Shown here piece after piece: positions 1 to 64,000 of a stretch of DNA of 64,000 nt (position 1 is its first letter; every line of letters starts with the position of its first letter). This DNA comes from an uncultured Muribaculaceae bacterium (GTDB lineage: Bacteria > Bacteroidota > Bacteroidia > Bacteroidales > Muribaculaceae), in NCBI GenBank assembly GCA_910578075.1, contig CAJTPK010000002.1, positions 46,479-110,478 of the forward strand, in the 5' to 3' direction. Under the pieces are notes generated by a model. It saw nothing but the letters and a program-made list of their open reading frames with translations. It did no database searches and was not told the origin of the DNA. The translations under genes and the position numbers were made by a program.

Positions 1-102
1 GAATTCATAGTCTGAATTATCACCCTCCAGCTTGTCGCATGAAACGGAAGCAAGCACGACTGCAGTGAGCAGAATCTTATTCAATATTGACAGTATATTC
101 AT
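1..102 (-). CDS. Partial CDS (first 34 codons, continues past window start): putative lipoprotein downstream of SusD in the same PUL
   Basis: Minus-strand ATG at 102. The translation MNILSILNKILLTAVVLASVSCDKLEG... has a signal peptide with a lipobox-like LASVSC. It lies 28 nt after the SusD stop on the same strand. Confidence 0.45.
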   Translation of the reverse strand, partial: MNILSILNKILLTAVVLASVSCDKLEGDNSDYEF

Positions 103-130
103 AAAAATCATTGTTATTTTGCATTGGGTT

Positions 131-1885
131 TTAGAAATTCAGACCATCATCCCATCCGGGATTCTGTGTGATATTACCTTGAGTAAGGATACGGTCGTCT
201 GTTGGGATCGGGTAAAGGTAGTCTCTGTCCTGACGGAACGTGCGGGGAAAATCCGTATGCAGGATTATATTTCCGCTTGAACCCTCTGACAGGAATATGT
301 CTTTTCCTATTTCATACACAATTGGCGCTGATGTGGCGGGTTTGTTACCGCTCCACAGACATAGATCGGTTGTTCCGTCACCGTTGAGATCATAATTGCC
401 GGGTCCTGCGAAATACATTCCGTAGAAAGTGCGGGTGAACCGCTGGCCCTCATGCCAACGCATTATATCCCAATATCTGAATCCTTCCATCATCAGTTCG
501 ATGGTGCGTTCGCGGCGTATTTCAAGGATAACACCGGTGTTGGTTCCGGTGACATTCTGATACCCTGTCACCGGATCGAGCAGATAAGGATCAGGATGCG
601 CGTTGGCGTTACTCAGCGAAAGATTTGTCACGCCTGCACGGTCGCGAAGCGGCTTGATGGAAATATCGATATCAGATTGTGTAAGCGTGCCTAACTCGGC
701 TTTAGCCTCCGAATAATTGAGATATACTTCAGCTGCACGGAAAAGGGGCATGTCTACGAAAGATGTGTTGTAGGCATCATACTGCGCAGCCTGAAGGTAT
801 TTCACAGGTTGATACCCTGTCTCACAAGCCGCAAGGTTAGGGGCGCTTTCGGTAGATTCTCCAATCCGTTTATAACCCGGTGAACGCAGTGTCTGCGCGA
901 ACCGTTTGTCGCGGTTTTGTGATTCCTGCGTTAGTGTCATTGTTTCGAAAGCAGGGCGGGAGGTGAAAGGGGTGCCGTCGGTCAGGAGATACATGTTGAC
1001 AATATCCTTCAATATTCCCGGTCTTCCCTGTGACATGGAGGTAAGATATCCGTTAAGGTCATGTACCAATCCGATTGAAGAATTGTATGCACGGGCGAGT
1101 ACAATCTCCGTGCCTACCGCATTGAGCGAGGAGAAAAGCGAAAGGTATGGAGTACTGCCTTCATTATAGATTGAATATCCTGAGTTTTTAATGAAATCCT
1201 CTGATGCATCCGCGCATATGCGGAGCAATTTTTCCCATCCTTCGATTCCGTGATATTTGCGGAATGTGCCCTCGAAAAGAGTCACACGGCTTTTGAGAGC
1301 GAGCGCGGTCCATTTGGTCACGGTGTAGAGACTGCGTGATGCATCGAGGTTGGCAATGGCAAAATCAAGGTCTTCAATCATATGCTCCACAACCTCCTGC
1401 CGTGGTGTCCGTCCCATGTATAGCCTCTCATCGTCAGAAGAAAGAGCCACATCAAGCCATGGCACATCACCGTATCTTTTCACTTTCTCATAGTAGAAAT
1501 AAGCGCGGAAGAATCTTGCCACACCTTCATACTTAAGCCTGTCTGCCGTAATCTCGCAGTTCTTGGAATATTCAAGGAAAAAATTGATATCCCGGAGTTT
1601 ATCCCATTTCCACGAGGATGCGGTAGAAGGCACTTGTTTATTACCTAATACTTCAGATATAAGACTGGTTTTGGATATGATGTCGGCAGACTCTCCGTAG
1701 ATGTCGGATGCCGAAGGGAACATGGTGTAGAAATCGTTTGTAAAAAGCTCACATTCCGTTGCATTGCGGAAGAATGTGTCGGGGGTGAGTTTATCCTTGG
1801 GGTAACGGTCAAGGGCGCTTTCGCATCCTGCGAGCATCAGCATTCCGATTCCTGCCAAAGTGAATTTATATAATCGTAGTTTCAT
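131..1885 (-). CDS. SusD/RagB-family nutrient-binding outer-membrane lipoprotein
   Basis: 584 aa. The N-terminus MKLRLYKFTLAGIGMLMLAGCES has a lipobox. Size and TPR-like composition are typical of SusD, and it sits immediately downstream of a SusC-like gene (13-nt gap). Confidence 0.9.
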   Translation of the reverse strand: MKLRLYKFTLAGIGMLMLAGCESALDRYPKDKLTPDTFFRNATECELFTNDFYTMFPSASDIYGESADIISKTSLISEVLGNKQVPSTASSWKWDKLRDINFFLEYSKNCEITADRLKYEGVARFFRAYFYYEKVKRYGDVPWLDVALSSDDERLYMGRTPRQEVVEHMIEDLDFAIANLDASRSLYTVTKWTALALKSRVTLFEGTFRKYHGIEGWEKLLRICADASEDFIKNSGYSIYNEGSTPYLSLFSSLNAVGTEIVLARAYNSSIGLVHDLNGYLTSMSQGRPGILKDIVNMYLLTDGTPFTSRPAFETMTLTQESQNRDKRFAQTLRSPGYKRIGESTESAPNLAACETGYQPVKYLQAAQYDAYNTSFVDMPLFRAAEVYLNYSEAKAELGTLTQSDIDISIKPLRDRAGVTNLSLSNANAHPDPYLLDPVTGYQNVTGTNTGVILEIRRERTIELMMEGFRYWDIMRWHEGQRFTRTFYGMYFAGPGNYDLNGDGTTDLCLWSGNKPATSAPIVYEIGKDIFLSEGSSGNIILHTDFPRTFRQDRDYLYPIPTDDRILTQGNITQNPGWDDGLNF

Positions 1886-1898
1886 ATGATATGCGTTG

Positions 1899-4800
1899 TT
1901 AGAAGGTCACGTTAAGTCCGAAGGAAAATGTCTTGCTCCAGGGGTATACATTGGAACGATTGTCGGAAGCGGCGCTTGCCTCTTCAGGATCTATGAATTT
2001 GCTTTTGAGAGCTGTCCATGTCACAAGATTCTCACCGGAGAAATAGACGCGTATTTTCTGGAGATATATTTTCTTTGTCCATTTCTCAGGAAAAGTGTAT
2101 CCGATGGTCAGGTTTTTCAGACGGCAGTATGCCAGGTTCTGAAGATAACGGTCGTTGGCATAATATATCGTTGTGTTTGTGGCTGATAGCGCTGCATATG
2201 CCCTCGGACGCGGAAAGTATGCGTCTGTGTTTGTCTCGCTCCATACGTCGCTCATGAAATTGCGGGGAACGAACGTTGAGTAAGGGCGGGAATATGGTCC
2301 CCAGAAGCGCAGGTTGTCACCTCCCGGATACCAGTCTTTTCTGCCGATACCCTGGAAAAACAGGGATAGGTCAACACCATACCAGCTTGCATCAAGGTTT
2401 ATGCCGTATCGGAAACGGGGCACGGAATTACCGATAATCACGCGGTCACCCGGATCATCGAGTGTGCTTTTACCTGCGTTCACGAAGCCGTCACCGTTGA
2501 GGTCAAGATATTTGGGATCACCACCGCGTACTCCGATACCGTAGGCTCCGGTGGCGTTATAACAACCTTTCATAACATGAGTGAGGTCGAGATTTGCGGC
2601 ATATGCGGCAGCTTCTTCATCATTTTTGAAAAGACCGTCTATGCGGTAGCCCCATATCTCGCCTGTTTTCTTTCCAACGTAAGGGTCAGACAGAAGACCT
2701 GATGGGTTGTCGCATTTGGTATACTCCGATTCATATCCTGAGAATGTTACGGAAACACCATAGCTGAAGGGACGATGGGCAAGGTTGAAGGAGTCGTTCC
2801 AGCTCAAAGTAGCTTCATAACCACGTGTACGCATGTTGTTGGCATTTACCTGAGGCTCAGATGCTCCATAAAGAGAGGGTAGAGATTTGCCTTGGGCGAG
2901 AATACCTTTGACATTGCGCTCATACAGTTCTCCTGTGAACGACAGTCTGTTGTTTAGGAAACCGAGATCGAGACCTACATTGATTGTCTCGACTTTCTCC
3001 CATGTCTGGTCACCGGAGACGGGATCTGATACGGTGGCGTGTTGCCCGAGACTTGTTCCGTTGAATGAATACCCCGACATATTGCCTCGTGTCGAGATAG
3101 TCTGGATAAAATCATAATATCCAATCTGCTGGTTTCCGAGGGAACCGTATGAAGCCCTGATCTTCGCGTTGCTGACCGCACTGCGTAGTGGTTCAAAGAA
3201 TTTTTCCTCGCTTATTCTCCATCCGGCTGAGAATGACGGGAAGAATCCAAAACGGTTGCCTCGTGGGAAGCGGGATGTACCGTCATATCGACCATTGAGC
3301 TCCACAAGGTATCTGCCGTCGTAGTTATACATCAGACGGTAGAACAGACCCATGATTGCATATTCGTTCTTGCCTCCTGTCATGAGGAAATTGTTGGTTC
3401 CCGTTGCAAGATTGAAGTCAGAGAGATCTTCGGAAAGAAGATCCGTATTTTTGGAAGTGAGATATTTATAATACTTTGCTTCGTAGTTGTAACCGGCTAT
3501 TGCAGAGAAGTTATGCACGTCTTTCCAGCAGTTGTCGTATGATGCGTAAACATCGGCCACGTAATAGTTGGATTCCCTCACCACTTCTTTATATGCATCG
3601 GAATGGGCGCCGCTCTTAGCTTCCTGCGCGATCACTCCGGGATATTGGGAATACTCCACGGCTACGCTGCGGAAATCATCGCGGCGATTTGTGTATGTAT
3701 AGCTGAAATCAGCTCTTACATTCAGATTTGGGGTTATCTTGTACATGAGATCGAACATAGTTGTCAACTCTCTTGTCCTGTTGTGACCCCCGGTCTTACC
3801 TTTCTGCAGAACCGCGTTATATCCGTCCATTAGATAATGGGCGGAGGAGTTTGTGGCGGAAGTGTGGCTCACAGCCGTGCCATCGGGATTCACAGGCACC
3901 ATGGATGCCAGAGCGTGAAGGGTAGGGCGGCGGAAGTTGTAATATTCACCATTGTTGTCGGAATCGTATCCTTTGTAGTTGTATTCTGAGTAGAAAAATT
4001 TCGTATTGTTTGAGAGAGTGAGATTGGGAAGAATATCAACCGACAGTTTGACGCGGGTGTTGTACGATTTGAATTTGTCAGGCTGAACACGGTTCACACC
4101 CTCCTGCTCATAATATCGTCCGGAGACGAGATATTTGAAGGATTTTGTTCCACCTGATACACTGATGTTATGATCCCATGAGGGACGTGTGTTGTCATAC
4201 ATATAGTTATACCAGTCAAAGTTGGCAAGGTAGAGGTATTCTTTCCTGCCATTCTTTGTCTGCGTTATCACCCATGGACGTTCAGGATTCTCTGTGACAT
4301 CATTACGACGGTCCCATAGCATCTGATATTCTTCATCCGTATAAGAAGTATATGGAGTGTTCTGTTGGGTTGTAAGGAAGAGGTCTGCTATCTTTGCGGA
4401 GTAATAACCACGTGTCTCGAAATCTGTGGATGTTGTAGTGGTGGAGAATGAATAACTGCCGCTGTAGCTTACAGTGGGTTTCTGATCGGTTTTACCATTC
4501 TTTGTCGTGATTAGGATTACACCGAATGCCGCTCTTGCACCATATATTGCTGCGGAGGCGGCATCTTTTAGGACAGATATGCTCTCAACGTCATTTGAAT
4601 TTATACGACTTATGTCACCTTCCACACCATCGATCAGCACCAACGGACTGCCTCCGTTGGGAGAGGTGGTGCCTCGCACGTTCAATGTCGCTCCTGCTCC
4701 CGGCTGTCCCGACTGTAATGTAACGTTAAGGTTAGGTACCATTCCCTGCAACTGACGACCGAGATTATCGATGGGGCGGTCTTTCAGATCTTCCGCAGAT

Positions 4801-5462
4801 ACAGTCGACACTGCTCCGGTGAGGTTTATTTTCTTTTGTGCACCATATCCGACAACAACCACTTCGTCAAGTAGTTCGGAACTTTCGGTCATGGAGATAT
4901 CGTAATTATCCTTGGTTCCGACTTTGAATGAAGCGGGGGTGTAACCGACATATGAAAGTGTAACCTCCTGTCCAGGGGTAACATCCGGAAGTGTGAAATT
5001 CCCGTCGATATCCGTTATGGCTCCTGTGGTTGTTCCTTTGGCCATGACAGTGACTCCGATAAGCGGTTCACCGGATTTGTCGGTTATTTTACCGGAAATA
5101 TTCCTTGTTGATGCTTTCTTTGGTTCCGGTTTGCTTGCTTTTGCTTTAGGAATTATAACAATGGATTTTGCACTGACAATCTCATAAGTCAAGGATGTCT
5201 TTTCAAAAAGTTTCTTAAGGACCTTGTCAAGCAACTGGTTGCGACAATTAATTGAGACTGGAGGAAGACCGGCGAGCACCGATTCCTTGAAGGAGAAACG
5301 ATAATCGGTCTGTTGCTCGATCTTCTTGAGAACTTGTTCCACTGGAACATCGCTGACATTCAGAGTAACTTTAGGGTAATCAGCTGCCCTTGCAGCGAAG
5401 TTTACCGTCAGGGTAATCAGAATAAGCAGCAAAGTGTGTTTATAAAAACCACGCTGTTTCAT
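1899..5462 (-). CDS. SusC/RagA-family TonB-dependent transporter with N-terminal STN signalling domain (trans-envelope signalling type)
   Basis: 1187 aa. After the signal peptide comes an STN-like extension (VTLNVSDVPVEQVLKKIEQQTDYRFSF...), then a CarboxypepD_reg-like segment (ISGKITDKSGEPLIGVTVMAKGTTTGAITDIDGNF), then plug and barrel, with a C-terminal aromatic ...GLNVTF. An anti-sigma/ECF sigma pair lies upstream. Confidence 0.92.
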   Translation of the reverse strand: MKQRGFYKHTLLLILITLTVNFAARAADYPKVTLNVSDVPVEQVLKKIEQQTDYRFSFKESVLAGLPPVSINCRNQLLDKVLKKLFEKTSLTYEIVSAKSIVIIPKAKASKPEPKKASTRNISGKITDKSGEPLIGVTVMAKGTTTGAITDIDGNFTLPDVTPGQEVTLSYVGYTPASFKVGTKDNYDISMTESSELLDEVVVVGYGAQKKINLTGAVSTVSAEDLKDRPIDNLGRQLQGMVPNLNVTLQSGQPGAGATLNVRGTTSPNGGSPLVLIDGVEGDISRINSNDVESISVLKDAASAAIYGARAAFGVILITTKNGKTDQKPTVSYSGSYSFSTTTTSTDFETRGYYSAKIADLFLTTQQNTPYTSYTDEEYQMLWDRRNDVTENPERPWVITQTKNGRKEYLYLANFDWYNYMYDNTRPSWDHNISVSGGTKSFKYLVSGRYYEQEGVNRVQPDKFKSYNTRVKLSVDILPNLTLSNNTKFFYSEYNYKGYDSDNNGEYYNFRRPTLHALASMVPVNPDGTAVSHTSATNSSAHYLMDGYNAVLQKGKTGGHNRTRELTTMFDLMYKITPNLNVRADFSYTYTNRRDDFRSVAVEYSQYPGVIAQEAKSGAHSDAYKEVVRESNYYVADVYASYDNCWKDVHNFSAIAGYNYEAKYYKYLTSKNTDLLSEDLSDFNLATGTNNFLMTGGKNEYAIMGLFYRLMYNYDGRYLVELNGRYDGTSRFPRGNRFGFFPSFSAGWRISEEKFFEPLRSAVSNAKIRASYGSLGNQQIGYYDFIQTISTRGNMSGYSFNGTSLGQHATVSDPVSGDQTWEKVETINVGLDLGFLNNRLSFTGELYERNVKGILAQGKSLPSLYGASEPQVNANNMRTRGYEATLSWNDSFNLAHRPFSYGVSVTFSGYESEYTKCDNPSGLLSDPYVGKKTGEIWGYRIDGLFKNDEEAAAYAANLDLTHVMKGCYNATGAYGIGVRGGDPKYLDLNGDGFVNAGKSTLDDPGDRVIIGNSVPRFRYGINLDASWYGVDLSLFFQGIGRKDWYPGGDNLRFWGPYSRPYSTFVPRNFMSDVWSETNTDAYFPRPRAYAALSATNTTIYYANDRYLQNLAYCRLKNLTIGYTFPEKWTKKIYLQKIRVYFSGENLVTWTALKSKFIDPEEASAASDNRSNVYPWSKTFSFGLNVTF

Positions 5463-5566
5463 GAATTTGAAGATTAGTTAACGTTTTTTTATTATTGTTG
5501 CCTAATCTTCTGATTCGTACTATCCTCAAAACATGTTTTTCAGCATACCTCCTTGAGCATGTTGGC

Positions 5567-5738
5567 TCAAACCATTATAACCAAGGGTAACCATTATACT
5601 TCAAATAAATATTAATCAAACCATTATAACCATTAAAAACTATCAAAAGCGAAGCTTTTGAATGGTTATAATGGTTTCTTATAATATGGTTTAAATTTCT
5701 GGAATAAAAATGGTTACCCTTGGTTATAATGGTTTGAG
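5567..5738. repeat. Nested palindromic 'AACCATT' element (family C) between the anti-sigma stop and the susC start
   Basis: A perfect 30-bp inverted repeat: ctcaaaccattataaccaagggtaaccatt (5567-5596) pairs with aatggttacccttggttataatggtttgag (5709-5738). It encloses a second IR (aaaccattataaccatt / aatggttataatggttt) and a central palindrome caaaagcgaagcttttg. Confidence 0.8.
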
Positions 5739-5794
5739 AAAATTAGTTGAATTTATAATGGTAAGATGTGTATTGTATGAAATTGGTTGGAGAG

Positions 5795-6733
5795 TCAGCG
5801 GGTGGCGTAGATGCGGGAGAGGATGCGGAGGGCATTGTCAAGATCATCGGCAGGGAGTGTGCCTGTGAAATTTTCATCAATGCTGTTCTTTATTTCCGGT
5901 TTAAGTGAGGTGTTGTAGTTTTGTTCTATGCGGTCGATGAGAAATTCCGGTGTGGCATTCTCGAAATGCAATTCCATTGTTGTCCATGAAGATGACCCTT
6001 GATGATAGTCTATGGGTTTGACAGTTATTTCACCTGATTCATTGTCAAGGATAATCTTTGTTCCGGGTTTCACGTCTACCGTCTTAGTGGTATTGTTTAC
6101 TTCTACTGTGACATTACCATTGTCGAGTGTCAATTCCGAATATTTTGCCCTGGGTCGTGACATGATATTGAAGGCTGTGCCTTTCACAGATACAGTCATG
6201 GATGGCGTAGTGATAATGAAAGGGGCTTCGGGATTGCTTGCGACTTCAAAATATGCCTCGCCGTCAAAAGATACCTCACGGCAATCTTTCTTGAAACCGG
6301 AAGGGAAGGAAAATGATGAATTCCCATTGATTTTTACGGACGTTCCGTCGGATAATGTCAGTGAAGATGTCTCGCCGGTGGCGGTTGTAACATTACAGAT
6401 TCCTTGCGGAGCCTGTTGTCTGCCGTCAAAATATATCCATGCTGCGCCAATGACGCAGATAGGCAGGATTACTGACGCTGCTATCCAAAGGGTACGTTTC
6501 CAACTCCATCCTTTACGATGGAAATTTTCTCCGAATAACTCTCCGTCGATGTTCTCTTTTGTACGGTCGATCATTTCCTGTGAAACCTGAACGGAATTAG
6601 TGTTCTCCAAATCAAGATTTCTGATGAGATCTTCAAGCTGCTCATCAGAAGCCGCGTTGAAACGTTTCCGCAACTCTAAGAGTTCCCGGGGAGAGAGCTT
6701 GTCATTTATAAGTTTTTCGAATAAATCATCCAT
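5795..6733 (-). CDS. FecR-family anti-sigma factor
   Basis: 312 aa with one central TM segment (LWIAASVILPICVIGAAWIYF) and a FecR-like periplasmic domain (DGEAYFEVA...TVSVKGTAFNI). It lies downstream of an ECF sigma gene. Confidence 0.85.
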   Translation of the reverse strand: MDDLFEKLINDKLSPRELLELRKRFNAASDEQLEDLIRNLDLENTNSVQVSQEMIDRTKENIDGELFGENFHRKGWSWKRTLWIAASVILPICVIGAAWIYFDGRQQAPQGICNVTTATGETSSLTLSDGTSVKINGNSSFSFPSGFKKDCREVSFDGEAYFEVASNPEAPFIITTPSMTVSVKGTAFNIMSRPRAKYSELTLDNGNVTVEVNNTTKTVDVKPGTKIILDNESGEITVKPIDYHQGSSSWTTMELHFENATPEFLIDRIEQNYNTSLKPEIKNSIDENFTGTLPADDLDNALRILSRIYATR

Positions 6734-6760
6734 GGTGAGAAGTCAATATAGGTGGTTAGA

Positions 6761-7357
6761 TTAGTTTATAATGGTATGTATATGCGCTGAGCACAATAGC
6801 AGAGGCATCAGTGGGAATATGTCTGGGTATCTGGAAAGCCGTTGTCTTAAGGTTTTAAGACCTGTAGACAACGCGTTTTTGACAGTCTGGATATTGAGAT
6901 TCATATTTTCTGCAATCTCCTTGTTTGATAGTCCGTGGAATTTTGAAAGTAATATTGCTTCTCTCTGTGACCGCGGAAGGTTGTTGATCTCATCAAGAAC
7001 GATTCTCCTGAACTCCTCATATTCAACCGGAGCATGGTTGTCAGTGGGGTGGATCTCATCACGTATATCAAGAAATTGCTCGTATATGGGGCTGTTAAGC
7101 TTCTTGCGGAAATAATACAGAATCTTATTTCGCAGTGCGCCATAAAGAAAAGGAGACAGAGTCTGTGTATTCTGAAGGGTATGCCGGTTTTTCCAAAGCG
7201 ATATGAAAATATCCTGTATTATCTCTTCCATATCCTCAACGATATGGATATAAGAGAGACAACTGGACATGAGTCTCGGGGCATACAATTCGTAAATCAT
7301 GTCGAATGCACGCCGGTCATCGTTTTTCAAACGTATTATAAGGTCTTGTTCCCTCAT
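6761..7357 (-). CDS. ECF (sigma-70 family) RNA polymerase sigma factor
   Basis: 198 aa with region 2 (FDMIYELYAPRLMSSCLSYI...QDIFISLW) and a region 4 HTH (LSNKEIAENMNLNIQTVKNALSTGLKTLR). Confidence 0.9.
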   Translation of the reverse strand: MREQDLIIRLKNDDRRAFDMIYELYAPRLMSSCLSYIHIVEDMEEIIQDIFISLWKNRHTLQNTQTLSPFLYGALRNKILYYFRKKLNSPIYEQFLDIRDEIHPTDNHAPVEYEEFRRIVLDEINNLPRSQREAILLSKFHGLSNKEIAENMNLNIQTVKNALSTGLKTLRQRLSRYPDIFPLMPLLLCSAHIHTIIN

Positions 7358-7525
7358 GCCGTCTCAATTGATACGCCCTGTCATATTTTCAGTTGCTCCA
7401 TATTTATTAAAGTACCATTATAAGTAGCGATTTAATTTGAACAGCTGCTTATGCACATTAATTTTATATTATAACTGAATATAAACGTATTTATTGGGTC
7501 GACGACAATTTTCTGAAACTGGGCC

Positions 7526-8779
7526 TTAATCGGGGAGTGTATGGTCAGCAGCGTTGAAGACGAAGCTTTTTCGGCAAATTATCGCCCAGATGAGGATGGC
7601 GACGGTGAATGTGCCGTTGAAGATGTATGCGAATTCGGGATCAGATCCGGCATGAAATATTTTTGACATTGCGTCAATGACAAAAGGAGTGATGGCTATA
7701 CCTACATAGTTGCCGGATAACAGATAAGAAAAATATCGCGTAGATGCGTCAGGCGAAGGTGCCACGCGCGTGGTTTTATCGTATACCACGGGCTGGATTA
7801 TGCCATATCCGAATCCGAATATGAAGATTGATATGCAGTAGGAAATGTCGGTATGGAAAATGGCCACACAGTAAAGACCTATGGCGATTATCAGAATAGC
7901 TGCCTGAATGGTGAGTTTTCCCATTACCTTAATAATGTAGGGGAGTAGGAATCCGGATACGGCTGCAGCGAGATAATACATGGCAGTTGCAATTCCTACC
8001 TGACCGGAATTGAAATTGAAATGCTGCATTGTGAATGGGATGTAGTAGCTTACAACCATCGTCCCGTATGTCATGGCGACATATATGCCAATCAATCCAG
8101 CCATCAGCCAGAATATACGCTTGGGAGTCAGTATGCCCGACGCTTTTTTCTCCGCTGTATTTACAACGGCTGTCTTTGTAGGATCGAGCTTGCGGTTGCG
8201 GCTGATGAAACGGTCGGTCATGAAGGGCACAAGAGCAAGCGGTATGACAGGTGTCAGATAAATCAGAAATGAATAATGCCAGTCGAACTCTGCCATCCAC
8301 CCAACGAATACAGTGCCGATAATTACCATGAAATTGCTTAGTCCGGATTTCTTACCGAGTGCACTGACCCTTGATTCTCCTTCGAAATATTGTGATATGA
8401 GACTTGCCGCCAATGGGATGACAAGACCGCATCCAATACCTAAGATACATCCCAAGATGATAAGTTGATTGATCGATGAGGCGAATAAATACGCTATCCC
8501 CGCTGCGGCGTATATTATCAGTCCTGCTGCCAACACGCCGATCTGCCGGCTGCGTGTGGCAATCTTGCCTGCGAGAAGTATGAATGGTATCACCACTACG
8601 TTTGGCAGGACTTCAAGAAGCTGTATCTGAAGATCTGACACGTGCGGAAACACATCATGAAGCTTACCCTCTATAGGGGAGATGGCAAGACCGGGAAGGT
8701 TCACTGTCAATGATATTGACAGGATCGCAAGCAGGGAGATAAGAGGCATCTGCCCGTTACCGGAATTTATGTAACGCAT
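7526..8779 (-). CDS. MFS-type transporter
   Basis: 417 aa with about 12 hydrophobic helices arranged as two halves around a central basic loop (RNRKLDPTKT...). Confidence 0.75.
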   Translation of the reverse strand: MRYINSGNGQMPLISLLAILSISLTVNLPGLAISPIEGKLHDVFPHVSDLQIQLLEVLPNVVVIPFILLAGKIATRSRQIGVLAAGLIIYAAAGIAYLFASSINQLIILGCILGIGCGLVIPLAASLISQYFEGESRVSALGKKSGLSNFMVIIGTVFVGWMAEFDWHYSFLIYLTPVIPLALVPFMTDRFISRNRKLDPTKTAVVNTAEKKASGILTPKRIFWLMAGLIGIYVAMTYGTMVVSYYIPFTMQHFNFNSGQVGIATAMYYLAAAVSGFLLPYIIKVMGKLTIQAAILIIAIGLYCVAIFHTDISYCISIFIFGFGYGIIQPVVYDKTTRVAPSPDASTRYFSYLLSGNYVGIAITPFVIDAMSKIFHAGSDPEFAYIFNGTFTVAILIWAIICRKSFVFNAADHTLPD

Positions 8780-8800
8780 GGCATATTAGTTTTATAAATA

Positions 8801-8836
8801 TAAAACGCGTCCAAGCCGTAAAGGTTTGGACGCGCT
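8801..8836 (-). terminator. Rho-independent-like terminator after the dedA-like gene
   Basis: GC-rich hairpin cgcgtccaa(gcc gtaaa ggt)ttggacgcg. On the minus strand it is followed by a T-rich run (ttttatatttat). Confidence 0.5.
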
Positions 8837-8882
8837 AAGTGCAAAGCACTGATATATTATGCCATTGCCATGAAGCGGACTC

Positions 8883-9557
8883 TTAGTGCTTCTTTTTTCG
8901 GAAAGCATTATAGAGTATATATGCCAGGCAAAGGAGTCCGAGTGCATATCCGGCGTATGTGAGATAGGAATTGTATTGTTCCACTTTCTCAAACAGCATG
9001 TCGGGGCTAACATGACGGGAGAGCCAATACCCGAGGAATGCAAGGATAGCGTTCCATACAAGTGCTCCTAATGAGGTGAACAAGGCGAATTGCGCCACGT
9101 TCATTTTTGATATGCCGGCCGGAATAGAGATTAGTTGTCGTATAGCCGGAATAAGCCGACCGATGAACGTGGATATCGCTCCATGACGGTCAAAATATGT
9201 TTCCGCTTTCTCAACTTTTTGCCTGTCTATGAGGCATGCGTGTCCCAAACGACTGTCGGCAAAGCGGTAGACAACCGGGCGCCCGATCCATAGGGCGAGA
9301 TAATAATTGATGAATGCGCCTACAAGAGCACCGAGTGTGGCAACCACCACTACCATGTATATGTTCATGTCGCTGCCTGCTCCTGCGTTTGTGCATGCAA
9401 GGTAAGCGGCGGGCGGAACAATTACTTCCGAGGGGAAGGGTATGAAACTGCTCTCGATCACCATAAATACAAATACGAAAAGATAGCTTGCGTGAGCCAC
9501 AAACCACTGGAAAAATTCACTGGCATCAAACAGAGCCAAAGGTATCAAGTCAAGCAT
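8883..9557 (-). CDS. DedA-family (SNARE-associated) membrane protein
   Basis: 224 aa with the DedA-like motif region VIESSFIPFPSEVIVPPAAY and multiple TM helices. Confidence 0.85.
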   Translation of the reverse strand: MLDLIPLALFDASEFFQWFVAHASYLFVFVFMVIESSFIPFPSEVIVPPAAYLACTNAGAGSDMNIYMVVVVATLGALVGAFINYYLALWIGRPVVYRFADSRLGHACLIDRQKVEKAETYFDRHGAISTFIGRLIPAIRQLISIPAGISKMNVAQFALFTSLGALVWNAILAFLGYWLSRHVSPDMLFEKVEQYNSYLTYAGYALGLLCLAYILYNAFRKKKH

Positions 9558-9659
9558 AGTTTTATTTAATAAGACTGTTCAGTTTATGTAATAAATCTTT
9601 AGTTATGATCAAAAGTTCCTCAATTTCATCCCGTTCATAGTCGAAGGTGTCGCTGTCAG

Positions 9660-9983
9660 TCATTCCCATAATACGATACCCTCTTTTGAAATATTATTGT
9701 AAAGATTAATGTAATGTTGTTTGCTATCCATTTCTGAAAAAGTGGATATTATCGGGTTAATTTCTACGTTAAGATCCCAGCCTAATTCTCTAAAAGGATA
9801 ACCGTAATCATCAATATCTTGTAGTGTCCTTTTGGATTTATTCGAAAGAACCAAGATATCCCAATCCGAGACTTCATTCGTTACTCCACGAGCTCTGGAA
9901 CCAAACAGAATTAGTTTGGCCCCCTGAGGGAGTATTGTTGAAGCAAGTTTCTTCATCGCAAGTATAATTTGTTTCCTATCCAT
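9660..9983 (-). CDS. Minimal nucleotidyltransferase (MNT-type, pol-beta superfamily; antitoxin-like)
   Basis: 107 aa with the GS-x-x-RG and DxD signature in LFGSRARGVTNEVSDWDILV. Confidence 0.8.
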   Translation of the reverse strand: MDRKQIILAMKKLASTILPQGAKLILFGSRARGVTNEVSDWDILVLSNKSKRTLQDIDDYGYPFRELGWDLNVEINPIISTFSEMDSKQHYINLYNNISKEGIVLWE

Positions 9984-10034
9984 TTTTATTAGATGAATTT
10001 GGTTTTAAGAACTTATTCTTATACACTGACCTAA

Positions 10035-10634
10035 CTATAGAATGTTGAGGTGGCGGAAGAGTCGGGCGTAGTATTCGGCTTTCTGTTCCACCGGGAGGGG
10101 GTATGCACGGCTTGTGGATGGCATTCGCCAGATTTCAAGCTTCTCCCCGTCAATGCGATATTCCGGAACGGAGAGAATGGTCGAAGTCATTTCTCCCATT
10201 TTAGGAATATCTGTATCTGTTAGCTCCGCTACGATGCCGGCGGCCTTTTCCCCCGTGGTAGCTACAGATTTGCAGTCAGGCATTTCTGATAACAGCTCGA
10301 ATAAAGGCACTGGTTCCACAACCTCAAGAAATTTGTCGCTGGCATTACCTTTAAGTCTTCTCGCTTTTCTTACCGTATCGTTGAGAGCTATGTGTTTTTC
10401 CCGCATCAGACTCTTTATCTTGTCGAGGTCATAGCTTTTCTTATTGTCAGAAAGCAAAGCGTCTTTGTCACCGAGAAAAAGGAGTCCGCAGACTTTCCAA
10501 AAGTCGTTTGTACGGTTGGGATAGTAGAAATCCATGCTCCAGCGTTTTGCTTGCGGAGGAAAAGTGCCCATTATCAGCACTCTTGCCCCTTCTGGAATAA
10601 ACGGGGGCCAGGGATGGGATTCTATCTCAATCAT
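10035..10634 (-). CDS. Uracil-DNA glycosylase superfamily protein (DNA-deoxyinosine/hypoxanthine glycosylase-like)
   Basis: 199 aa. The N-terminal VLIMGTFPPQAKRWSMDFYYPNRTNDFWKV pattern is typical of the UDG family 6-like group. Confidence 0.7.
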   Translation of the reverse strand: MIEIESHPWPPFIPEGARVLIMGTFPPQAKRWSMDFYYPNRTNDFWKVCGLLFLGDKDALLSDNKKSYDLDKIKSLMREKHIALNDTVRKARRLKGNASDKFLEVVEPVPLFELLSEMPDCKSVATTGEKAAGIVAELTDTDIPKMGEMTSTILSVPEYRIDGEKLEIWRMPSTSRAYPLPVEQKAEYYARLFRHLNIL

Positions 10635-11835
10635 TGGCCATCGCGCTTACCACGGTGCGTGCGAATTCGCGCACTTCCTCGCGGGTTGATTCAGATGCAG
10701 ACTGCTTCACGATCATGGATGCTGTCACCGGGAGTTTCATGCGGTCGGCAAAATCTTTGAGTTTGGCTGTCACGGCTCCGGCAGCCCATGTGTAGTTGCC
10801 GAACGTGGCGAATACCTTGTTTTTGATTTCGCGAGTCTCCATTGCGTTCATGAATGTTTCGACCGGCGGGAACAGGCGCATGGAATATGTAGCAGATCCA
10901 ACGATGAGAGTTTCGTAACGGAAAGCGTCATTTATGATGTCGCTCATGTTGGAGTGTGATGCATTGTGGATGATGATACGCTTTATGCCAAGGGCGGAGA
11001 TTTCACGCGCTATCATTTCTGCCACTTCAGCCGTGTTGCCATACATCGATCCGTATACAATCACAACGCCCCGTTCGCTTTTGTAGGATGCAAGCCTTGA
11101 CACTATATCCACAACTTCAGGAATCTTATCGCACCATACCGGACCATGTGTTGAGCAGATATATGAGAATTTCAATCCTGAAAGTTTTTCAAGGGCTTTT
11201 TCAACGAATCTGCCGTATTTCCCTACAATATTGGAGTAATAACGGTACATCTCGTTAATGAATACATCCGTTTCCATATCCTTGTCAGTCACGCCTCCGT
11301 TCAATGCTCCGAATGTTCCGAAAGCATCTCCTGAGAACAATACCTCCCTTTCTTCAACGTATGTCATCATGGTTTCAGGCCAATGCACCATCGGAGTAAG
11401 ATAAAATCTGAGAGTCATGTCTCCGAGCGGGAGCGTGTCGCCATCCTTGATCTCAAGGAATCTTTCATCTGAATCTATGTGATAGAATCCTTTGATCATG
11501 TCTATGGTTTTCGAATTGCCGACAATCCGGATGTCAGGGTAAGCTCTTACGATTTCCGGGATAGAGCCGGAATGGTCGGGCTCCATATGGTTGATGACAA
11601 GGTAATCGATCCGGCGGTTTCCGGCGATTGCATCTATATTATTGAAATATTCGCGCACTTCCTCTATGCAGACAGTGTCAATTAGAGCCACTTTCTCAGC
11701 TCCCGCTACGATATATGAATTGTAGCTTACTCCATAGGGCAGAGGCCACAGAGCCTCGAACTTATGTTTGACCCTGTCATTGACACCCACATAGAAAATG
11801 TCTTTCGTGATTTCCTGAATGTTCATAATATGCAT
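10627..11835 (-). CDS. Flavodiiron protein (FprA-type; metallo-beta-lactamase plus flavodoxin domains)
   Basis: 402 aa with the di-iron ligand motif INHMEPDHSGS and a C-terminal flavodoxin-like VVIVYGSMYGNTAEVA. Confidence 0.85.
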   Translation of the reverse strand: MHIMNIQEITKDIFYVGVNDRVKHKFEALWPLPYGVSYNSYIVAGAEKVALIDTVCIEEVREYFNNIDAIAGNRRIDYLVINHMEPDHSGSIPEIVRAYPDIRIVGNSKTIDMIKGFYHIDSDERFLEIKDGDTLPLGDMTLRFYLTPMVHWPETMMTYVEEREVLFSGDAFGTFGALNGGVTDKDMETDVFINEMYRYYSNIVGKYGRFVEKALEKLSGLKFSYICSTHGPVWCDKIPEVVDIVSRLASYKSERGVVIVYGSMYGNTAEVAEMIAREISALGIKRIIIHNASHSNMSDIINDAFRYETLIVGSATYSMRLFPPVETFMNAMETREIKNKVFATFGNYTWAAGAVTAKLKDFADRMKLPVTASMIVKQSASESTREEVREFARTVVSAMAND

Positions 11836-11836
11836 T

Positions 11837-12028
11837 GAAGTTGTTTAAACTAATTTACGAAACATAAAATGAAGCAGAAACTATTTCTTTTATTAACCTT
11901 TGCGGATCTTTTTGGCCGTTTTTGCCCCACTCATCAGCACCAACCGATAGGTTGCTGCCTCTTCGAGTGTCAAAACCGCCTCAAAAATATCTCGCAAATG
12001 TTAATAAAAAATTAGTTTAAACAACTTC
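11837..12028. repeat. MITE-like palindromic repeat, family A, copy 1
   Basis: Terminal inverted repeats gaagttgtttaaactaatt ... aattagtttaaacaacttc. About 190 bp and highly similar to 18010-18193. The left end starts 1 nt from the flavodiiron start codon. Confidence 0.8.
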
Positions 12029-12068
12029 ATTTCTATCTATGATTACGCAAAATTAATGAATTTCTTTG

Positions 12069-12076
12069 TAATTTTG
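12069..12076 (+). promoter_or_regulatory. Bacteroidetes-type -7 promoter box (TAATTTTG)
   Basis: Matches the TAnnTTTG consensus and lies 67 nt upstream of the ATG at 12143. Confidence 0.4.
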
Positions 12077-12142
12077 CACATGAAATTGAACTCATTCTCC
12101 GAAAGTATTATAAGGGTTCAGAAATTGTTCGATTATATAACA

Positions 12143-12520
12143 ATGAAAACAGCATTAATTACTATTCTCCTTCTTGTAATTTCCAATGTATTCATGACAT
12201 TCGCATGGTATGGTCATCTCAGGTTAAGCAATGCGGGAATATCGAAAAATTGGCCGTTGGTGGTGGTTATACTTCTTTCATGGGGTGTTGCCTTGCTGGA
12301 ATATTGTTTCATGATTCCGGCAAACAAAATGGGATTCCGGGATAATGGCGGACCATTCACGTTATTCCAGCTGAAGATAATACAGGAGGTAATCACACTT
12401 ACGGTTTTCACGATAATCGCGATGCTTTGTTTTCAGGGGCAGAAGTTTCAATGGAATCATGCGGCATCATATCTATGCCTTGTGGCAGCTGTGGTGTTCG
12501 CCTTTTTACCCAATAAATAA
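12143..12520 (+). CDS. DMT-superfamily small membrane protein (DUF486-like)
   Basis: MKTALITILLLVISNVFMTFAWYGHLRL... with 4 TM helices. I chose the ATG at 12143, downstream of the promoter box, over the track start at 12056. Confidence 0.7.
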   Translation: MKTALITILLLVISNVFMTFAWYGHLRLSNAGISKNWPLVVVILLSWGVALLEYCFMIPANKMGFRDNGGPFTLFQLKIIQEVITLTVFTIIAMLCFQGQKFQWNHAASYLCLVAAVVFAFLPNK

Positions 12521-12523
12521 AAA

Positions 12524-13456
12524 ATGAGTGATTTTAAGATAGACATAGCTCCTGTGCAGGGGCACACAGATGCGGCATGGCGCCATTTCCATCAGGAGAT
12601 ATATGGAGGAGCGCACGACTATTACACCCCTTTTATACGTCTTGAGAAGGGTGAGTTCCGCAAACATGATCTTAAGGATTTTCTTTCTGATCTGAATGCT
12701 AACCATTCGGTTGTGCCGCAGGTGATATTCCGGGATATGACGGAGCTTAAGCCGCTTATAGATGGTCTTGTATCCCAGGGAGCAAAACGTATTGATTTGA
12801 ATACGGGTTGTCCTTTCCCTCTTCAGACAGCCAAGGGCCGTGGTGCCGGATTTATAGCAAATTCAGAAGAGTATCATAAAATCCCTGCTTTGCTTGCTGA
12901 ATATCCGGAGGTCTCTTTCTCGCTTAAAATGCGTCTTGGCTTTGCAGATCCTGACGAATGGCGTCAGGTTGTGGATGCTATAGCAGACATGCCGTTGTGT
13001 CATGTCACTCTTCATCCCCGTGTGGCACGACAGCAATATGGCGGAGACCTATATTTAGACAGATTCTCTGACTTTATTAAGGAATGCGGCCATCCTGTTA
13101 TTTTCAATGGTGAGATAAAGACTCCGGGTGATATATCCGATATTCAGGTAAGATACCCGGAAATCGCAGGGGTTATGACAGCCCGCGGTGTGCTCGGCCG
13201 TCCCTCACTTGTAGCAGAGTATGAAGAGGGGCGTGAATGGAGCAGAGAGGAGAGAATCGGAAAGATGCTGAGATTCCATAGGGAGTTGCTATGCCACTAC
13301 GAAAATTCACTTTGTGGAGATTCCCAGATACTTTCAAAGATAAAACCATTTTGGGAATATGCCGAGACGGAAATCGGTCGCAAAGCCTGGAAAGCTATTC
13401 GTAAGGCATCAAATATGGCGAAATACCATTCGGCCGTAGCGATGGTGGAGCAATAG
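12524..13456 (+). CDS. tRNA-dihydrouridine synthase (Dus family)
   Basis: 310 aa with APVQGHTD near the N-terminus and the catalytic-Cys motif IDLNTGCP. Confidence 0.85.
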   Translation: MSDFKIDIAPVQGHTDAAWRHFHQEIYGGAHDYYTPFIRLEKGEFRKHDLKDFLSDLNANHSVVPQVIFRDMTELKPLIDGLVSQGAKRIDLNTGCPFPLQTAKGRGAGFIANSEEYHKIPALLAEYPEVSFSLKMRLGFADPDEWRQVVDAIADMPLCHVTLHPRVARQQYGGDLYLDRFSDFIKECGHPVIFNGEIKTPGDISDIQVRYPEIAGVMTARGVLGRPSLVAEYEEGREWSREERIGKMLRFHRELLCHYENSLCGDSQILSKIKPFWEYAETEIGRKAWKAIRKASNMAKYHSAVAMVEQ

Positions 13457-13552
13457 TATTGTTTATTAGGCTGAAAACAAATGTGCATTTGTGTAAACAA
13501 ATGTCATAATTGATGGTTACTATAATAAACAGTATATTAAAATTATATAATT

Positions 13553-13909
13553 ATGACATTTGGACAATCTATAAGCACGTGCTTTTCAAAGTACTGCACA
13601 TTTACAGGTCGAGCATCGCGCAGTGAATACTGGTGGTGGTTTCTTTTTACGTTCATCATCGGTTGTCTCTTCGGTATTCCGTCGGGTATTACCGCCGTTC
13701 ATGAATCTGCCGGTTCCGGATTACCGGTGATTTCTTACATAGTGTCGGCAATTCTGTTTCTGCCAAGTCTGGGGGTATTGATGCGCCGTCTGCATGATAC
13801 CGGTAAAAGCGGCTGGTGGTGGTTGATCGGCTTTATTCCGGTGCTGGGCACTATCGTGCTTATCATATTCCTTTGCCACCTACGACGGTATCTGCTTCAA
13901 CGTTCTTAG
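13553..13909 (+). CDS. DUF805-family inner-membrane protein
   Basis: GRASRSEYWWWFLF ... MRRLHDTGKSGWWWLI motifs. The 3' end overlaps the convergent acetyltransferase by 47 nt. Confidence 0.7.
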   Translation: MTFGQSISTCFSKYCTFTGRASRSEYWWWFLFTFIIGCLFGIPSGITAVHESAGSGLPVISYIVSAILFLPSLGVLMRRLHDTGKSGWWWLIGFIPVLGTIVLIIFLCHLRRYLLQRS

Positions 13910-14414
13910 TGACGACACTGCCGGCGCCAACAACCGCGTTGTCACCTATTGTCACGCCCGGTAATATAGTGGCGTTTCCTCCAATCCATACATTATTTCC
14001 AATGGTAACAGGTTCTGCCCATTGTACACGAGTATTTCTCGGTTCAGCTTCTATAGGATGGCATGCAGTGTAAATATTGACATTGGGACCGATGAAAACA
14101 TTATCACCAATTGACACCTTCGCCTCATCTAAGATTGTCAAATTGTAATTGGCAAAGAAATTATTGCCGATGGAGATATTGCATCCGTAGTCGCATCTGA
14201 ATGGTTGGTTGATATGGAACTCGTCACCGCAATTCTCAACTATTTCCCGGAATAATGCTTTCAGTCGTGCTACATTGGTCGGATCCATATTATTAAATTC
14301 CCATAGTTTGGAGCGGGTAGCCTCGAGTCTCCTTAAAAATTCCGGATGTACTGCGTCATAAACTTCGCCATTGAGCATTTTCGCCCATTCTCTCTCGAAC
14401 ATATCCATAATCAA
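13863..14414 (-). CDS. Maltose/galactoside O-acetyltransferase-like (left-handed beta-helix)
   Basis: 183 aa with an N-terminal Mac-like MLNGEVYD and hexapeptide repeats (IGDNVFIGPNVNI, IGNNVWIGGNATILPGVTIGDNAVVGAGSVV). Confidence 0.85.
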   Translation of the reverse strand: MIMDMFEREWAKMLNGEVYDAVHPEFLRRLEATRSKLWEFNNMDPTNVARLKALFREIVENCGDEFHINQPFRCDYGCNISIGNNFFANYNLTILDEAKVSIGDNVFIGPNVNIYTACHPIEAEPRNTRVQWAEPVTIGNNVWIGGNATILPGVTIGDNAVVGAGSVVTKNVEADTVVGGKGI

Positions 14415-14459
14415 TCAATAATTTGTAATCAGTTGCAAAATTACAACAAATCATCGTTT

Positions 14460-14560
14460 CTACAACCATATCCCACTAACCATTGATAACCAATCACTGG
14501 TTATTTCTCAACCATTAAAACCAATTGAAACCATTCAAAAGCTTCGCTTTTTTGTTTGAC
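14460..14560. repeat. Partial family C 'AACCATT' repeat (one arm, inverted relative to 5567-5738)
   Basis: gaaaccattcaaaagcttcgctttt is the reverse complement of the core aaaagcgaagcttttgaatggtt at 5646-5668. AACCAT-type motifs flank it. Confidence 0.55.
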
Positions 14561-14572
14561 AAAAGGGTATTG

Positions 14573-15018
14573 ACCAGAGATCCAAAGAACCATAGCATAG
14601 ATGCCTATTATCATTGGTCACAGTTCCATAGTGCCATACATTGACACTATGTTTCTGCGACGAAAGCTCGAAGAGCTGGAATAATTGTAACCCCACATCG
14701 AGATGGATGAGGAACGAAATCCATCGATGGTGTGGGGTTGGCTATCGCGACGGAACATGGCTTCGAAGAAGTCGATCAAAAACAGTGTACACGATAATTG
14801 GTCGACTTCTTCGAAGCCGTCAGCCGCCTCCTGGGTACCCCAAACCTTCGCGGGGCTGCGTTCCTTGCCCGGCTCGATGTGGGGTTACAATTATTCCAGC
14901 TCTTCGAGCTTTCGTCGCAGAAACGCAGCGTCAGTGTATGGTTATTCAGTGTATGGTTATATGGATCTAAGGTCTATAATAACCAACGTCTATGCTATGG
15001 CTGTGGGACTCTCTGGTC
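14573..15018. repeat. ~446-bp nested palindromic element (MITE-like or large structured RNA)
   Basis: Outer imperfect IR gaccagaga...ccatagcataga / tctatgctatgg...tctctggtc. Perfect 52-bp IR at 14651-14702 / 14873-14924. Inner hairpins at 14703-14724 and 14757-14820. Confidence 0.8.
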
Positions 15019-15105
15019 TACACATTTAGCGTCGGGGATGTCTGGTAACGTTGATAAAGGTATTTTTTTAGGTGATTTTGGTAAAGATGAGGAAAAATTG
15101 TTTTG

Positions 15106-15113
15106 TAATTTTG
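15106..15113 (+). promoter_or_regulatory. Bacteroidetes-type -7 promoter box (TAATTTTG)
   Basis: Matches TAnnTTTG and lies 34 nt upstream of the ATG at 15147. Confidence 0.4.
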
Positions 15114-15146
15114 TTATTATAAATATCGTAAATTATTTAAAGAAAT

Positions 15147-16907
15147 ATGAATATAAAAGATATTAAGAGTCCTGCCGATATCAGGAATCTGTCTGTATCG
15201 GAGTTGAGACTATTATGTCATGATTTGCGTGAAGCGTTGCTTCATAAACTGAGTGTTCATGGTGGTCATATAGGTCCGAATCTTGGAATGGTCGAGGCTG
15301 CGGTGGCATTGCATTATGTATTTGATACACCCAAAGACAAGATCGTGTTTGATGTCTCGCATCAGACATATGTCCATAAAATGTTGACCGGAAGAATAAA
15401 TGCTTTCCTTGACGAAGCCCATTACGATGATGTAACGGGATATACTAATCCCGGTGAGAGCGAGTATGACCTCTTTACCATAGGACACACATCTACGGCT
15501 GTAAGTCTCGCGGGAGGACTTGCCAAGGCAAGAGACTTGCGAGGCGGAAGCGAGAATGTAGTGGCTCTCGTAGGTGACGGTTCGCTCAGTGGCGGTGAGG
15601 CATTCGAAGGACTTGACTTCGGTGCTACACTCGATTCTAATTTCATTGTTGTTGTAAACGATAATGACATGTCGATTGCGGAGAATCATGGTGGTTTGTA
15701 TGAAAGCCTGCGTCAACTGCGTGAGACAGACGGTCAGTCAGAACCCAATTATTTCAAGTCGCTTGGATTTGATTATAAGTATGTGGCATATGGTAATGAT
15801 GTGGATGAGCTTATTAAGGCATTTGAAGGTGTGAAGGATATCAAGCATCCTGTCGTTGTGCATATCAATACGCAGAAGGGTAAAGGATACGCTCCCGCTG
15901 AGGCAGACAGGGAGACATTCCACTATGGAAGCCCCTTTGACATCCCGACCGGGCATCCGACGCATATAGACGAGACACCCGACTATGGAGATGTAACGGC
16001 GCGGCATCTTCTTCAGATGATGCACAAAGATTCAACCGTAGCGGCTATAACGGCAGGTACACCGGGTGTGTTTGGTTTTGATCCCGAAAGACGCAAACAG
16101 GCGGGCAACCAGTTTATAGATGTAGGAATTGCCGAGCAGGAGGCTGTGGCGTTGGCATCAGGTATGGCGAAGGGTGGTGCAAAACCTTTCTTCGGAGTCG
16201 TGAGTTCGTTTGTTCAACGGGCATATGATCAGCTTTCGCAGGATGTTGCAATCAACAATACACCGGTAGTTATAGGATTGTTTTATGCCACTATGTATGG
16301 CATGAACGATGTGACGCATCTCGGATGGTTTGATATAGCTCTTATCAGTAATATTCCGGGATTTGTTTATCTTGCCCCGACTTGCAAGGAGGAGTATCTC
16401 GCCATGCTTGACTGGGCTATGGCTCAGAATGAGCACCCTGTGGCAATCCGCATTCCCGGCACTGCTGTAGTTGAAACCGGCAGGACATTCCCTACAGATT
16501 ATTCTGATCTAAATAAATATAGTATTGACCGCAGGGGTAAGGATATGGCTATAATAGGAGCCGGAGCTTTTTACGGGCTTGGTGAGAAAGTGGTGGCTAT
16601 GCTCGTGGAAAAAGGTTTTGAGCCGACTTTGATAAATCCCCGCTATCTCAGTGGCGTTGATGAGGATTTGCTCAGAGATCTGGAGAAAGATCACAGACTT
16701 GTTGTCACGCTTGAAGATGGGGTGCTCGATGGAGGGTTTGGTGAAAAGATTGCCGGATTCTATGGTTTGACCCCCATGAAGGTGAAATGTTATGGACTGC
16801 GTAAAGAGTTTGCCGACCGTTATGATTATGGTGCACTTGCAGAAGCTAACCGTCTTAACCCATCGCTGATAACAGAAGATATTGAAAGAATTCTTAGTGA
16901 AAAATAA
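15147..16907 (+). CDS. 1-deoxy-D-xylulose-5-phosphate synthase family (transketolase-like) protein, short divergent form
   Basis: 586 aa with GGHIGPNLGMVE, DVSHQTYVHKMLTGR and the ThDP motif LVGDGSLSGGEAFEGL...NDN. Pyrimidine-binding and C-terminal domains are present. Confidence 0.75.
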   Translation: MNIKDIKSPADIRNLSVSELRLLCHDLREALLHKLSVHGGHIGPNLGMVEAAVALHYVFDTPKDKIVFDVSHQTYVHKMLTGRINAFLDEAHYDDVTGYTNPGESEYDLFTIGHTSTAVSLAGGLAKARDLRGGSENVVALVGDGSLSGGEAFEGLDFGATLDSNFIVVVNDNDMSIAENHGGLYESLRQLRETDGQSEPNYFKSLGFDYKYVAYGNDVDELIKAFEGVKDIKHPVVVHINTQKGKGYAPAEADRETFHYGSPFDIPTGHPTHIDETPDYGDVTARHLLQMMHKDSTVAAITAGTPGVFGFDPERRKQAGNQFIDVGIAEQEAVALASGMAKGGAKPFFGVVSSFVQRAYDQLSQDVAINNTPVVIGLFYATMYGMNDVTHLGWFDIALISNIPGFVYLAPTCKEEYLAMLDWAMAQNEHPVAIRIPGTAVVETGRTFPTDYSDLNKYSIDRRGKDMAIIGAGAFYGLGEKVVAMLVEKGFEPTLINPRYLSGVDEDLLRDLEKDHRLVVTLEDGVLDGGFGEKIAGFYGLTPMKVKCYGLRKEFADRYDYGALAEANRLNPSLITEDIERILSEK

Positions 16908-16943
16908 GATATCAAGATCCGGCACCTGTATATAATTAATATA

Positions 16944-16988
16944 AAAATACTCCCTGCGAACGATAGCGGCTTCGCAGGGAGTATTTTT
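16944..16988. terminator. Bidirectional rho-independent terminator between convergent genes
   Basis: aaaaatactccctgcgaa-cgatagcggc-ttcgcagggagtattttt: a 12-bp GC-rich stem flanked by A and T runs. Confidence 0.7.
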
Positions 16989-17970
16989 AAGGGTGATATG
17001 GTTTTACAATCTTAAGTTTGTCGCCTGACGTATCGACTTCAAAAAAATGCGGGATACGTAGATAATATCCGTTGATATCCTTATGACTGTGGCAAGCCAT
17101 GATTTTACGACCTTTAAAATCGGTGAAAATCATTCCATGCCCGAAATCGGGCGGTGTAATAGGTTCAGCCTCCTGAATCCATGGTCCGTCAAGTGTTCCG
17201 CTCTTTGAGTAAGCTACGCCCTGGGTGTAGACATTATAAATCCAGCTTGTCCATATCATGCCTAATTTCCCTGTTGCGGTCTTGAAGACGTATGGACCGT
17301 CTGTCACTCTGTTCGGACATATTTCCCCGTTTAGCTTCTCTCTGCTCCAGGGAGAGTCACTTGCTTTAAAGAGTATTTTACCCGAACCTGTTGTTGATGC
17401 GAAATCAGGGGTGAGTTCAATTTTTTCAACGGTTCCATTATCGTTCTGTATCCATTCATGGCAATAAATCATGTATGGCTTGCTGTCTTCATCTATCCAT
17501 AAAGTGGCATCAAGTGTCGGCTTATCCTCCGGTAGATAGTTCGCCTTGGAAATCGGTTTGTATGGCCCCTCCGGATTATCGCTTTCAAGGATATGACATG
17601 CCCTGCGTTCAATTTTTCGACCTTGTACTGTGTCGATGATGACATCTCGGTTGGTGAATGTGGCGAAATAATAGTATTTACCGTTGTGCTTGTGGATTTC
17701 GGCGGCCCATATCATCGGATTTGCTCCCATCCATGAATTCGGGTCTATTTCCACCACATTGTACGGACCCGCCCAGTTGGCAAGATCCGGGCTTTTCCAT
17801 AGTTGTCCACCGGTGCCTGTCATATAATATATTCCGGATGCCTTGTCGGCAAGAACAAACGGGTCGCTGAGGCGTATCGAATCTGTTGGAACAGGATAGA
17901 CGTCAGCACCGTTGGCAAAAGTGGATAATGCCATAAGAACGCTACTGAAAATGGTAAAAAATGGTCTCAT
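16987..17970 (-). CDS. Glycoside hydrolase family 43-like secreted protein
   Basis: 327 aa with a signal peptide, SDPFVLAD (catalytic Asp region), WAAEIHKHNGKYYYF and DATLWIDEDSKPYMIY. Confidence 0.8.
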   Translation of the reverse strand: MRPFFTIFSSVLMALSTFANGADVYPVPTDSIRLSDPFVLADKASGIYYMTGTGGQLWKSPDLANWAGPYNVVEIDPNSWMGANPMIWAAEIHKHNGKYYYFATFTNRDVIIDTVQGRKIERRACHILESDNPEGPYKPISKANYLPEDKPTLDATLWIDEDSKPYMIYCHEWIQNDNGTVEKIELTPDFASTTGSGKILFKASDSPWSREKLNGEICPNRVTDGPYVFKTATGKLGMIWTSWIYNVYTQGVAYSKSGTLDGPWIQEAEPITPPDFGHGMIFTDFKGRKIMACHSHKDINGYYLRIPHFFEVDTSGDKLKIVKPYHP

Positions 17971-18009
17971 AACTAATGAAGTTGTCTATACTTATTTAGG
18001 AAGTTGTTT

Positions 18010-18193
18010 AAACTAATTTACGAAACTTTAAAATGAAGTATGAACAATTTCTTTTATTAACCTTTGCGGATCTTTTTGGTCGCTTTGGTCTCTCTCATCG
18101 GCGCCAACCATTAGGTTGCTGCCTCTTCGAGTGTCAAAATCGACTCAAAAATATCTCGCAAATGTTAATAAAAAATTAGTTTAAACAAACTTC
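18010..18193. repeat. MITE-like palindromic repeat, family A, copy 2
   Basis: Same TIRs and the same internal blocks (ttattaacctttgcggatcttttt ... ggttgctgcctcttcgagtgtcaaaa ... aaaaatatctcgcaaatgttaataa) as 11837-12028. Confidence 0.8.
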
Positions 18194-18465
18194 TGTGTAG
18201 TTATAGCATTTTTTATTATTGGGGCTCCCTTTAAGCACCCATCTTTACTGAATGCGAAGATAGCCATTTTCGATGGATTTTACAATAGCATCTGACATTT
18301 GGGGATTGTTGTCATTTGAGCCATATAAGAATAGGGGATTATTGACAAAGATACTCATATTTATCTCAAAAAACAGAAGTGGAATGCCTCAAAAAAACGA
18401 AACGACCATCCTTGAAAGCTGAGTGTGATTTTGGGGTTACCATTGTGTACATCAGGATTTTTTGA

Positions 18466-18473
18466 TAATTTTG
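18466..18473 (+). promoter_or_regulatory. Bacteroidetes-type -7 promoter box (TAATTTTG), implies a very short or absent leader
   Basis: Matches TAnnTTTG and ends 4 nt before the ATG at 18478. Confidence 0.35.
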
Positions 18474-18477
18474 CTAT

Positions 18478-19890
18478 ATGAATCATGAGAATCGGAACAT
18501 AGAGCACAAGCGCATCTGGAAGGACGAATACCTGAAATGGGTATCCGGTTTTGCTAACGCGCAGGGTGGAAAGATTTATATTGGCATTGACGATGACTTA
18601 ACTATTGTTGGTGTAGAGAATCTCCATAAGCAGTTGGAGGATATTCCTAACAAGATTATCAACAATACAGGTGTATTTCCAGAGACCAATCATCTTACGA
18701 TGGAGGGCAAGGACGTTATTGAGATTGTTATCGAACCATGTGGAATGCCGATTTCTTATCGTGGCGTTTATTACTATCGTAGTGGTGCGACTAAACAAGA
18801 GTTTCGTGGGGCTGCTCTTCATCAGTTTCTTCTGAAAAAGATGGGATTGAATTGGGAAGACATTCCTTGTGATGGGTTTACGCTGGATGATATTGATGAC
18901 GGTGCGATTAATTATTTTTTGGATCACGCTATTGATGAGGGTCGAATGGATAACGAATCTCGTAAATCTGCCAAAGAAGATGTCCTATATAATTTAGGAC
19001 TTATTAAGGATGGAGTTCCAACAAACGGTGCAGTTCTGCTATTCGGAAAATATCCTCAACGCAGATTTGTAACCTCCAGTTTTAAGATTGGCAGGTTTGG
19101 TGCGGATGATGCAGACTTGTTAAGTCAAGACCAAATTGAAGGGAATCTTATTCAAATGACTGATAAGATAATGCAGGTGTTAAGCAGCAAGTATCTTATC
19201 CGTCCGATACATTATGAGGGATTGCAACGCAAAGAGCCATTGGAAATTCCTGAAGATGCTCTTCGTGAAATTATCTTCAATAGTATTGTACACAAACTCC
19301 AATTCGGCACATGGAATCAGATGAGTATCTACGATGACCATATTCGTTTATGGAATGAAGGTGTATTGCCTGAAGATTATACAGTAGAAACTCTAATGAG
19401 TAAGCACACATCCAAACCGCGTAATCCAAAGATGGCTCAGGTTTTCTACCGTGCCGGATTCATTGAGGCGTGGGGTCGCGGATACGAAAAGATAATGAAG
19501 GCTTTTGATAAAGCTAATCTTATGCGTCCGGAATTCACAGTTGAGCAGGGGGGTGTCACAGCCGTAATTTATCGTGAGATTTTCATGTCAATTAGAGGTG
19601 ATAAACACCCGATACAAACCGATATAAAATCGAACCAAAACTGGATCAAAACCGATACAGAATCGATACAGAACGATACAAAACCGATACAGAACCGAAC
19701 TAAATCTGAAGAGCGAACCATTATTTTAGGGGCAATCAAAAATAATCCGCTTATTACAATGGATGCTCTAAGTGATTTACTTAAGATAACTAAAAGTAGT
19801 GTCCAACGAAGATTAGATGCGCTTGTCAAAGAGGGGCGATTAAGACATATCGGACCGACAAAAGGAGGCTCTTGGGAAGTGATTGAATAA
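18478..19890 (+). CDS. AlbA_2/Schlafen-like divergent-AAA DNA-binding protein with C-terminal wHTH (often annotated 'RecG-like ATP-dependent DNA helicase domain')
   Basis: 470 aa. N-terminal NIEHKRIWKDEYLKWVSGFANAQGGKIYIGIDDD. A central HATPase_c_4-like region (NSIVHK...EAWGRGYEKI). A C-terminal HTH (KSSVQRRLDALVKEGRLRHIG). Confidence 0.65.
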   Translation: MNHENRNIEHKRIWKDEYLKWVSGFANAQGGKIYIGIDDDLTIVGVENLHKQLEDIPNKIINNTGVFPETNHLTMEGKDVIEIVIEPCGMPISYRGVYYYRSGATKQEFRGAALHQFLLKKMGLNWEDIPCDGFTLDDIDDGAINYFLDHAIDEGRMDNESRKSAKEDVLYNLGLIKDGVPTNGAVLLFGKYPQRRFVTSSFKIGRFGADDADLLSQDQIEGNLIQMTDKIMQVLSSKYLIRPIHYEGLQRKEPLEIPEDALREIIFNSIVHKLQFGTWNQMSIYDDHIRLWNEGVLPEDYTVETLMSKHTSKPRNPKMAQVFYRAGFIEAWGRGYEKIMKAFDKANLMRPEFTVEQGGVTAVIYREIFMSIRGDKHPIQTDIKSNQNWIKTDTESIQNDTKPIQNRTKSEERTIILGAIKNNPLITMDALSDLLKITKSSVQRRLDALVKEGRLRHIGPTKGGSWEVIE

Positions 19891-19967
19891 TCTTGAACTT
19901 GCTTCTTATAAATTATCTTACAACTCTTTTTGCACCTTGTGATAATAAGTTATAGTTAAAGGAAGAT

Positions 19968-20315
19968 ATGGATGATTTTTCTGAATTTATAAAAGGCATA
20001 AGACTTTCTTATGATAAAGAAAGCCCTATAAGGAAATTGGCTGATACAGTCTCTAAAGCAAATACTCTGCAAAAAGCCATTTATCTCAATGGAGAACGTG
20101 ACAGGCTGCAATCGGAATGCCGGCTATTGATATTGATGCAACAATTGTATCCGACTATTGATGTATCAGGGGATCTTAGATTTAGACAGGAGTTGCTAAA
20201 TCAATGCGTACAACTGCTCAATCAATTGGGGAGCGATGCCATTATCGATGAAACACAGGTAACAGTTGCTGACATTGGGCGAAAAAGATTAGAGGATGAA
20301 CGAAACCAATATTAG
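19968..20315 (+). CDS. Hypothetical protein (115 aa, predicted helical)
   Basis: Open frame with an ATG start. No motif recognised. Confidence 0.45.
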   Translation: MDDFSEFIKGIRLSYDKESPIRKLADTVSKANTLQKAIYLNGERDRLQSECRLLILMQQLYPTIDVSGDLRFRQELLNQCVQLLNQLGSDAIIDETQVTVADIGRKRLEDERNQY

Positions 20316-20340
20316 ACTTGCATTTTCTGCATTTTGAACG

Positions 20341-20904
20341 ATGGCACAGATCAACGATTTCCTTTCGCATATTGACTTTGAGGCGATGCGCGAGTATTGC
20401 ATGGCTAACGGCAAGACCGTCCGCTATGCAAAGGGAGATTGTTTTGCCGAAGTAGGACATGTCGGGAGATACGTTGGCTTCGTAAAATCGGGCTACTTCA
20501 AATATTGCGTACTGACATCAAAGGGCGATTATGCTGTCACGGGTTTTTCGTTTGCAGATGAATGTATTATGGATTTCACCCAGTCTTTTATCTTCGATAA
20601 GCCATCAAAAATTACAATAATCGCAGGTTGTGACTCCGAGGTCATGCAGGTTCCATTACGCACACTTCGTGATTTCATCACAAAGGATAATCCGGGTCTC
20701 ATACCTCACATGTCGGCAGTGGTCTTGGAAGAAGCGTATGGCCGTTATCTTCATCTCTATCAAAAATCGCCGACAGAGCGTTATCATGAACTTGTTGAAA
20801 AATATCCCGATGTCTTGAAGCAAGTAAAGCTTCGCGACATTGCCTCATATCTTCTCGTCTCGCCAATTCATCTTAGTCGCATCCGAAAGAAAATGGAAAA
20901 ATAG
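20341..20904 (+). CDS. Crp/Fnr-family transcriptional regulator
   Basis: 187 aa with a cNMP-binding-like beta-barrel and a C-terminal HTH (LRDIASYLLVSPIHLSRIRKK). Confidence 0.8.
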   Translation: MAQINDFLSHIDFEAMREYCMANGKTVRYAKGDCFAEVGHVGRYVGFVKSGYFKYCVLTSKGDYAVTGFSFADECIMDFTQSFIFDKPSKITIIAGCDSEVMQVPLRTLRDFITKDNPGLIPHMSAVVLEEAYGRYLHLYQKSPTERYHELVEKYPDVLKQVKLRDIASYLLVSPIHLSRIRKKMEK

Positions 20905-20984
20905 GATTAAGAAGTTGACTCTAAACATTTGTTTAGAGTTTTTATTTCTATTCACTGTAAATTTGTTGATTAAATCAGCAAAAG

Positions 20985-21671
20985 ATGAATATACTTATTA
21001 TAGGAGCGACCTCTGGAATTGGATATGAGTTGTGGAAGCATTATACCACGACTGGTAATACAGTTGCCATTACAGGACGACGGAATGAACTCCTGCAAAA
21101 ACAGATTAAAGACAACCCGGACAATACTGTTGCCTTTCAGTGTGATATTGCCGACTTGTCTTCGTTTGATTTTATGCTGAAAAACGTAATGTCAAAATTC
21201 GGGCATCTGGATTTGGCAATAATTTGTGCCGGAGTTGGAGAACTCAATCCAGAACTGGAATTATCAACTGAACTTGCAACCATTTCAGTAAATGTGAATG
21301 GATGGACTAACGCGGCTGATTTAATTTACAAAATCTTCGAGAATCAAAAATCAGGGCATCTTGTTGCAATAACTTCCGTTGGAGGATTACAACCTACGCC
21401 GATAGCTCCGTCTTATAGCGCATCGAAAGCTTTTCAGATAAACTATATCAAATCACTCCAGCAGAAGTCAAAGGGAACATCTCTTGTCGTTACTGAGATT
21501 CGCCCCGGACTTGTAAAGACACGAATGGCAAAGGGGGATGGGCTGTTTTGGGTAATGCCTTTGGATAGGGTCGTAAAGGAAATAGTAAAAGCAATCAACA
21601 AGAATAGAAGGCTTAAAATTGTTACCACTCGTTGGCGTATCATCAACTTTTTGCTTAAACATTTTGTGTAA
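20985..21671 (+). CDS. Short-chain dehydrogenase/reductase (SDR)
   Basis: IIGATSGIG (TGxxxGxG) and the catalytic YSASK. Confidence 0.85.
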   Translation: MNILIIGATSGIGYELWKHYTTTGNTVAITGRRNELLQKQIKDNPDNTVAFQCDIADLSSFDFMLKNVMSKFGHLDLAIICAGVGELNPELELSTELATISVNVNGWTNAADLIYKIFENQKSGHLVAITSVGGLQPTPIAPSYSASKAFQINYIKSLQQKSKGTSLVVTEIRPGLVKTRMAKGDGLFWVMPLDRVVKEIVKAINKNRRLKIVTTRWRIINFLLKHFV

Positions 21672-21696
21672 GTCGGAAACAGTTTTAGTTTCGATA

Positions 21697-21938
21697 ATAT
21701 TCATAAATCGGCATCTGTCAGGATATAACGGCGATTTTTATACGTGCAACCCACCCTAATGTCAAATATTCTTATTAACTTTGCGATAGGCTCTTATGAC
21801 AATCCGACAGAAATGCCTCCCGACCGAGCAAAAATAATTGGCATCTCCCGTCATCGCCTCTCCACCGACGGCGATGGTGTCACCACGCTTGTCGCTTTCC
21901 ACGGATGTCCGCTCCGCTGCCGTTACTGCCTCAATCCA
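21697..21938 (+). repeat. Direct repeat copy 1 (promoter plus 5' UTR plus first ~35-40 codons of the radical SAM gene)
   Basis: Near-identical to 29730-29971 (offset 8033 bp). There is one mismatch up to 21917, then partial similarity. Confidence 0.9.
21776..21783 (+). promoter_or_regulatory. Bacteroidetes-type -7 promoter box (TAACTTTG) inside the repeat
   Basis: The context cttattaactttgcg is the same extended context as the boxes upstream of etfB and the B12 riboswitch. It lies 30 nt upstream of the ATG at 21813. Confidence 0.5.
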
Positions 21939-22436
21939 CAATCGCTCGGCGACAGTAACCGTTTCAAGGAATACACTCCGCAGTCACTTTACGATGAAGT
22001 CAGAATTGATGAACTTTATTTCATCGCCACCAACGGTGGTGTGACTTTCGGCGGTGGAGAACCTGCATTACGACCTGATTTTATCCGCCGTTTCCGTGAG
22101 TTGTGTGGCCCGTCATGGAGACTGACATTAGAAACATCGCTGAATGTGCCGCAAGAAAATATTGAGGCTCTACTCCCGGCGGTAGATTCATGGATTATCG
22201 ACATCAAGGATATGGATGCGAACATTTATCGTCAATACACGGATAAGGATAATCCGCATGTGCTGTCCAATTTGCGCTTAATTGCTAAGGCTGACCGTCA
22301 GAAAGACTGCATGATACGGCTACCTCTTATCCCGGACTATAATACCGACACCGCCCGCGAGGTAAGCCGCAAGGCTCTCTCCGCACTTGGCTACTCCAAA
22401 TTCGATCTATTCACCTATCAAATCCGTAAACACTGA
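21813..22436 (+). CDS. Radical SAM enzyme, glycyl-radical-enzyme-activase-like (PflA/NrdG-like)
   Basis: STDGDGVTTLVAFHGCPLRCRYCLNPQS carries the CX3CX2C cluster motif in a PflA-like context. GGGEP follows downstream. The track start at 21744 is a GTG upstream of the promoter box, so I prefer the ATG at 21813. Confidence 0.8.
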   Translation: MPPDRAKIIGISRHRLSTDGDGVTTLVAFHGCPLRCRYCLNPQSLGDSNRFKEYTPQSLYDEVRIDELYFIATNGGVTFGGGEPALRPDFIRRFRELCGPSWRLTLETSLNVPQENIEALLPAVDSWIIDIKDMDANIYRQYTDKDNPHVLSNLRLIAKADRQKDCMIRLPLIPDYNTDTAREVSRKALSALGYSKFDLFTYQIRKH

Positions 22437-22438
22437 TT

Positions 22439-23230
22439 ATGGCACGAGGAAAGCAGACTTGCAAGATATTGAAGGAGATTCGTCGGCAGATAGCCGAAGC
22501 GAATGACATAGAGTTTGTAACGTCGGAGTGTCCCTACAAAGGTGATTGTCTCGGAACGTGTCCGAAATGCGAAGCCGAGGTGCGATATTTAGAGCAACAA
22601 CTTTGTAAGCGACAACTGATGGGTAAAGCCGTTGTGCTTGCCGGATTATCGGCCGGTATGATTGCATTATCAGGCTGCGGCAGTTCCTCAAGTCAGGCCA
22701 ACGACAGTTATAGCCTACAAGGTGAGCCTACGGAGTTGCTTGAGGGTGATGATGAATGGAATGTTGAAGGCGAATTGCCGGTGCAAGAAGTAATAGATTC
22801 AATTAGAGAAGCGGTGATGATGAAAGAGGGAGAGGTAGCCAATATTTCTGATGTTATTGTCACGCAGGGTGAAATGCCGGATGAATTACCTAAAAATCCA
22901 GATGACAGGGATATTTATAACTGTGTTGAACAAATGCCTGAATTTCCGGGAGGTAATGTTGCGATGTTGAATTTTATTGCCAAAAACTTGAAATATCCCA
23001 AAGAACAGTTGGACGCAGGTATTCAAGGAAGAGTTGTCATAAAATTCTATGTTGACACCTTTGGTAATGTTTGTGAGCCAAAGATTGTAAGAGGTAAGGA
23101 CTCTGCATTAGATAGAGAGGCTATCCGTCTTGTCAAATCTTTTCCTCAATTTAGTCCTGGAACACTTAACGGCAGGAAAGTCAATGTATGGTTTACGTTA
23201 CCCATAGTTTTCAAATTACCAGCAGAATAA
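22439..23230 (+). CDS. Membrane protein: five-Cys N-terminal cytoplasmic module, a TM/lipobox-like segment, and a TonB C-terminal domain
   Basis: N-terminus MARGKQTCKILKEIRRQIAEANDIEFVTSECPYKGDCLGTCPKCEAEVRYLEQQL. Hydrophobic AVVLAGLSAGMIALSGC. C-terminus EQMPEFPGG...GIQGRVVIKFYVDTFGNV...RKVNVWFTLPIVF (TonB_C-like). Confidence 0.75.
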   Translation: MARGKQTCKILKEIRRQIAEANDIEFVTSECPYKGDCLGTCPKCEAEVRYLEQQLCKRQLMGKAVVLAGLSAGMIALSGCGSSSSQANDSYSLQGEPTELLEGDDEWNVEGELPVQEVIDSIREAVMMKEGEVANISDVIVTQGEMPDELPKNPDDRDIYNCVEQMPEFPGGNVAMLNFIAKNLKYPKEQLDAGIQGRVVIKFYVDTFGNVCEPKIVRGKDSALDREAIRLVKSFPQFSPGTLNGRKVNVWFTLPIVFKLPAE

Positions 23231-23233
23231 AAT

Positions 23234-24175
23234 ATGGCACGAGGGAAGCAGACCTGCAAGATATTGAAAGAGATTCGTCGGCAGATAGCCGAGGCGAATG
23301 ACATAGAGTTTGTAACGTCGGAGTGTCGTTACAAAGGTGACTGTCTCGGAACCTGTCCGAAATGCGAAGCCGAGGTGCGATATTTGGAGCAACAGCTCCG
23401 CTCCCGTCAACTCATGGGTAAAGCCGTTGTGCTTGCTGGATTATCGGCAGGCGCAATAGCCATGCTTGCTCCTATTGCCGTGCAATCCCAAACTCCCGAC
23501 ACATCTTTGACAAAGGGTTATGTTGCTACTCAGGCAATGGCCGATACTGTCATGGTCAAAGGAGTTGTCCTTGATGGCGATACCTTAAAAGACGGCACTA
23601 TATCAAGAGAGCCTCTGGTAGGTGCTCCAATTATAAATCCACGAACAGGAATTGGTACCTGTTCAAATATTGATGGCAATTTTCAGATAGAGGTTTGCAA
23701 AGGCGACTCTTTGGAAATATCGTATATAGGGTATAATAAACAAAGAGTAATGGTTTTGGATGATACCCCTTTAGAAATAATATTAAATAGTGACGGATTG
23801 CGACTTACCGGAGATGTAGTAGTAATTGGTGCCATATCCGCCCCCGTTGACCGGGAGAATATGCTTGATTTGCATATTCTTGATGAAAATAAAAAGCCAA
23901 TCCCATATGAAGTTGTCACGATAGAACGTGTATATCTTGATGAAGATGGTGAGGAAGATTCTGACTTTCTTGACCCGGTATGGATTGAGGAAAAGGAAGT
24001 ATTCCGTTTTTATTGGAATGAGGATTCTGATTTTCAAGATGAAGATGGCAAGCCACTGAAAGAAGCAATATTGCGTATAGAGGTTGACGGTTACGACAAT
24101 CCCAAAACAATAAAAGTCAAATATCCCAAACGCAACACAAAGAAAACCATCAAGTTCAAACACAAAAGTGAATAA
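23234..24175 (+). CDS. Paralogous membrane protein: same five-Cys N-terminal module, a TM segment, and a CarboxypepD_reg-like domain
   Basis: The first ~215 nt are about 90% identical to 22439-22655. Downstream is VKGVVLDGDT...NIDGNFQIEVCKGDSLEISYIGYNKQRV. Confidence 0.7.
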   Translation: MARGKQTCKILKEIRRQIAEANDIEFVTSECRYKGDCLGTCPKCEAEVRYLEQQLRSRQLMGKAVVLAGLSAGAIAMLAPIAVQSQTPDTSLTKGYVATQAMADTVMVKGVVLDGDTLKDGTISREPLVGAPIINPRTGIGTCSNIDGNFQIEVCKGDSLEISYIGYNKQRVMVLDDTPLEIILNSDGLRLTGDVVVIGAISAPVDRENMLDLHILDENKKPIPYEVVTIERVYLDEDGEEDSDFLDPVWIEEKEVFRFYWNEDSDFQDEDGKPLKEAILRIEVDGYDNPKTIKVKYPKRNTKKTIKFKHKSE

Positions 24176-24180
24176 AAACC

Positions 24181-25353
24181 ATGAAGCTAAATAAATACAT
24201 ATCTTTTTATGCAACTCTGTTGATGTGTTTGATTTTAAATCTATCATCCTGCACAGTTGGCTATAAAAACGATGGCAAGGAAGTGACATGGCATACTTGG
24301 AATGAAGGGAGTGGGCATAACTCACGCAAAGTTGCCGCAGATCCCAACTCGTTTGAGGCTCTTGACGATGATTATGGACGCGATGCAGTACATGCTTTTT
24401 ATGAAGGAGATATCATTGAGGGTGCCGATGGAAGTTCATTCAAAACATTAGGAAATTGGTATGCATCCGATGATAAGCATGTCTATATTTCGGGGAATTT
24501 GATTAACGGAGCTGATGCCACCTCATTCAAAGTCCATCGCTACCGTTTAGGAGAAGACAAGAATGATTTTTACAATGATACCACCGCTCTCAATGTCAGG
24601 GACAAGGTTACTTTTGAAATCCTGAAATATTCATCGGGTAAAGAATCCAGTTATGCAAAGGATAAGTATAACGGATATTACATGAATGGCACTGTTATAC
24701 CGGATATTGATTATCATACATTTCATCCAGTCGATGTAGAATCATGGCAAGACCGTTGCTATGCCGCTGATAAAAATAAGGTCTACTATTATGGAGAAGT
24801 TGTGCCAATGGCTGACCCGGCGACATTCAAGGTCGTAGATTTTGCAATAGGTCAAGACAAGAACCGGGCCTATAAAGGCAAGGAGCCTACTCAAATAAAG
24901 GACTATACTAAATTAGAGAAGGTTGGGCCTGTTATGTACAATGACGGAACCAATATATATGACCTTAATTTCAAAATACTTCCGGATGTTGATGTCGCAA
25001 CATTCGAGCATATTGAGGATAATTGGTATAAAGACAAAAATAAGGTTTGGTGGATGTCTAAGCCTCTGCCGGGAGCAAATCCTCAAACCTTTATGCCTGT
25101 TGAAGTCTCATCATATAAATCTATATCTGGCAAAAAAGACCCATTCAGTGGAGGAGATTTCAACTTTGGAAAGGATGACAAATATGTTTTTTATCAAGAT
25201 TCAATTATTGTCGGAGCTGACCCTATGAGCTTTGAAAAGATTGATTTTCATGACGGAGATAGCTGGACCGTGTTTGACAAAAACAAAGTATATCAAGGGA
25301 AAGATTCTCCAAACAGGAGAAAGTATCTCAAAAAGAAATATGGTAAGCTATGA
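24181..25353 (+). CDS. DKNYY-repeat family protein (secreted or lipoprotein)
   Basis: Signal/lipobox-like LNLSSC. Repeated D(D/K)K(N/H)(K)VYY-type motifs (DDKHVYISG, DKNKVYYYGE, DKNKVWWMSK, DDKYVFYQD, DKNKVYQGK). Confidence 0.65.
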   Translation: MKLNKYISFYATLLMCLILNLSSCTVGYKNDGKEVTWHTWNEGSGHNSRKVAADPNSFEALDDDYGRDAVHAFYEGDIIEGADGSSFKTLGNWYASDDKHVYISGNLINGADATSFKVHRYRLGEDKNDFYNDTTALNVRDKVTFEILKYSSGKESSYAKDKYNGYYMNGTVIPDIDYHTFHPVDVESWQDRCYAADKNKVYYYGEVVPMADPATFKVVDFAIGQDKNRAYKGKEPTQIKDYTKLEKVGPVMYNDGTNIYDLNFKILPDVDVATFEHIEDNWYKDKNKVWWMSKPLPGANPQTFMPVEVSSYKSISGKKDPFSGGDFNFGKDDKYVFYQDSIIVGADPMSFEKIDFHDGDSWTVFDKNKVYQGKDSPNRRKYLKKKYGKL

Positions 25354-26150
25354 AAACCGTAAATGACAATGGTTTTAATCAGTCCATGAACAAGAAATCG
25401 GCTTTTCTGCGGTTCATGCGATATGTAGCTGTGGCATTAGTCTCAGTGACATTATTGTGTGTATTTATACTTAGTATTGGATTGGACGGATTCGATTTGG
25501 ATTTAGCTCTGTTTGCCTTTATTCTAATCTTTTCCAGCCTGTCTTTCATAACATTACCTATTATTGGATTTTGGATATATTCATTTGTCAAAGCCTTTAG
25601 ACGTCGAACAAAAACGGATAAGATTCTTCTGGGGTTCCACATTGTGGATCTGCTCCTGCTGGGAATAATTATATATCTTGCAAACCAACCACATCAGAAA
25701 TGTGATGCTGATATAATGGCTGAATATTATGAAGGTGAAAATGGGTTTTGGATGAGGAATATTGCTACCCGTTATCACAATATTCTCCCTGACAGCACTC
25801 GATTATGTTATGAGATTGATTATGAAAAATCTTACCCCTATGTTTTAAGCGAAGAGGATACAAAGAGGTTGAAAAGAGAGTTGAAAGATTGCGGTTGCAT
25901 AGGTATAGATATTGACAACTACTCCAGCAAAGGGTATTCAACTATCCGATTCCGGCGGATTGGAATGGGGATGTATTCTTACCGCTTCTACGATAAGCCC
26001 TTAACACTCCATGAGCAAGACAGCATCAATAATAACGAGTGCTTTATAGTCTATAATGATTCAACTGTGTTTGAATTTGGTGGTGGTGTCTTTGGAGTAC
26101 AGCACTTTGTCGGAAAAGAAGAATTTAGGGAAAAGTTACACAACTCATAA
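25350..26150 (+). CDS. Hypothetical membrane protein (3 TM plus soluble C-terminal domain)
   Basis: ATGA overlap with the upstream gene. Hydrophobic segments in residues ~25-110. Confidence 0.6.
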   Translation: MKTVNDNGFNQSMNKKSAFLRFMRYVAVALVSVTLLCVFILSIGLDGFDLDLALFAFILIFSSLSFITLPIIGFWIYSFVKAFRRRTKTDKILLGFHIVDLLLLGIIIYLANQPHQKCDADIMAEYYEGENGFWMRNIATRYHNILPDSTRLCYEIDYEKSYPYVLSEEDTKRLKRELKDCGCIGIDIDNYSSKGYSTIRFRRIGMGMYSYRFYDKPLTLHEQDSINNNECFIVYNDSTVFEFGGGVFGVQHFVGKEEFREKLHNS

Positions 26151-26162
26151 ATGGATTAGACA

Positions 26163-26339
26163 ATGGATAACATTGGCAAGCAACTGGCATCTGTGATAAT
26201 CGTATTCTGTGGTATGTTTACGACGATATTTTGCTTTGACTCTCCAAATATGATTACAAATCTGATATTGGTCTGCTCAATCATTTTAATATGCGGCGGC
26301 TTACTTTGGCTGCTTTGGCGGAAAGTAGGTAAGCGATGA
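26163..26339 (+). CDS. Unlisted 58-aa two-TM small protein
   Basis: MDNIGKQLASVIIVFCGMFTTIFCFDSPNMITNLILVCSIILICGGLLWLLWRKVGKR. The stop overlaps the next ATG (ATGA). It falls below the ORF-track length cutoff. Confidence 0.5.
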   Translation: MDNIGKQLASVIIVFCGMFTTIFCFDSPNMITNLILVCSIILICGGLLWLLWRKVGKR

Positions 26340-26635
26340 AACAGCTATACAAAATCAAATGGCTTATAATTGTCTTATCTGGAATAATGTGGGTTGTTTC
26401 ATTCGCAATATTATTTGCCGGAGGGACGGCTATACAAAACAGGATTGCGTTGGCTATAAATCTTGTCATGATTGTATTTCAGATAATGAATTGCTATCGG
26501 GCATTTGTTGTCAATCAGAAAGATGCCGCTATTGCACTTATCGTTTGCCTTCTAATCATACTTATGTTGATGTGGGCGACATATATCTGGGGTTGGAATT
26601 ATACAGTTAAGGCATTAACTATCGGATTTGAATAG
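26336..26635 (+). CDS. Hypothetical small membrane protein (99 aa, ~3 TM)
   Basis: Coupled start. Almost entirely hydrophobic helices. Confidence 0.6.
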   Translation: MKQLYKIKWLIIVLSGIMWVVSFAILFAGGTAIQNRIALAINLVMIVFQIMNCYRAFVVNQKDAAIALIVCLLIILMLMWATYIWGWNYTVKALTIGFE

Positions 26636-26636
26636 C

Positions 26637-26966
26637 ATGAAGGATAAGACGATAAACAATATTATACAAGCATGGTGGAATATTCAAATATTGGTATTCA
26701 TAACCCTGTTTATTCTTGCACCATATCGACCATTCCCGTTGTGGTGTATGATTTGCGCGTGTAGTCTTTTAGTAGTCTGTGCAAATTTAAGATTTCACCG
26801 CAGTTTATATGGCACTTTATCAAAGATTGTCCTTGTGTTATACACTATATCCTATGTTATTGTTGCCTTTATGTTTATCGGTGTTGCATCGCCTAAAATA
26901 TTGCTCGCCATTGTGATTGCTGTTGTAGGGCTAATAAATGTCTTGTGCTGTCTTAAATGGAACTGA
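26637..26966 (+). CDS. Hypothetical small membrane protein (~109 aa, 3 TM)
   Basis: The track start at 26628 is TTG. The ATG at 26637 lies 1 nt after the upstream stop. Confidence 0.6.
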   Translation: MKDKTINNIIQAWWNIQILVFITLFILAPYRPFPLWCMICACSLLVVCANLRFHRSLYGTLSKIVLVLYTISYVIVAFMFIGVASPKILLAIVIAVVGLINVLCCLKWN

Positions 26967-26973
26967 ATATGCT

Positions 26974-27522
26974 ATGGATAAGGTACACTTGATTATAAAA
27001 TGGCTATTTTATCTACTTGCCGCATTAGTGGTTATTGATTTATGGTGTATTGCCATATCAATAGTTTTTACTCTTGTCGGTATGAATGAAAAGTGCTTCC
27101 TGTTAGTCAAGATATTTTCAGCCATTCTCCCTGCTCTGATAATTTGGTCATACGCAGCTTTGTATATTATCATGTATCGAAGAACGGAATATGAAGATAT
27201 TATCTCGGTTGTATGGTCAAAAAGAATTAGGCTTATAATATGGTTGACATTTGGGTATTACAACACCTATCTTCTATCTCTATATTTCGTGAGATTCAGA
27301 TACTCACAGTATGAATTGTTGCAATATCGTGTAAATGTGATATATTCCGTCTTGTCAATGATCCCTATTCTGAATTTAATAGTATATTGGAGAGCAATTC
27401 ATGAATCTGAGATTCGATTATCGTTTATACAAGCTATAACCTTGTATTTTAAGGGAGAACTCATGTCGTATTTGATTAAGGAGAATTACTCACATCTTCT
27501 ACATCGTATAGAAAGCCAATAA
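26974..27522 (+). CDS. Hypothetical membrane protein (~182 aa, 5 TM)
   Basis: I prefer the start MDKVHLIIKWLFYLLAALVVIDLW because the duplicated fragment at 34006 begins at the equivalent ATG. Confidence 0.6.
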   Translation: MDKVHLIIKWLFYLLAALVVIDLWCIAISIVFTLVGMNEKCFLLVKIFSAILPALIIWSYAALYIIMYRRTEYEDIISVVWSKRIRLIIWLTFGYYNTYLLSLYFVRFRYSQYELLQYRVNVIYSVLSMIPILNLIVYWRAIHESEIRLSFIQAITLYFKGELMSYLIKENYSHLLHRIESQ

Positions 27523-27524
27523 AT

Positions 27525-28430
27525 ATGAAGTCTGACAGCAAATTATACCGATTCTTTCTTGGCGAGCGAGGAACAAGAGGTTTGCCAACTGTGGCTATCC
27601 TTATAGTTCTTGTACCGTTTTTGGTTTTCGGATTCTTTTTCAATAATAATAAACGGGAGAATTTGGCGAATAATCCGGTTTCTACAAGAGTGATAATCGA
27701 AGACATTTCAAGTGTTGGCAATTCATGGTCGATCTCCTACCATCTGAATATTGATGGGATTAGTTATAAAGGTAGTGGAAGACGATTAAAAGGGTTGGCC
27801 GTTGGTGATACTATTGGAGTCATGTATCAAAAGAATAATCCAGCCAATAATATGACCGTCTATGATTACTATGACCATAGTGACGATAAATGGCTTATTA
27901 TCATAATTCTTTTGGCTGCCGTTTTAGGCATATATCGTTGGTCAAAAGTAGGAAAAACCAATAACACGATTGAAATACCACAAGATAGAAATGCCAAATG
28001 TCAAATATACCGGACTTCAAAGCACTACATCTTCCTGACGGTTTATTATAGTATTGCAAGCAAACCAATCTATTTTCTATCACACGATTGTACTGATTCA
28101 GAATTTGAGAAAACTATGTTTGACTGTCTTGAAACAAGTGTTAAGAGCAGATATGAAGATATGAAAGCGTCTGAATTGATAAAAGCGATGAAGCAACAGT
28201 CTTGGCGGCAACTGTATCTGAACTCAACCATGTGCCTTGTAGAATATAGCAGTAAAGAATATCTTGGAGATAAATTGTCAATAGAAGTTGGCAAGAGGCG
28301 TAAAGATGGACGAGGTTTTGATTGGGACAGTAGTCGTTCCCGGTCATTCGATATGAAAGAGACCGACTGGCGACAAACAATAGGAATTATCCGAAACATT
28401 TTAGACCCGACAATCAATGAAACTGACTGA
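27525..28430 (+). CDS. Hypothetical membrane protein, DUF3592-like N-terminal module plus soluble C-terminal domain
   Basis: TM, then a beta-rich segment (VSTRVIIEDISSVGNSWSISYHLNIDGISYKGSG...IGVMYQKNNP), then TM, then ~150 aa soluble. Confidence 0.55.
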   Translation: MKSDSKLYRFFLGERGTRGLPTVAILIVLVPFLVFGFFFNNNKRENLANNPVSTRVIIEDISSVGNSWSISYHLNIDGISYKGSGRRLKGLAVGDTIGVMYQKNNPANNMTVYDYYDHSDDKWLIIIILLAAVLGIYRWSKVGKTNNTIEIPQDRNAKCQIYRTSKHYIFLTVYYSIASKPIYFLSHDCTDSEFEKTMFDCLETSVKSRYEDMKASELIKAMKQQSWRQLYLNSTMCLVEYSSKEYLGDKLSIEVGKRRKDGRGFDWDSSRSRSFDMKETDWRQTIGIIRNILDPTINETD

Positions 28431-28929
28431 TAAACGATTTTGGTACGGTACAAAAACGACCTATTATACCTCTTTTATATTTGCATTAAAAGATGCCCTC
28501 CTGTTCTCAATATCATGGGTGTTGGCAATTTGTATAATGTTATTTTCAATCTGCCTATTTATTCAAATGAATAATGGAGATACAATATCCGGTCAGGTCA
28601 TTACATTCGGATTACTCTTCATTCTCATTGTATTTGTTGTTTCAAACGGTATGTTTCTATATGATAATTGGCTTAAGCAATGTTACGTTATGCGAAAGAC
28701 AAAGAGACTTCTACCAGATAGTTGTGTTATTTTGGATACAAAGTATGACAATGTAAACAAGCAATACAAGATAATGCTGGATTATTCAGGAAAGCAGTTT
28801 GTGGTAACAGTAAATTTCCCTTTCTTTTATATATGTGAAAAAGGAACGCGTGCTCTTGGAGCATTGAATATTAATTCAAGAAAGTATTTTGCAAAGAATA
28901 AGTCGGCAATCGTGAATTATATGTCTTAA
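28417..28929 (+). CDS. Hypothetical membrane protein (170 aa)
   Basis: 14-nt overlap with the upstream gene. 3 TM plus a C-terminal beta-rich segment. Confidence 0.55.
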   Translation: MKLTDKRFWYGTKTTYYTSFIFALKDALLFSISWVLAICIMLFSICLFIQMNNGDTISGQVITFGLLFILIVFVVSNGMFLYDNWLKQCYVMRKTKRLLPDSCVILDTKYDNVNKQYKIMLDYSGKQFVVTVNFPFFYICEKGTRALGALNINSRKYFAKNKSAIVNYMS

Positions 28930-29267
28930 TGAAATGTTATATGGCACACTACAATACCCAATTTTGGTTATTATGGTTAATAGGGGCGGTTATGACTTTG
29001 TCAGTCTGCTTATGCTCATCATGGAGTGAAGATACATTGCTCCTTGCTGCGGCGTTTGCCCTGTCGCTGATTTCCATAGCCATTATCCATAAGTTCAGAA
29101 ACCATACTGCATTATGCAATATTCTATTTTGGTTGGGATATAATGCGTTGCTGTGTTACGGGCTGTTGTTCAAAAGCGAGGGTGGCGCAGGACTTACATG
29201 GTGGTTCTATCTGTTATGCCCTAATGTCTTACAGTTTATTTCCGATGCAATTATAGCGTATATCTAA
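28929..29267 (+). CDS. Hypothetical small membrane protein (112 aa, 4 TM)
   Basis: TAATG overlap with the upstream gene. Confidence 0.55.
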   Translation: MKCYMAHYNTQFWLLWLIGAVMTLSVCLCSSWSEDTLLLAAAFALSLISIAIIHKFRNHTALCNILFWLGYNALLCYGLLFKSEGGAGLTWWFYLLCPNVLQFISDAIIAYI

Positions 29268-29729
29268 TAATGAGTAGGTTGCGCTTTATGTATACAAAAC
29301 GGTTAACAGTGCTGTCTGCATCTTCAAATTTAACGGTTTCGGCTCTCTCAAGCGCCCATCTTTACTGAGTGCAAAGTTTGTAATTTTTGACTTAACCTCC
29401 AAACAAAATAGTTAAGATTTGGGGATTCGGTGCAGAAATACCTATATCAATTAGGGGATTTGGTGCAGATTTATTAAATCAAATTTGGGGATTCGGAGTA
29501 TTATGGGTAACGTTCTGTGAAAAATTCTCTTCACGAGTGAACCAACGTTACCTTATATATACAAAGGATTTACGCAAAGATGGCAATATAACTTACCTCC
29601 CGGCATACATGACACAATTTCTATAAATTACCTGCATTTTCTGCATTATCCGCATTTTGGGACAAAAGTCTATCTGTGAAATGTCAGTAAGAAAAAATGG
29701 CTCTGTTGATAGCGGATTATTGGGGTGTG

Positions 29730-29971
29730 ATATTCATAAATCGGCATCTGTCAGGATATAACGGCGATTTTTATACGTGCAACCCACCCTAATGTCAAAT
29801 ATTCTTATTAACTTTGCGATAGGCTCTTATGACAATCCGACAGAAATGCCTCCCGACCGAGCAAAAATAATTGGCATCTCCCGTCATCGCCTCTCCACCG
29901 ACGGCGATGGTGTGACCACGCTTGTCGCTTTCCACGGATGTCCGCTCCGCGACCTTTACTGCCTGAATCCG
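29730..29971 (+). repeat. Direct repeat copy 2 (promoter plus radical SAM 5' end)
   Basis: See 21697-21938. The TAACTTTG box is at 29809-29816. Confidence 0.9.
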
Positions 29972-30007
29972 AACTATTATTTTCAGGGAAGGAGGGTTGC
30001 AAGATGA
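29846..30007 (+). pseudogene. Truncated radical SAM gene remnant (cluster motif destroyed), possibly co-opted as a leader ORF
   Basis: Identical through ...VAFHGCPLR, then DLYCLNPNYYFQGRRVAR*. CPLRCRYC has become CPLRDLYC. The stop overlaps the next ATG (ATGA at 30004-30007). Confidence 0.8.
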
Positions 30008-31360
30008 AACCGATATGGTACATAATTGGTCTTGCCTGTTTTCTAATCTCTGCAATAGCAAGAATGGCAAACTCTATCTCAGATGTGTTAGTTGCAGTTG
30101 GCATTATCGCAGCGATTGGTGTGCTGATTTGGCTATATGAACAAGGTTATATAAAAATCAATTATCGAGTCAAGGAGATAGTTAAAGCCATTTTCAAGTG
30201 GGTTATCATTATCGCAGCCATTTTATATATTGTCTGTTTGATATGTTTTGTCGGATATAAAGCTATAGGAGGAGACGACTATGTTGGCTTGATCGTCATA
30301 GCCTTGGCGGGAGGAATATTTGGCGTGTCGTATTACTTGACACGTTGGCGCAGGTGGTGGATTAAATTCCTGAGAACATTTCTTCGGAAAGATCAGATGA
30401 GCGCCCTTGACTTGAAGTTTGGAGCTGACAGTTATGAAGAATATGATTGCAATAGCGGTGTCAGATACTGCCTCCGTCCGAAAGAAGGCGTATTTATAGG
30501 AACCACTCGCATATTCATATCACCTGATACTCTCGATGATTCCATGAATGAACGGTTAAGGAGATTTGACAATATGCTTCGGGAAAGTGGCATCGAGAAC
30601 ACACTCAACGTAGATTACACCGATGGTTGTATTTATGCGGACGTGTCGGTAACAGTAGATTGCCGACGAATGAATGTTGAAAAACAGACACTCTTACGCA
30701 ATGCGTTTATCTACCTTAAAGACAGTAATTATCAAGGCGATTACTTTGGGAAATATGTTGGAGAATACGGAACAATATTATTTCAATCAACAGCAGTCGA
30801 AATTATCCGTGCTGTAAGGGTAAAACCGCGTGAGGAATATTATATTTATCCCGACAGTGGTTTTCAATCGGAAGATGCGTATCTATTTATCGGAAGATGC
30901 GTATCTATTTATTGAATACTATCCGGACTGGACTAACGGTGAATACACACTCATAGCTGAAAAAGAGTTTTTCAGTCGATGGCGTAAGCGTACAGAATTT
31001 GATAATAAAGATCAAGCATATACCGATTTTGATGTATCTTCAACCGCCTATTTTGCTGCGATTGAAAATGGAGATAAAAAGGAGCAAAAATACAGTCGGG
31101 AAGACATAGAGAAGGCGGCTTTATGGTTAATCCGATACGATGAAGTTGATTATATTAAAGAATTGCTGTCAAATCCACATGATGAAACAGAATATTGGGC
31201 TGCCCGCTTTTTCCACGATGTCATTCCTGAACTTGCTGAAGCTATGGCTCAAACCCTTGTGGATAACTGCGACAAGCCGGTAATAGCAGCAAACGCCAAA
31301 CGACTGTTGGCTCAGTGGAGAAAAAATAAACAAGAAAAAGATAGCACTACGATAAGATGA
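30004..31360 (+). pseudogene. Membrane protein gene (4 TM plus large soluble domain) split by a 22-bp tandem duplication
   Basis: SEDAYLFI is encoded twice in two frames. Removing one copy of cggaagatgcgtatctatttat fuses 30004-30915 with 30830-31360 into a 444-aa ORF. The downstream track ORF starts with GTG. Confidence 0.7.
30869..30912 (+). repeat. Perfect 22-bp tandem duplication (2 copies)
   Basis: cggaagatgcgtatctatttat at 30869-30890 and again at 30891-30912. Confidence 0.95.
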
Positions 31361-32277
31361 AAGAATCTCTCCGTTATAAAGTATGCCTATGGATAGTGTG
31401 GGTGCAACTCGCACTCATACCTACTGTATATCTTATGATGTGGGTGGTCGATGGTACACCTTATATCTGGCGATGGAATCTTTTGTCTTGGGCTATCTTT
31501 ACAGGCTATCTGATTGGCTTCATCGCTTTGCCATTAAGTCGTGGTCTTGACAAACCTAAACTCTTAAAATGGTGGTTGCGGATTGATTTTGTAGCCTCAA
31601 TACTACTTTTTATACCTTTCTATTTCACGTTCATGGCGTCAAAGGCTAATTTTGTATCTGAAAGAGGTAAGTATATTCTATTTACAACAGGTGGAGGAAT
31701 GGCAAAGCCGACACTTAGGTTAGGAAAATCATATGGGTTATTTATCAAAGAATTATATAATTCAGATGCTGTGGCATTTGATATAAATGCTGAAGATTGG
31801 TTTGTTAATGAAGATTATGGTTATAGCAGCCTAAAAACTACTTACGATACTTATAAAAGTATCCATGTGTTTCCGATTGACAGTTCAGCTTATCACCAAC
31901 ATAATAATGTTATTGACACACAGATTGATAGCATATTTCATGCAAACATAATCGGTTATGACAAAATGGAATTTGTTATGCCGAAAGATTTTTCAACAAT
32001 CGAATACCGAGACAGCTCCAGTATTGAATATCACAGATCCGACTATATTCAGTTAGCAGAAATAGAGTATCGTTCATTCGGAAAAGGAAATCTTTTGGAT
32101 TCAGTATTGATAACCCTTTCTGTATCAAAAAATGACATATTATCGATAACTGACTCAGATACATTATTGGTGGAGAGAGTTGAAACGGAGAGACAAATAA
32201 AGATCCCGAAAGAATCTGTGCCGTGGATGTCTCCGACTGAAGTACATCGGTTCTTGAACGATTTGAAAAGGAGGTAA
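31357..32277 (+). CDS. Hypothetical membrane protein (306 aa; 4 TM plus soluble domain)
   Basis: ATGA overlap with the upstream ORF. Confidence 0.6.
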   Translation: MKESLRYKVCLWIVWVQLALIPTVYLMMWVVDGTPYIWRWNLLSWAIFTGYLIGFIALPLSRGLDKPKLLKWWLRIDFVASILLFIPFYFTFMASKANFVSERGKYILFTTGGGMAKPTLRLGKSYGLFIKELYNSDAVAFDINAEDWFVNEDYGYSSLKTTYDTYKSIHVFPIDSSAYHQHNNVIDTQIDSIFHANIIGYDKMEFVMPKDFSTIEYRDSSSIEYHRSDYIQLAEIEYRSFGKGNLLDSVLITLSVSKNDILSITDSDTLLVERVETERQIKIPKESVPWMSPTEVHRFLNDLKRR

Positions 32278-32280
32278 GCG

Positions 32281-32727
32281 ATGAAAACTGACGGATATAT
32301 TTTCAAAGATAGTTGGCTGGAATATATTTTATATGGCATATTATTGTGCCCTTTTATATGTCTATGGGTCAGTCTTGACACATTCCCATTTGGAGACAAA
32401 GGAGCTGTCGGATTATTTATTTTCATAATGGCTTTCATTATGATTTTGACCTTCTCTATATGGGGCATTGTTAAACATCCGAATCGACTGATAATTGGCA
32501 ACGATGGAATACATTATTATTGCCGTAGAGTTACATTGTCAAACAATTCATCGTTTTGGATTGATAATTATAAGCTTTATTCATGGGAGAAAATTCAAGG
32601 GTTCTATTTCGAATGGATGATGGCGCGTGGTGTTATGTCACATCGTTATCTTGTTCTTGAACATGAACATGATAAGGCAGCTTTTATACGATTAAACGAC
32701 TTAACCGGAAAAAATATGAGTATATAA
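32281..32727 (+). CDS. Hypothetical membrane protein (2 TM plus bPH-like domain), probably frameshifted at an A6 tract
   Basis: 148 aa as written. A +1 A at 32709-32714 would extend it to 32888, adding a C-terminal TM. Confidence 0.55.
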   Translation: MKTDGYIFKDSWLEYILYGILLCPFICLWVSLDTFPFGDKGAVGLFIFIMAFIMILTFSIWGIVKHPNRLIIGNDGIHYYCRRVTLSNNSSFWIDNYKLYSWEKIQGFYFEWMMARGVMSHRYLVLEHEHDKAAFIRLNDLTGKNMSI

Positions 32728-32887
32728 GTGCTATTGAGGAATGTAGCGATGGAAAATGTTTGTTAAACAGGGCAAAATATAACGAGAACAGAAAGATACG
32801 AAATAGATCATTGTGGAAATACTACATATTTCCGTTATTGATAGGAATAGCCCTTGCAATGTTACTGAATAAATTCGGAGTCAGATA

Positions 32888-33439
32888 ATGGAAAGCATAT
32901 TCCGGTATATTGTAATAATAGCCATAGCCTTTATGATAGGCAAGGAGGTGTTTCGGTCAATCAGGCAAAAGTCTGTTGACCGGTGTATTCTTGCGATAAT
33001 CGTGCTGTTTGGAATTGTGATTTTCATGAGCCGTAGTTTTTTAGTTTCTATTAGGAGTTATGGTTATCTCGAAATATGTATAACTGTCCTCGTTATCTTG
33101 GCATATCTTTTAGAGAGGTCAACGAAAATCTACAAACTGATTAGAGGTATGTCGATAGCAAGTCTTTTAGTGGCCATATCAGTCTTTACGTATTGGAATA
33201 TAAAGGCTCAGAAGATAACTGGTGAAATTGACATCGTAGAGTTGAATGGATTTACAATGGGGAGATTTGAGGAAGTTTTGTTCAAGTATGATGGTGAGCC
33301 ATTTAGTCGTCATTGCAGTTTGAAAGACTATTCAAGCAACGATGATTTGATGGATCGCTATAATGTGAAGTTAACGCTCAAACCACTTTACCCTCACATT
33401 GTCAAGTTAGAGTCTATTACCCTAATCCCTAAAGAATGA
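32888..33439 (+). CDS. Hypothetical membrane protein (183 aa; 4 TM plus soluble domain)
   Basis: ATG start; ATGA overlap with the next gene. Confidence 0.6.
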   Translation: MESIFRYIVIIAIAFMIGKEVFRSIRQKSVDRCILAIIVLFGIVIFMSRSFLVSIRSYGYLEICITVLVILAYLLERSTKIYKLIRGMSIASLLVAISVFTYWNIKAQKITGEIDIVELNGFTMGRFEEVLFKYDGEPFSRHCSLKDYSSNDDLMDRYNVKLTLKPLYPHIVKLESITLIPKE

Positions 33440-33996
33440 TTACGCATAATAACCAATATATAGCAAAAGAATCGCTGACGTTTCCACTGTTGGTAACGGT
33501 GATGTTTGGCGTGTCTTTATATGCTTCTATCTATGCACCTAAATTTTGGTGCATATTTGGTGCGGTCTTTTTCGGTTTGGGTGTGGCTGTATATGCCTAT
33601 AAATATATCCGCTATGGTAGAACCACGCTAATAATTTACAGCGAGGGAATAACAATAAAGGACTGGGGCAAGACCAAAACATATAATTGGTGGTGGGATA
33701 TAGTGAGCGTCTATACCAATTGGAACGTATCTTATTTTGCTCGTTTCGTGGAAAGATGGCTAAGAATCAAAACTTCAGTAAATGGTGAACAGTTTGAGTT
33801 CCACGATATTTGCCTATCCGATCTGTATTGCCGAAGCAAAAGTGTTCGTAAGGCGATTGAAAAATATGCAGGGCCGTCTCGTTTCGATTATGAGGCTTCA
33901 CAAGAAACAAAAAGTTATGTGTCTAAGATAGTGCTGCTGGCATCGATAGTCGCTGTTATTGGAATATTCATTTGCTTAACCTATTTTTCAGAGTGA
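33436..33996 (+). CDS. Hypothetical membrane protein (2 TM plus bPH-like domain plus C-terminal TM)
   Basis: 186 aa. Its architecture parallels the repaired 32281 gene. Confidence 0.6.
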   Translation: MITHNNQYIAKESLTFPLLVTVMFGVSLYASIYAPKFWCIFGAVFFGLGVAVYAYKYIRYGRTTLIIYSEGITIKDWGKTKTYNWWWDIVSVYTNWNVSYFARFVERWLRIKTSVNGEQFEFHDICLSDLYCRSKSVRKAIEKYAGPSRFDYEASQETKSYVSKIVLLASIVAVIGIFICLTYFSE

Positions 33997-34005
33997 TTCA
34001 ATGCT

Positions 34006-34104
34006 ATGGGTAAGGTACACTTAATTATAAAATGGCTATTTTATCTACTTGCCGCATTAGTGGCTATTGACTTATGGTGTATTGCCGATGCAGAAATTGT
34101 ATAA
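34006..34104 (+). pseudogene. Duplicated 5' fragment of the 26974 gene (32 codons)
   Basis: MGKVHLIIKWLFYLLAALVAIDLWCIADAEIV* compares with MDKVHLIIKWLFYLLAALVVIDLWCIAISIVF... There is ~90-nt nucleotide similarity between 34001-34089 and 26969-27057. Confidence 0.75.
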
Positions 34105-34134
34105 AGATTGATTTTAAGATAAGTTTAGACAATT

Positions 34135-34593
34135 TCAATTCTTTAAAATCTTCTTTTTTAGATATATCATGTCATTTAATGTCACGCCTTCTTCAATTAT
34201 CGGGTGATCATAATTGTTGGTGAAAAATCCCGGTATTGTGTGGGAGAAAACATAACCGCAGTTCTTGTAAAAGCGCAATGTCGATGGGGTTTCACCGGTG
34301 CCGAGTTGCAAAGTTTTGCCCTGGTATATAGACTCAACATGATCGAGCATTCTTCTTCCGATGCCCTGCCGTCTGTATTCAGAAATGACAGCGAGATTTT
34401 TTATCTCAATCGTAGTGTAGTCTTCTTCAGTTATGGCACAGCAGGAAACCGGTGTTTCGTTTATAAATCCAATGAAAAGTCGTCCATAGTCAAGATACCG
34501 GTCAATCATATCCTCTTGCTCATCACCGATAAGCAAAAGATTCATATATTTATATTTGGAAACCAATATTTCCCTGATTTCGAAATCTGTCAT
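34135..34593 (-). CDS. GNAT-family N-acetyltransferase
   Basis: Acetyl-CoA motif YRRQGIGRRML. I prefer the start MTDFEIREIL over the upstream ATG at 34620. Confidence 0.8.
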   Translation of the reverse strand: MTDFEIREILVSKYKYMNLLLIGDEQEDMIDRYLDYGRLFIGFINETPVSCCAITEEDYTTIEIKNLAVISEYRRQGIGRRMLDHVESIYQGKTLQLGTGETPSTLRFYKNCGYVFSHTIPGFFTNNYDHPIIEEGVTLNDMIYLKKKILKN

Positions 34594-34699
34594 GATAAAA
34601 CAAATAAAAGTCCGTTTCATGAAAAATTTAGCTTTAGTGTACGGACTCTAAGAGAATAACTTTGCTTTTTACTTTTTATTTGATGCTAAAGGGTGTAGA

Positions 34700-35309
34700 C
34701 TCAGCGTCTCTGCGTGATTAAAATTTTAACGCAGAGGAGCGGAGGAGGGGAGTTTCAGCCTTGATGTTTTAGCGACGCTGGAATCGCGTGGCGATTCTTG
34801 CCGAGGCGCGGAGACGTCGCTAAAATTTGTCGCGGTTTTTATAGACCAAAGATCCATAGGAACCAAAGCATTGCCGAGTATGCTTTCGTCTCAGACTATT
34901 CGCAACGGCTCTGCGCCTTCGCAGGAGTGGTAACGACCTCCGCGCCGAATTGAGCGGCATAAAACCTTTGCGGCTCAGCGTCTCTGCGTGATTAAATTTT
35001 TAACGCAGAGGAGCGGAGGAGGAGAGTTTTAGCCTCGACGTTTTAGCGACGCTGGAATCGCGTGGCGATTCTTGCCGAGGCGCGGAGACGTCGCTAAAAT
35101 TTGTCGCGGTTTTTATAGACCAAAGATCCATAGGAACCAAAGCATTGCCGAGTATGCTTTCGTCTCGGACTATTCGCAACGGCTCTGCGCCTTCGCAGGA
35201 GTGGTAACGACCTCCGCGCCGGATTGAGCGGCATAAAACTTTGCGACTCAGCGTCTCTGCGTGATTAAAATTTTAACGCAGAGGAGCGGAGGAGGGGAGT
35301 TTCAGCCTT
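34700..35309 (+). repeat. Tandem repeat, ~274-bp unit x ~2.2 (family B repeat, expanded form)
   Basis: Units start at 34700, 34974 and 35247 with ctcagcgtctctgcgtgattaaaatttta-acgcagagg. Internal hairpins ttttagcgacg...cgtcgctaaaa and gaatcgcgtggcgattc. Confidence 0.9.
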
Positions 35310-35422
35310 GTGGTTGGAGGTGTATTGTTTGAGTGTTTAAAACAGGTAATAGAAACTTGGGTTTGTTGGTTGAGGTGTTGGATGAGGTGGAAGATGGATT
35401 TGCAAAATAGAAATAGAATTTG

Positions 35423-35430
35423 TAACTTTG
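35423..35430 (+). promoter_or_regulatory. Bacteroidetes-type -7 promoter box (TAACTTTG) for the B12 operon
   Basis: The context tttgtaactttgcc sits immediately upstream of the riboswitch. Confidence 0.5.
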
Positions 35431-35436
35431 CCGATG

Positions 35437-35600
35437 AAAGCGGTTGGCCGTTGGCCATTAAAAGGGAACCGGGTGTGAATCCCGGACAGTCCCGCTGCGG
35501 TAAGTCTCTGTAAGACTTCGGCAAACATCTCTTTAAGCCACTGACAATGGTCGGGAAGGCATGCCGGATGTCGAGACAAGTCCGAAGACCTGCCGTTTTC
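35437..35600 (+). promoter_or_regulatory. Cobalamin (B12) riboswitch
   Basis: Conserved core AAAAGGGAACCGGGTGTGAATCCCGGACAGTCCCGC, plus GCCACTG...GGGAAGGC and the B12 box AAGTCCGAAGACCTGCC. It lies upstream of btuB. Confidence 0.85.
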
Positions 35601-35665
35601 GGGGAAGTAGTTCCAAAGGTGCTCTTTCCGGTATGTTGAACACTCTTTCGAGGAAAAGAGAACAT

Positions 35666-37663
35666 ATGAGATCAGGCAGAATAACATCTACAGCTTTAAC
35701 AGCAGTCATATCTATGTTTTCGGTCAATGCCGCAAACGACACTACCGCCCGGAATCTTCAGGAATTCGAGGTGGTCTCCGAACGTGTGCGCAAGGAAGTG
35801 ACCAGTACAGCGCCTCTTTTCAATCTCACCAACGAGAGGATGAAGACTATGGGCGTGACCGACATCTCGGATGCGCTTCATCGTCTGCCGGGGGTTAATA
35901 TCCGTGATTACGGCGGCGCTGGAGGTATGAAGACCGTGTCGGTACGCGGATTCGGCACAACGCACACCGGAGTGATCTATGATGGGATCGTATTGAGCGA
36001 CTGTCAGAGCGGCAAAATCGATTTGGCAAGGTATTCTCTCGACAATGTGGGAAGCCTGTCGCTTATAATCGGTGACAATAACGATATTTTTGTCCCGGCT
36101 AAAGCTTCTGCATCGGCAGCTTCCATAATCATAACCACAGAGTCTGTGCCAACAGCGAATGATTCTCTGTGGCATGTAACCGGGCAGATGCGTTTCGCCT
36201 CATTCGGCACATACAATCCCTATTTCAAGGTCGGTAAAACTTTAAATCCGAAATTCTCCTTCTCAGTGATAGGGGAGTACACTCATGCCCGTAATAATTA
36301 TCCATTCACGCTCACTAACGGAAAGCTCGTTACTCGCGAAAGACGCAACAACAGCATGATGAATTCCTGGCATGGAGAGATAAACACACGCTGGAGGCCA
36401 ACGTCATCCTCCACATTGGATGCCAAAATTTATTATTACGACAACAACCGGGAACTCCCCGGAGCAGTTATCTTATACAATCCTATATGTCGCGAAGAAT
36501 TGCGCGACCGCAATTTCTTCGGCCAGCTGACTTATAAGAATCTGTCGCTATCGAAATTTTCATTTCAAGGACTTGCAAAATTCAACTGGGATGCCTCCCT
36601 CTATCATGATGAGAACGGTAAATACCCGGGAGGTGTGCTTGATGAGGATTACTGGCAGAGGGAGGTGTATCTCTCCGGCTCGGCTATGTATCTGCCAACA
36701 GATAGGCTCTCTTTCAACTACTCGGCAGATTACATCTACAACGGTATGACCACTAACCAGATGGAGGTTGTGGGGCCATGGCGTCATTCCGTGCTGCAAT
36801 CGCTTACGGGAAAATTCAAAAACTCATGGCTTGTGGCGACTGCGCGTCTCTTACTCTCTGTCTATGAGAACGGAGCAAAAGAGGGAGAGGCGGCGCAGGA
36901 TCGCACCAAACTCTCGCCATCGGTTAGCGTGAGTGTGCAACCATGGCAAAGCCGAATGTTTTTCATCCGGGCTTCCTACAAGAATATCTTCAGGATGCCA
37001 ACATTCAACGAGAGCTATTACTTCCGCATGGGAAGCACGTCGTTGCGGCCGGAAGATACAAATCAGTTGAATGTCGGGTTGACATGGCAATATAATACTA
37101 CCGGTTGGATGAATTCTCTGGTGCTGACAGGCGATGTATATTACAATCATGTCAAAGACAAGATTGAAGCGGTGCCGACAAACATGTTTATCTGGCAGAT
37201 GAATAATATCGACAAAGTCCGCGCCTATGGTGCAGACGTAACGGCAAACGCCACATTCCGTCTTGGCCGCCGTCAGAATCTCGTATTTGCCGGCAACTAC
37301 AGTTGGCAGCGTGTTCAGCCGCGCACATCAAAACTTAATCCCGATTATAACAAACAGCTCGCCTACACTCCGATACATTCCGGAGCATTGTCGCTAAGTT
37401 GGGAGAATCCTTGGGTTGATGTTGTGCTTCACGGCACCGGAGTCAGCGACCGTTACGGAACCAGCACCAATCTTCCGATCACCCGTATAAAAGGGTACGT
37501 AGATTGCGGAGCTACACTTATGCGTTCATTCAAATTCAAGCGTAATGCAATCGATCTGCGCTTTGACCTGACCAATATTTTCGACACGCAGTATGAGATA
37601 GTCGCTGACTACCCGATGCCCGGTCGTGCTTGGAAATTCACAGTGACGTATAAAATTAATTGA
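35666..37663 (+). CDS. btuB: TonB-dependent cobalamin receptor (BtuB-like)
   Basis: The start at MRSGRITSTALTAVISMFSVNA (signal peptide) follows the riboswitch. TonB-box/plug region (EFEVVSERV...), a beta-barrel, and a C-terminal ...WKFTVTYKIN. Confidence 0.85.
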   Translation: MRSGRITSTALTAVISMFSVNAANDTTARNLQEFEVVSERVRKEVTSTAPLFNLTNERMKTMGVTDISDALHRLPGVNIRDYGGAGGMKTVSVRGFGTTHTGVIYDGIVLSDCQSGKIDLARYSLDNVGSLSLIIGDNNDIFVPAKASASAASIIITTESVPTANDSLWHVTGQMRFASFGTYNPYFKVGKTLNPKFSFSVIGEYTHARNNYPFTLTNGKLVTRERRNNSMMNSWHGEINTRWRPTSSSTLDAKIYYYDNNRELPGAVILYNPICREELRDRNFFGQLTYKNLSLSKFSFQGLAKFNWDASLYHDENGKYPGGVLDEDYWQREVYLSGSAMYLPTDRLSFNYSADYIYNGMTTNQMEVVGPWRHSVLQSLTGKFKNSWLVATARLLLSVYENGAKEGEAAQDRTKLSPSVSVSVQPWQSRMFFIRASYKNIFRMPTFNESYYFRMGSTSLRPEDTNQLNVGLTWQYNTTGWMNSLVLTGDVYYNHVKDKIEAVPTNMFIWQMNNIDKVRAYGADVTANATFRLGRRQNLVFAGNYSWQRVQPRTSKLNPDYNKQLAYTPIHSGALSLSWENPWVDVVLHGTGVSDRYGTSTNLPITRIKGYVDCGATLMRSFKFKRNAIDLRFDLTNIFDTQYEIVADYPMPGRAWKFTVTYKIN

Positions 37664-37707
37664 CAACGTTGTAATACAAAATATAGAAATTCAAAAAAAC
37701 GAAAGTA

Positions 37708-38856
37708 ATGAAAAAAATAGCTTATTTCCTTCTGTCCGTATGTCTCGCAGCCGGATTTACTGCTTGCGATGATGAGAATGGAAACGGTTCAGAAGCAACC
37801 GAGACCTTAAGCGGTTTCTACACTATTGATGGTGGTAATAAAAGTGGAAAGATTCCGGCTGAAATGACCGCCTATAATTTCGAGACAGGAGTCTCTACTC
37901 TAAATGCCTTTGAGGCAGCCAATGGCATTGGATTTGGTGATAATGGTCAGCAGGCCATAATTTGTGGAGATAAGATGTTTATCGCCATGTATGGTTCAAA
38001 TCTAATATGGGTGGTTGAACCGGAAACTTTGAAGATTATAAGCTCAATAAAGCCGGACGGAGATGCGACACTTCCCCGTGCATTCGCTCAGAAAGATGGT
38101 AAATTGTATTGCACAATGTATACCGGTTATGTAAGCGAGATTGACCCTTCTGCGATGAAGATTACACGTAGTGTTAAGGTGGGTCCGAATCCGGATCAGC
38201 TCGCTGTATGGGGAAACAAGCTTGTTGTTGCATGTTCCGATGGCCAGAATTCAAGCGGAAATGCTACAAATGGCGTGAAATATGGCAATTGTTGCGTTTC
38301 TATCGTAGATTTGGCTACATTCACAGAAACAAAAATCAGTGATTTAGATGTGATTTATAATCCAACCGATGTTGTTTCAAACGGAACCGATGTTTTTGTG
38401 AATTGTAAAGGTAATTATGATAAAGATGATAACACACTGATACGTTCATATGTGGTTAAGCTGAATGGTACCGATGTGAAGGATGTGCAAAAATTCTGTT
38501 ATGGTACAAATATGGCAATTAACGGCAAGACTTTGTATGTTATCTATGCTCAGAGTGGCAAACCCGCAAGTGAGATTACATATAAGAAATATAATGTCGA
38601 CACACTTCAGGAGATTGGTCAGATAGCCAATCAGTCTTCTTCGGAGGATGCTAAGATTTCATATCCGAATGGTGTATTTGTAGATCCGGCAAGTGGAAAC
38701 ATAGTAATGCTATCATACATAGTTGATGCAAATGGAACCGCGCAATATCGTCAGCCGACATATGCTAATATATATGATGGTAACGGTACATTCCAAAAGC
38801 GTGTTGAATGCGGTGTAGGCGCCCGCTACGTGACATTTGTTCACAAAGCTAAATGA
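37708..38856 (+). CDS. Surface lipoprotein, beta-propeller-like; BtuG-like by position
   Basis: Lipobox LAAGFTAC, 382 aa, beta-rich repeats. It sits immediately after btuB, as described for Bacteroides BtuG. I cannot verify homology here. Confidence 0.5.
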   Translation: MKKIAYFLLSVCLAAGFTACDDENGNGSEATETLSGFYTIDGGNKSGKIPAEMTAYNFETGVSTLNAFEAANGIGFGDNGQQAIICGDKMFIAMYGSNLIWVVEPETLKIISSIKPDGDATLPRAFAQKDGKLYCTMYTGYVSEIDPSAMKITRSVKVGPNPDQLAVWGNKLVVACSDGQNSSGNATNGVKYGNCCVSIVDLATFTETKISDLDVIYNPTDVVSNGTDVFVNCKGNYDKDDNTLIRSYVVKLNGTDVKDVQKFCYGTNMAINGKTLYVIYAQSGKPASEITYKKYNVDTLQEIGQIANQSSSEDAKISYPNGVFVDPASGNIVMLSYIVDANGTAQYRQPTYANIYDGNGTFQKRVECGVGARYVTFVHKAK

Positions 38857-40016
38857 TTATGACTTATAGATTGGTAGGTATAAAGAGACTGTGGTCTCTG
38901 ATGACCCTCATTTTGGTCGTGGCTTTCCTTGCGGGATGCAAGGGAAGCCACGCTTCTTCTTCTGATAAAACAGAAGGGAGTGAAATGGAACTGAAATATG
39001 CGGAGAATCTCACGCTTGAGGAGTTTCCCGGATATGTGGCTGCCACAGTCCGTAATCCTTGGGACACGACAAAGACTCTTCAGAAATATATCCTTGTTCG
39101 CCGCGACAGCGCGATGCCCGCAAATCTGCCTGCCGGAACGGTGGTCAGAGTTCCTGTCACAAACGCTTTGGTTTATTCTACCGTGCATAACAGCCTTATT
39201 TCAGAATTGGGTAGCGCGGATGCAATCGGTGGTATCTGTAACTCCAAGTATGTTAATGATAAAGAGCTGAAGCGGCGTCTTGCTTCCGGAGACATCGTTG
39301 ACTGCGGAGTCAGCATGAGTCCTGACTTGGAGAAGATCATCAAACTCAATCCGCAGGTGATAATGCTCTCACCCTTTGAGAATAATGATAAATATGCCAA
39401 GGTAGGGGAGTTGGGAATACCGATCATCGAGTGTGCCGACTATATGGAGACTTCGGCGTTGGGACGCGCTGAGTGGGTGAGATTCTATGGAATGCTGTTT
39501 GGAAAAAGCGAGAAAGCTGACAGCATGTTTGCAGATACGGAATCGAATTATCTGCGCATGAAGGCTGCCGCGGCTGATGCTCCCGATAAACCGAAGGTTA
39601 TAATAGACCAACGTTACGGACAGGTGTGGAACGTGCCCGGTGGCGTTTCCACAATGGGTAGGCTGATTGAGGATGCGGGAGGTGTTAATCCGTTTGCGTC
39701 GTATCGTCAGAGCGGGAGTGTACCTTTGGCTCCGGAGAAAGTGCTGGCTGAGGCTCATGATGCCGACATATGGTTTGTGAGGTACAATCAGGAGAAGGAA
39801 AAATCCATGAAAGAGCTTGCCTCCGATGCTCCGGTCAATTCTCAGTTCAAGGCATTCAAGGATGGTAATGTGTATGGTTGCAATACCCGTTATGTGGATT
39901 TTTATGAGGAGACACCGTTTCATCCTGACCGTATTCTTGGAGAAATGATCTCTGCCATGCATCCCGGACTGCTAACAGATACAGTTGTGCGTCATTATTA
40001 CCACAGAATGCAATAA
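38853..40016 (+). CDS. btuF: ABC-transporter periplasmic substrate-binding lipoprotein (BtuF/FecB-like)
   Basis: Lipobox FLAGCKGS. Cluster-A SBP-like sequence (PQVIMLSPFEN...GRAEWVRFYG). ATGA overlap with the upstream gene. Confidence 0.75.
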   Translation: MIMTYRLVGIKRLWSLMTLILVVAFLAGCKGSHASSSDKTEGSEMELKYAENLTLEEFPGYVAATVRNPWDTTKTLQKYILVRRDSAMPANLPAGTVVRVPVTNALVYSTVHNSLISELGSADAIGGICNSKYVNDKELKRRLASGDIVDCGVSMSPDLEKIIKLNPQVIMLSPFENNDKYAKVGELGIPIIECADYMETSALGRAEWVRFYGMLFGKSEKADSMFADTESNYLRMKAAAADAPDKPKVIIDQRYGQVWNVPGGVSTMGRLIEDAGGVNPFASYRQSGSVPLAPEKVLAEAHDADIWFVRYNQEKEKSMKELASDAPVNSQFKAFKDGNVYGCNTRYVDFYEETPFHPDRILGEMISAMHPGLLTDTVVRHYYHRMQ

Positions 40017-40059
40017 ATCCGAGTCCGTTTTCGTATCAGATGTAGAAGTTGTGCCAAAC

Positions 40060-40270
40060 ATCACGCAGAGGCGCAGAGGCGCAAAGCCAGGAGTTGGCAA
40101 GTTAGATGATAAGATGATAAAGAGCGCTGAGAATCGCGTGGCGATTTTTGCAAAGGCGCAGTGCTGGTGAGACCGCCTCTGTGTCTCGGCAAGAGTGGTA
40201 ACGACATCTGCGCCGAAAAGAGTGGCATGAAATCTTTGCGCCTCCGTGCCTCTGCGTGATTAAAATTTTA
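40060..40270 (+). repeat. Family B palindromic repeat (solo copy) inside the btuF-btuC gap
   Basis: TIRs atcacgcagagg...cctctgcgtgat plus taaaatttta. It shares gaatcgcgtggcgatt and agtggtaacgac blocks with 34700-35309 and 49439-49641. Family A-like ends flank it (gaagttgt at 40044; aattagtttgaacaacttc at 40290-40308). Confidence 0.8.
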
Positions 40271-40346
40271 CCGACAACAGTAATAAATAATTAGTTTGAA
40301 CAACTTCAATAACTTATTAGGGACGCACTGATGGTGCGTCCGCATT

Positions 40347-41363
40347 ATGCAAAATAATATGAGATTCATAATTCTGTCAATATCGCTTGTGGTGTTGTTT
40401 TTTCTGAACCTGTTCGTTGGCTCGGTGGCAATACCCCCCGCACAGGTGGTTGACATCCTTTTCAGCAACGCGGATGTTGACGGCCCGTTGCGTTTTATAG
40501 TTGTCGGGAGCCGTTTGCCTCAGGCGATAACTGCTGTGCTGGCAGGGGCGGCATTGACAGTGTCGGGTCTGATGCTTCAGACTGCATTCCGGAATCCTCT
40601 TGCGGGTCCTTCAATTCTCGGTATCACTTCCGGCTCCAGCCTCGGTGTCGCGTTGGTAATCCTGCTGTTTGGCGGCTCTGTGTCCGCGGCGGGATACTCA
40701 TTTGGCGGTTATATGGCGATATTGATAGGCTCGTTTGCCGGCAGCATCGCCATCATGGGTTTGTTGCTGCTGTTCTCAATGTGGCTGAAAAATGACCTTA
40801 TGCTACTGATTTCAGGAATCATGGTAGGATACCTCACATCCTCAGTCATAACCCTGTTGAATTATTTATCCACAGCCGAAGGGGTGCATGGATATGCAAT
40901 GTGGGGAATGGGAAATTTCAACGGTGTGGCACTTGGTCAGATCCCTCTTTTCTCAATAGCCATAGGGATAGGGTTGGTAATGTCGATATTGATGGTAAAG
41001 CCACTGAACATTATATTGCTCGGTGAAAATTATGCTCTCAATCTGGGAATAAGGATGCAATGGGTGCGTAATATGTTGCTGGTGACAACTGGAATACTTA
41101 CATCTGTGGTGACTGCATTCTGCGGACCGATCTCGTTTATCGGATTGGCGGTGCCGCATGTGGTGAGAATGATTTTCCGTACATCAGATCATCGCGTGAT
41201 TATCCCCGGTTGTATTCTTGCCGGAGGAGTCGTAGGGCTTGTCTGCAACTTTTTGTGTATATTGCCGGAAAATATTGTGCTCCCTCTGAATGGAGTCACG
41301 CCCTTGATAGGTGTGCCGGTAATAATGTATGTAATCTTTAAAGAGAGGTTTAAGAAACGATGA
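40347..41363 (+). CDS. btuC: FecCD-family ABC permease (BtuC-like)
   Basis: 338 aa, ~9-10 TM, with FecCD-like motifs (RNPLAGPSILGITSG). Confidence 0.85.
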   Translation: MQNNMRFIILSISLVVLFFLNLFVGSVAIPPAQVVDILFSNADVDGPLRFIVVGSRLPQAITAVLAGAALTVSGLMLQTAFRNPLAGPSILGITSGSSLGVALVILLFGGSVSAAGYSFGGYMAILIGSFAGSIAIMGLLLLFSMWLKNDLMLLISGIMVGYLTSSVITLLNYLSTAEGVHGYAMWGMGNFNGVALGQIPLFSIAIGIGLVMSILMVKPLNIILLGENYALNLGIRMQWVRNMLLVTTGILTSVVTAFCGPISFIGLAVPHVVRMIFRTSDHRVIIPGCILAGGVVGLVCNFLCILPENIVLPLNGVTPLIGVPVIMYVIFKERFKKR

Positions 41364-42148
41364 GTGCCGAGACGATAAAAGTTTGCGGGCTGACCACCGG
41401 TTACCGCAATTCGAAAGGTGACATATCCATTACCGGACCTCTCGATGCCACCCTTGAATCAGGTGAGCTGACATGCCTGCTTGGACCAAATGGAGCGGGT
41501 AAATCAACTTTGCTGCGTACGCTTGCCGGTTTTCAGAAGCCTCTTGCAGGGTATGTCAAGGTTGAGGGGAAAAAGCTTAGCGATTATTCCGGACGTGACC
41601 TTGCCCGAACAATAAGCGTTGTGCTGACTGAGAAACCACTTCTGGAGAATATGGACGTTGAGACTCTCGTTGGATTGGGGCGCGCTCCATACACAGGATT
41701 CTGGGGGCGATTCTCACCGGAGGATACAGAAGCGGTGGAGCGTGCGATATCGTTGATGGGTATTGATTCATTAAGGCACAGGATGGTGCAGAGCCTCAGT
41801 GATGGTGAACGACAGAAAACCATGATTGCAAAGGCATTCGCGCAGGAGACTCCTGTTATTTTTCTCGATGAACCCACGGCATTCCTTGATTATCCGAGTA
41901 AGGTTGAGATAATGCTTCTTCTATATTCTCTCGCGCATAAGATGGGTAAGACAATCTTCATGTCGACGCACGATCTTGATATGGCGCTTCAGCTCTCAGA
42001 TAAGATATGGCTGATGGATAAGAAATTGGGTGTGCGCACCGGAACTCATCGGGAACTTACGGATTCCGGGGATCTTGAACGGTATTTCGTTCGTCCGGGC
42101 ATACGTTTTGACCGTGAGGAGGGATTATTTAAAGTGGTGAGGTATTAG
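41360..42148 (+). CDS. btuD: ABC transporter ATP-binding protein (BtuD-like)
   Basis: Walker A GPNGAGKST, signature LSDGERQK and Walker B IFLDEPT. Confidence 0.85.
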   Translation: MSAETIKVCGLTTGYRNSKGDISITGPLDATLESGELTCLLGPNGAGKSTLLRTLAGFQKPLAGYVKVEGKKLSDYSGRDLARTISVVLTEKPLLENMDVETLVGLGRAPYTGFWGRFSPEDTEAVERAISLMGIDSLRHRMVQSLSDGERQKTMIAKAFAQETPVIFLDEPTAFLDYPSKVEIMLLLYSLAHKMGKTIFMSTHDLDMALQLSDKIWLMDKKLGVRTGTHRELTDSGDLERYFVRPGIRFDREEGLFKVVRY

Positions 42149-42157
42149 CTATTAGTG

Positions 42158-43492
42158 ATGAAGTGTTTTACAGGTAAAGCGGGATTTGTCATAGGCGCAG
42201 TATCGTCCGGTAGCGGGAAAACAACCGTCACCAACGGTTTGCTGCGCTCTTTTCGGTCAATGGGACTCAAAGCGGCTCCATTCAAGGTCGGACCCGATTA
42301 TATTGACACACATTTCCATAAGGTCGCTTCCGGTCGTGATTCGATAAATCTTGATGTCTTTATGGGCGGGGAGGATCACGTGAAGGGGTTGTTTGCTGAT
42401 TATTCACGTGGATGTGATGTCTGTGTTGTGGAAGGTGTGATGGGGCTGTTTGATGGTTACGATTGCAGAAAAGGTAGCGCGGCGCATATCGCGGAGATTT
42501 TGGGATTACCAGTGATACTGCTTATCAATGCAGCGTCATCAGCATATTCATTGGCAGCGGTATTGTCGGGTTTTAGGAATTTCAATCCTTCTGTCAATAT
42601 CGCTGGTGTGATCTTCAATAATGTTGCTTCAGATAACCATCTGAGGCTTCTGCGCTATGCTGCCCGTGATTCGGGTGTGGAGTTTTTAGGGTATGTTAAA
42701 CGTGATTCATCATTGATAGTTCCGTCCCGACATCTGGGACTGACTCTTGATGAAGATGATGTAATTGATAGATTTGTTGCAAATGCCGCTGAGGCTGTAT
42801 CTGAGAATGTAGATGTCGCCAGGATATTGGAAGTGACTGGAATTAAATCATCGGAGCACATATCCCGTAGTGTAAAACCTTTGCCTTTTTGCTCTTCCGA
42901 TAAAAAGAAATGCCGGATAGCTGTTGCCCACGATGAAGCATTCAACTTTATTTATCCTGCGAATCTGCATGCACTGGAATCTAATGACGTGCTTGGTATG
43001 GGATACGGTGAGATAGTCCGTTTCTCTCCGTTGCGTGATGAGGAGATGCCCGAAGCGGATCTGCTATATCTCCCGGGAGGGTATCCTGAATTATACAGGG
43101 AGAGGTTGTCTGCTAACAAGGGGATGAGGAAATCTATCAGAGAATTTATAGAGAATGGGGGATACACGATTGCCGAGTGTGGCGGAATGCTGTATCTTGG
43201 TGATGATATCGATGGAATTGAGATGTGTGGGATATTGCCCTTGAGCGGAACGATGGCGGGTGCACGGTTGAAACTCGGATACAGAACCGTCCGTTTTCAG
43301 GGATGCGAGATGCGCGGTCATGAATTTCATTATTCATCTGTGAGGGAGAATGAACCGTTGAGATCTGTCGCTTCGCAGACAGATGTGAGAGGAGAGGCGG
43401 TAGCCACTCCTGTATACAGATATAAAAACACAATCGCTGGATACACCCATCTCTATTGGGCGGAGAGTGACTTTTCAAAACTTTGGGAATGA
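42158..43492 (+). CDS. cbiA: Cobyrinate a,c-diamide synthase
   Basis: N-terminal GAVSSGSGKTTVT. C-terminal GATase region ECGGMLYLG...GHEFHYS. Confidence 0.88.
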   Translation: MKCFTGKAGFVIGAVSSGSGKTTVTNGLLRSFRSMGLKAAPFKVGPDYIDTHFHKVASGRDSINLDVFMGGEDHVKGLFADYSRGCDVCVVEGVMGLFDGYDCRKGSAAHIAEILGLPVILLINAASSAYSLAAVLSGFRNFNPSVNIAGVIFNNVASDNHLRLLRYAARDSGVEFLGYVKRDSSLIVPSRHLGLTLDEDDVIDRFVANAAEAVSENVDVARILEVTGIKSSEHISRSVKPLPFCSSDKKKCRIAVAHDEAFNFIYPANLHALESNDVLGMGYGEIVRFSPLRDEEMPEADLLYLPGGYPELYRERLSANKGMRKSIREFIENGGYTIAECGGMLYLGDDIDGIEMCGILPLSGTMAGARLKLGYRTVRFQGCEMRGHEFHYSSVRENEPLRSVASQTDVRGEAVATPVYRYKNTIAGYTHLYWAESDFSKLWE

Positions 43493-44061
43493 AGATATAT
43501 ACAAAAACCGGAGACCGGGGAACCACCGGTATACGAGGTGGTGAGAGGGTTTCTAAAACTGACCAACGTATCGAGGCTAACGGTACCATTGACGAACTTA
43601 ACAGCATACTTGGCATTGTTAGGGCGATTTCCTGTGATAAGATGACTCAGGAGGTAGTTGCGGAGATACAGACAAATCTCATGATAATCATGAGTCGCGT
43701 TGCAACGCGCTCTGAAAACCGCGCTGACAATCCACGTATCTTACCGGAGAATGCCGTGACTAAGATGGAGGTGGTATTGGATGATATCACATCTGCCGGA
43801 TATGTTACGCAGGATTTCATATTGCCCGGAGGTAATCCGGCAGGTGCGTTTCTGCATCAGGCTCGTTCTGTTTGCCGTAGGGCGGAAAGGGAGCTTTGGA
43901 GGCTTGATGAGCAGGATCCGGTAGAGCAGATGGTGATGTCGTATGTCAATAGGCTTTCAGATCTCCTTTTTGCGATGGCGAGGAGGGAGACATCATTGTC
44001 GGGTGGAACGGATGTAGATTGGGAGCGATTTGGTTCAGGAAAAGGCGTAAGGTCAAAGTAA
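43489..44061 (+). CDS. PduO-type ATP:cob(I)alamin adenosyltransferase
   Basis: MKIYTKTGDRGTTG... is the characteristic N-terminus. ATGA overlap with cbiA. Confidence 0.85.
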   Translation: MKIYTKTGDRGTTGIRGGERVSKTDQRIEANGTIDELNSILGIVRAISCDKMTQEVVAEIQTNLMIIMSRVATRSENRADNPRILPENAVTKMEVVLDDITSAGYVTQDFILPGGNPAGAFLHQARSVCRRAERELWRLDEQDPVEQMVMSYVNRLSDLLFAMARRETSLSGGTDVDWERFGSGKGVRSK

Positions 44062-44066
44062 AGAAT

Positions 44067-45572
44067 ATGAGACGGACTCTAAATATGGAGAGATTGAAAC
44101 CCATAATGCTTGGCGGAACAGGCAGTGATGTCGGCAAGAGTGTGCTTGCCGCCGGATTGTGCCGTATATTTTTGCAAGACGGTTATACTCCGGCACCTTT
44201 CAAGGCTCAGAACATGGCATTGAATTCCTATGTCACGCCAGATGGTCTTGAGATTGGGCGTGCACAGGCAGTGCAGGCGGAGGCTGCCGGAGTGGAGTGT
44301 ATGGCGGAGATGAATCCGGTGCTTCTTAAGCCCTCCGGAAAGATGACCTCGCAGGTTGTTCTGAATGGTCTTCCGGTCGGAAACAAGGATGCATACGACT
44401 ATTTCAGAAAGGAGAATAAGGAACCGCTCCGCAGGGAGGTGCATGCCGCTTTCGATCGTCTTAGCGCAAGATATAATCCTATAGTGATGGAGGGGGCAGG
44501 CAGTATCGCTGAGTTAAATCTTCGGGATTCCGACATTGTCAATATGTCGATGGCCGCATATGCGGATGCCGCGGTGATTCTTGTGGCAGACATTGACAAG
44601 GGCGGGGTTTTTGCTTCGGCTTATGGTTCTATAATGTTGCAGAAAGAGGAGGATCGTAAAAGGATAAAGGGGATCATTGTAAATAAATTCCGTGGAGATG
44701 AGAAGCTTTTCGAACAGGGACGGAAGATGATGGAGAAGATATGCGGTGTCCCGGTGATAGGGGTTGTGCCTTATCTGGATGATATCCATATCGAAGAGGA
44801 GGATTCTGTGTCGCTCGCAAAAAAATCCAACGCTCATACGGAGGAGAACTTGATAAATGTTGCAGTTGTAGCAACTCCACATATATCTAATTTTACGGAC
44901 TTTGATACAATATCGAGGGATCCGAGGGTGCATCTTTATTTTACGTCTGAACCTGCGGAACTGCTGAATGCAGATGTCATAATCCTCCCCGGAAGCAAGA
45001 ACACACTCTCAGACCTTAAGGCTATTCAGACAAACGGCTGTGCGGATGCAATAATAAAGGCTTCCGCGCTGGGTCGCACTGTGATGGGAATTTGCGGAGG
45101 ATATCAGATGATGGGGGAGAGTGTCGACGATCCGGATGGAGTGGAAGGTGAGCCGGATTCGATGGCTGGCTTGGGTCTTTTGCCTGTTAACACGGTGCTG
45201 AAAGGAAGCAAGACTGTCAGACGTGTGAGATTTACAATGGACGGATGCACAGATCTGAACTCCGGATATGAGATACATATGGGAATCTCAACTCTTGAGA
45301 ATGGCGCTTCTCCGATGGTGATCAAGGAGGATGGCTCAGTAGATGGTTGTCGTGTAAGTGAAATGGTATGCGGCAGCTATATTCATGGTATTTTAGATAA
45401 TACCGGTGTGATAGATATGTTGCTTAAACCTCATGCGTTGAGGAAGGGATTGCCCGAGTCGGGTAATGTGGAGCCTTACAGAGAATATAAAGAGAGGCAA
45501 TATGACGCGTTGGCACAAAGATTGCGTGACTGTCTTGATATAGATTTGTTATATAAAATCATGCGGGAATGA
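44067..45572 (+). CDS. cbiP: Cobyric acid synthase
   Basis: IMLGGTGSDVGKSVLAAGLCRIF. C-terminal GATase ICGGYQMMG...IHG. The track start at 44019 is TTG, inside the previous gene. Confidence 0.88.
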   Translation: MRRTLNMERLKPIMLGGTGSDVGKSVLAAGLCRIFLQDGYTPAPFKAQNMALNSYVTPDGLEIGRAQAVQAEAAGVECMAEMNPVLLKPSGKMTSQVVLNGLPVGNKDAYDYFRKENKEPLRREVHAAFDRLSARYNPIVMEGAGSIAELNLRDSDIVNMSMAAYADAAVILVADIDKGGVFASAYGSIMLQKEEDRKRIKGIIVNKFRGDEKLFEQGRKMMEKICGVPVIGVVPYLDDIHIEEEDSVSLAKKSNAHTEENLINVAVVATPHISNFTDFDTISRDPRVHLYFTSEPAELLNADVIILPGSKNTLSDLKAIQTNGCADAIIKASALGRTVMGICGGYQMMGESVDDPDGVEGEPDSMAGLGLLPVNTVLKGSKTVRRVRFTMDGCTDLNSGYEIHMGISTLENGASPMVIKEDGSVDGCRVSEMVCGSYIHGILDNTGVIDMLLKPHALRKGLPESGNVEPYREYKERQYDALAQRLRDCLDIDLLYKIMRE

Positions 45573-46576
45573 TAGAAGGACATGGAGATGACCTGTATCG
45601 CTACGGTGGTAAGGTAAAATATAATTTCAGCACAAATATTGTTTCCGATATGGATCATCGGAAACTCACCGGATATCTATCCACTGTAATGTCTTCGATA
45701 GGAAGCTATCCGGAGCCTGCACCGTTCTCATTGGAGAAAATGATAGCGAAGAAAATTGATGTGGAACCGGAGAATGTGGTGGTTACTAATGGTGCGACAG
45801 ATGCGATGTATCGTATCGCGCATATCAAATCTGGCAAACGCGCAGCTATCCGGATACCTACATTCAGGGAATATCAGGATGCATGCGTGGCATATGGTCA
45901 TGAGATTGCCTTTTTTAATGATATAGATAATGTTCCGGTTGCAGACAGCGTATGGTTATGCAATCCGAACAATCCCACGGGAGAGGTTCTTGATAAGTGT
46001 GAAATATTGCATTTGAGTAATAATAGAGACTCCACTTGGCTAATCGTGGATCAGGCATACGCAGACTATACTCAGCTTCCTGTAATTACGCCTGCGGAGG
46101 CTGTGGAATCCGGTAATGTGATTTTACTCAGTTCGTTGACCAAGAGATTTGCCATTCCGGGATTGCGGATAGGTTATCTGGTAGCTCCTCGGGAGATTGC
46201 GGCTGAAATCAGGTCTGCCGGTATGCCGTGGGCTGTGAATTCGCTTGCCATAGAGGCAGGTAAATATCTGCTGGGTCATGAAGCGGATTATCATATTGAT
46301 GCGGAAACTCTTCATGCTGAGGCATTGCGTATAGCTGAGGAATTCAGGAAATCAGGTATCAACTGCGAACCGACCGATTGCAATTTCATATTGTGCAGAT
46401 TGTCCGGAAGAAAAGCGTCAGATCTTAAAAAATATCTTGTGGAGAATCATGAGATTCTTATACGCGATGCATCCAATTTTGAAGGCTTGGATGAATCGTA
46501 TTTCAGAGTTGCAGCGCAGACTGCAGAACAGAATGACTTACTCATTAAAGCTATTGGGAAATGGATGAGAATATGA
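45569..46576 (+). CDS. cobD: Threonine-phosphate decarboxylase (class I/II aminotransferase fold)
   Basis: 335 aa with N-terminal GHGDD and an SLTKRFAIPGLRIGY Lys region. B12 operon context. Confidence 0.78.
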   Translation: MIEGHGDDLYRYGGKVKYNFSTNIVSDMDHRKLTGYLSTVMSSIGSYPEPAPFSLEKMIAKKIDVEPENVVVTNGATDAMYRIAHIKSGKRAAIRIPTFREYQDACVAYGHEIAFFNDIDNVPVADSVWLCNPNNPTGEVLDKCEILHLSNNRDSTWLIVDQAYADYTQLPVITPAEAVESGNVILLSSLTKRFAIPGLRIGYLVAPREIAAEIRSAGMPWAVNSLAIEAGKYLLGHEADYHIDAETLHAEALRIAEEFRKSGINCEPTDCNFILCRLSGRKASDLKKYLVENHEILIRDASNFEGLDESYFRVAAQTAEQNDLLIKAIGKWMRI

Positions 46577-47514
46577 TCAATTGGCAAGGGTATATGATTG
46601 TGGCGATTCCTTTGCTGGCAGGATGGCTGCTTGACCGAATCATGGGAGATCCTGCATGGTTGCCGCATCCGGTAGTGTTATATGGAAAAATCATATCCTT
46701 TTTTGAACATCAGTTGAATCAGGGTATCGGACGCAAGATGAAGGGAGGGATAATGTCATTTTTGCTTGTGCTGTCGGTTTTCATCATAGTCTGGCTTATA
46801 CTTTTGTTGTTGTCTCCATATTCGGTATTGAAGATTGTAGTGACAGCCATTGGTGTGTTCTATTGTCTCGCGGGAACAACGTTGTCGCGGGAAGTTAGGA
46901 TGGTATTTGACGCATGTGGAAGAGGGATAGAGGCAGCACGTAGACAGATAGCGCGTATTGTCGGTCGTGACACAGGTTCGCTTGACGAACAGGAGATAAA
47001 GACTGCAGCGTTGGAGACTCTTGCCGAGAATCTCAGTGATGGGGTGATTGCGCCTCTTTTTTGGTATCTGGTTTTAGGTTTACCGGGGATGATGGCGTAT
47101 AAGATGGTCAATACGCTCGATTCGATGATAGGTTACAAGAACGAGCGATATAAAGATTTCGGATGCTTTGCAGCCCGTATGGATGATGTGGCGAACTATC
47201 TTCCTGCGCGGCTGACATCATTTCTGATGATTCTATCGAGTGGAAAACTGCGGTTGCTTAAATTTGTGAGACGATACGGGCGATGTCATGCCAGTCCTAA
47301 TTCGGGATATCCGGAGGCGGCTCTCGCCGGCATTCTCGGCTGTCGCTTCGGTGGCACCCACGACTACTTCGGTCAGTCTGTCTACAAACCTTACATCGGT
47401 GAAACTCCGAAAACTCTTACGTCCTCCGACCTCCACATCTCCCTCCGCATCTGTTTCCGCTCCGAACTGCTGATGCTCCTCCTGACCCTCCTTATTATGC
47501 GGTTTTGCGTTTGA
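46573..47514 (+). CDS. cbiB: Adenosylcobinamide-phosphate synthase
   Basis: GDPAWLPHPVVLYGK motif, membrane protein. ATGA overlap with cobD (an alternative ATG is at 46561). Confidence 0.85.
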   Translation: MINWQGYMIVAIPLLAGWLLDRIMGDPAWLPHPVVLYGKIISFFEHQLNQGIGRKMKGGIMSFLLVLSVFIIVWLILLLLSPYSVLKIVVTAIGVFYCLAGTTLSREVRMVFDACGRGIEAARRQIARIVGRDTGSLDEQEIKTAALETLAENLSDGVIAPLFWYLVLGLPGMMAYKMVNTLDSMIGYKNERYKDFGCFAARMDDVANYLPARLTSFLMILSSGKLRLLKFVRRYGRCHASPNSGYPEAALAGILGCRFGGTHDYFGQSVYKPYIGETPKTLTSSDLHISLRICFRSELLMLLLTLLIMRFCV

Positions 47515-48793
47515 TCAGTATGGAGATGATGGTCATCAGTGCGAGGGTCCAGGGGTAATACAGATAGGGCCAGGGGGCAGCGGGGGATATGCCGGCCAAA
47601 CCTGTGGCGAGGAGTGTCTGCGCACCGTAGGGGATGAGGCATTGAACTATGCAGCTGCCTGTGTCGAGAAGGGAGGCGGTTTTCTGTGGTGATATCCCGT
47701 ATTTCTGTGCTATGTTTTGACTTAGCGATCCGACTGTGATGATTGCAACGGTATTGTTTGCGGTGCATAGATTTACTACTCCGACAAGCAATGTGATGCA
47801 TGCCTGAGCTCCTCTGGAGCCTTTCACTCTTGACGTGAGTTTTGTTAGCATCCAGTCGATTCCTCCCGTGGTTTTTATCATTCCCAGCATTCCTGCTGCA
47901 AGCAGGGTTATTATGATGAGCTGTCCCATGGAGTCGATGCCGTTTCCCATCATCCTGCATGCCTCGATTAATGAAACTCCTCGGATTGCGCCGAATGCAA
48001 GTGAAGTCAAGATACCCAATAGAAGCACGATAGTTACATTCATTCCTGTAAGGGACAAGACTATAATCACCATATATGGGGTCACAAGCCACCATGGTTC
48101 ATTCTGTTGCGGAGCCATAAGCTGACTGTCGTGCCCTATAAACATATACATTATCAGGGTGATAAGGGCAGCTGGGAGTACGGTTCTTATATTTGCCTTG
48201 AATTTATCTGCCATGGAACATCCCTGTGTGCGTGTGGCGGCGATGGTAGTGTCGGATATAAACGAGAGGTTGTCACCGAAGAATGCTCCACCTAAAGCTG
48301 TTGCAACATATAGCGAAAGATTCCCTCCCCCTTGCTCGGCCAATTCCACTATCAGTGGCACCAACGCCACGACAGTGCCGACGGAAGTGCCGATTGATAT
48401 GGATATGAAACAAGCCGCTGCAAATATTGCCGGCAACAGAAATGACGGAGGGAAAGCATTGAGGGTCAAGGCAACTGTGGCGTCTATGGCTCCTATGCCT
48501 TTAGCCAGCGATGCAAAGCCGCCGGCAAGCACAAAAATCCATACCATGTAAAGTATGTTGGAATGTCCCGCTGCTTTAGAGAAGATTTCGATTCTATCCT
48601 GCAACGATTTGTTGCGGCAGATGGCTACAGCCCATACCGATGCCGCCAGAAGTGCTACGGTAATGGGCATTATGTAGAAGTCTCCGATGATAAGCGACAC
48701 AGCGACATACATCAGAAGGAAGACAACGGCGGGTGACAATGACAGCCATCCCGGTATGGCGGCAATGCTATTTGAAGATGAAGTCTTTTTCAT
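47495..48793 (-). CDS. NhaC-family Na+/H+ antiporter-like transporter
   Basis: 432 aa, ~11-12 TM. Family assignment is by general resemblance only. Confidence 0.65.
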   Translation of the reverse strand: MKKTSSSNSIAAIPGWLSLSPAVVFLLMYVAVSLIIGDFYIMPITVALLAASVWAVAICRNKSLQDRIEIFSKAAGHSNILYMVWIFVLAGGFASLAKGIGAIDATVALTLNAFPPSFLLPAIFAAACFISISIGTSVGTVVALVPLIVELAEQGGGNLSLYVATALGGAFFGDNLSFISDTTIAATRTQGCSMADKFKANIRTVLPAALITLIMYMFIGHDSQLMAPQQNEPWWLVTPYMVIIVLSLTGMNVTIVLLLGILTSLAFGAIRGVSLIEACRMMGNGIDSMGQLIIITLLAAGMLGMIKTTGGIDWMLTKLTSRVKGSRGAQACITLLVGVVNLCTANNTVAIITVGSLSQNIAQKYGISPQKTASLLDTGSCIVQCLIPYGAQTLLATGLAGISPAAPWPYLYYPWTLALMTIISILIKRKTA

Positions 48794-48809
48794 TTTATGG
48801 GACGGACTC

Positions 48810-49358
48810 TTAAGGCAAGGTTATTTCAACAAGACCTCCATAAGGAGGTTGAAAAGAGAATAAGTTTTCGACAGTGGCACGACCGGTCACGAACATGGCG
48901 TTCATTATCACTCCTGCATGTGTGAAAACGAGTACGTTGTCCTGGCCGGAAGCCGACATCTCCTCAAGAAAGGATCTTACACGTTTGTTCTGATCGAGAA
49001 ATGATTCACCGCCTGTAGGTGTGATATGTAGCCAGTCGTCATACCATTGCTGTAGCCTCGGGTCGCGGATGTCATCGTAGCGTTTCATCTCCCACTCTCC
49101 GAAATCCATTTCAAGCAGGCGAGAATCCGATAAGGCATCCGGGTATCCACATGCCTCAGCAAGCAGGCGGCAACGGCTCAAAGGGCTACGGTATATGGCA
49201 TCAAACGCTTTGCCATTTTTTATTATAGCCTCCTCAATTGAAGATTTCACGAGCGCGGCTTCTTCCGGGAATGAGGGTTTCAGGGCGACATCGGTTCTGC
49301 CGTAGCATATTCCCGGCTCCACATCAACCGAGGTGTGGCGAACAAAAGTTATTTTCAT
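48810..49358 (-). CDS. cobC: Alpha-ribazole phosphatase (histidine phosphatase family)
   Basis: MKITFVRHTS carries the RHG-type motif. It lies downstream of cobS. Confidence 0.78.
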   Translation of the reverse strand: MKITFVRHTSVDVEPGICYGRTDVALKPSFPEEAALVKSSIEEAIIKNGKAFDAIYRSPLSRCRLLAEACGYPDALSDSRLLEMDFGEWEMKRYDDIRDPRLQQWYDDWLHITPTGGESFLDQNKRVRSFLEEMSASGQDNVLVFTHAGVIMNAMFVTGRATVENLFSFQPPYGGLVEITLP

Positions 49359-49438
49359 ATATAGATGTTTGTTAAATATGTGCAATCATAATGAAGAAAG
49401 AAATTTGGCCTTGACAATCCCCATTGTATGGTCAAAAC

Positions 49439-49641
49439 ATCACGCAGAGCCGCAAAGGCGCAAAGCCTGGAGTTGACAAGTCCGATGATAAAGATCACGG
49501 AGAATCGCGTGGCGATTTTTGCAAAGTCGCGGAGCAAGTGCCTCGGACTCTGTGTCTCGATAGGAGTGGTAACGACTTCTGCGCCAAATTGAGCGGCATG
49601 AATTCTTTGCGTCTCCGCGTCTCTGCGTGATTAAAATTTTA
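49439..49641 (+). repeat. Family B palindromic repeat (solo copy) between cobS and cobC
   Basis: atcacgcagagccgcaaaggcgcaaagcc ... ctttgcgtctccgcgtctctgcgtgat-taaaatttta. Collinear with 40060-40270. Confidence 0.8.
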
Positions 49642-49658
49642 CGGGACAGAAATAAATT

Positions 49659-50405
49659 TCATGAAAGTTTGAATATTGCTGCGGATGTAAGATAGAAAGC
49701 GAGTTCGCACAACAGCGCTGTTGCCCCGCAACAGTCGCCAGTGTAGCCTCCGATCTTATATCTGAGATAAAGAATCATACCGACAGCTATCAGCATCGGC
49801 AAGCACATGCATGCCCAATATGTGAACGGTAAAAGTAACATCGGCAGGAATCCGGCTGCCACACACATCAGAAATGCTGCGGGAGTCATGCGGTCATATA
49901 TGAGTTTGTTTTTTGCTTCCTCCTGTTTGCGGGCATAGGGGAGAGTATTTATAAGGAAAGATCCGCAGAATTTGCTCCATGGATCTGCCGCAAGCACTAC
50001 CAATGGGGAAAGATGCGACGGAAGGGATGCAACAGACGTTATCATGAGGATGAAATAAACGATAAGTCCAATCACTCCATATGATCCGATGCGGGAATCC
50101 TTCATTATCTCCAAGATGCGGTTACGGTCAGTTCCCCCTCCGAAGCCATCGATGAAATCGGCAAGGCCATCTTCATGCAGTCCACCGGTAAGGATCAGCC
50201 TGACAGCGAATGCAGCCATCACGGCAGTGACAGGGGGGAACACGTGCAGAGCTCCCCATAATGCTAATGCCGTAACGCCACCGGTGATCCATCCTGCCAA
50301 AGGCCATAGATCAACCACACGTTTATATTTGTCGGCCGGTATCTCACATATCTTCCATACCGGAATGCGCGTGAAGAACCCTACTGCCGCAAAAAATTTT
50401 TTCAT
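49659..50405 (-). CDS. cobS: Adenosylcobinamide-GDP ribazoletransferase (cobalamin synthase)
   Basis: FFTRIPV N-terminal motif; 248-aa polytopic membrane protein. Confidence 0.88.
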   Translation of the reverse strand: MKKFFAAVGFFTRIPVWKICEIPADKYKRVVDLWPLAGWITGGVTALALWGALHVFPPVTAVMAAFAVRLILTGGLHEDGLADFIDGFGGGTDRNRILEIMKDSRIGSYGVIGLIVYFILMITSVASLPSHLSPLVVLAADPWSKFCGSFLINTLPYARKQEEAKNKLIYDRMTPAAFLMCVAAGFLPMLLLPFTYWACMCLPMLIAVGMILYLRYKIGGYTGDCCGATALLCELAFYLTSAAIFKLS

Positions 50406-50413
50406 ACAGTTTC

Positions 50414-51451
50414 TTAGAAATATTTGGTGACGCCGACTGACTGGAAATTATCCATTTCGTTGATCATGCGCACAGCGGAGTCGAGGATAGGGTAGGCACA
50501 TACCGCGCCGCTGCCTTCTCCGAGACGGAGATCGAGATGCAGTATTGGGTCAGCGTTCATTGCCTGAAGCATGAGTTTGTGACCGGATTCATCTCCCTGA
50601 TGACCGAAGATAGCATAATCGAGCACTTCAGGATACAGCTTCGAGGCAGCAAGTATGCAGGCGGTCATGATAAAGCCGTCTACAAGGATAATCATGCCGA
50701 GTTCGGCTGCGCGGAGCATACCACCTACCGCCATGACCATCTCGTAACCTCCGAACCATTCAATATAGCTTTCCGGAGAACCGTCACCGTTGTAGTTCTC
50801 CCAGGCGCGTGTAAGCACGTCGAGTTTATGGCTGACCCCAGGTTTGTCGAGACCGGCACCCGCACCGATGCAGTCAGCGAGCGGTATTCCGGTGAACGCG
50901 TGCATCCACATTGATGATGAAGAGGTGTTGCCGCTACCCATCTCACCGAAGCTAACCACATTGCAACCATCGCAAAATACCTTGTCAACAACTCTTGAAC
51001 CTCGCTCGATTGCCGTTTCCATCTCCTCGCGGGTCATAGCCGGTCCATGAAGGAAATTGCGTGTGGATTTGCGGATCTTGCAATCGATGATACCTCTTCC
51101 TGTGGGAATGTCATAGTCCACTCCCGCATCGACAAGAACAAGTTTGAAACCATGCTGGTCGCAGAGGAAATTGATGCCGGCTCCGCCATGTGAGAAATGG
51201 GAGAGCTGTTGCCAAGTTACTTCCTTCGGAGAAACCGTCACACCTTCTTCTATTATGCCATGGTCGGCAGCGAAGAGGATATTGTGAGGCTTGGACAACT
51301 GCGGAGTCAGAGTCTGCTGGATGAGACCGACACGCGTTGCGAGAGTCTCAAGCTTTCCTAAAGAGCCTTTGGGTTTTGTAAGAAAATCGATTTTCTCAAG
51401 AAGGTCTTTCTCAATTTCTTTTGATGGGGAGATTATGTTGAAATGTCTCAT
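50414..51451 (-). CDS. cobT: Nicotinate-nucleotide--dimethylbenzimidazole phosphoribosyltransferase
   Basis: [21 protein letters not shown] and GEGSGA motifs. Confidence 0.9.
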
Positions 51452-51470
51452 GACTTATAATGTTTGTTCG

Positions 51471-51986
51471 TTATTTTATTTTTACCGGAATGCCGGCAAC
51501 AGTCAGATATACTTCATCAGCGAGAGAGGCTATAAACTGGTTGAACCAACCTTGAATATCAGTGAAACGTCGTGTCATGGCGTTTGGCGACACACCTCCG
51601 GAACCGATTTCATTCGACACAAAGATGTAGGTGGCGTCATGGGATGTGAATTTTGTGAACTCCTCCTTTAGTTTTGCAAGGGAGGACTGCACATCCTCAT
51701 TATATTTGAAGAAGACATTGGTCACCCACATTGTGACGCAGTCTATCAATACAGTCTTTCCTGTCATGTCGTGCCGTCCGAGTTCGATCTCCTCCTCGAC
51801 TGTGGTCCAGTCCGGTCCGCGGCGATTCTGATGTATGCGTACCCTTTCGCGGAATTCATCATCCATCACGTGCGCGGTGGCAAGGTATACCGGTGTGGCG
51901 GAATGTTTGAGCGCGAGTGATTCCGAAAACTCGCTTTTGCCTGACCGTTGTCCTCCGGTCACCAATATGATATTTTTATCGCTCAT
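51471..51986 (-). CDS. cobU: Bifunctional adenosylcobinamide kinase/adenosylcobinamide-phosphate guanylyltransferase
   Basis: P-loop VTGGQRSGKSEFSE; 171 aa. Confidence 0.9.
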   Translation of the reverse strand: MSDKNIILVTGGQRSGKSEFSESLALKHSATPVYLATAHVMDDEFRERVRIHQNRRGPDWTTVEEEIELGRHDMTGKTVLIDCVTMWVTNVFFKYNEDVQSSLAKLKEEFTKFTSHDATYIFVSNEIGSGGVSPNAMTRRFTDIQGWFNQFIASLADEVYLTVAGIPVKIK

Positions 51987-52960
51987 AGTTTGTATATATC
52001 TGAAATGGATGCCAGGGAACCATTCCTGACACTTTTCTCGGAAAAACGCTTTAGATTATCACCATCGATCCCTTGACGGAAATATACGAAGGGGGAGTTG
52101 CCGGAAGAGTGACATCCACTCTCGCATAGCGACGGATGATCTGACATCACGGCTATGGCTAAGTCTGATTCCGTTGTAGTGACAATTTCCAAAAGAGGAG
52201 AGATGATATGTTTGTCAATACTTTCGATTGAGTTGATTTTCCCGTTCACGTCCCGCGCATGCGAGGCGAAATCGCAAGCTTCTACATGGACAATGACCAG
52301 ATCGTAGTCATCAAGCGCACGGACTGCCGCTTCCCCTTTCCCTTTGAAATCAGTATGGATTGTGCCAGTGGCATGTTCGGGTTTGATCCAATCCGCACCA
52401 ATCTCAATTGCAATACCATGCAGAAGTGGAACAGCTCCGATTATAACAGTTTTCAGCGGAGTGCCGTCCTCTGTATGATGAATGGAGGTGAGAGGCGGAT
52501 ATGTGCGGTAGGAATCCCCGCTCCAAAAAGCAATATCCGATAGTTTAGCTAAAGTTGCGACATCATTAGATGGAGCAATACATATCCCTTTTGTGGCGGC
52601 AATAGGGATGAATGTGCAATCCTTGAATCGGGATCTTAATTCCTTAATGTTAAAATCTCCCGCATCGGTCAGATAGCGCATTGCCGTGTATCCTTCCGGA
52701 ATAGGTATGCCAAGACCAGATGCCTCCAGCGGCCCTCTGCCTGCCGGAAGTGAGGAGGGTTCGTATCCGAGAATGGTGAGAATCGCGACTTCGCTGCCGG
52801 GATAGAACCCGTCAGGCACGGTCTGCAAAGAACCGCATCTCCCTATTCGGGCAAGCTTATCCAATGCCGGAGTATGCGCATATTCGAGCGGAGTCTTGCC
52901 ACCTAATGAGGATACAGGCTCGTCAGCCATACCATCGCATATTACAATTACCCTTTTCAT
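51983..52960 (-). CDS. ApgM-like (cofactor-independent phosphoglycerate mutase/metalloenzyme superfamily) protein; function in the B12 context unknown
   Basis: MKRVIVICDGMADEPVSSLGGKTPLEYAHTPALDKLA...GSEVAILTILGY...GRGPLEA is the typical ApgM-family N-terminus. 4-nt overlap with cobU. Confidence 0.75.
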   Translation of the reverse strand: MKRVIVICDGMADEPVSSLGGKTPLEYAHTPALDKLARIGRCGSLQTVPDGFYPGSEVAILTILGYEPSSLPAGRGPLEASGLGIPIPEGYTAMRYLTDAGDFNIKELRSRFKDCTFIPIAATKGICIAPSNDVATLAKLSDIAFWSGDSYRTYPPLTSIHHTEDGTPLKTVIIGAVPLLHGIAIEIGADWIKPEHATGTIHTDFKGKGEAAVRALDDYDLVIVHVEACDFASHARDVNGKINSIESIDKHIISPLLEIVTTTESDLAIAVMSDHPSLCESGCHSSGNSPFVYFRQGIDGDNLKRFSEKSVRNGSLASISDIYKL

Positions 52961-53001
52961 TCCCTATATGTGGAGTATTAAAACCTAATAACTCGTCACT
53001 A

Positions 53002-53823
53002 TTACTTAATACATGATTTGAGGATTTCCAGTGCCTCATCGCGACCGGCATTGACAAGATCAGGATGATGTGCATCGGAGTTTACAACGATGGGAACATC
53101 AGCATCGTGAAGTTTCTGCCACCATTTCAGAGCAGGGAAGAAGCGGTTCTTGTCAGCAAGTGATTTAGTATTTACCTCAACGATCACACCTGCTGATTTC
53201 GCATGGGAGATTATGTCATCAATATAGGCTTCATACCATGGCTGATTTTCGATTTCAGGATCGGCAATCGCCGCATTACCAGCAATCTTATCGAAGTGAC
53301 CCAATATCTCGAAACCTCCATGCTCAAGCATCATGAGTACTTGTTCGAAATATTTTTCTGCGACATAACGGAGATCACCGTTATATCCGTCTTTGAGGAA
53401 TCTGGCAAAACGTTCGAACTTTCCGTCACAGTCAAGCCATACACCATCTTGGTTAGGGACGAAATGCACTGATGCAAGGCGATAGTCGAGAGGTAAATTC
53501 TGGAAATAATCAATGTGTGGACCGAAATCGGGACTCATATAATCGATTTCCAGGGAGGTTAGAACCGCCATCTTGCCATCGTATAGCTCTTTTAGTTTGG
53601 AAGCTTCCGCAAGATATTCGTCCATATCCTCCTTTATCATATTGCAGGGTTCCGGTTGATTGAGCGGAGAATGGGGTGATATGCCCCAGATTTCAAAACC
53701 TGCCTCATGAGCGGCATTCGCCATAACATCAATCGGTGCCCGGCCATCACAGAATTGCGAATGTGAATGGAAATTGTATCTGTCTGTATTTTTAATGAGA
53801 TTTAGAATATCAAAAGTATTCAT
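53002..53823 (-). CDS. PHP-family histidinol-phosphatase-like phosphoesterase
   Basis: NFHSHSQFCDG metal-binding start and a C-terminal NSDAHHP. I chose the ATG at 53823, which abuts the cstA stop. Confidence 0.72.
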   Translation of the reverse strand: MNTFDILNLIKNTDRYNFHSHSQFCDGRAPIDVMANAAHEAGFEIWGISPHSPLNQPEPCNMIKEDMDEYLAEASKLKELYDGKMAVLTSLEIDYMSPDFGPHIDYFQNLPLDYRLASVHFVPNQDGVWLDCDGKFERFARFLKDGYNGDLRYVAEKYFEQVLMMLEHGGFEILGHFDKIAGNAAIADPEIENQPWYEAYIDDIISHAKSAGVIVEVNTKSLADKNRFFPALKWWQKLHDADVPIVVNSDAHHPDLVNAGRDEALEILKSCIK

Positions 53824-53824
53824 G

Positions 53825-55300
53825 TCAGGATAATTGATTTGATGCAATAGTATCTGTGGAATAAGTAAGCCTGAGGAAGCGGGCAAACAATGCGAGCAGC
53901 AGGGCGGATGTGCCTATTCCGATAGCCAAAGCCCATTCATATGCTATGCTGATACCCCATAGTTTATCGGTCAATGCTCCGAATCCTTCAGGAGCGAAGA
54001 ATATATATGTCACGGTTACCGCTGTCATAAACAGAGCGGGAATGAGCGTTATGACATATAACTTTCTCTCTTTGGCAAGGTAGACGGTTAGCGCCCATAG
54101 TGTGAACACCGCGAGCACCTGGTTGCACCATGCGAAGTATCGCCACAGTGCCTCGTAAGGAAGAAGCATGATGATGAAACATATCGCGAATATCGGGAGT
54201 GATATCAGTAATCGCTTCACAATCTTACGTTGCTTCACGCCCATAAAGTCTGCTGCAATGAGCCGGGCAGAGCGAAGGGCTGTATCTCCTGATGTGATAG
54301 GGGCGGCTATTACGCCAAGAACAGCGAGGATGCCACCGGCTGTGCCAAGCCATGTTTTCGAAACATCATTAACGAGGATTGCCGGGCTGCCATTGCCCAG
54401 AAAACTCTGTAATCCGTCGTAACCTCCGGTGAAAGCAATTGCCGCTGCTGCCCATATCAGAGCCACAATACCTTCAGTCACCATCGCTCCGTAGAACACC
54501 GGCCGCGCATGACGCTCGTTTTTCAGACAGCGTGCCATCATGGGGGATTGGGTGGCATGGAAACCGGAGATTGCTCCGCATGCTATCGATACGAACATCA
54601 TCGGAAAAATCGGACTCGCCTCCGGATCCGCCTTGTGGTTATAAAAATTATCCCATATCTCGGGCATTGCGGAGGAGTGTGCATGTAATGCCACAAGAAT
54701 TCCCACCGCCATGAAAAGCAGCGCAAATCCGAAGACCGGGTATAATTTGCCGATCAGTTTGTCGATAGGCAGGAGAGTGGCGAGCATGTAATATGCGAAT
54801 ATGACCACAATCCAGAACAGACGGTCGAAACTTTCGGGAGTCAGCATTGCAAGCAGGTCGGCTGGGTTATAGACAAACACCGCTCCAACTAAAATCATCA
54901 GAAGCAGGGAGAACACGCGCATCGTGTTTTTTATGCCATTGCCAAGCTGGTTGCCCACAATCTCGGGCAGAGAGGCTCCGTTGCTGCGCAACGACAACAT
55001 TCCTGAAAGATAATCGTGGACAGCCCCTGCGAAAATTGTTCCGAAAACTATCCATAGAAAAGCTGCCGGTCCGAACATCACGCCCATTATAGCTCCGAAG
55101 ATCGGCCCGAGTCCGGCTATGTTGAGAAACTGGATGAGAAAAACTTTCCAGGTAGGTAGCTCTACAAAATCAACACCGTCGGCATGCTGTTTCACCGGGG
55201 TCGGGCGCGAAGGATCCTGTCCGAAAACTTTGGATACAAACGCTCCGTAAGTAAAGTATCCTGCAATCAGGATGATGAGTGCGAGTGTGAAGGAAAACAC
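53825..55300 (-). CDS. cstA: Carbon starvation protein A (CstA-family peptide/pyruvate transporter)
   Basis: 491 aa, polytopic, with a CstA-like N-terminus and conserved GPIFGAI-type segment. Confidence 0.85.
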   Translation of the reverse strand: MFSFTLALIILIAGYFTYGAFVSKVFGQDPSRPTPVKQHADGVDFVELPTWKVFLIQFLNIAGLGPIFGAIMGVMFGPAAFLWIVFGTIFAGAVHDYLSGMLSLRSNGASLPEIVGNQLGNGIKNTMRVFSLLLMILVGAVFVYNPADLLAMLTPESFDRLFWIVVIFAYYMLATLLPIDKLIGKLYPVFGFALLFMAVGILVALHAHSSAMPEIWDNFYNHKADPEASPIFPMMFVSIACGAISGFHATQSPMMARCLKNERHARPVFYGAMVTEGIVALIWAAAAIAFTGGYDGLQSFLGNGSPAILVNDVSKTWLGTAGGILAVLGVIAAPITSGDTALRSARLIAADFMGVKQRKIVKRLLISLPIFAICFIIMLLPYEALWRYFAWCNQVLAVFTLWALTVYLAKERKLYVITLIPALFMTAVTVTYIFFAPEGFGALTDKLWGISIAYEWALAIGIGTSALLLALFARFLRLTYSTDTIASNQLS

Positions 55301-55335
55301 GATAGGAAATGTTTAAGGTTAGGTGTTCAATAAAA

Positions 55336-56550
55336 TCAATGTCCTGTCTCGGCGCGGTAGACTTCGCTGCGCAGACGTCTCAGAGCTTCCCGGTCTTTTT
55401 CCACTTCAGTCTCGAGAGAGCGGATCTGGGGGCGAAGTGAAGAGCCTTTGTTTATTGCGAATTTACGACGCATTTCCGATAACTTCTCCTCTTTTTGCAG
55501 GAATGCCTTGCGTGCCGCGATATATTTTTTCATCATCGCGCGTCCGGATGAAGTCTGGAAATCGTCAAGTGTGGTATAATTCACTCCTCCTTTCATCGGA
55601 AAAATGAAATCCACCTGTTTTTTTGCAGGAGCCGGAGTGATGGAATGTATCTCTTCAAGTAAGTCGGTATAATCATTTTCACCCCAAGTCGATTTGTAAT
55701 CGCGAATGAAAGCGAGATCAGGAATGTTGTCGGTATCTTCCGCGCTGTAGTTTTTACGGAGATCATTTACCTTAAAAAGATATACAGTGAGATTATCCCC
55801 GAGCTGGTTGCGGTCGGTAGCCCACCAGCCGACACCGTTCAACTCATCGATTGCAAGCAGATAGTCATCGTAAGGGGAGTTGTACGGCATGCCGATATTC
55901 TGCGGCTGGAGGTATTCCCCGTCAGCGGCGTCACGCGTGGCGACAAAGATGTCATATCCACCGAGAGATTCCTCGTTGTCGGATGCGAAATATAATGTCA
56001 CGCCGTCCGACATCATGAATGGGTAAATGGCATTACCTCCGTTGTTAAGTATATCCGGAGTCTCTGTCGGTTCATGCCATGTCCCGTCAGTGAGTCTTAT
56101 TGACTCCACTATGCGGTATATTCCGGTGGAGTCCGGTTGCGCCCACATCTTGAAATCATTCCCCTCGTTTGTGAAGACATAGTCTGCATCCGGAGTTTCA
56201 AACGGGATGTCTGCTGCCGTACCAAGGTTTCCTGCTGAGAATGGAAGGCGATACGCCTTGAAAAAATCCGTTTTGGGCACAGAGATGCTGTCCAGGATGA
56301 CAAGCTGCTCCACACGTTCCAGGAAATTCTCGGCATTCATCAACTCGCGTTCCTGTTCCTCAAGCTGAGGCGGGATATTTTTTTTAGCTTTTTTGCGCGC
56401 TGCCGCATACTGTTTCGCAGCGTTCTCGAAATCATAATTGAGGAAAGATGCCCGCCCCTCGGCAAGCATTTCATCAACAGTCTGCGCACCTGCGTAATTC
56501 ACGCCTGTGGCACATATGATTGAGGCTAATATAAGTCTGGAATATCTCAT
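55336..56550 (-). CDS. Secreted hypothetical protein with a TPR-like N-terminus, PD40/TolB-like beta-propeller repeats and a C-terminal coiled coil
   Basis: Signal peptide. MSDGVTLYFASDNEESLGGYDIFVA is PD40-like. Confidence 0.5.
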   Translation of the reverse strand: MRYSRLILASIICATGVNYAGAQTVDEMLAEGRASFLNYDFENAAKQYAAARKKAKKNIPPQLEEQERELMNAENFLERVEQLVILDSISVPKTDFFKAYRLPFSAGNLGTAADIPFETPDADYVFTNEGNDFKMWAQPDSTGIYRIVESIRLTDGTWHEPTETPDILNNGGNAIYPFMMSDGVTLYFASDNEESLGGYDIFVATRDAADGEYLQPQNIGMPYNSPYDDYLLAIDELNGVGWWATDRNQLGDNLTVYLFKVNDLRKNYSAEDTDNIPDLAFIRDYKSTWGENDYTDLLEEIHSITPAPAKKQVDFIFPMKGGVNYTTLDDFQTSSGRAMMKKYIAARKAFLQKEEKLSEMRRKFAINKGSSLRPQIRSLETEVEKDREALRRLRSEVYRAETGH

Positions 56551-56751
56551 GAAGGATATATGTGTTTATTATGAGATGCATTTATGCGCCCCGTGAGGCG
56601 TCATGTGCATAGCAAAATTAATCAAATTATGTGATATTGCCAACAAGGATACTATTTTTATGAGGTGTAAATATGAAGTGGGCATACACGGATTTGCGGG
56701 TGATGGAATACACAAGTTTCGTGAAAGTGAGCATTTTTAAGAAAATTTTAT

Positions 56752-56759
56752 TAACTTTG
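56752..56759 (+). promoter_or_regulatory. Bacteroidetes-type -7 promoter box (TAACTTTG) for etfBA-acd
   Basis: The context ttattaactttgcagg lies 52 nt upstream of the ATG at 56811. Confidence 0.5.
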
Positions 56760-56810
56760 CAGGGAATTGTGTATTTTAGAATAATCAACAAACTAAAGAT
56801 ATATCAAATT

Positions 56811-57680
56811 ATGAGTTTGAACATCATTGTATTGGCCAAGCAGGTGCCCGACACCCGCAATGTCGGCAAGGATGCGATGAAGGAGGACGGCACAATCAAC
56901 CGCGCCGTGCTTCCCGCGATCTTCAACCCTGAGGATCTCAACGCTCTTGAGCAGGCCCTTAAGTTGAAAGAGATGTATCCCGGCACCACAGTGACCATGC
57001 TCACCATGGGTCCGGCACGCGCTGCTGAAATTGTGCGTGAAGGTCTTTACCGCGGTGCCGACCGTGGTATCGTGCTTTCTGACCGTGCATTCGCCGGTGC
57101 TGACACACTCGCCACTTCCTATGCCCTGAATGCCGCTGTGCGTAAGATCGGTGATTATGATCTTATCATCGGTGGTCGCCAGGCAATCGACGGTGATACT
57201 GCGCAGGTAGGTCCCCAGATCGCAGAGAAGCTGAAACTCCCCCAGGTTACATATGCAGAGGAGATCGTAGAGGTGAAAGATGGAAAAGTAACAGTGAAAC
57301 GCCGTCTGGAAGGTGGTGTTGAGACTGTGAAGGCTCCTCTTCCGCTCGTGATAACAGTAAACGGTTCTGCAGACGAATGCCGTCCCCGCAATGCCAAGAA
57401 CGTTCAGAAATATAAATATGCGGCAGTTCCTTCAGAGGTTGCCAACGATGAGGCAAAGAAAGCATTCATCGCAGCGCGTCCGTATCTTGAGATCGGTGAA
57501 TGGAACACCCAGACTGTCGAGGCTGACCTTTCACAGTGTGGTCTCGCAGGCTCGCCTACAAAAGTTAAGAGCATCGAGAATGTGGTTTTCACAGCTAAGG
57601 ATGCCCGCCGCGTAGAGAACAATGAGGAGGAACTCGAGAACCTTATCAAAGAATTAATCGCTAACCACACTATAGGCTAA
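56811..57680 (+). CDS. etfB: Electron transfer flavoprotein beta subunit
   Basis: MSLNIIVLAKQVPDT. The track ORF begins upstream of the promoter box. Confidence 0.9.
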   Translation: MSLNIIVLAKQVPDTRNVGKDAMKEDGTINRAVLPAIFNPEDLNALEQALKLKEMYPGTTVTMLTMGPARAAEIVREGLYRGADRGIVLSDRAFAGADTLATSYALNAAVRKIGDYDLIIGGRQAIDGDTAQVGPQIAEKLKLPQVTYAEEIVEVKDGKVTVKRRLEGGVETVKAPLPLVITVNGSADECRPRNAKNVQKYKYAAVPSEVANDEAKKAFIAARPYLEIGEWNTQTVEADLSQCGLAGSPTKVKSIENVVFTAKDARRVENNEEELENLIKELIANHTIG

Positions 57681-57684
57681 AACA

Positions 57685-58716
57685 ATGGCAACAGACAAAA
57701 ACAATTTGATCGTATATTGCGAATATGAGGATGGCAAGATTGCCGATGTCAGCCTTGAACTTCTCACCAAGGGCCGCACACTTGCCGACAAACTCGGTAT
57801 CAAGCTTGAGGCTGTGGTGGCTGGCGACAACCTCAAGGATATTGAGAAGCAGGTGTTCCCCTACGGTGTTGACCGTGTATATAAGGTGGAGGATTCACGT
57901 CTTTATCCTTACACATCTCTTCCCCACAGCTCTATCCTCATCAATCTTTTCAAGGAGATTGAGCCGCGTATCGCTTTCATGGGCGCTACAGCGATTGGCC
58001 GTGACCTCGGTCCCCGCGTTTCTTCAGCTCTTCACAGTGGTCTTACTGCAGACTGCACCGCTCTGGAAATCGGTGATCACAAAGATCCCAAGACCGGCAC
58101 AGAATATAAAGATCTTCTATATCAGATCCGTCCTGCTTTCGGTGGTAACATCGTTGCAACAATCGTCAATCCCGACTGCCGTCCGCAGATGGCGACCGTG
58201 CGTGAGGGTGTGATGAAGAAGGAGGTTCGCGATTCCAACTATGTAGGGGAGGTTGTTGACCTTGATGTCAACAAATACACCTCACCGGAGGATTATGTGG
58301 TAGAGGTTATCGACCGCCACATTGAGAAATCCAAGGTGAATCTCAAAGGATCTCCCGTAGTTGTAGCCGGTGGTTACGGAGTAGGAAGCAAGGAGAATTT
58401 CGACCTGCTTACCAAACTTGCCGATGTTCTCGGTGGTGAAGTGGGTGCAAGCCGCGCGGCTGTTGACGCAGGATGGGTTGACCATGACCGTCAGATAGGT
58501 CAGACCGGTGTTACAGTTCGCCCGAAGCTTTACATCGCTTGCGGTATTTCCGGTCAGATCCAGCATATCGCAGGTATGCAGGACAGCTCCATCATCATCT
58601 CCATCAACTCTGATCCCGAGGCTCCGATCAACACAATCGCAGACTATGTGATCACAGGCAAGATGGAGGATGTGGTTCCCAAATTAATCAAGTATTACAA
58701 AAAGAATTCCAAGTAA
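57685..58716 (+). CDS. etfA: Electron transfer flavoprotein alpha subunit
   Basis: C-terminal FAD motif PKLYIACGISGQIQHIAGM. Confidence 0.9.
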   Translation: MATDKNNLIVYCEYEDGKIADVSLELLTKGRTLADKLGIKLEAVVAGDNLKDIEKQVFPYGVDRVYKVEDSRLYPYTSLPHSSILINLFKEIEPRIAFMGATAIGRDLGPRVSSALHSGLTADCTALEIGDHKDPKTGTEYKDLLYQIRPAFGGNIVATIVNPDCRPQMATVREGVMKKEVRDSNYVGEVVDLDVNKYTSPEDYVVEVIDRHIEKSKVNLKGSPVVVAGGYGVGSKENFDLLTKLADVLGGEVGASRAAVDAGWVDHDRQIGQTGVTVRPKLYIACGISGQIQHIAGMQDSSIIISINSDPEAPINTIADYVITGKMEDVVPKLIKYYKKNSK

Positions 58717-58721
58717 ACAAG

Positions 58722-60428
58722 ATGGCTAATTTCTATACAGACAACGAGTCGCTGAAACTCCACCTGAATCATCCCATGATGAAGAAGATCGTGGAGCTCA
58801 AAGAGAGAAACTTCGCCGACGCTGATAAATTCGATTACGCTCCCCAGAATTTCGAGGATGCCATGGACAGCTATGACCGTGTGCTCGAGATCGTGGGTGA
58901 GCTCTGCGGTGACATCATCGCCGAGAATGCTGAGGACGTTGATCACAACGGTCCGCGCGTTGAGAACAGCCGCGTGATTTATGCAGACGGCACCAAGAAG
59001 AATCTTGACGCCTGCCGCAAAGCCGGTCTGATGGGTATGTCGATGCCCCGCCGTCTGGGTGGTCTTAACTTCCCGATCACTCCCTACATCATGGCTGCCG
59101 ATATGGTGAGCCGTGCTGATGCCGGATTCGAGAACCTCTGGGGTCTTCAGGACTGCGCGGAGACTATCTATGAGTTTGCCGACGACGCACAGAAGGAGAA
59201 ATACATTCCCCGTGTATGTGCAGGTGAGACAATGTCTATGGACCTTACCGAGCCGGATGCTGGTTCCGACCTTCAGTCAGTCATGCTTAAGGCCACTCAG
59301 AAGGAGGATGGCTCATGGGTGCTGAATGGTGTGAAACGATTCATCACAAACGGAGACAGTGATATCCATCTGGTGCTCGCCCGTTCAGAGGAGGGTACAA
59401 AGGATGGCCGCGGTCTTTCGATGTTTATCTATGACAAGCGCAACGGTGGTGTGAATGTCCGTCGTATCGAAAACAAGATGGGTATCAAAGGTAGCCCAAC
59501 ATGCGAGCTTGTTTACAAGGATGCTCCCGCTGAATTGGTAGGTAGCCGCAAACTTGGTCTGATCAAGTATGTGATGGCTCTTATGAACGGTGCACGTCTC
59601 GGTATCGCCGCACAGAGTGTCGGTATCAGCGAGCATGCTTACCGCGAGGCTCTGCAATATGCCAAGGAGCGCAAGCAGTTCGGCAAAGCCATCATTGAGT
59701 TCCCCGCTGTTTCTGAGATTCTTTCAGTGATGAAAGGTAAACTCGATGCAAGCCGCACACTTCTTTATGCATGCTCACGTTTCGTTGACATGTATAAGAT
59801 ATATGATGATATCGCCAAGGAGCGCAAGCTTGAGGTTGAGGAGAAGAAAGAGGCTAAATTCTACAGCCGTCTTGCCGATGCCTTCACTCCGCTTGCAAAG
59901 GGAATGACATCTGAGTTCTGTAACCAGAACGCATACGACTGCATCCAGATTCATGGCGGTTCCGGTTTCATGAAAGATTATGCTTGCGAGCAAATCTACC
60001 GTGACGCGCGCATCACATCAATCTACGAGGGAACAACACAGCTTCAGGTTGTGGCAGCTATCCGCCACGTCACCACCGGCACATATCTTGACTGGATCAA
60101 GAACGAGGAGGCTAAGCAGGTTGTTGCGGAGGATGAGTCTGTAAAGGCAACCCTTCAGTTCATGACTCAGCAGTATGCTGATGCTGTTCAGGCAGTGATG
60201 GGTGTAGATGACACCAAGTATCATGATTTCATGGCGCGTCGTCTTGTTGAGATGGCTGGCTATATCGTGATGGGTTATCTTCTTCTTGATGACACACAGC
60301 GCGATGCTTCTGTACGCAAATCTCTCAATGTATTCGTGAAATACGGTCAGGCAGAGGTTGCGAAGCACGCTGATTTCATCGCCAACTTCCGCCCAGAGCA
60401 GATCGAAAACTACCTCTACGCCGAGTAA
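58722..60428 (+). CDS. Acyl-CoA dehydrogenase (long, ~570-aa form)
   Basis: ACAD middle and C-terminal motifs (GSDLQS..., IYEGTTQLQ). It follows etfBA. Confidence 0.88.
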   Translation: MANFYTDNESLKLHLNHPMMKKIVELKERNFADADKFDYAPQNFEDAMDSYDRVLEIVGELCGDIIAENAEDVDHNGPRVENSRVIYADGTKKNLDACRKAGLMGMSMPRRLGGLNFPITPYIMAADMVSRADAGFENLWGLQDCAETIYEFADDAQKEKYIPRVCAGETMSMDLTEPDAGSDLQSVMLKATQKEDGSWVLNGVKRFITNGDSDIHLVLARSEEGTKDGRGLSMFIYDKRNGGVNVRRIENKMGIKGSPTCELVYKDAPAELVGSRKLGLIKYVMALMNGARLGIAAQSVGISEHAYREALQYAKERKQFGKAIIEFPAVSEILSVMKGKLDASRTLLYACSRFVDMYKIYDDIAKERKLEVEEKKEAKFYSRLADAFTPLAKGMTSEFCNQNAYDCIQIHGGSGFMKDYACEQIYRDARITSIYEGTTQLQVVAAIRHVTTGTYLDWIKNEEAKQVVAEDESVKATLQFMTQQYADAVQAVMGVDDTKYHDFMARRLVEMAGYIVMGYLLLDDTQRDASVRKSLNVFVKYGQAEVAKHADFIANFRPEQIENYLYAE

Positions 60429-60500
60429 TGGCTCAGGCATCATTCATGGAGTTTATATCCATGAATAATAAATAAGGTTTATATAACAGGAAGTTTATAT

Positions 60501-60564
60501 AACTAATTGCAAGGAGTTGAATCTTAGGTATCAAACTGAAGATTCAACTCCTTTGCAATTGGTT
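60501..60564 (+). terminator. Long hairpin downstream of acd (terminator-like, no clear U-tract)
   Basis: aactaattgcaaggagttgaatctt - 13-nt loop - aagattcaactcctttgcaattggtt. Confidence 0.45.
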
Positions 60565-61015
60565 ATATTATCGTCAGTCATACTGCTTTCAGACATTATT
60601 TAAACAAAATAATAGTAGTTAGGCGTTTTGAATTACAAAATATTTGCAATTTATGTTGTCGTCCTGTATTGAACCTTAATAATTTGAACGCTGAACTTCT
60701 TTGTTTCACTTTATGAACGCGGAACTCACGCGGAACTATGATATTTAGGCAAGTGTCGGGAAGAAACAAAGCGGACAAATCAGGACTGAAGTCCTGATTT
60801 GTGACGCTGAACGCAGGCGGAACGATAGGCTTAAGAGTATAATCCCTGCTTTCAATTGACTCAATTAGCCGGGTCGTTCCGCCTACGTTCCGCACCGTTA
60901 AGAAAGCCGGAGGCATTCTTGACAGTTGGTTTCTCCAATGGTTCGTTGGAGTTTTTCAGTATAAAAAACATACCATTTCTTCATATACTTTATGTGTTGC
61001 TTGGGCAGCGTAGTG

Positions 61016-63958
61016 TTATCGGTGGATGAGTTTGACGGTGGTGTCGAGGGTCTGGATTATGTATAGACCAGGGGTGATGCCTGAAATTTCGGATTGGGTT
61101 GTCTCTTGAACAAGAGTGCCGTCGAGTGTGTAGACGCGGGTGGTCGATCCGGCGGGAGCGTTTCTGATGATTATTTTACCGGCTTCGGAGGTAATTTTGA
61201 TCTTGTTAGTATCAGATGCTATATTCTCTACACCAGAATCGGAACCTCCTGTGAATTGATAATGTGCGATTGTTCCATCAGGTTTCGTGGCAAGTGTAGG
61301 ATCGTCTATAGCTCCTCTCGTAGAAGCGGAGGCAATAGATCTTACGTATAAATCATATTCCGTTTCGGTCAGCATCTCTGCATTAATAATCAGTTGACGC
61401 GATTCTCCTGATGCAAGAGTCAATTTATCGGAAGTGACTGAATTTATATTGCCGTTCTTCATATCGTATATCTGCAAATAAATCTGACCGTTAAATCCAC
61501 CGGATGCGATATTTTTCACATCCAACGTAAGCTTGTTCCCATTTTGTGTCAGGTTGCAAACCTCTATCATTGGCAATCCGGCATTGCGGTCAGCATTGAT
61601 AAAATGAGGTGTAGGGGTGCCAGGTAGACCTGTTGCCTTGTCAATATAATCCCAGGATTTTGGAAGTATGTCGCGTTCACCATCCGGTGTCAGGTATCTC
61701 AGATAGAAAATATATTCCCCTTCGAGAGGATATAGATTCCCCGGAAGATTTGTTGAATATGCCGAGAAATATTTTGTCGGGTCAAATGCAAACGAGGAAA
61801 TCATGATCTCCTCAGCGTCAGGATTATCTGCCTCTTTCGCGAATAGCATCATGTTTACCGGATTATAGTTGTTGTTTGACGGAGCAAAACCCTTATAGTT
61901 CGCGTTAATTCTCACTGCTATATTGTCTTTCCAGGTCTTATGATAGTCCTGTCCATAATGCCAGTTTGAGAGCATGAGCGTTCCTGTCATGTCATATTGT
62001 AAAATCGGATAATCCACAGCCGTAGCGACTTCTATATATATCGGTTCGGGAAATATCACACGCGGATCAGTGTTCAATGAATTGGATGCAAGCACGTCAA
62101 TCCGATACCGTCCCGCCGGCATAGTGAAGTTATTCTCAGTATTTAGCGGGGGAAGAATCTCTACCACACATTCATAGTCAAGACCTGAATAGTTATGGTT
62201 ATAGAGAGTTATCCTGTTTTGTGTGTTATATTTTTTACCGGTCTCAATATTGGTGAAACACAGATCGGCTGAACTTATGTCACTTGTTCCTATCGAAGAC
62301 AGAAGGGAGGTTGTATTTACGTGTGCGAAGAAGGGTGCCTTGGCGATGACATCAGTCAGCGGTGTGAAAGAATTGAACGACAGATATGCCGTCTCGTCAT
62401 TTCCACAGCCTTTCCCTTCAGGATAATCCTTATATCCATATCCCGTGATTGATCCGGCAGATATTGTGAAATACGGCCGCATTGGTACCTGTGTGGCTGT
62501 TACTTCTGAATCGGTATCCATGTCGACAGTCTGTACCATCATCTCATATTCGCCATCCTCCAGATCATAGGTGGTATCGAGCCTCATGTTCCATCTCATA
62601 TCTGTCCATGAGGGGAAGCATGCCCCTATAGCGGCGGATCCCAAAATATAATCTTGAGAAGGCGTGCCGATCTTGCGAAGAATTAGTCTTCTGCCGTATT
62701 TTGATTCGTCATAACTATTGGTAGTAACTGCACGTACGGCTCCTTCGATAGCTGTATTGCTATTGTAAGCAATTAGGTTTGTTGATGCTGTTGCGATATA
62801 TTTCTCCTGATATTTCTCACCGTTTCTGCGAGGTTCGATGTCGCATATCATCAATTGTTTTTGATAATAACCATCATCGTTGTCTGCGAAAATTTCGGGA
62901 TGGCAGAAAGTGATGTCATAATAACCGTCAGCCTGTCCGTCCCATCCCCAGTTGACGTGAACGTAATTTTCGGAGTCGATTCCATCGAGAACAAAAATGT
63001 GGGCTGAATATGTGGAATTACTTACTCCGGTTCCGGTGTAAAGTATCGGTTTACCGGCAGATAGATTCTCCTGAATCTTCCGCATCCAATACCCTGTCGG
63101 GAGGCCATCGCGGTACAGGTAATTGGCATTAATATTGAAAAATTTGTCAAGAGCCACTACCGGCCATTGACCGGAAGATTTATCAACGCTCCATTTTGTC
63201 ATACATGCCGCTCCAGTATAATACATCATTTCGGCAACAGCATTTGCCTGGGATTGAGAGTACTTACCCTCAGCGTAGACATTGAGCATATTGGCGTAAT
63301 CAAATTTACATTTGCTGAAATTCACACTGACTTCCTCCTGCGATCGCTCGTCAGCGTATTCAATTGTGAAATCATTGAAATTGTCAGCCATGTAATAGTG
63401 TAGCACTTGTCCTAAAGCCACTGCGTCGCACCCGGTAACCGAGCGGTATCCCTGGTACAGCGGGCATTTGCTGTTGAAAGGTTCTCCCTGTCCCCATTTG
63501 GTCCTGATGAATGGTTCGACAGGATTGATTGTAGGTATAGGGTAGGTTGGAGAGTCTTGTCCTGTAGGTCGGATTGCTCTTGTCGCCTTTCCACCTGATG
63601 CCGCCTCCTTATACCTGGCTATAAATTCAGCCGCAGCAGGTGGCAGAGACGCCACATCGATCGTGTCGGAGATGCTGTAGCCGACCATCGGCGAATCATC
63701 CGATGAACCGGCATACAGCACAAATCCGGCGTGATTACCGGTAATCATATTGATGGCAGTTATTCCCCCTGAGAGTGTTCGGGCGTTAATACGGGAAGCC
63801 TTTTTCAATTCTGAAGAAATGGCTTTTCTTTTTGCTGAAGAGTTCCAGCGGCTGCTGAGAAAATCTTGTGCCCGGTCTTTTAATGAATTTTCTGCATAGG
63901 ACGGTATTGACAAGGCAACACACGCCGACAGGAGGGCAATGGCAGGTAATTTTTGCAT
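61016..63958 (-). CDS. Peptidase C10 (streptopain-like) family cysteine protease with a T9SS C-terminal sorting domain
   Basis: Signal peptide. Spi-inhibitor-like N-terminus. WGQGEPFNSKCP, catalytic-Cys region TGCDAVALGQVLHYY, HIFVLDG and NWGWDGQADGYYD. C-terminus ...RVYTLDGTLVQE...GLYIIQTLDTTVKLIHR. Confidence 0.85.
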   Translation of the reverse strand: MQKLPAIALLSACVALSIPSYAENSLKDRAQDFLSSRWNSSAKRKAISSELKKASRINARTLSGGITAINMITGNHAGFVLYAGSSDDSPMVGYSISDTIDVASLPPAAAEFIARYKEAASGGKATRAIRPTGQDSPTYPIPTINPVEPFIRTKWGQGEPFNSKCPLYQGYRSVTGCDAVALGQVLHYYMADNFNDFTIEYADERSQEEVSVNFSKCKFDYANMLNVYAEGKYSQSQANAVAEMMYYTGAACMTKWSVDKSSGQWPVVALDKFFNINANYLYRDGLPTGYWMRKIQENLSAGKPILYTGTGVSNSTYSAHIFVLDGIDSENYVHVNWGWDGQADGYYDITFCHPEIFADNDDGYYQKQLMICDIEPRRNGEKYQEKYIATASTNLIAYNSNTAIEGAVRAVTTNSYDESKYGRRLILRKIGTPSQDYILGSAAIGACFPSWTDMRWNMRLDTTYDLEDGEYEMMVQTVDMDTDSEVTATQVPMRPYFTISAGSITGYGYKDYPEGKGCGNDETAYLSFNSFTPLTDVIAKAPFFAHVNTTSLLSSIGTSDISSADLCFTNIETGKKYNTQNRITLYNHNYSGLDYECVVEILPPLNTENNFTMPAGRYRIDVLASNSLNTDPRVIFPEPIYIEVATAVDYPILQYDMTGTLMLSNWHYGQDYHKTWKDNIAVRINANYKGFAPSNNNYNPVNMMLFAKEADNPDAEEIMISSFAFDPTKYFSAYSTNLPGNLYPLEGEYIFYLRYLTPDGERDILPKSWDYIDKATGLPGTPTPHFINADRNAGLPMIEVCNLTQNGNKLTLDVKNIASGGFNGQIYLQIYDMKNGNINSVTSDKLTLASGESRQLIINAEMLTETEYDLYVRSIASASTRGAIDDPTLATKPDGTIAHYQFTGGSDSGVENIASDTNKIKITSEAGKIIIRNAPAGSTTRVYTLDGTLVQETTQSEISGITPGLYIIQTLDTTVKLIHR

Positions 63959-64000
63959 AGAGTATCGTTGTTTGATGTTATTTTATGACGGCTCTTGGTG

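What the first reader, a model, noticed from the sequence alone, without database searches (positions are those of the whole stretch)
51983..53823. ApgM-like metalloenzyme (plus PHP phosphatase) fused into the cobUTSC nucleotide-loop operon: candidate missing L-threonine kinase
Seen in sequence: a 325-aa protein with the archaeal-type iPGM (ApgM) N-terminal signature overlaps cobU by 4 nt. A PHP-family phosphoesterase lies 41 nt upstream of it. Established knowledge: CobD, encoded at 45569, needs L-threonine-O-3-phosphate, which PduX or BluE kinases make in other bacteria. Neither kinase type is visible in this window. As far as I recall, an ApgM-family protein in Bacteroides was genetically assigned as a non-canonical homoserine kinase, i.e. 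it phosphorylates a hydroxy-amino acid. Inference: this paralogue could be the L-Thr kinase supplying the aminopropanol-phosphate linker. The PHP enzyme's role (histidinol-P, or a cobamide phosphate intermediate) is open.
Basis: inference. Interest (0 to 1): 0.6.

Follow-up and report, generated by a model that had tools for sequence, protein, structure and literature searches.

The report
Shortened HomK-like enzyme in B12 operon
A cut-down relative of the phosphoglycerate-mutase-like enzyme that replaces homoserine kinase is translationally coupled to the vitamin B12 nucleotide-loop genes of a mouse-gut Muribaculaceae bacterium; it is a good but untested candidate for the missing enzyme that makes threonine phosphate, whereas the neighbouring PHP phosphatase is an unrelated housekeeping gene.

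Summary
A 325-aa ApgM-family gene (51983-52960, minus strand) overlaps cobU by 4 nt, and a PHP gene ends 41 nt upstream.

The protein is not a phosphoglycerate mutase. It keeps the catalytic Ser56 and all metal ligands. It also has the Glu (E227) that marks HomK, the validated alternative to homoserine kinase; true mutases have Lys there. About 70 residues of its cap domain are missing.

It belongs to a Muribaculaceae-specific clade. In all 13 contexts examined that clade sits in the cobUTSC operon, and 10 of them also show cbiP-cobD-cbiB nearby. A second, independently reduced clade with a Thr nucleophile sits beside cbiP-cobD-cbiB or heads the corrin-ring operon in related genomes. Full-length relatives lie next to thrA/thrC and were never found next to cob genes.

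The genome has no PduX/BluE-type kinase, no ThrB and no threonine synthase, so threonine synthesis is excluded. The best reading (about 50%) is an L-threonine O-3-phosphate-forming phosphotransferase.

Two points count against it. Seven cbiB-positive relatives have no such gene, and the pruned cap could instead suit a bulky substrate such as cobinamide.

The PHP gene occurs in 252 of 301 family genomes, paired with cstA whether or not cob genes are present, so it is not part of the system.

The idea itself was already floated for archaeal homologues (GapMind 2026 preprint). This scan also noted it earlier for Actinobacteria, on other DNA.

The parts
51983..52960 (-). Short HomK-like (ApgM-family, Glu-type) metallo-phosphotransferase, 325 aa; candidate L-threonine O-3-phosphate-forming enzyme
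   Evidence: Family matches. Residues D9, S56, E227, D230, H234, D274, H275 and H284 are conserved. The cap domain is shortened. AF2 model pLDDT 94.7, best fold match 2zkt with TMq 0.80. Clade and context.
51471..51986 (-). cobU (adenosylcobinamide kinase / guanylyltransferase); start overlaps the stop of the HomK-like gene by 4 nt
   Evidence: PF02283 E 1.9e-54; NF004469 171.5 bits, above the cut-off of 161
50414..51451 (-). cobT (lower-ligand phosphoribosyltransferase)
   Evidence: TIGR03160 391.5 bits, above the cut-off
49659..50405 (-). cobS (cobamide synthase)
   Evidence: PF02654 E 2.3e-54; TIGR00317 above the cut-off
48810..49385 (-). cobC (alpha-ribazole phosphatase)
   Evidence: TIGR03162 168.3 bits, above the cut-off of 162.9
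45569..46576 (+). cobD (L-threonine-O-3-phosphate decarboxylase), the consumer of the proposed product
   Evidence: Best NCBIfam hit TIGR01140, E 2.4e-74, 250.4 bits, below the cut-off of 290.55
46561..47514 (+). cbiB (adenosylcobinamide-phosphate synthase)
   Evidence: TIGR00380 239.9 bits, above the cut-off
42155..45572 (+). cbiA, pduO-type adenosyltransferase and cbiP (late corrin amidation and adenosylation)
35424..35611 (+). Cobalamin riboswitch heading the btuB...cbiB operon. It is the only one in the window; none precedes the minus-strand operon.
   Evidence: RF00174 104.5 bits
53002..53823 (-). PHP/HisJ-family phosphoesterase: a neighbour, not part of the cobamide system
   Evidence: Present in 252 of 301 family genomes regardless of cbiB. 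The cstA-PHP pair is conserved where the cob genes are elsewhere or not found. The genome has no hisD.
53825..55300 (-). cstA-family transporter, the conserved partner of the PHP gene (neighbour)
   Evidence: PF02554 E 1e-61

Best explanation
The gene encodes a structurally reduced member of the HomK branch of the ApgM / alkaline-phosphatase superfamily. I propose it has been recruited to cobamide biosynthesis to make L-threonine O-3-phosphate, the substrate of CobD.

Inferred mechanism, by homology: a two-metal centre (D9/S56/D274/H275 and D230/H234/H284) activates Ser56. Ser56 is phosphorylated by a phospho-donor of unknown identity, probably not ATP, and passes the phosphate to the beta-hydroxyl of L-threonine. 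Glu227 holds the substrate's alpha-amino group. CobD then decarboxylates the product to aminopropanol phosphate, and CbiB attaches that to adenosylcobyric acid.

Shown here: family membership, catalytic residues, fold, gene context and phyletic pattern. Inferred only: substrate, donor and direction of the reaction.
For: (1) All catalytic and metal residues are kept. So is the Glu that distinguishes HomK (E299 of BT2402) from true mutases; PDB 2zkt and 3kd8 have Lys there (preprint 10.1101/2024.10.14.618325, read).

(2) Context: 13 of 13 members of the short clade examined lie in the cobUTSC operon (window; G110). Twelve are directly upstream of cobU and one is after cobC. Convergent cbiP-cobD-cbiB is visible in 10 of them.

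(3) A second reduced clade (Thr nucleophile, 347-359 aa) sits directly upstream of cbiP-cobD-cbiB in two genomes. In four genomes it follows btuFCD directly and heads the corrin-ring genes; in the three whose contigs extend far enough, these run on to cbiA-pduO-cbiP-cobD-cbiB. In one genome it is divergent from cobU.

(4) Tree: the short, Thr-type and long HomK forms are three separately supported clades with SH-aLRT support of 99, 96 and 99. Both cob-linked clades share G82, D204 and S233, where HomK has S/N, N and G.

(5) Phyletic pattern in 301 family genomes: the reduced forms occur only in cbiB-positive genomes, 9 of 44. The single exception is a fragment on a 444-bp contig.

(6) Of 62 loci of at least 9 kb holding close long-form relatives across phyla, 35 have thrA/hom or thrC nearby and none has cob genes.

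(7) The genome has no PduX/BluE-type GHMP kinase. It also has no ThrB, no full-length HomK and no threonine synthase, so the gene cannot serve threonine synthesis.

(8) Every other phosphoryl-transfer step of the late pathway already has its gene here: cobU and cobC.
Against: No biochemical or genetic data exist for any cob-linked HomK-like protein. Seven cbiB/cobD-positive family genomes have no match to the ApgM-like protein P0121, and five of them also have no match to the ApgM-specific domain PF10143. None has a GHMP kinase near its cob genes. Some other source of threonine phosphate must therefore exist in this family, and it could also exist here. Another 28 cbiB-positive genomes have only the thr-linked long HomK.

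In the short clade the gene is coupled to cobU, not cobD. The loss of most of the cap domain should open the active site, which fits a bulky substrate or a phosphatase better than a small amino acid. cobU and cbiB co-occur almost perfectly in this family (46 and 44 of 301 genomes), so phyletic profiles cannot separate a CobD-linked role from a CobU-linked one. No B12 riboswitch precedes the gene here or in four relatives' loci.
Confidence: 0.5

Rival explanations
1. It phosphorylates a different hydroxyl of the same pathway. One option is the aminopropanol 2-OH of adenosylcobinamide, that is, a CobU-independent cobinamide phosphotransferase for salvage. The other is free (R)-1-amino-2-propanol.
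For: The chemistry is the same secondary alcohol as in threonine. The gene is translationally coupled to cobU in 12 of 13 contexts. Removal of about 70 cap residues would open the site for a corrinoid-sized substrate. The genome is a salvager: it has btuBFCD behind a riboswitch and no CbiC.
Against: CobU is full length, so a cobinamide kinase is already encoded. The amide nitrogen of cobinamide carries no charge for the conserved Glu227 to bind. The Thr-type sister clade keeps its cap and sits with cbiP-cobD-cbiB or the ring genes, not with cobU. With cobD present, the route through threonine phosphate is the expected one.
Confidence: 0.2
2. It is a phosphatase or mutase acting on a phosphorylated cobamide intermediate, such as cobamide 5'-phosphate, alpha-ribazole phosphate or threonine phosphate. 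It would then be a back-up or regulator of CobC.
For: The alkaline-phosphatase-superfamily core with a Ser nucleophile can hydrolyse phosphoesters. A reduced cap favours access of water. It lies in the same operon as cobC.
Against: CobC is present in every cluster examined. Hydrolysing a pathway intermediate inside a biosynthetic operon would be wasteful. The Thr-type clade heads operons that contain no nucleotide-loop genes.
Confidence: 0.12
3. It is simply a homoserine phosphotransferase (HomK) or a glycolytic phosphoglycerate mutase that happens to lie next to cobU.
For: The best profile matches are apgM and hyp_Hser_kinase. The Glu of HomK is kept.
Against: Both scores are far below the curated cut-offs. 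There is no threonine synthase in this genome or in G110, G206, G247, G259 and G271. Lys is replaced by Glu, which excludes a mutase by the published criterion. The only other weak hit in the genome is a 507-aa open frame on contig C24, a length consistent with a classical iPGM, but I did not identify it further. The cob context is conserved at 37-91% identity, whereas the long forms sit next to thrC.
Confidence: 0.05

Closest known systems
HomK / ThrB2 / TIGR02535 homoserine phosphotransferase (BT2402 of Bacteroides thetaiotaomicron; DET_RS08350 of Dehalococcoides mccartyi)
   Same: Same superfamily and fold. Same catalytic Ser56, the same metal ligands, and the same specificity Glu (E299 in BT2402, E227 here). 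About 35-39% identity to long forms from Bacteroidales.
   Different: About 75 residues shorter: most of the cap domain is deleted, including the conserved CNL, GHI, YRHLL and PPHD motifs. It scores 249 bits against a cut-off of 446. It lies in a cob operon, not a thr operon, in a genome without threonine synthase. Clade-specific changes are G82, D204, S233 and Y96.
Two HomK homologues of Bathycorpusculaceae (FWH37_03765, G4O51_00460) next to cobD, which the GapMind 2026 preprint (10.1101/2024.10.14.618325, Appendix 3) speculates form L-threonine O-3-phosphate
   Same: Glu-type ApgM/HomK homologue encoded beside cobamide linker genes, with the same proposed product.
   Different: Those are archaeal and adjacent to cobD, and they are described as resembling the mutase model. 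No cap deletion or Thr nucleophile is reported for them. I could not fetch them to compare.
PduX (Salmonella) and BluE (Rhodobacter) L-threonine kinases
   Same: They would supply the same metabolite to CobD (PMC6249242).
   Different: They are unrelated ATP-dependent GHMP kinases with no sequence or mechanistic similarity. None is present in this genome.
Archaeal-type cofactor-independent phosphoglycerate mutase ApgM (PDB 2zkt, 3kd8; TIGR00306)
   Same: Closest solved fold (TMq 0.80, E 1.2e-28) and shared metal site.
   Different: Glu instead of the substrate-binding Lys, a truncated cap, and a score below the cut-off (264.6 against 320).

Membership tests
ApgM cofactor-independent phosphoglycerate mutase (TIGR00306) | Score at or above the curated cut-off (320 bits) | tested here: not met
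   264.6 bits, matched in two pieces
ApgM cofactor-independent phosphoglycerate mutase (TIGR00306) | Lys at the position equivalent to BT2402 E299 (the HFKPTD motif of 2zkt) | tested here: not met
   Glu227 here; Lys in 2zkt and 3kd8
ApgM / alkaline-phosphatase superfamily core | Ser/Thr nucleophile plus two-metal ligand set (D, D-x3-H, D-H, H) | tested here: met
   D9, S56, D230, H234, D274, H275 and H284 are invariant across the clade; fold match to 2zkt
HomK / TIGR02535 homoserine phosphotransferase | Specificity Glu (E299 of BT2402) | tested here: met
   E227 aligns with E299 of P0059, whose D9, S56, E299, D346 and H347 match the published BT2402 numbering
HomK / TIGR02535 homoserine phosphotransferase | Score at or above the curated cut-off (446.3 bits) with a full-length cap domain | tested here: not met
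   249 bits; about 117 residues of the HomK cap (97-213) are replaced by about 48
HomK / TIGR02535 homoserine phosphotransferase | Functions with threonine synthase; usually encoded near hom/thrA/thrC | tested here: not met
   No thrC in the genome. The context is cobUTSC. Long forms sit next to thrC or thrA.
L-threonine kinase (functional class: PduX, BluE) | Forms L-threonine O-3-phosphate from L-threonine | not testable with these tools
   Needs an enzyme assay or complementation
L-threonine kinase (functional class: PduX, BluE) | GHMP kinase fold | tested here: not met
   Different superfamily. This would be a functional analogue, not a member.
HisJ-family histidinol phosphatase (the PHP gene, TIGR01856) | Score above the cut-off, and a histidine pathway to serve | tested here: inconclusive
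   94.6 bits against a cut-off of 90.2, but no hisD in the genome. Family membership is met; the histidinol-phosphatase role is doubtful.

The most novel reading that the evidence does not exclude
Gut Muribaculaceae that lost threonine biosynthesis converted their HomK into dedicated L-threonine phosphotransferases for B12 synthesis. This happened twice: once by pruning the cap domain while keeping the Ser nucleophile, and once by swapping Ser for Thr and losing the C-terminus. The enzymes would be ATP-independent and would work through a phosphoenzyme intermediate. That would be a third, mechanistically new solution to the 'missing PduX' step, which is unassigned in most cobamide producers.
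Probability: 0.4. Interest if true: 0.7.

Novelty: new variant of a known kind. Interest (0 to 1): 0.55.

Why it matters
The source of L-threonine phosphate is the least well assigned step of cobamide biosynthesis. pduX annotations are absent from most experimentally verified producers (Shelton et al., PMC6461909). A phosphoglycerate-mutase-like enzyme doing this job would fill a gap in pathway prediction for gut Bacteroidales. It would also add a phosphotransferase that may not use ATP to a pathway thought to use ATP kinases.

The case would also illustrate enzyme recruitment. An amino-acid pathway enzyme appears to have been kept and reshaped, twice, after its original pathway was lost. In practice it gives two compact, well-modelled proteins that can be tested directly in a Salmonella pduX background.

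Tried and rejected
PHP gene as part of the system: rejected. It is present in 252 of 301 genomes, paired with cstA, and lies on other contigs than cob in G206 and G247; the pair is also present in G292, which has no cbiB.

Histidinol-phosphatase role for the PHP gene in this organism: doubtful, because the genome has no hisD.

B12 riboswitch control of the gene: none found upstream here or in L009, L010, L076 and L077. The only hit was in L047, before a PepSY_TM-cobU operon.

PduX displacement pattern: the cbiB-positive genomes without an ApgM-like gene have no GHMP kinase near their cob genes either, so no clean either/or pattern emerged.

A conserved unknown gene in those clusters: none found by all-against-all comparison of flanking ORFs.

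Separating a cobD-linked from a cobU-linked role by phyletic profile: not possible, because cobU and cbiB co-occur almost perfectly in this family.

Cob-linked relatives in other phyla: the genome-contig scan returned 80 loci. Apart from one further Muribaculaceae short form (L080), none had convincing cob genes, including the Thermoleophilia, Actinomycetota and Methanocellales entries. The earlier scan notes on Actinobacteria could therefore not be re-examined here.

Complex prediction: not used, because no protein-protein binding is claimed.
Full report
**Observation.** The minus strand of the window carries, in order:
- a PD40/OmpA-like gene (55336-56550)
- cstA (53825-55300)
- a PHP/HisJ-family gene (53002-53823)
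- a 325-aa ApgM-family gene (51983-52960)
- cobU, cobT and cobS
- a 273-bp gap
- cobC
- an NhaC-like transporter gene

The ApgM-like stop overlaps the cobU start in the sequence ATGA, and the PHP gene ends 41 nt upstream. On the plus strand a cobalamin riboswitch (35424-35611) heads btuB, btuFCD, cbiA, a pduO-type adenosyltransferase, cbiP, cobD and cbiB.

The genome is a 3.24-Mb, 95%-complete assembly.

**What the protein is.** It matches the apgM and 'proposed homoserine kinase' models far below their cut-offs and in two pieces, because the middle of the protein is missing.

Aligned with full-length relatives, it keeps D9, the nucleophile S56, and the metal ligands D230, H234, D274, H275 and H284. 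About 117 residues of the cap domain are replaced by about 48.

The GapMind 2026 preprint (10.1101/2024.10.14.618325) shows by complementation that BT2402 and related proteins (HomK) substitute for homoserine kinase. It names one specificity residue: Glu299 in HomK, Lys in true cofactor-independent mutases.
- The window protein has Glu227 at that position. P0059, whose numbering reproduces D9, S56, E299, D346 and H347 of BT2402, aligns E299 to it.
- The solved mutases 2zkt and 3kd8 have Lys there.

So this is a truncated HomK-type enzyme, not a phosphoglycerate mutase. An AlphaFold2 model built on 62 sequences is confident (pLDDT 94.7). Its best solved match is 2zkt (TMq 0.80).

**Relatives and context.** Sequence searches find about 40 clusters of 300-341-aa proteins, all from gut metagenomes or Muribaculaceae MAGs, and then a jump to proteins of about 400 aa.

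In all 13 contexts I examined for the short forms, at 37-91% identity, the gene lies in the cobU-cobT-cobS-cobC unit (the window; G110).
- It is directly upstream of cobU in 12 contexts, often overlapping it, and after cobC in one (L079).
- cbiP-cobD-cbiB is convergent and visible in 10 contexts.
- The PD40-cstA-PHP block is upstream in only some of them.

In a sample of 301 family genomes the 325-aa type occurs in the window's genome and in one congener, G110.

That search also uncovered a second group of 347-359-aa ApgM-like genes in seven other genomes. All seven lie in or beside cob or btu gene clusters, and all seven genomes have cbiB:
- directly upstream of cbiP-cobD-cbiB in G107 and G059
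- directly after btuFCD, heading the corrin-ring genes, in G206, G247, G271 and G259; in the first three these run on to cbiA-pduO-cbiP-cobD-cbiB, while the G259 contig ends within the ring genes
- divergent from cobU in G009

These proteins keep the Glu and all metal ligands. They have Thr in place of the Ser nucleophile, retain most of the cap, and lack the last 35 or so residues. About 58 clusters of this type exist, again only from Muribaculaceae-like sources.

A maximum-likelihood tree separates the short, Thr-type and long forms into three supported clades, with SH-aLRT support of 99, 96 and 99. The two cob-linked clades share G82, D204 and S233, where HomK has S/N, N and G. This could reflect common descent or a common change of function.

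**Contrast with the long forms.** In G282, G171, G086 and G209 the roughly 400-aa form lies next to threonine synthase. In G156 and G041 a 366-369-aa form lies next to thrA. Of 62 loci of at least 9 kb around close long-form relatives from many phyla, 35 contain thrA/hom or thrC and none contains cob genes.

**Phyletic pattern.** cbiB is present in 44 of the 301 genomes.
- Nine carry a cob-embedded reduced form, and none of these has a full-length HomK.
- Twenty-eight carry only an unlinked or thr-linked form.
- Seven have no match to the query protein at all. Five of these were also searched with the ApgM-specific domain PF10143 and had no match.

Among cbiB-negative genomes the only reduced form is a fragment on a 444-bp contig. 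These genomes are related to one another, so the counts are descriptive rather than statistical.

**Excluding other roles.** The genome's only GHMP kinases are galactokinase, an HddA-like heptose kinase and IspE. It therefore has no PduX/BluE homologue and no ThrB.

It also has no threonine synthase. Neither do G110, G206, G247, G259 and G271, the carriers in the same genus. The gene therefore cannot serve threonine synthesis.

There is no CbiC. The organism salvages late corrinoids and completes them with cbiA, cbiP, cobD, cbiB and cobUTSC, which still requires threonine phosphate. CobD is 335 aa, with no fused kinase domain.

**The PHP gene.** It is a single-copy gene in 252 of 301 family genomes and always follows cstA. 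This holds in G206 and G247, whose cob clusters lie on other contigs, and in G292, which has no cbiB. Its position beside the cob genes is specific to this lineage. Because the genome has no hisD, a histidinol-phosphatase role is doubtful, and its function stays open.

**Interpretation.** Involvement of the short HomK-like protein in cobamide synthesis is well supported. The only phosphoryl-transfer step without a gene in this genome is L-Thr to L-Thr-P. The retained Glu also suggests an amino-bearing substrate. I therefore favour an L-threonine phosphotransferase, at about 50%.

The main reservations are:
- the absence of any experiment
- seven cbiB-positive relatives with no candidate at all
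- the tight coupling to cobU rather than cobD in the short clade
- the pruned cap, which would suit a bulkier acceptor such as adenosylcobinamide, whose secondary alcohol is the same one, or hydrolysis

cobU and cbiB co-occur almost perfectly in this family, so phyletic profiles cannot settle that point.

**Novelty.** The idea that a HomK homologue next to cobD makes threonine phosphate is stated as a speculation for two Bathycorpusculaceae proteins in the GapMind 2026 preprint. Earlier notes of this scan report shortened HomK-like genes in B12 operons of Thermoleophilia and of a soil actinobacterium. I could not re-test those. No other paper in the held library links this family to cobD.

What is new here:
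- the bacterial, gut-specific occurrence
- the two independent structural reductions
- the link with loss of the threonine pathway

This makes it a new variant of a known kind, still awaiting a first assay.

Noticed in passing
window 49386-49658: The 273-bp cobS-cobC gap is filled by a copy of a dispersed repeat of about 240 bp. It is 81% identical to 40056-40288 in the btuF-btuC gap and gives about 80 BLAST hits across the genome's contigs. Relatives have cobS and cobC abutting.
   Followed up: partly
L044-L050 (e.g. L047:16250-17311, minus strand): A second cob-embedded HomK-like clade in related Muribaculaceae has Thr instead of the Ser nucleophile and lacks the C-terminal 35 or so residues. 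It heads corrin-ring or cbiP-cobD-cbiB operons.
   Followed up: yes
L051:8688-9620 (G282): A 310-aa ApgM-like paralogue has degenerate active-site residues (G, P, D, D, M, D, H, R at the eight key positions). It lies between gyrB and a UDP-galactopyranose mutase gene and looks like a pseudoenzyme.
   Followed up: no
whole genome G000: No threonine synthase, no hisD and no CbiC were found in the 95%-complete assembly. This predicts threonine and histidine auxotrophy and corrinoid salvage rather than de novo ring synthesis.
   Followed up: partly
window 53002-55300; L071-L074: cstA followed by a PHP/HisJ-family gene is a conserved pair across Muribaculaceae, including genomes predicted to be histidine auxotrophs. 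The substrate of this PHP enzyme is unknown.
   Followed up: partly
L056-L062 (G235, G098, G214, G115, G136, G194, G139): Seven cbiB/cobD-positive Muribaculaceae genomes have neither an ApgM-like gene nor a PduX-like GHMP kinase near cob. Their source of threonine phosphate is unexplained.
   Followed up: partly
L075:11762-13633: A glycoside hydrolase family 2 gene is inserted between cobT and cobS in one relative's operon.
   Followed up: no
window 45569-46576: CobD scores 250.4 bits against TIGR01140, below the curated cut-off of 290.55, although that model is clearly its best hit and the gene is operonic with cbiB.
   Followed up: no
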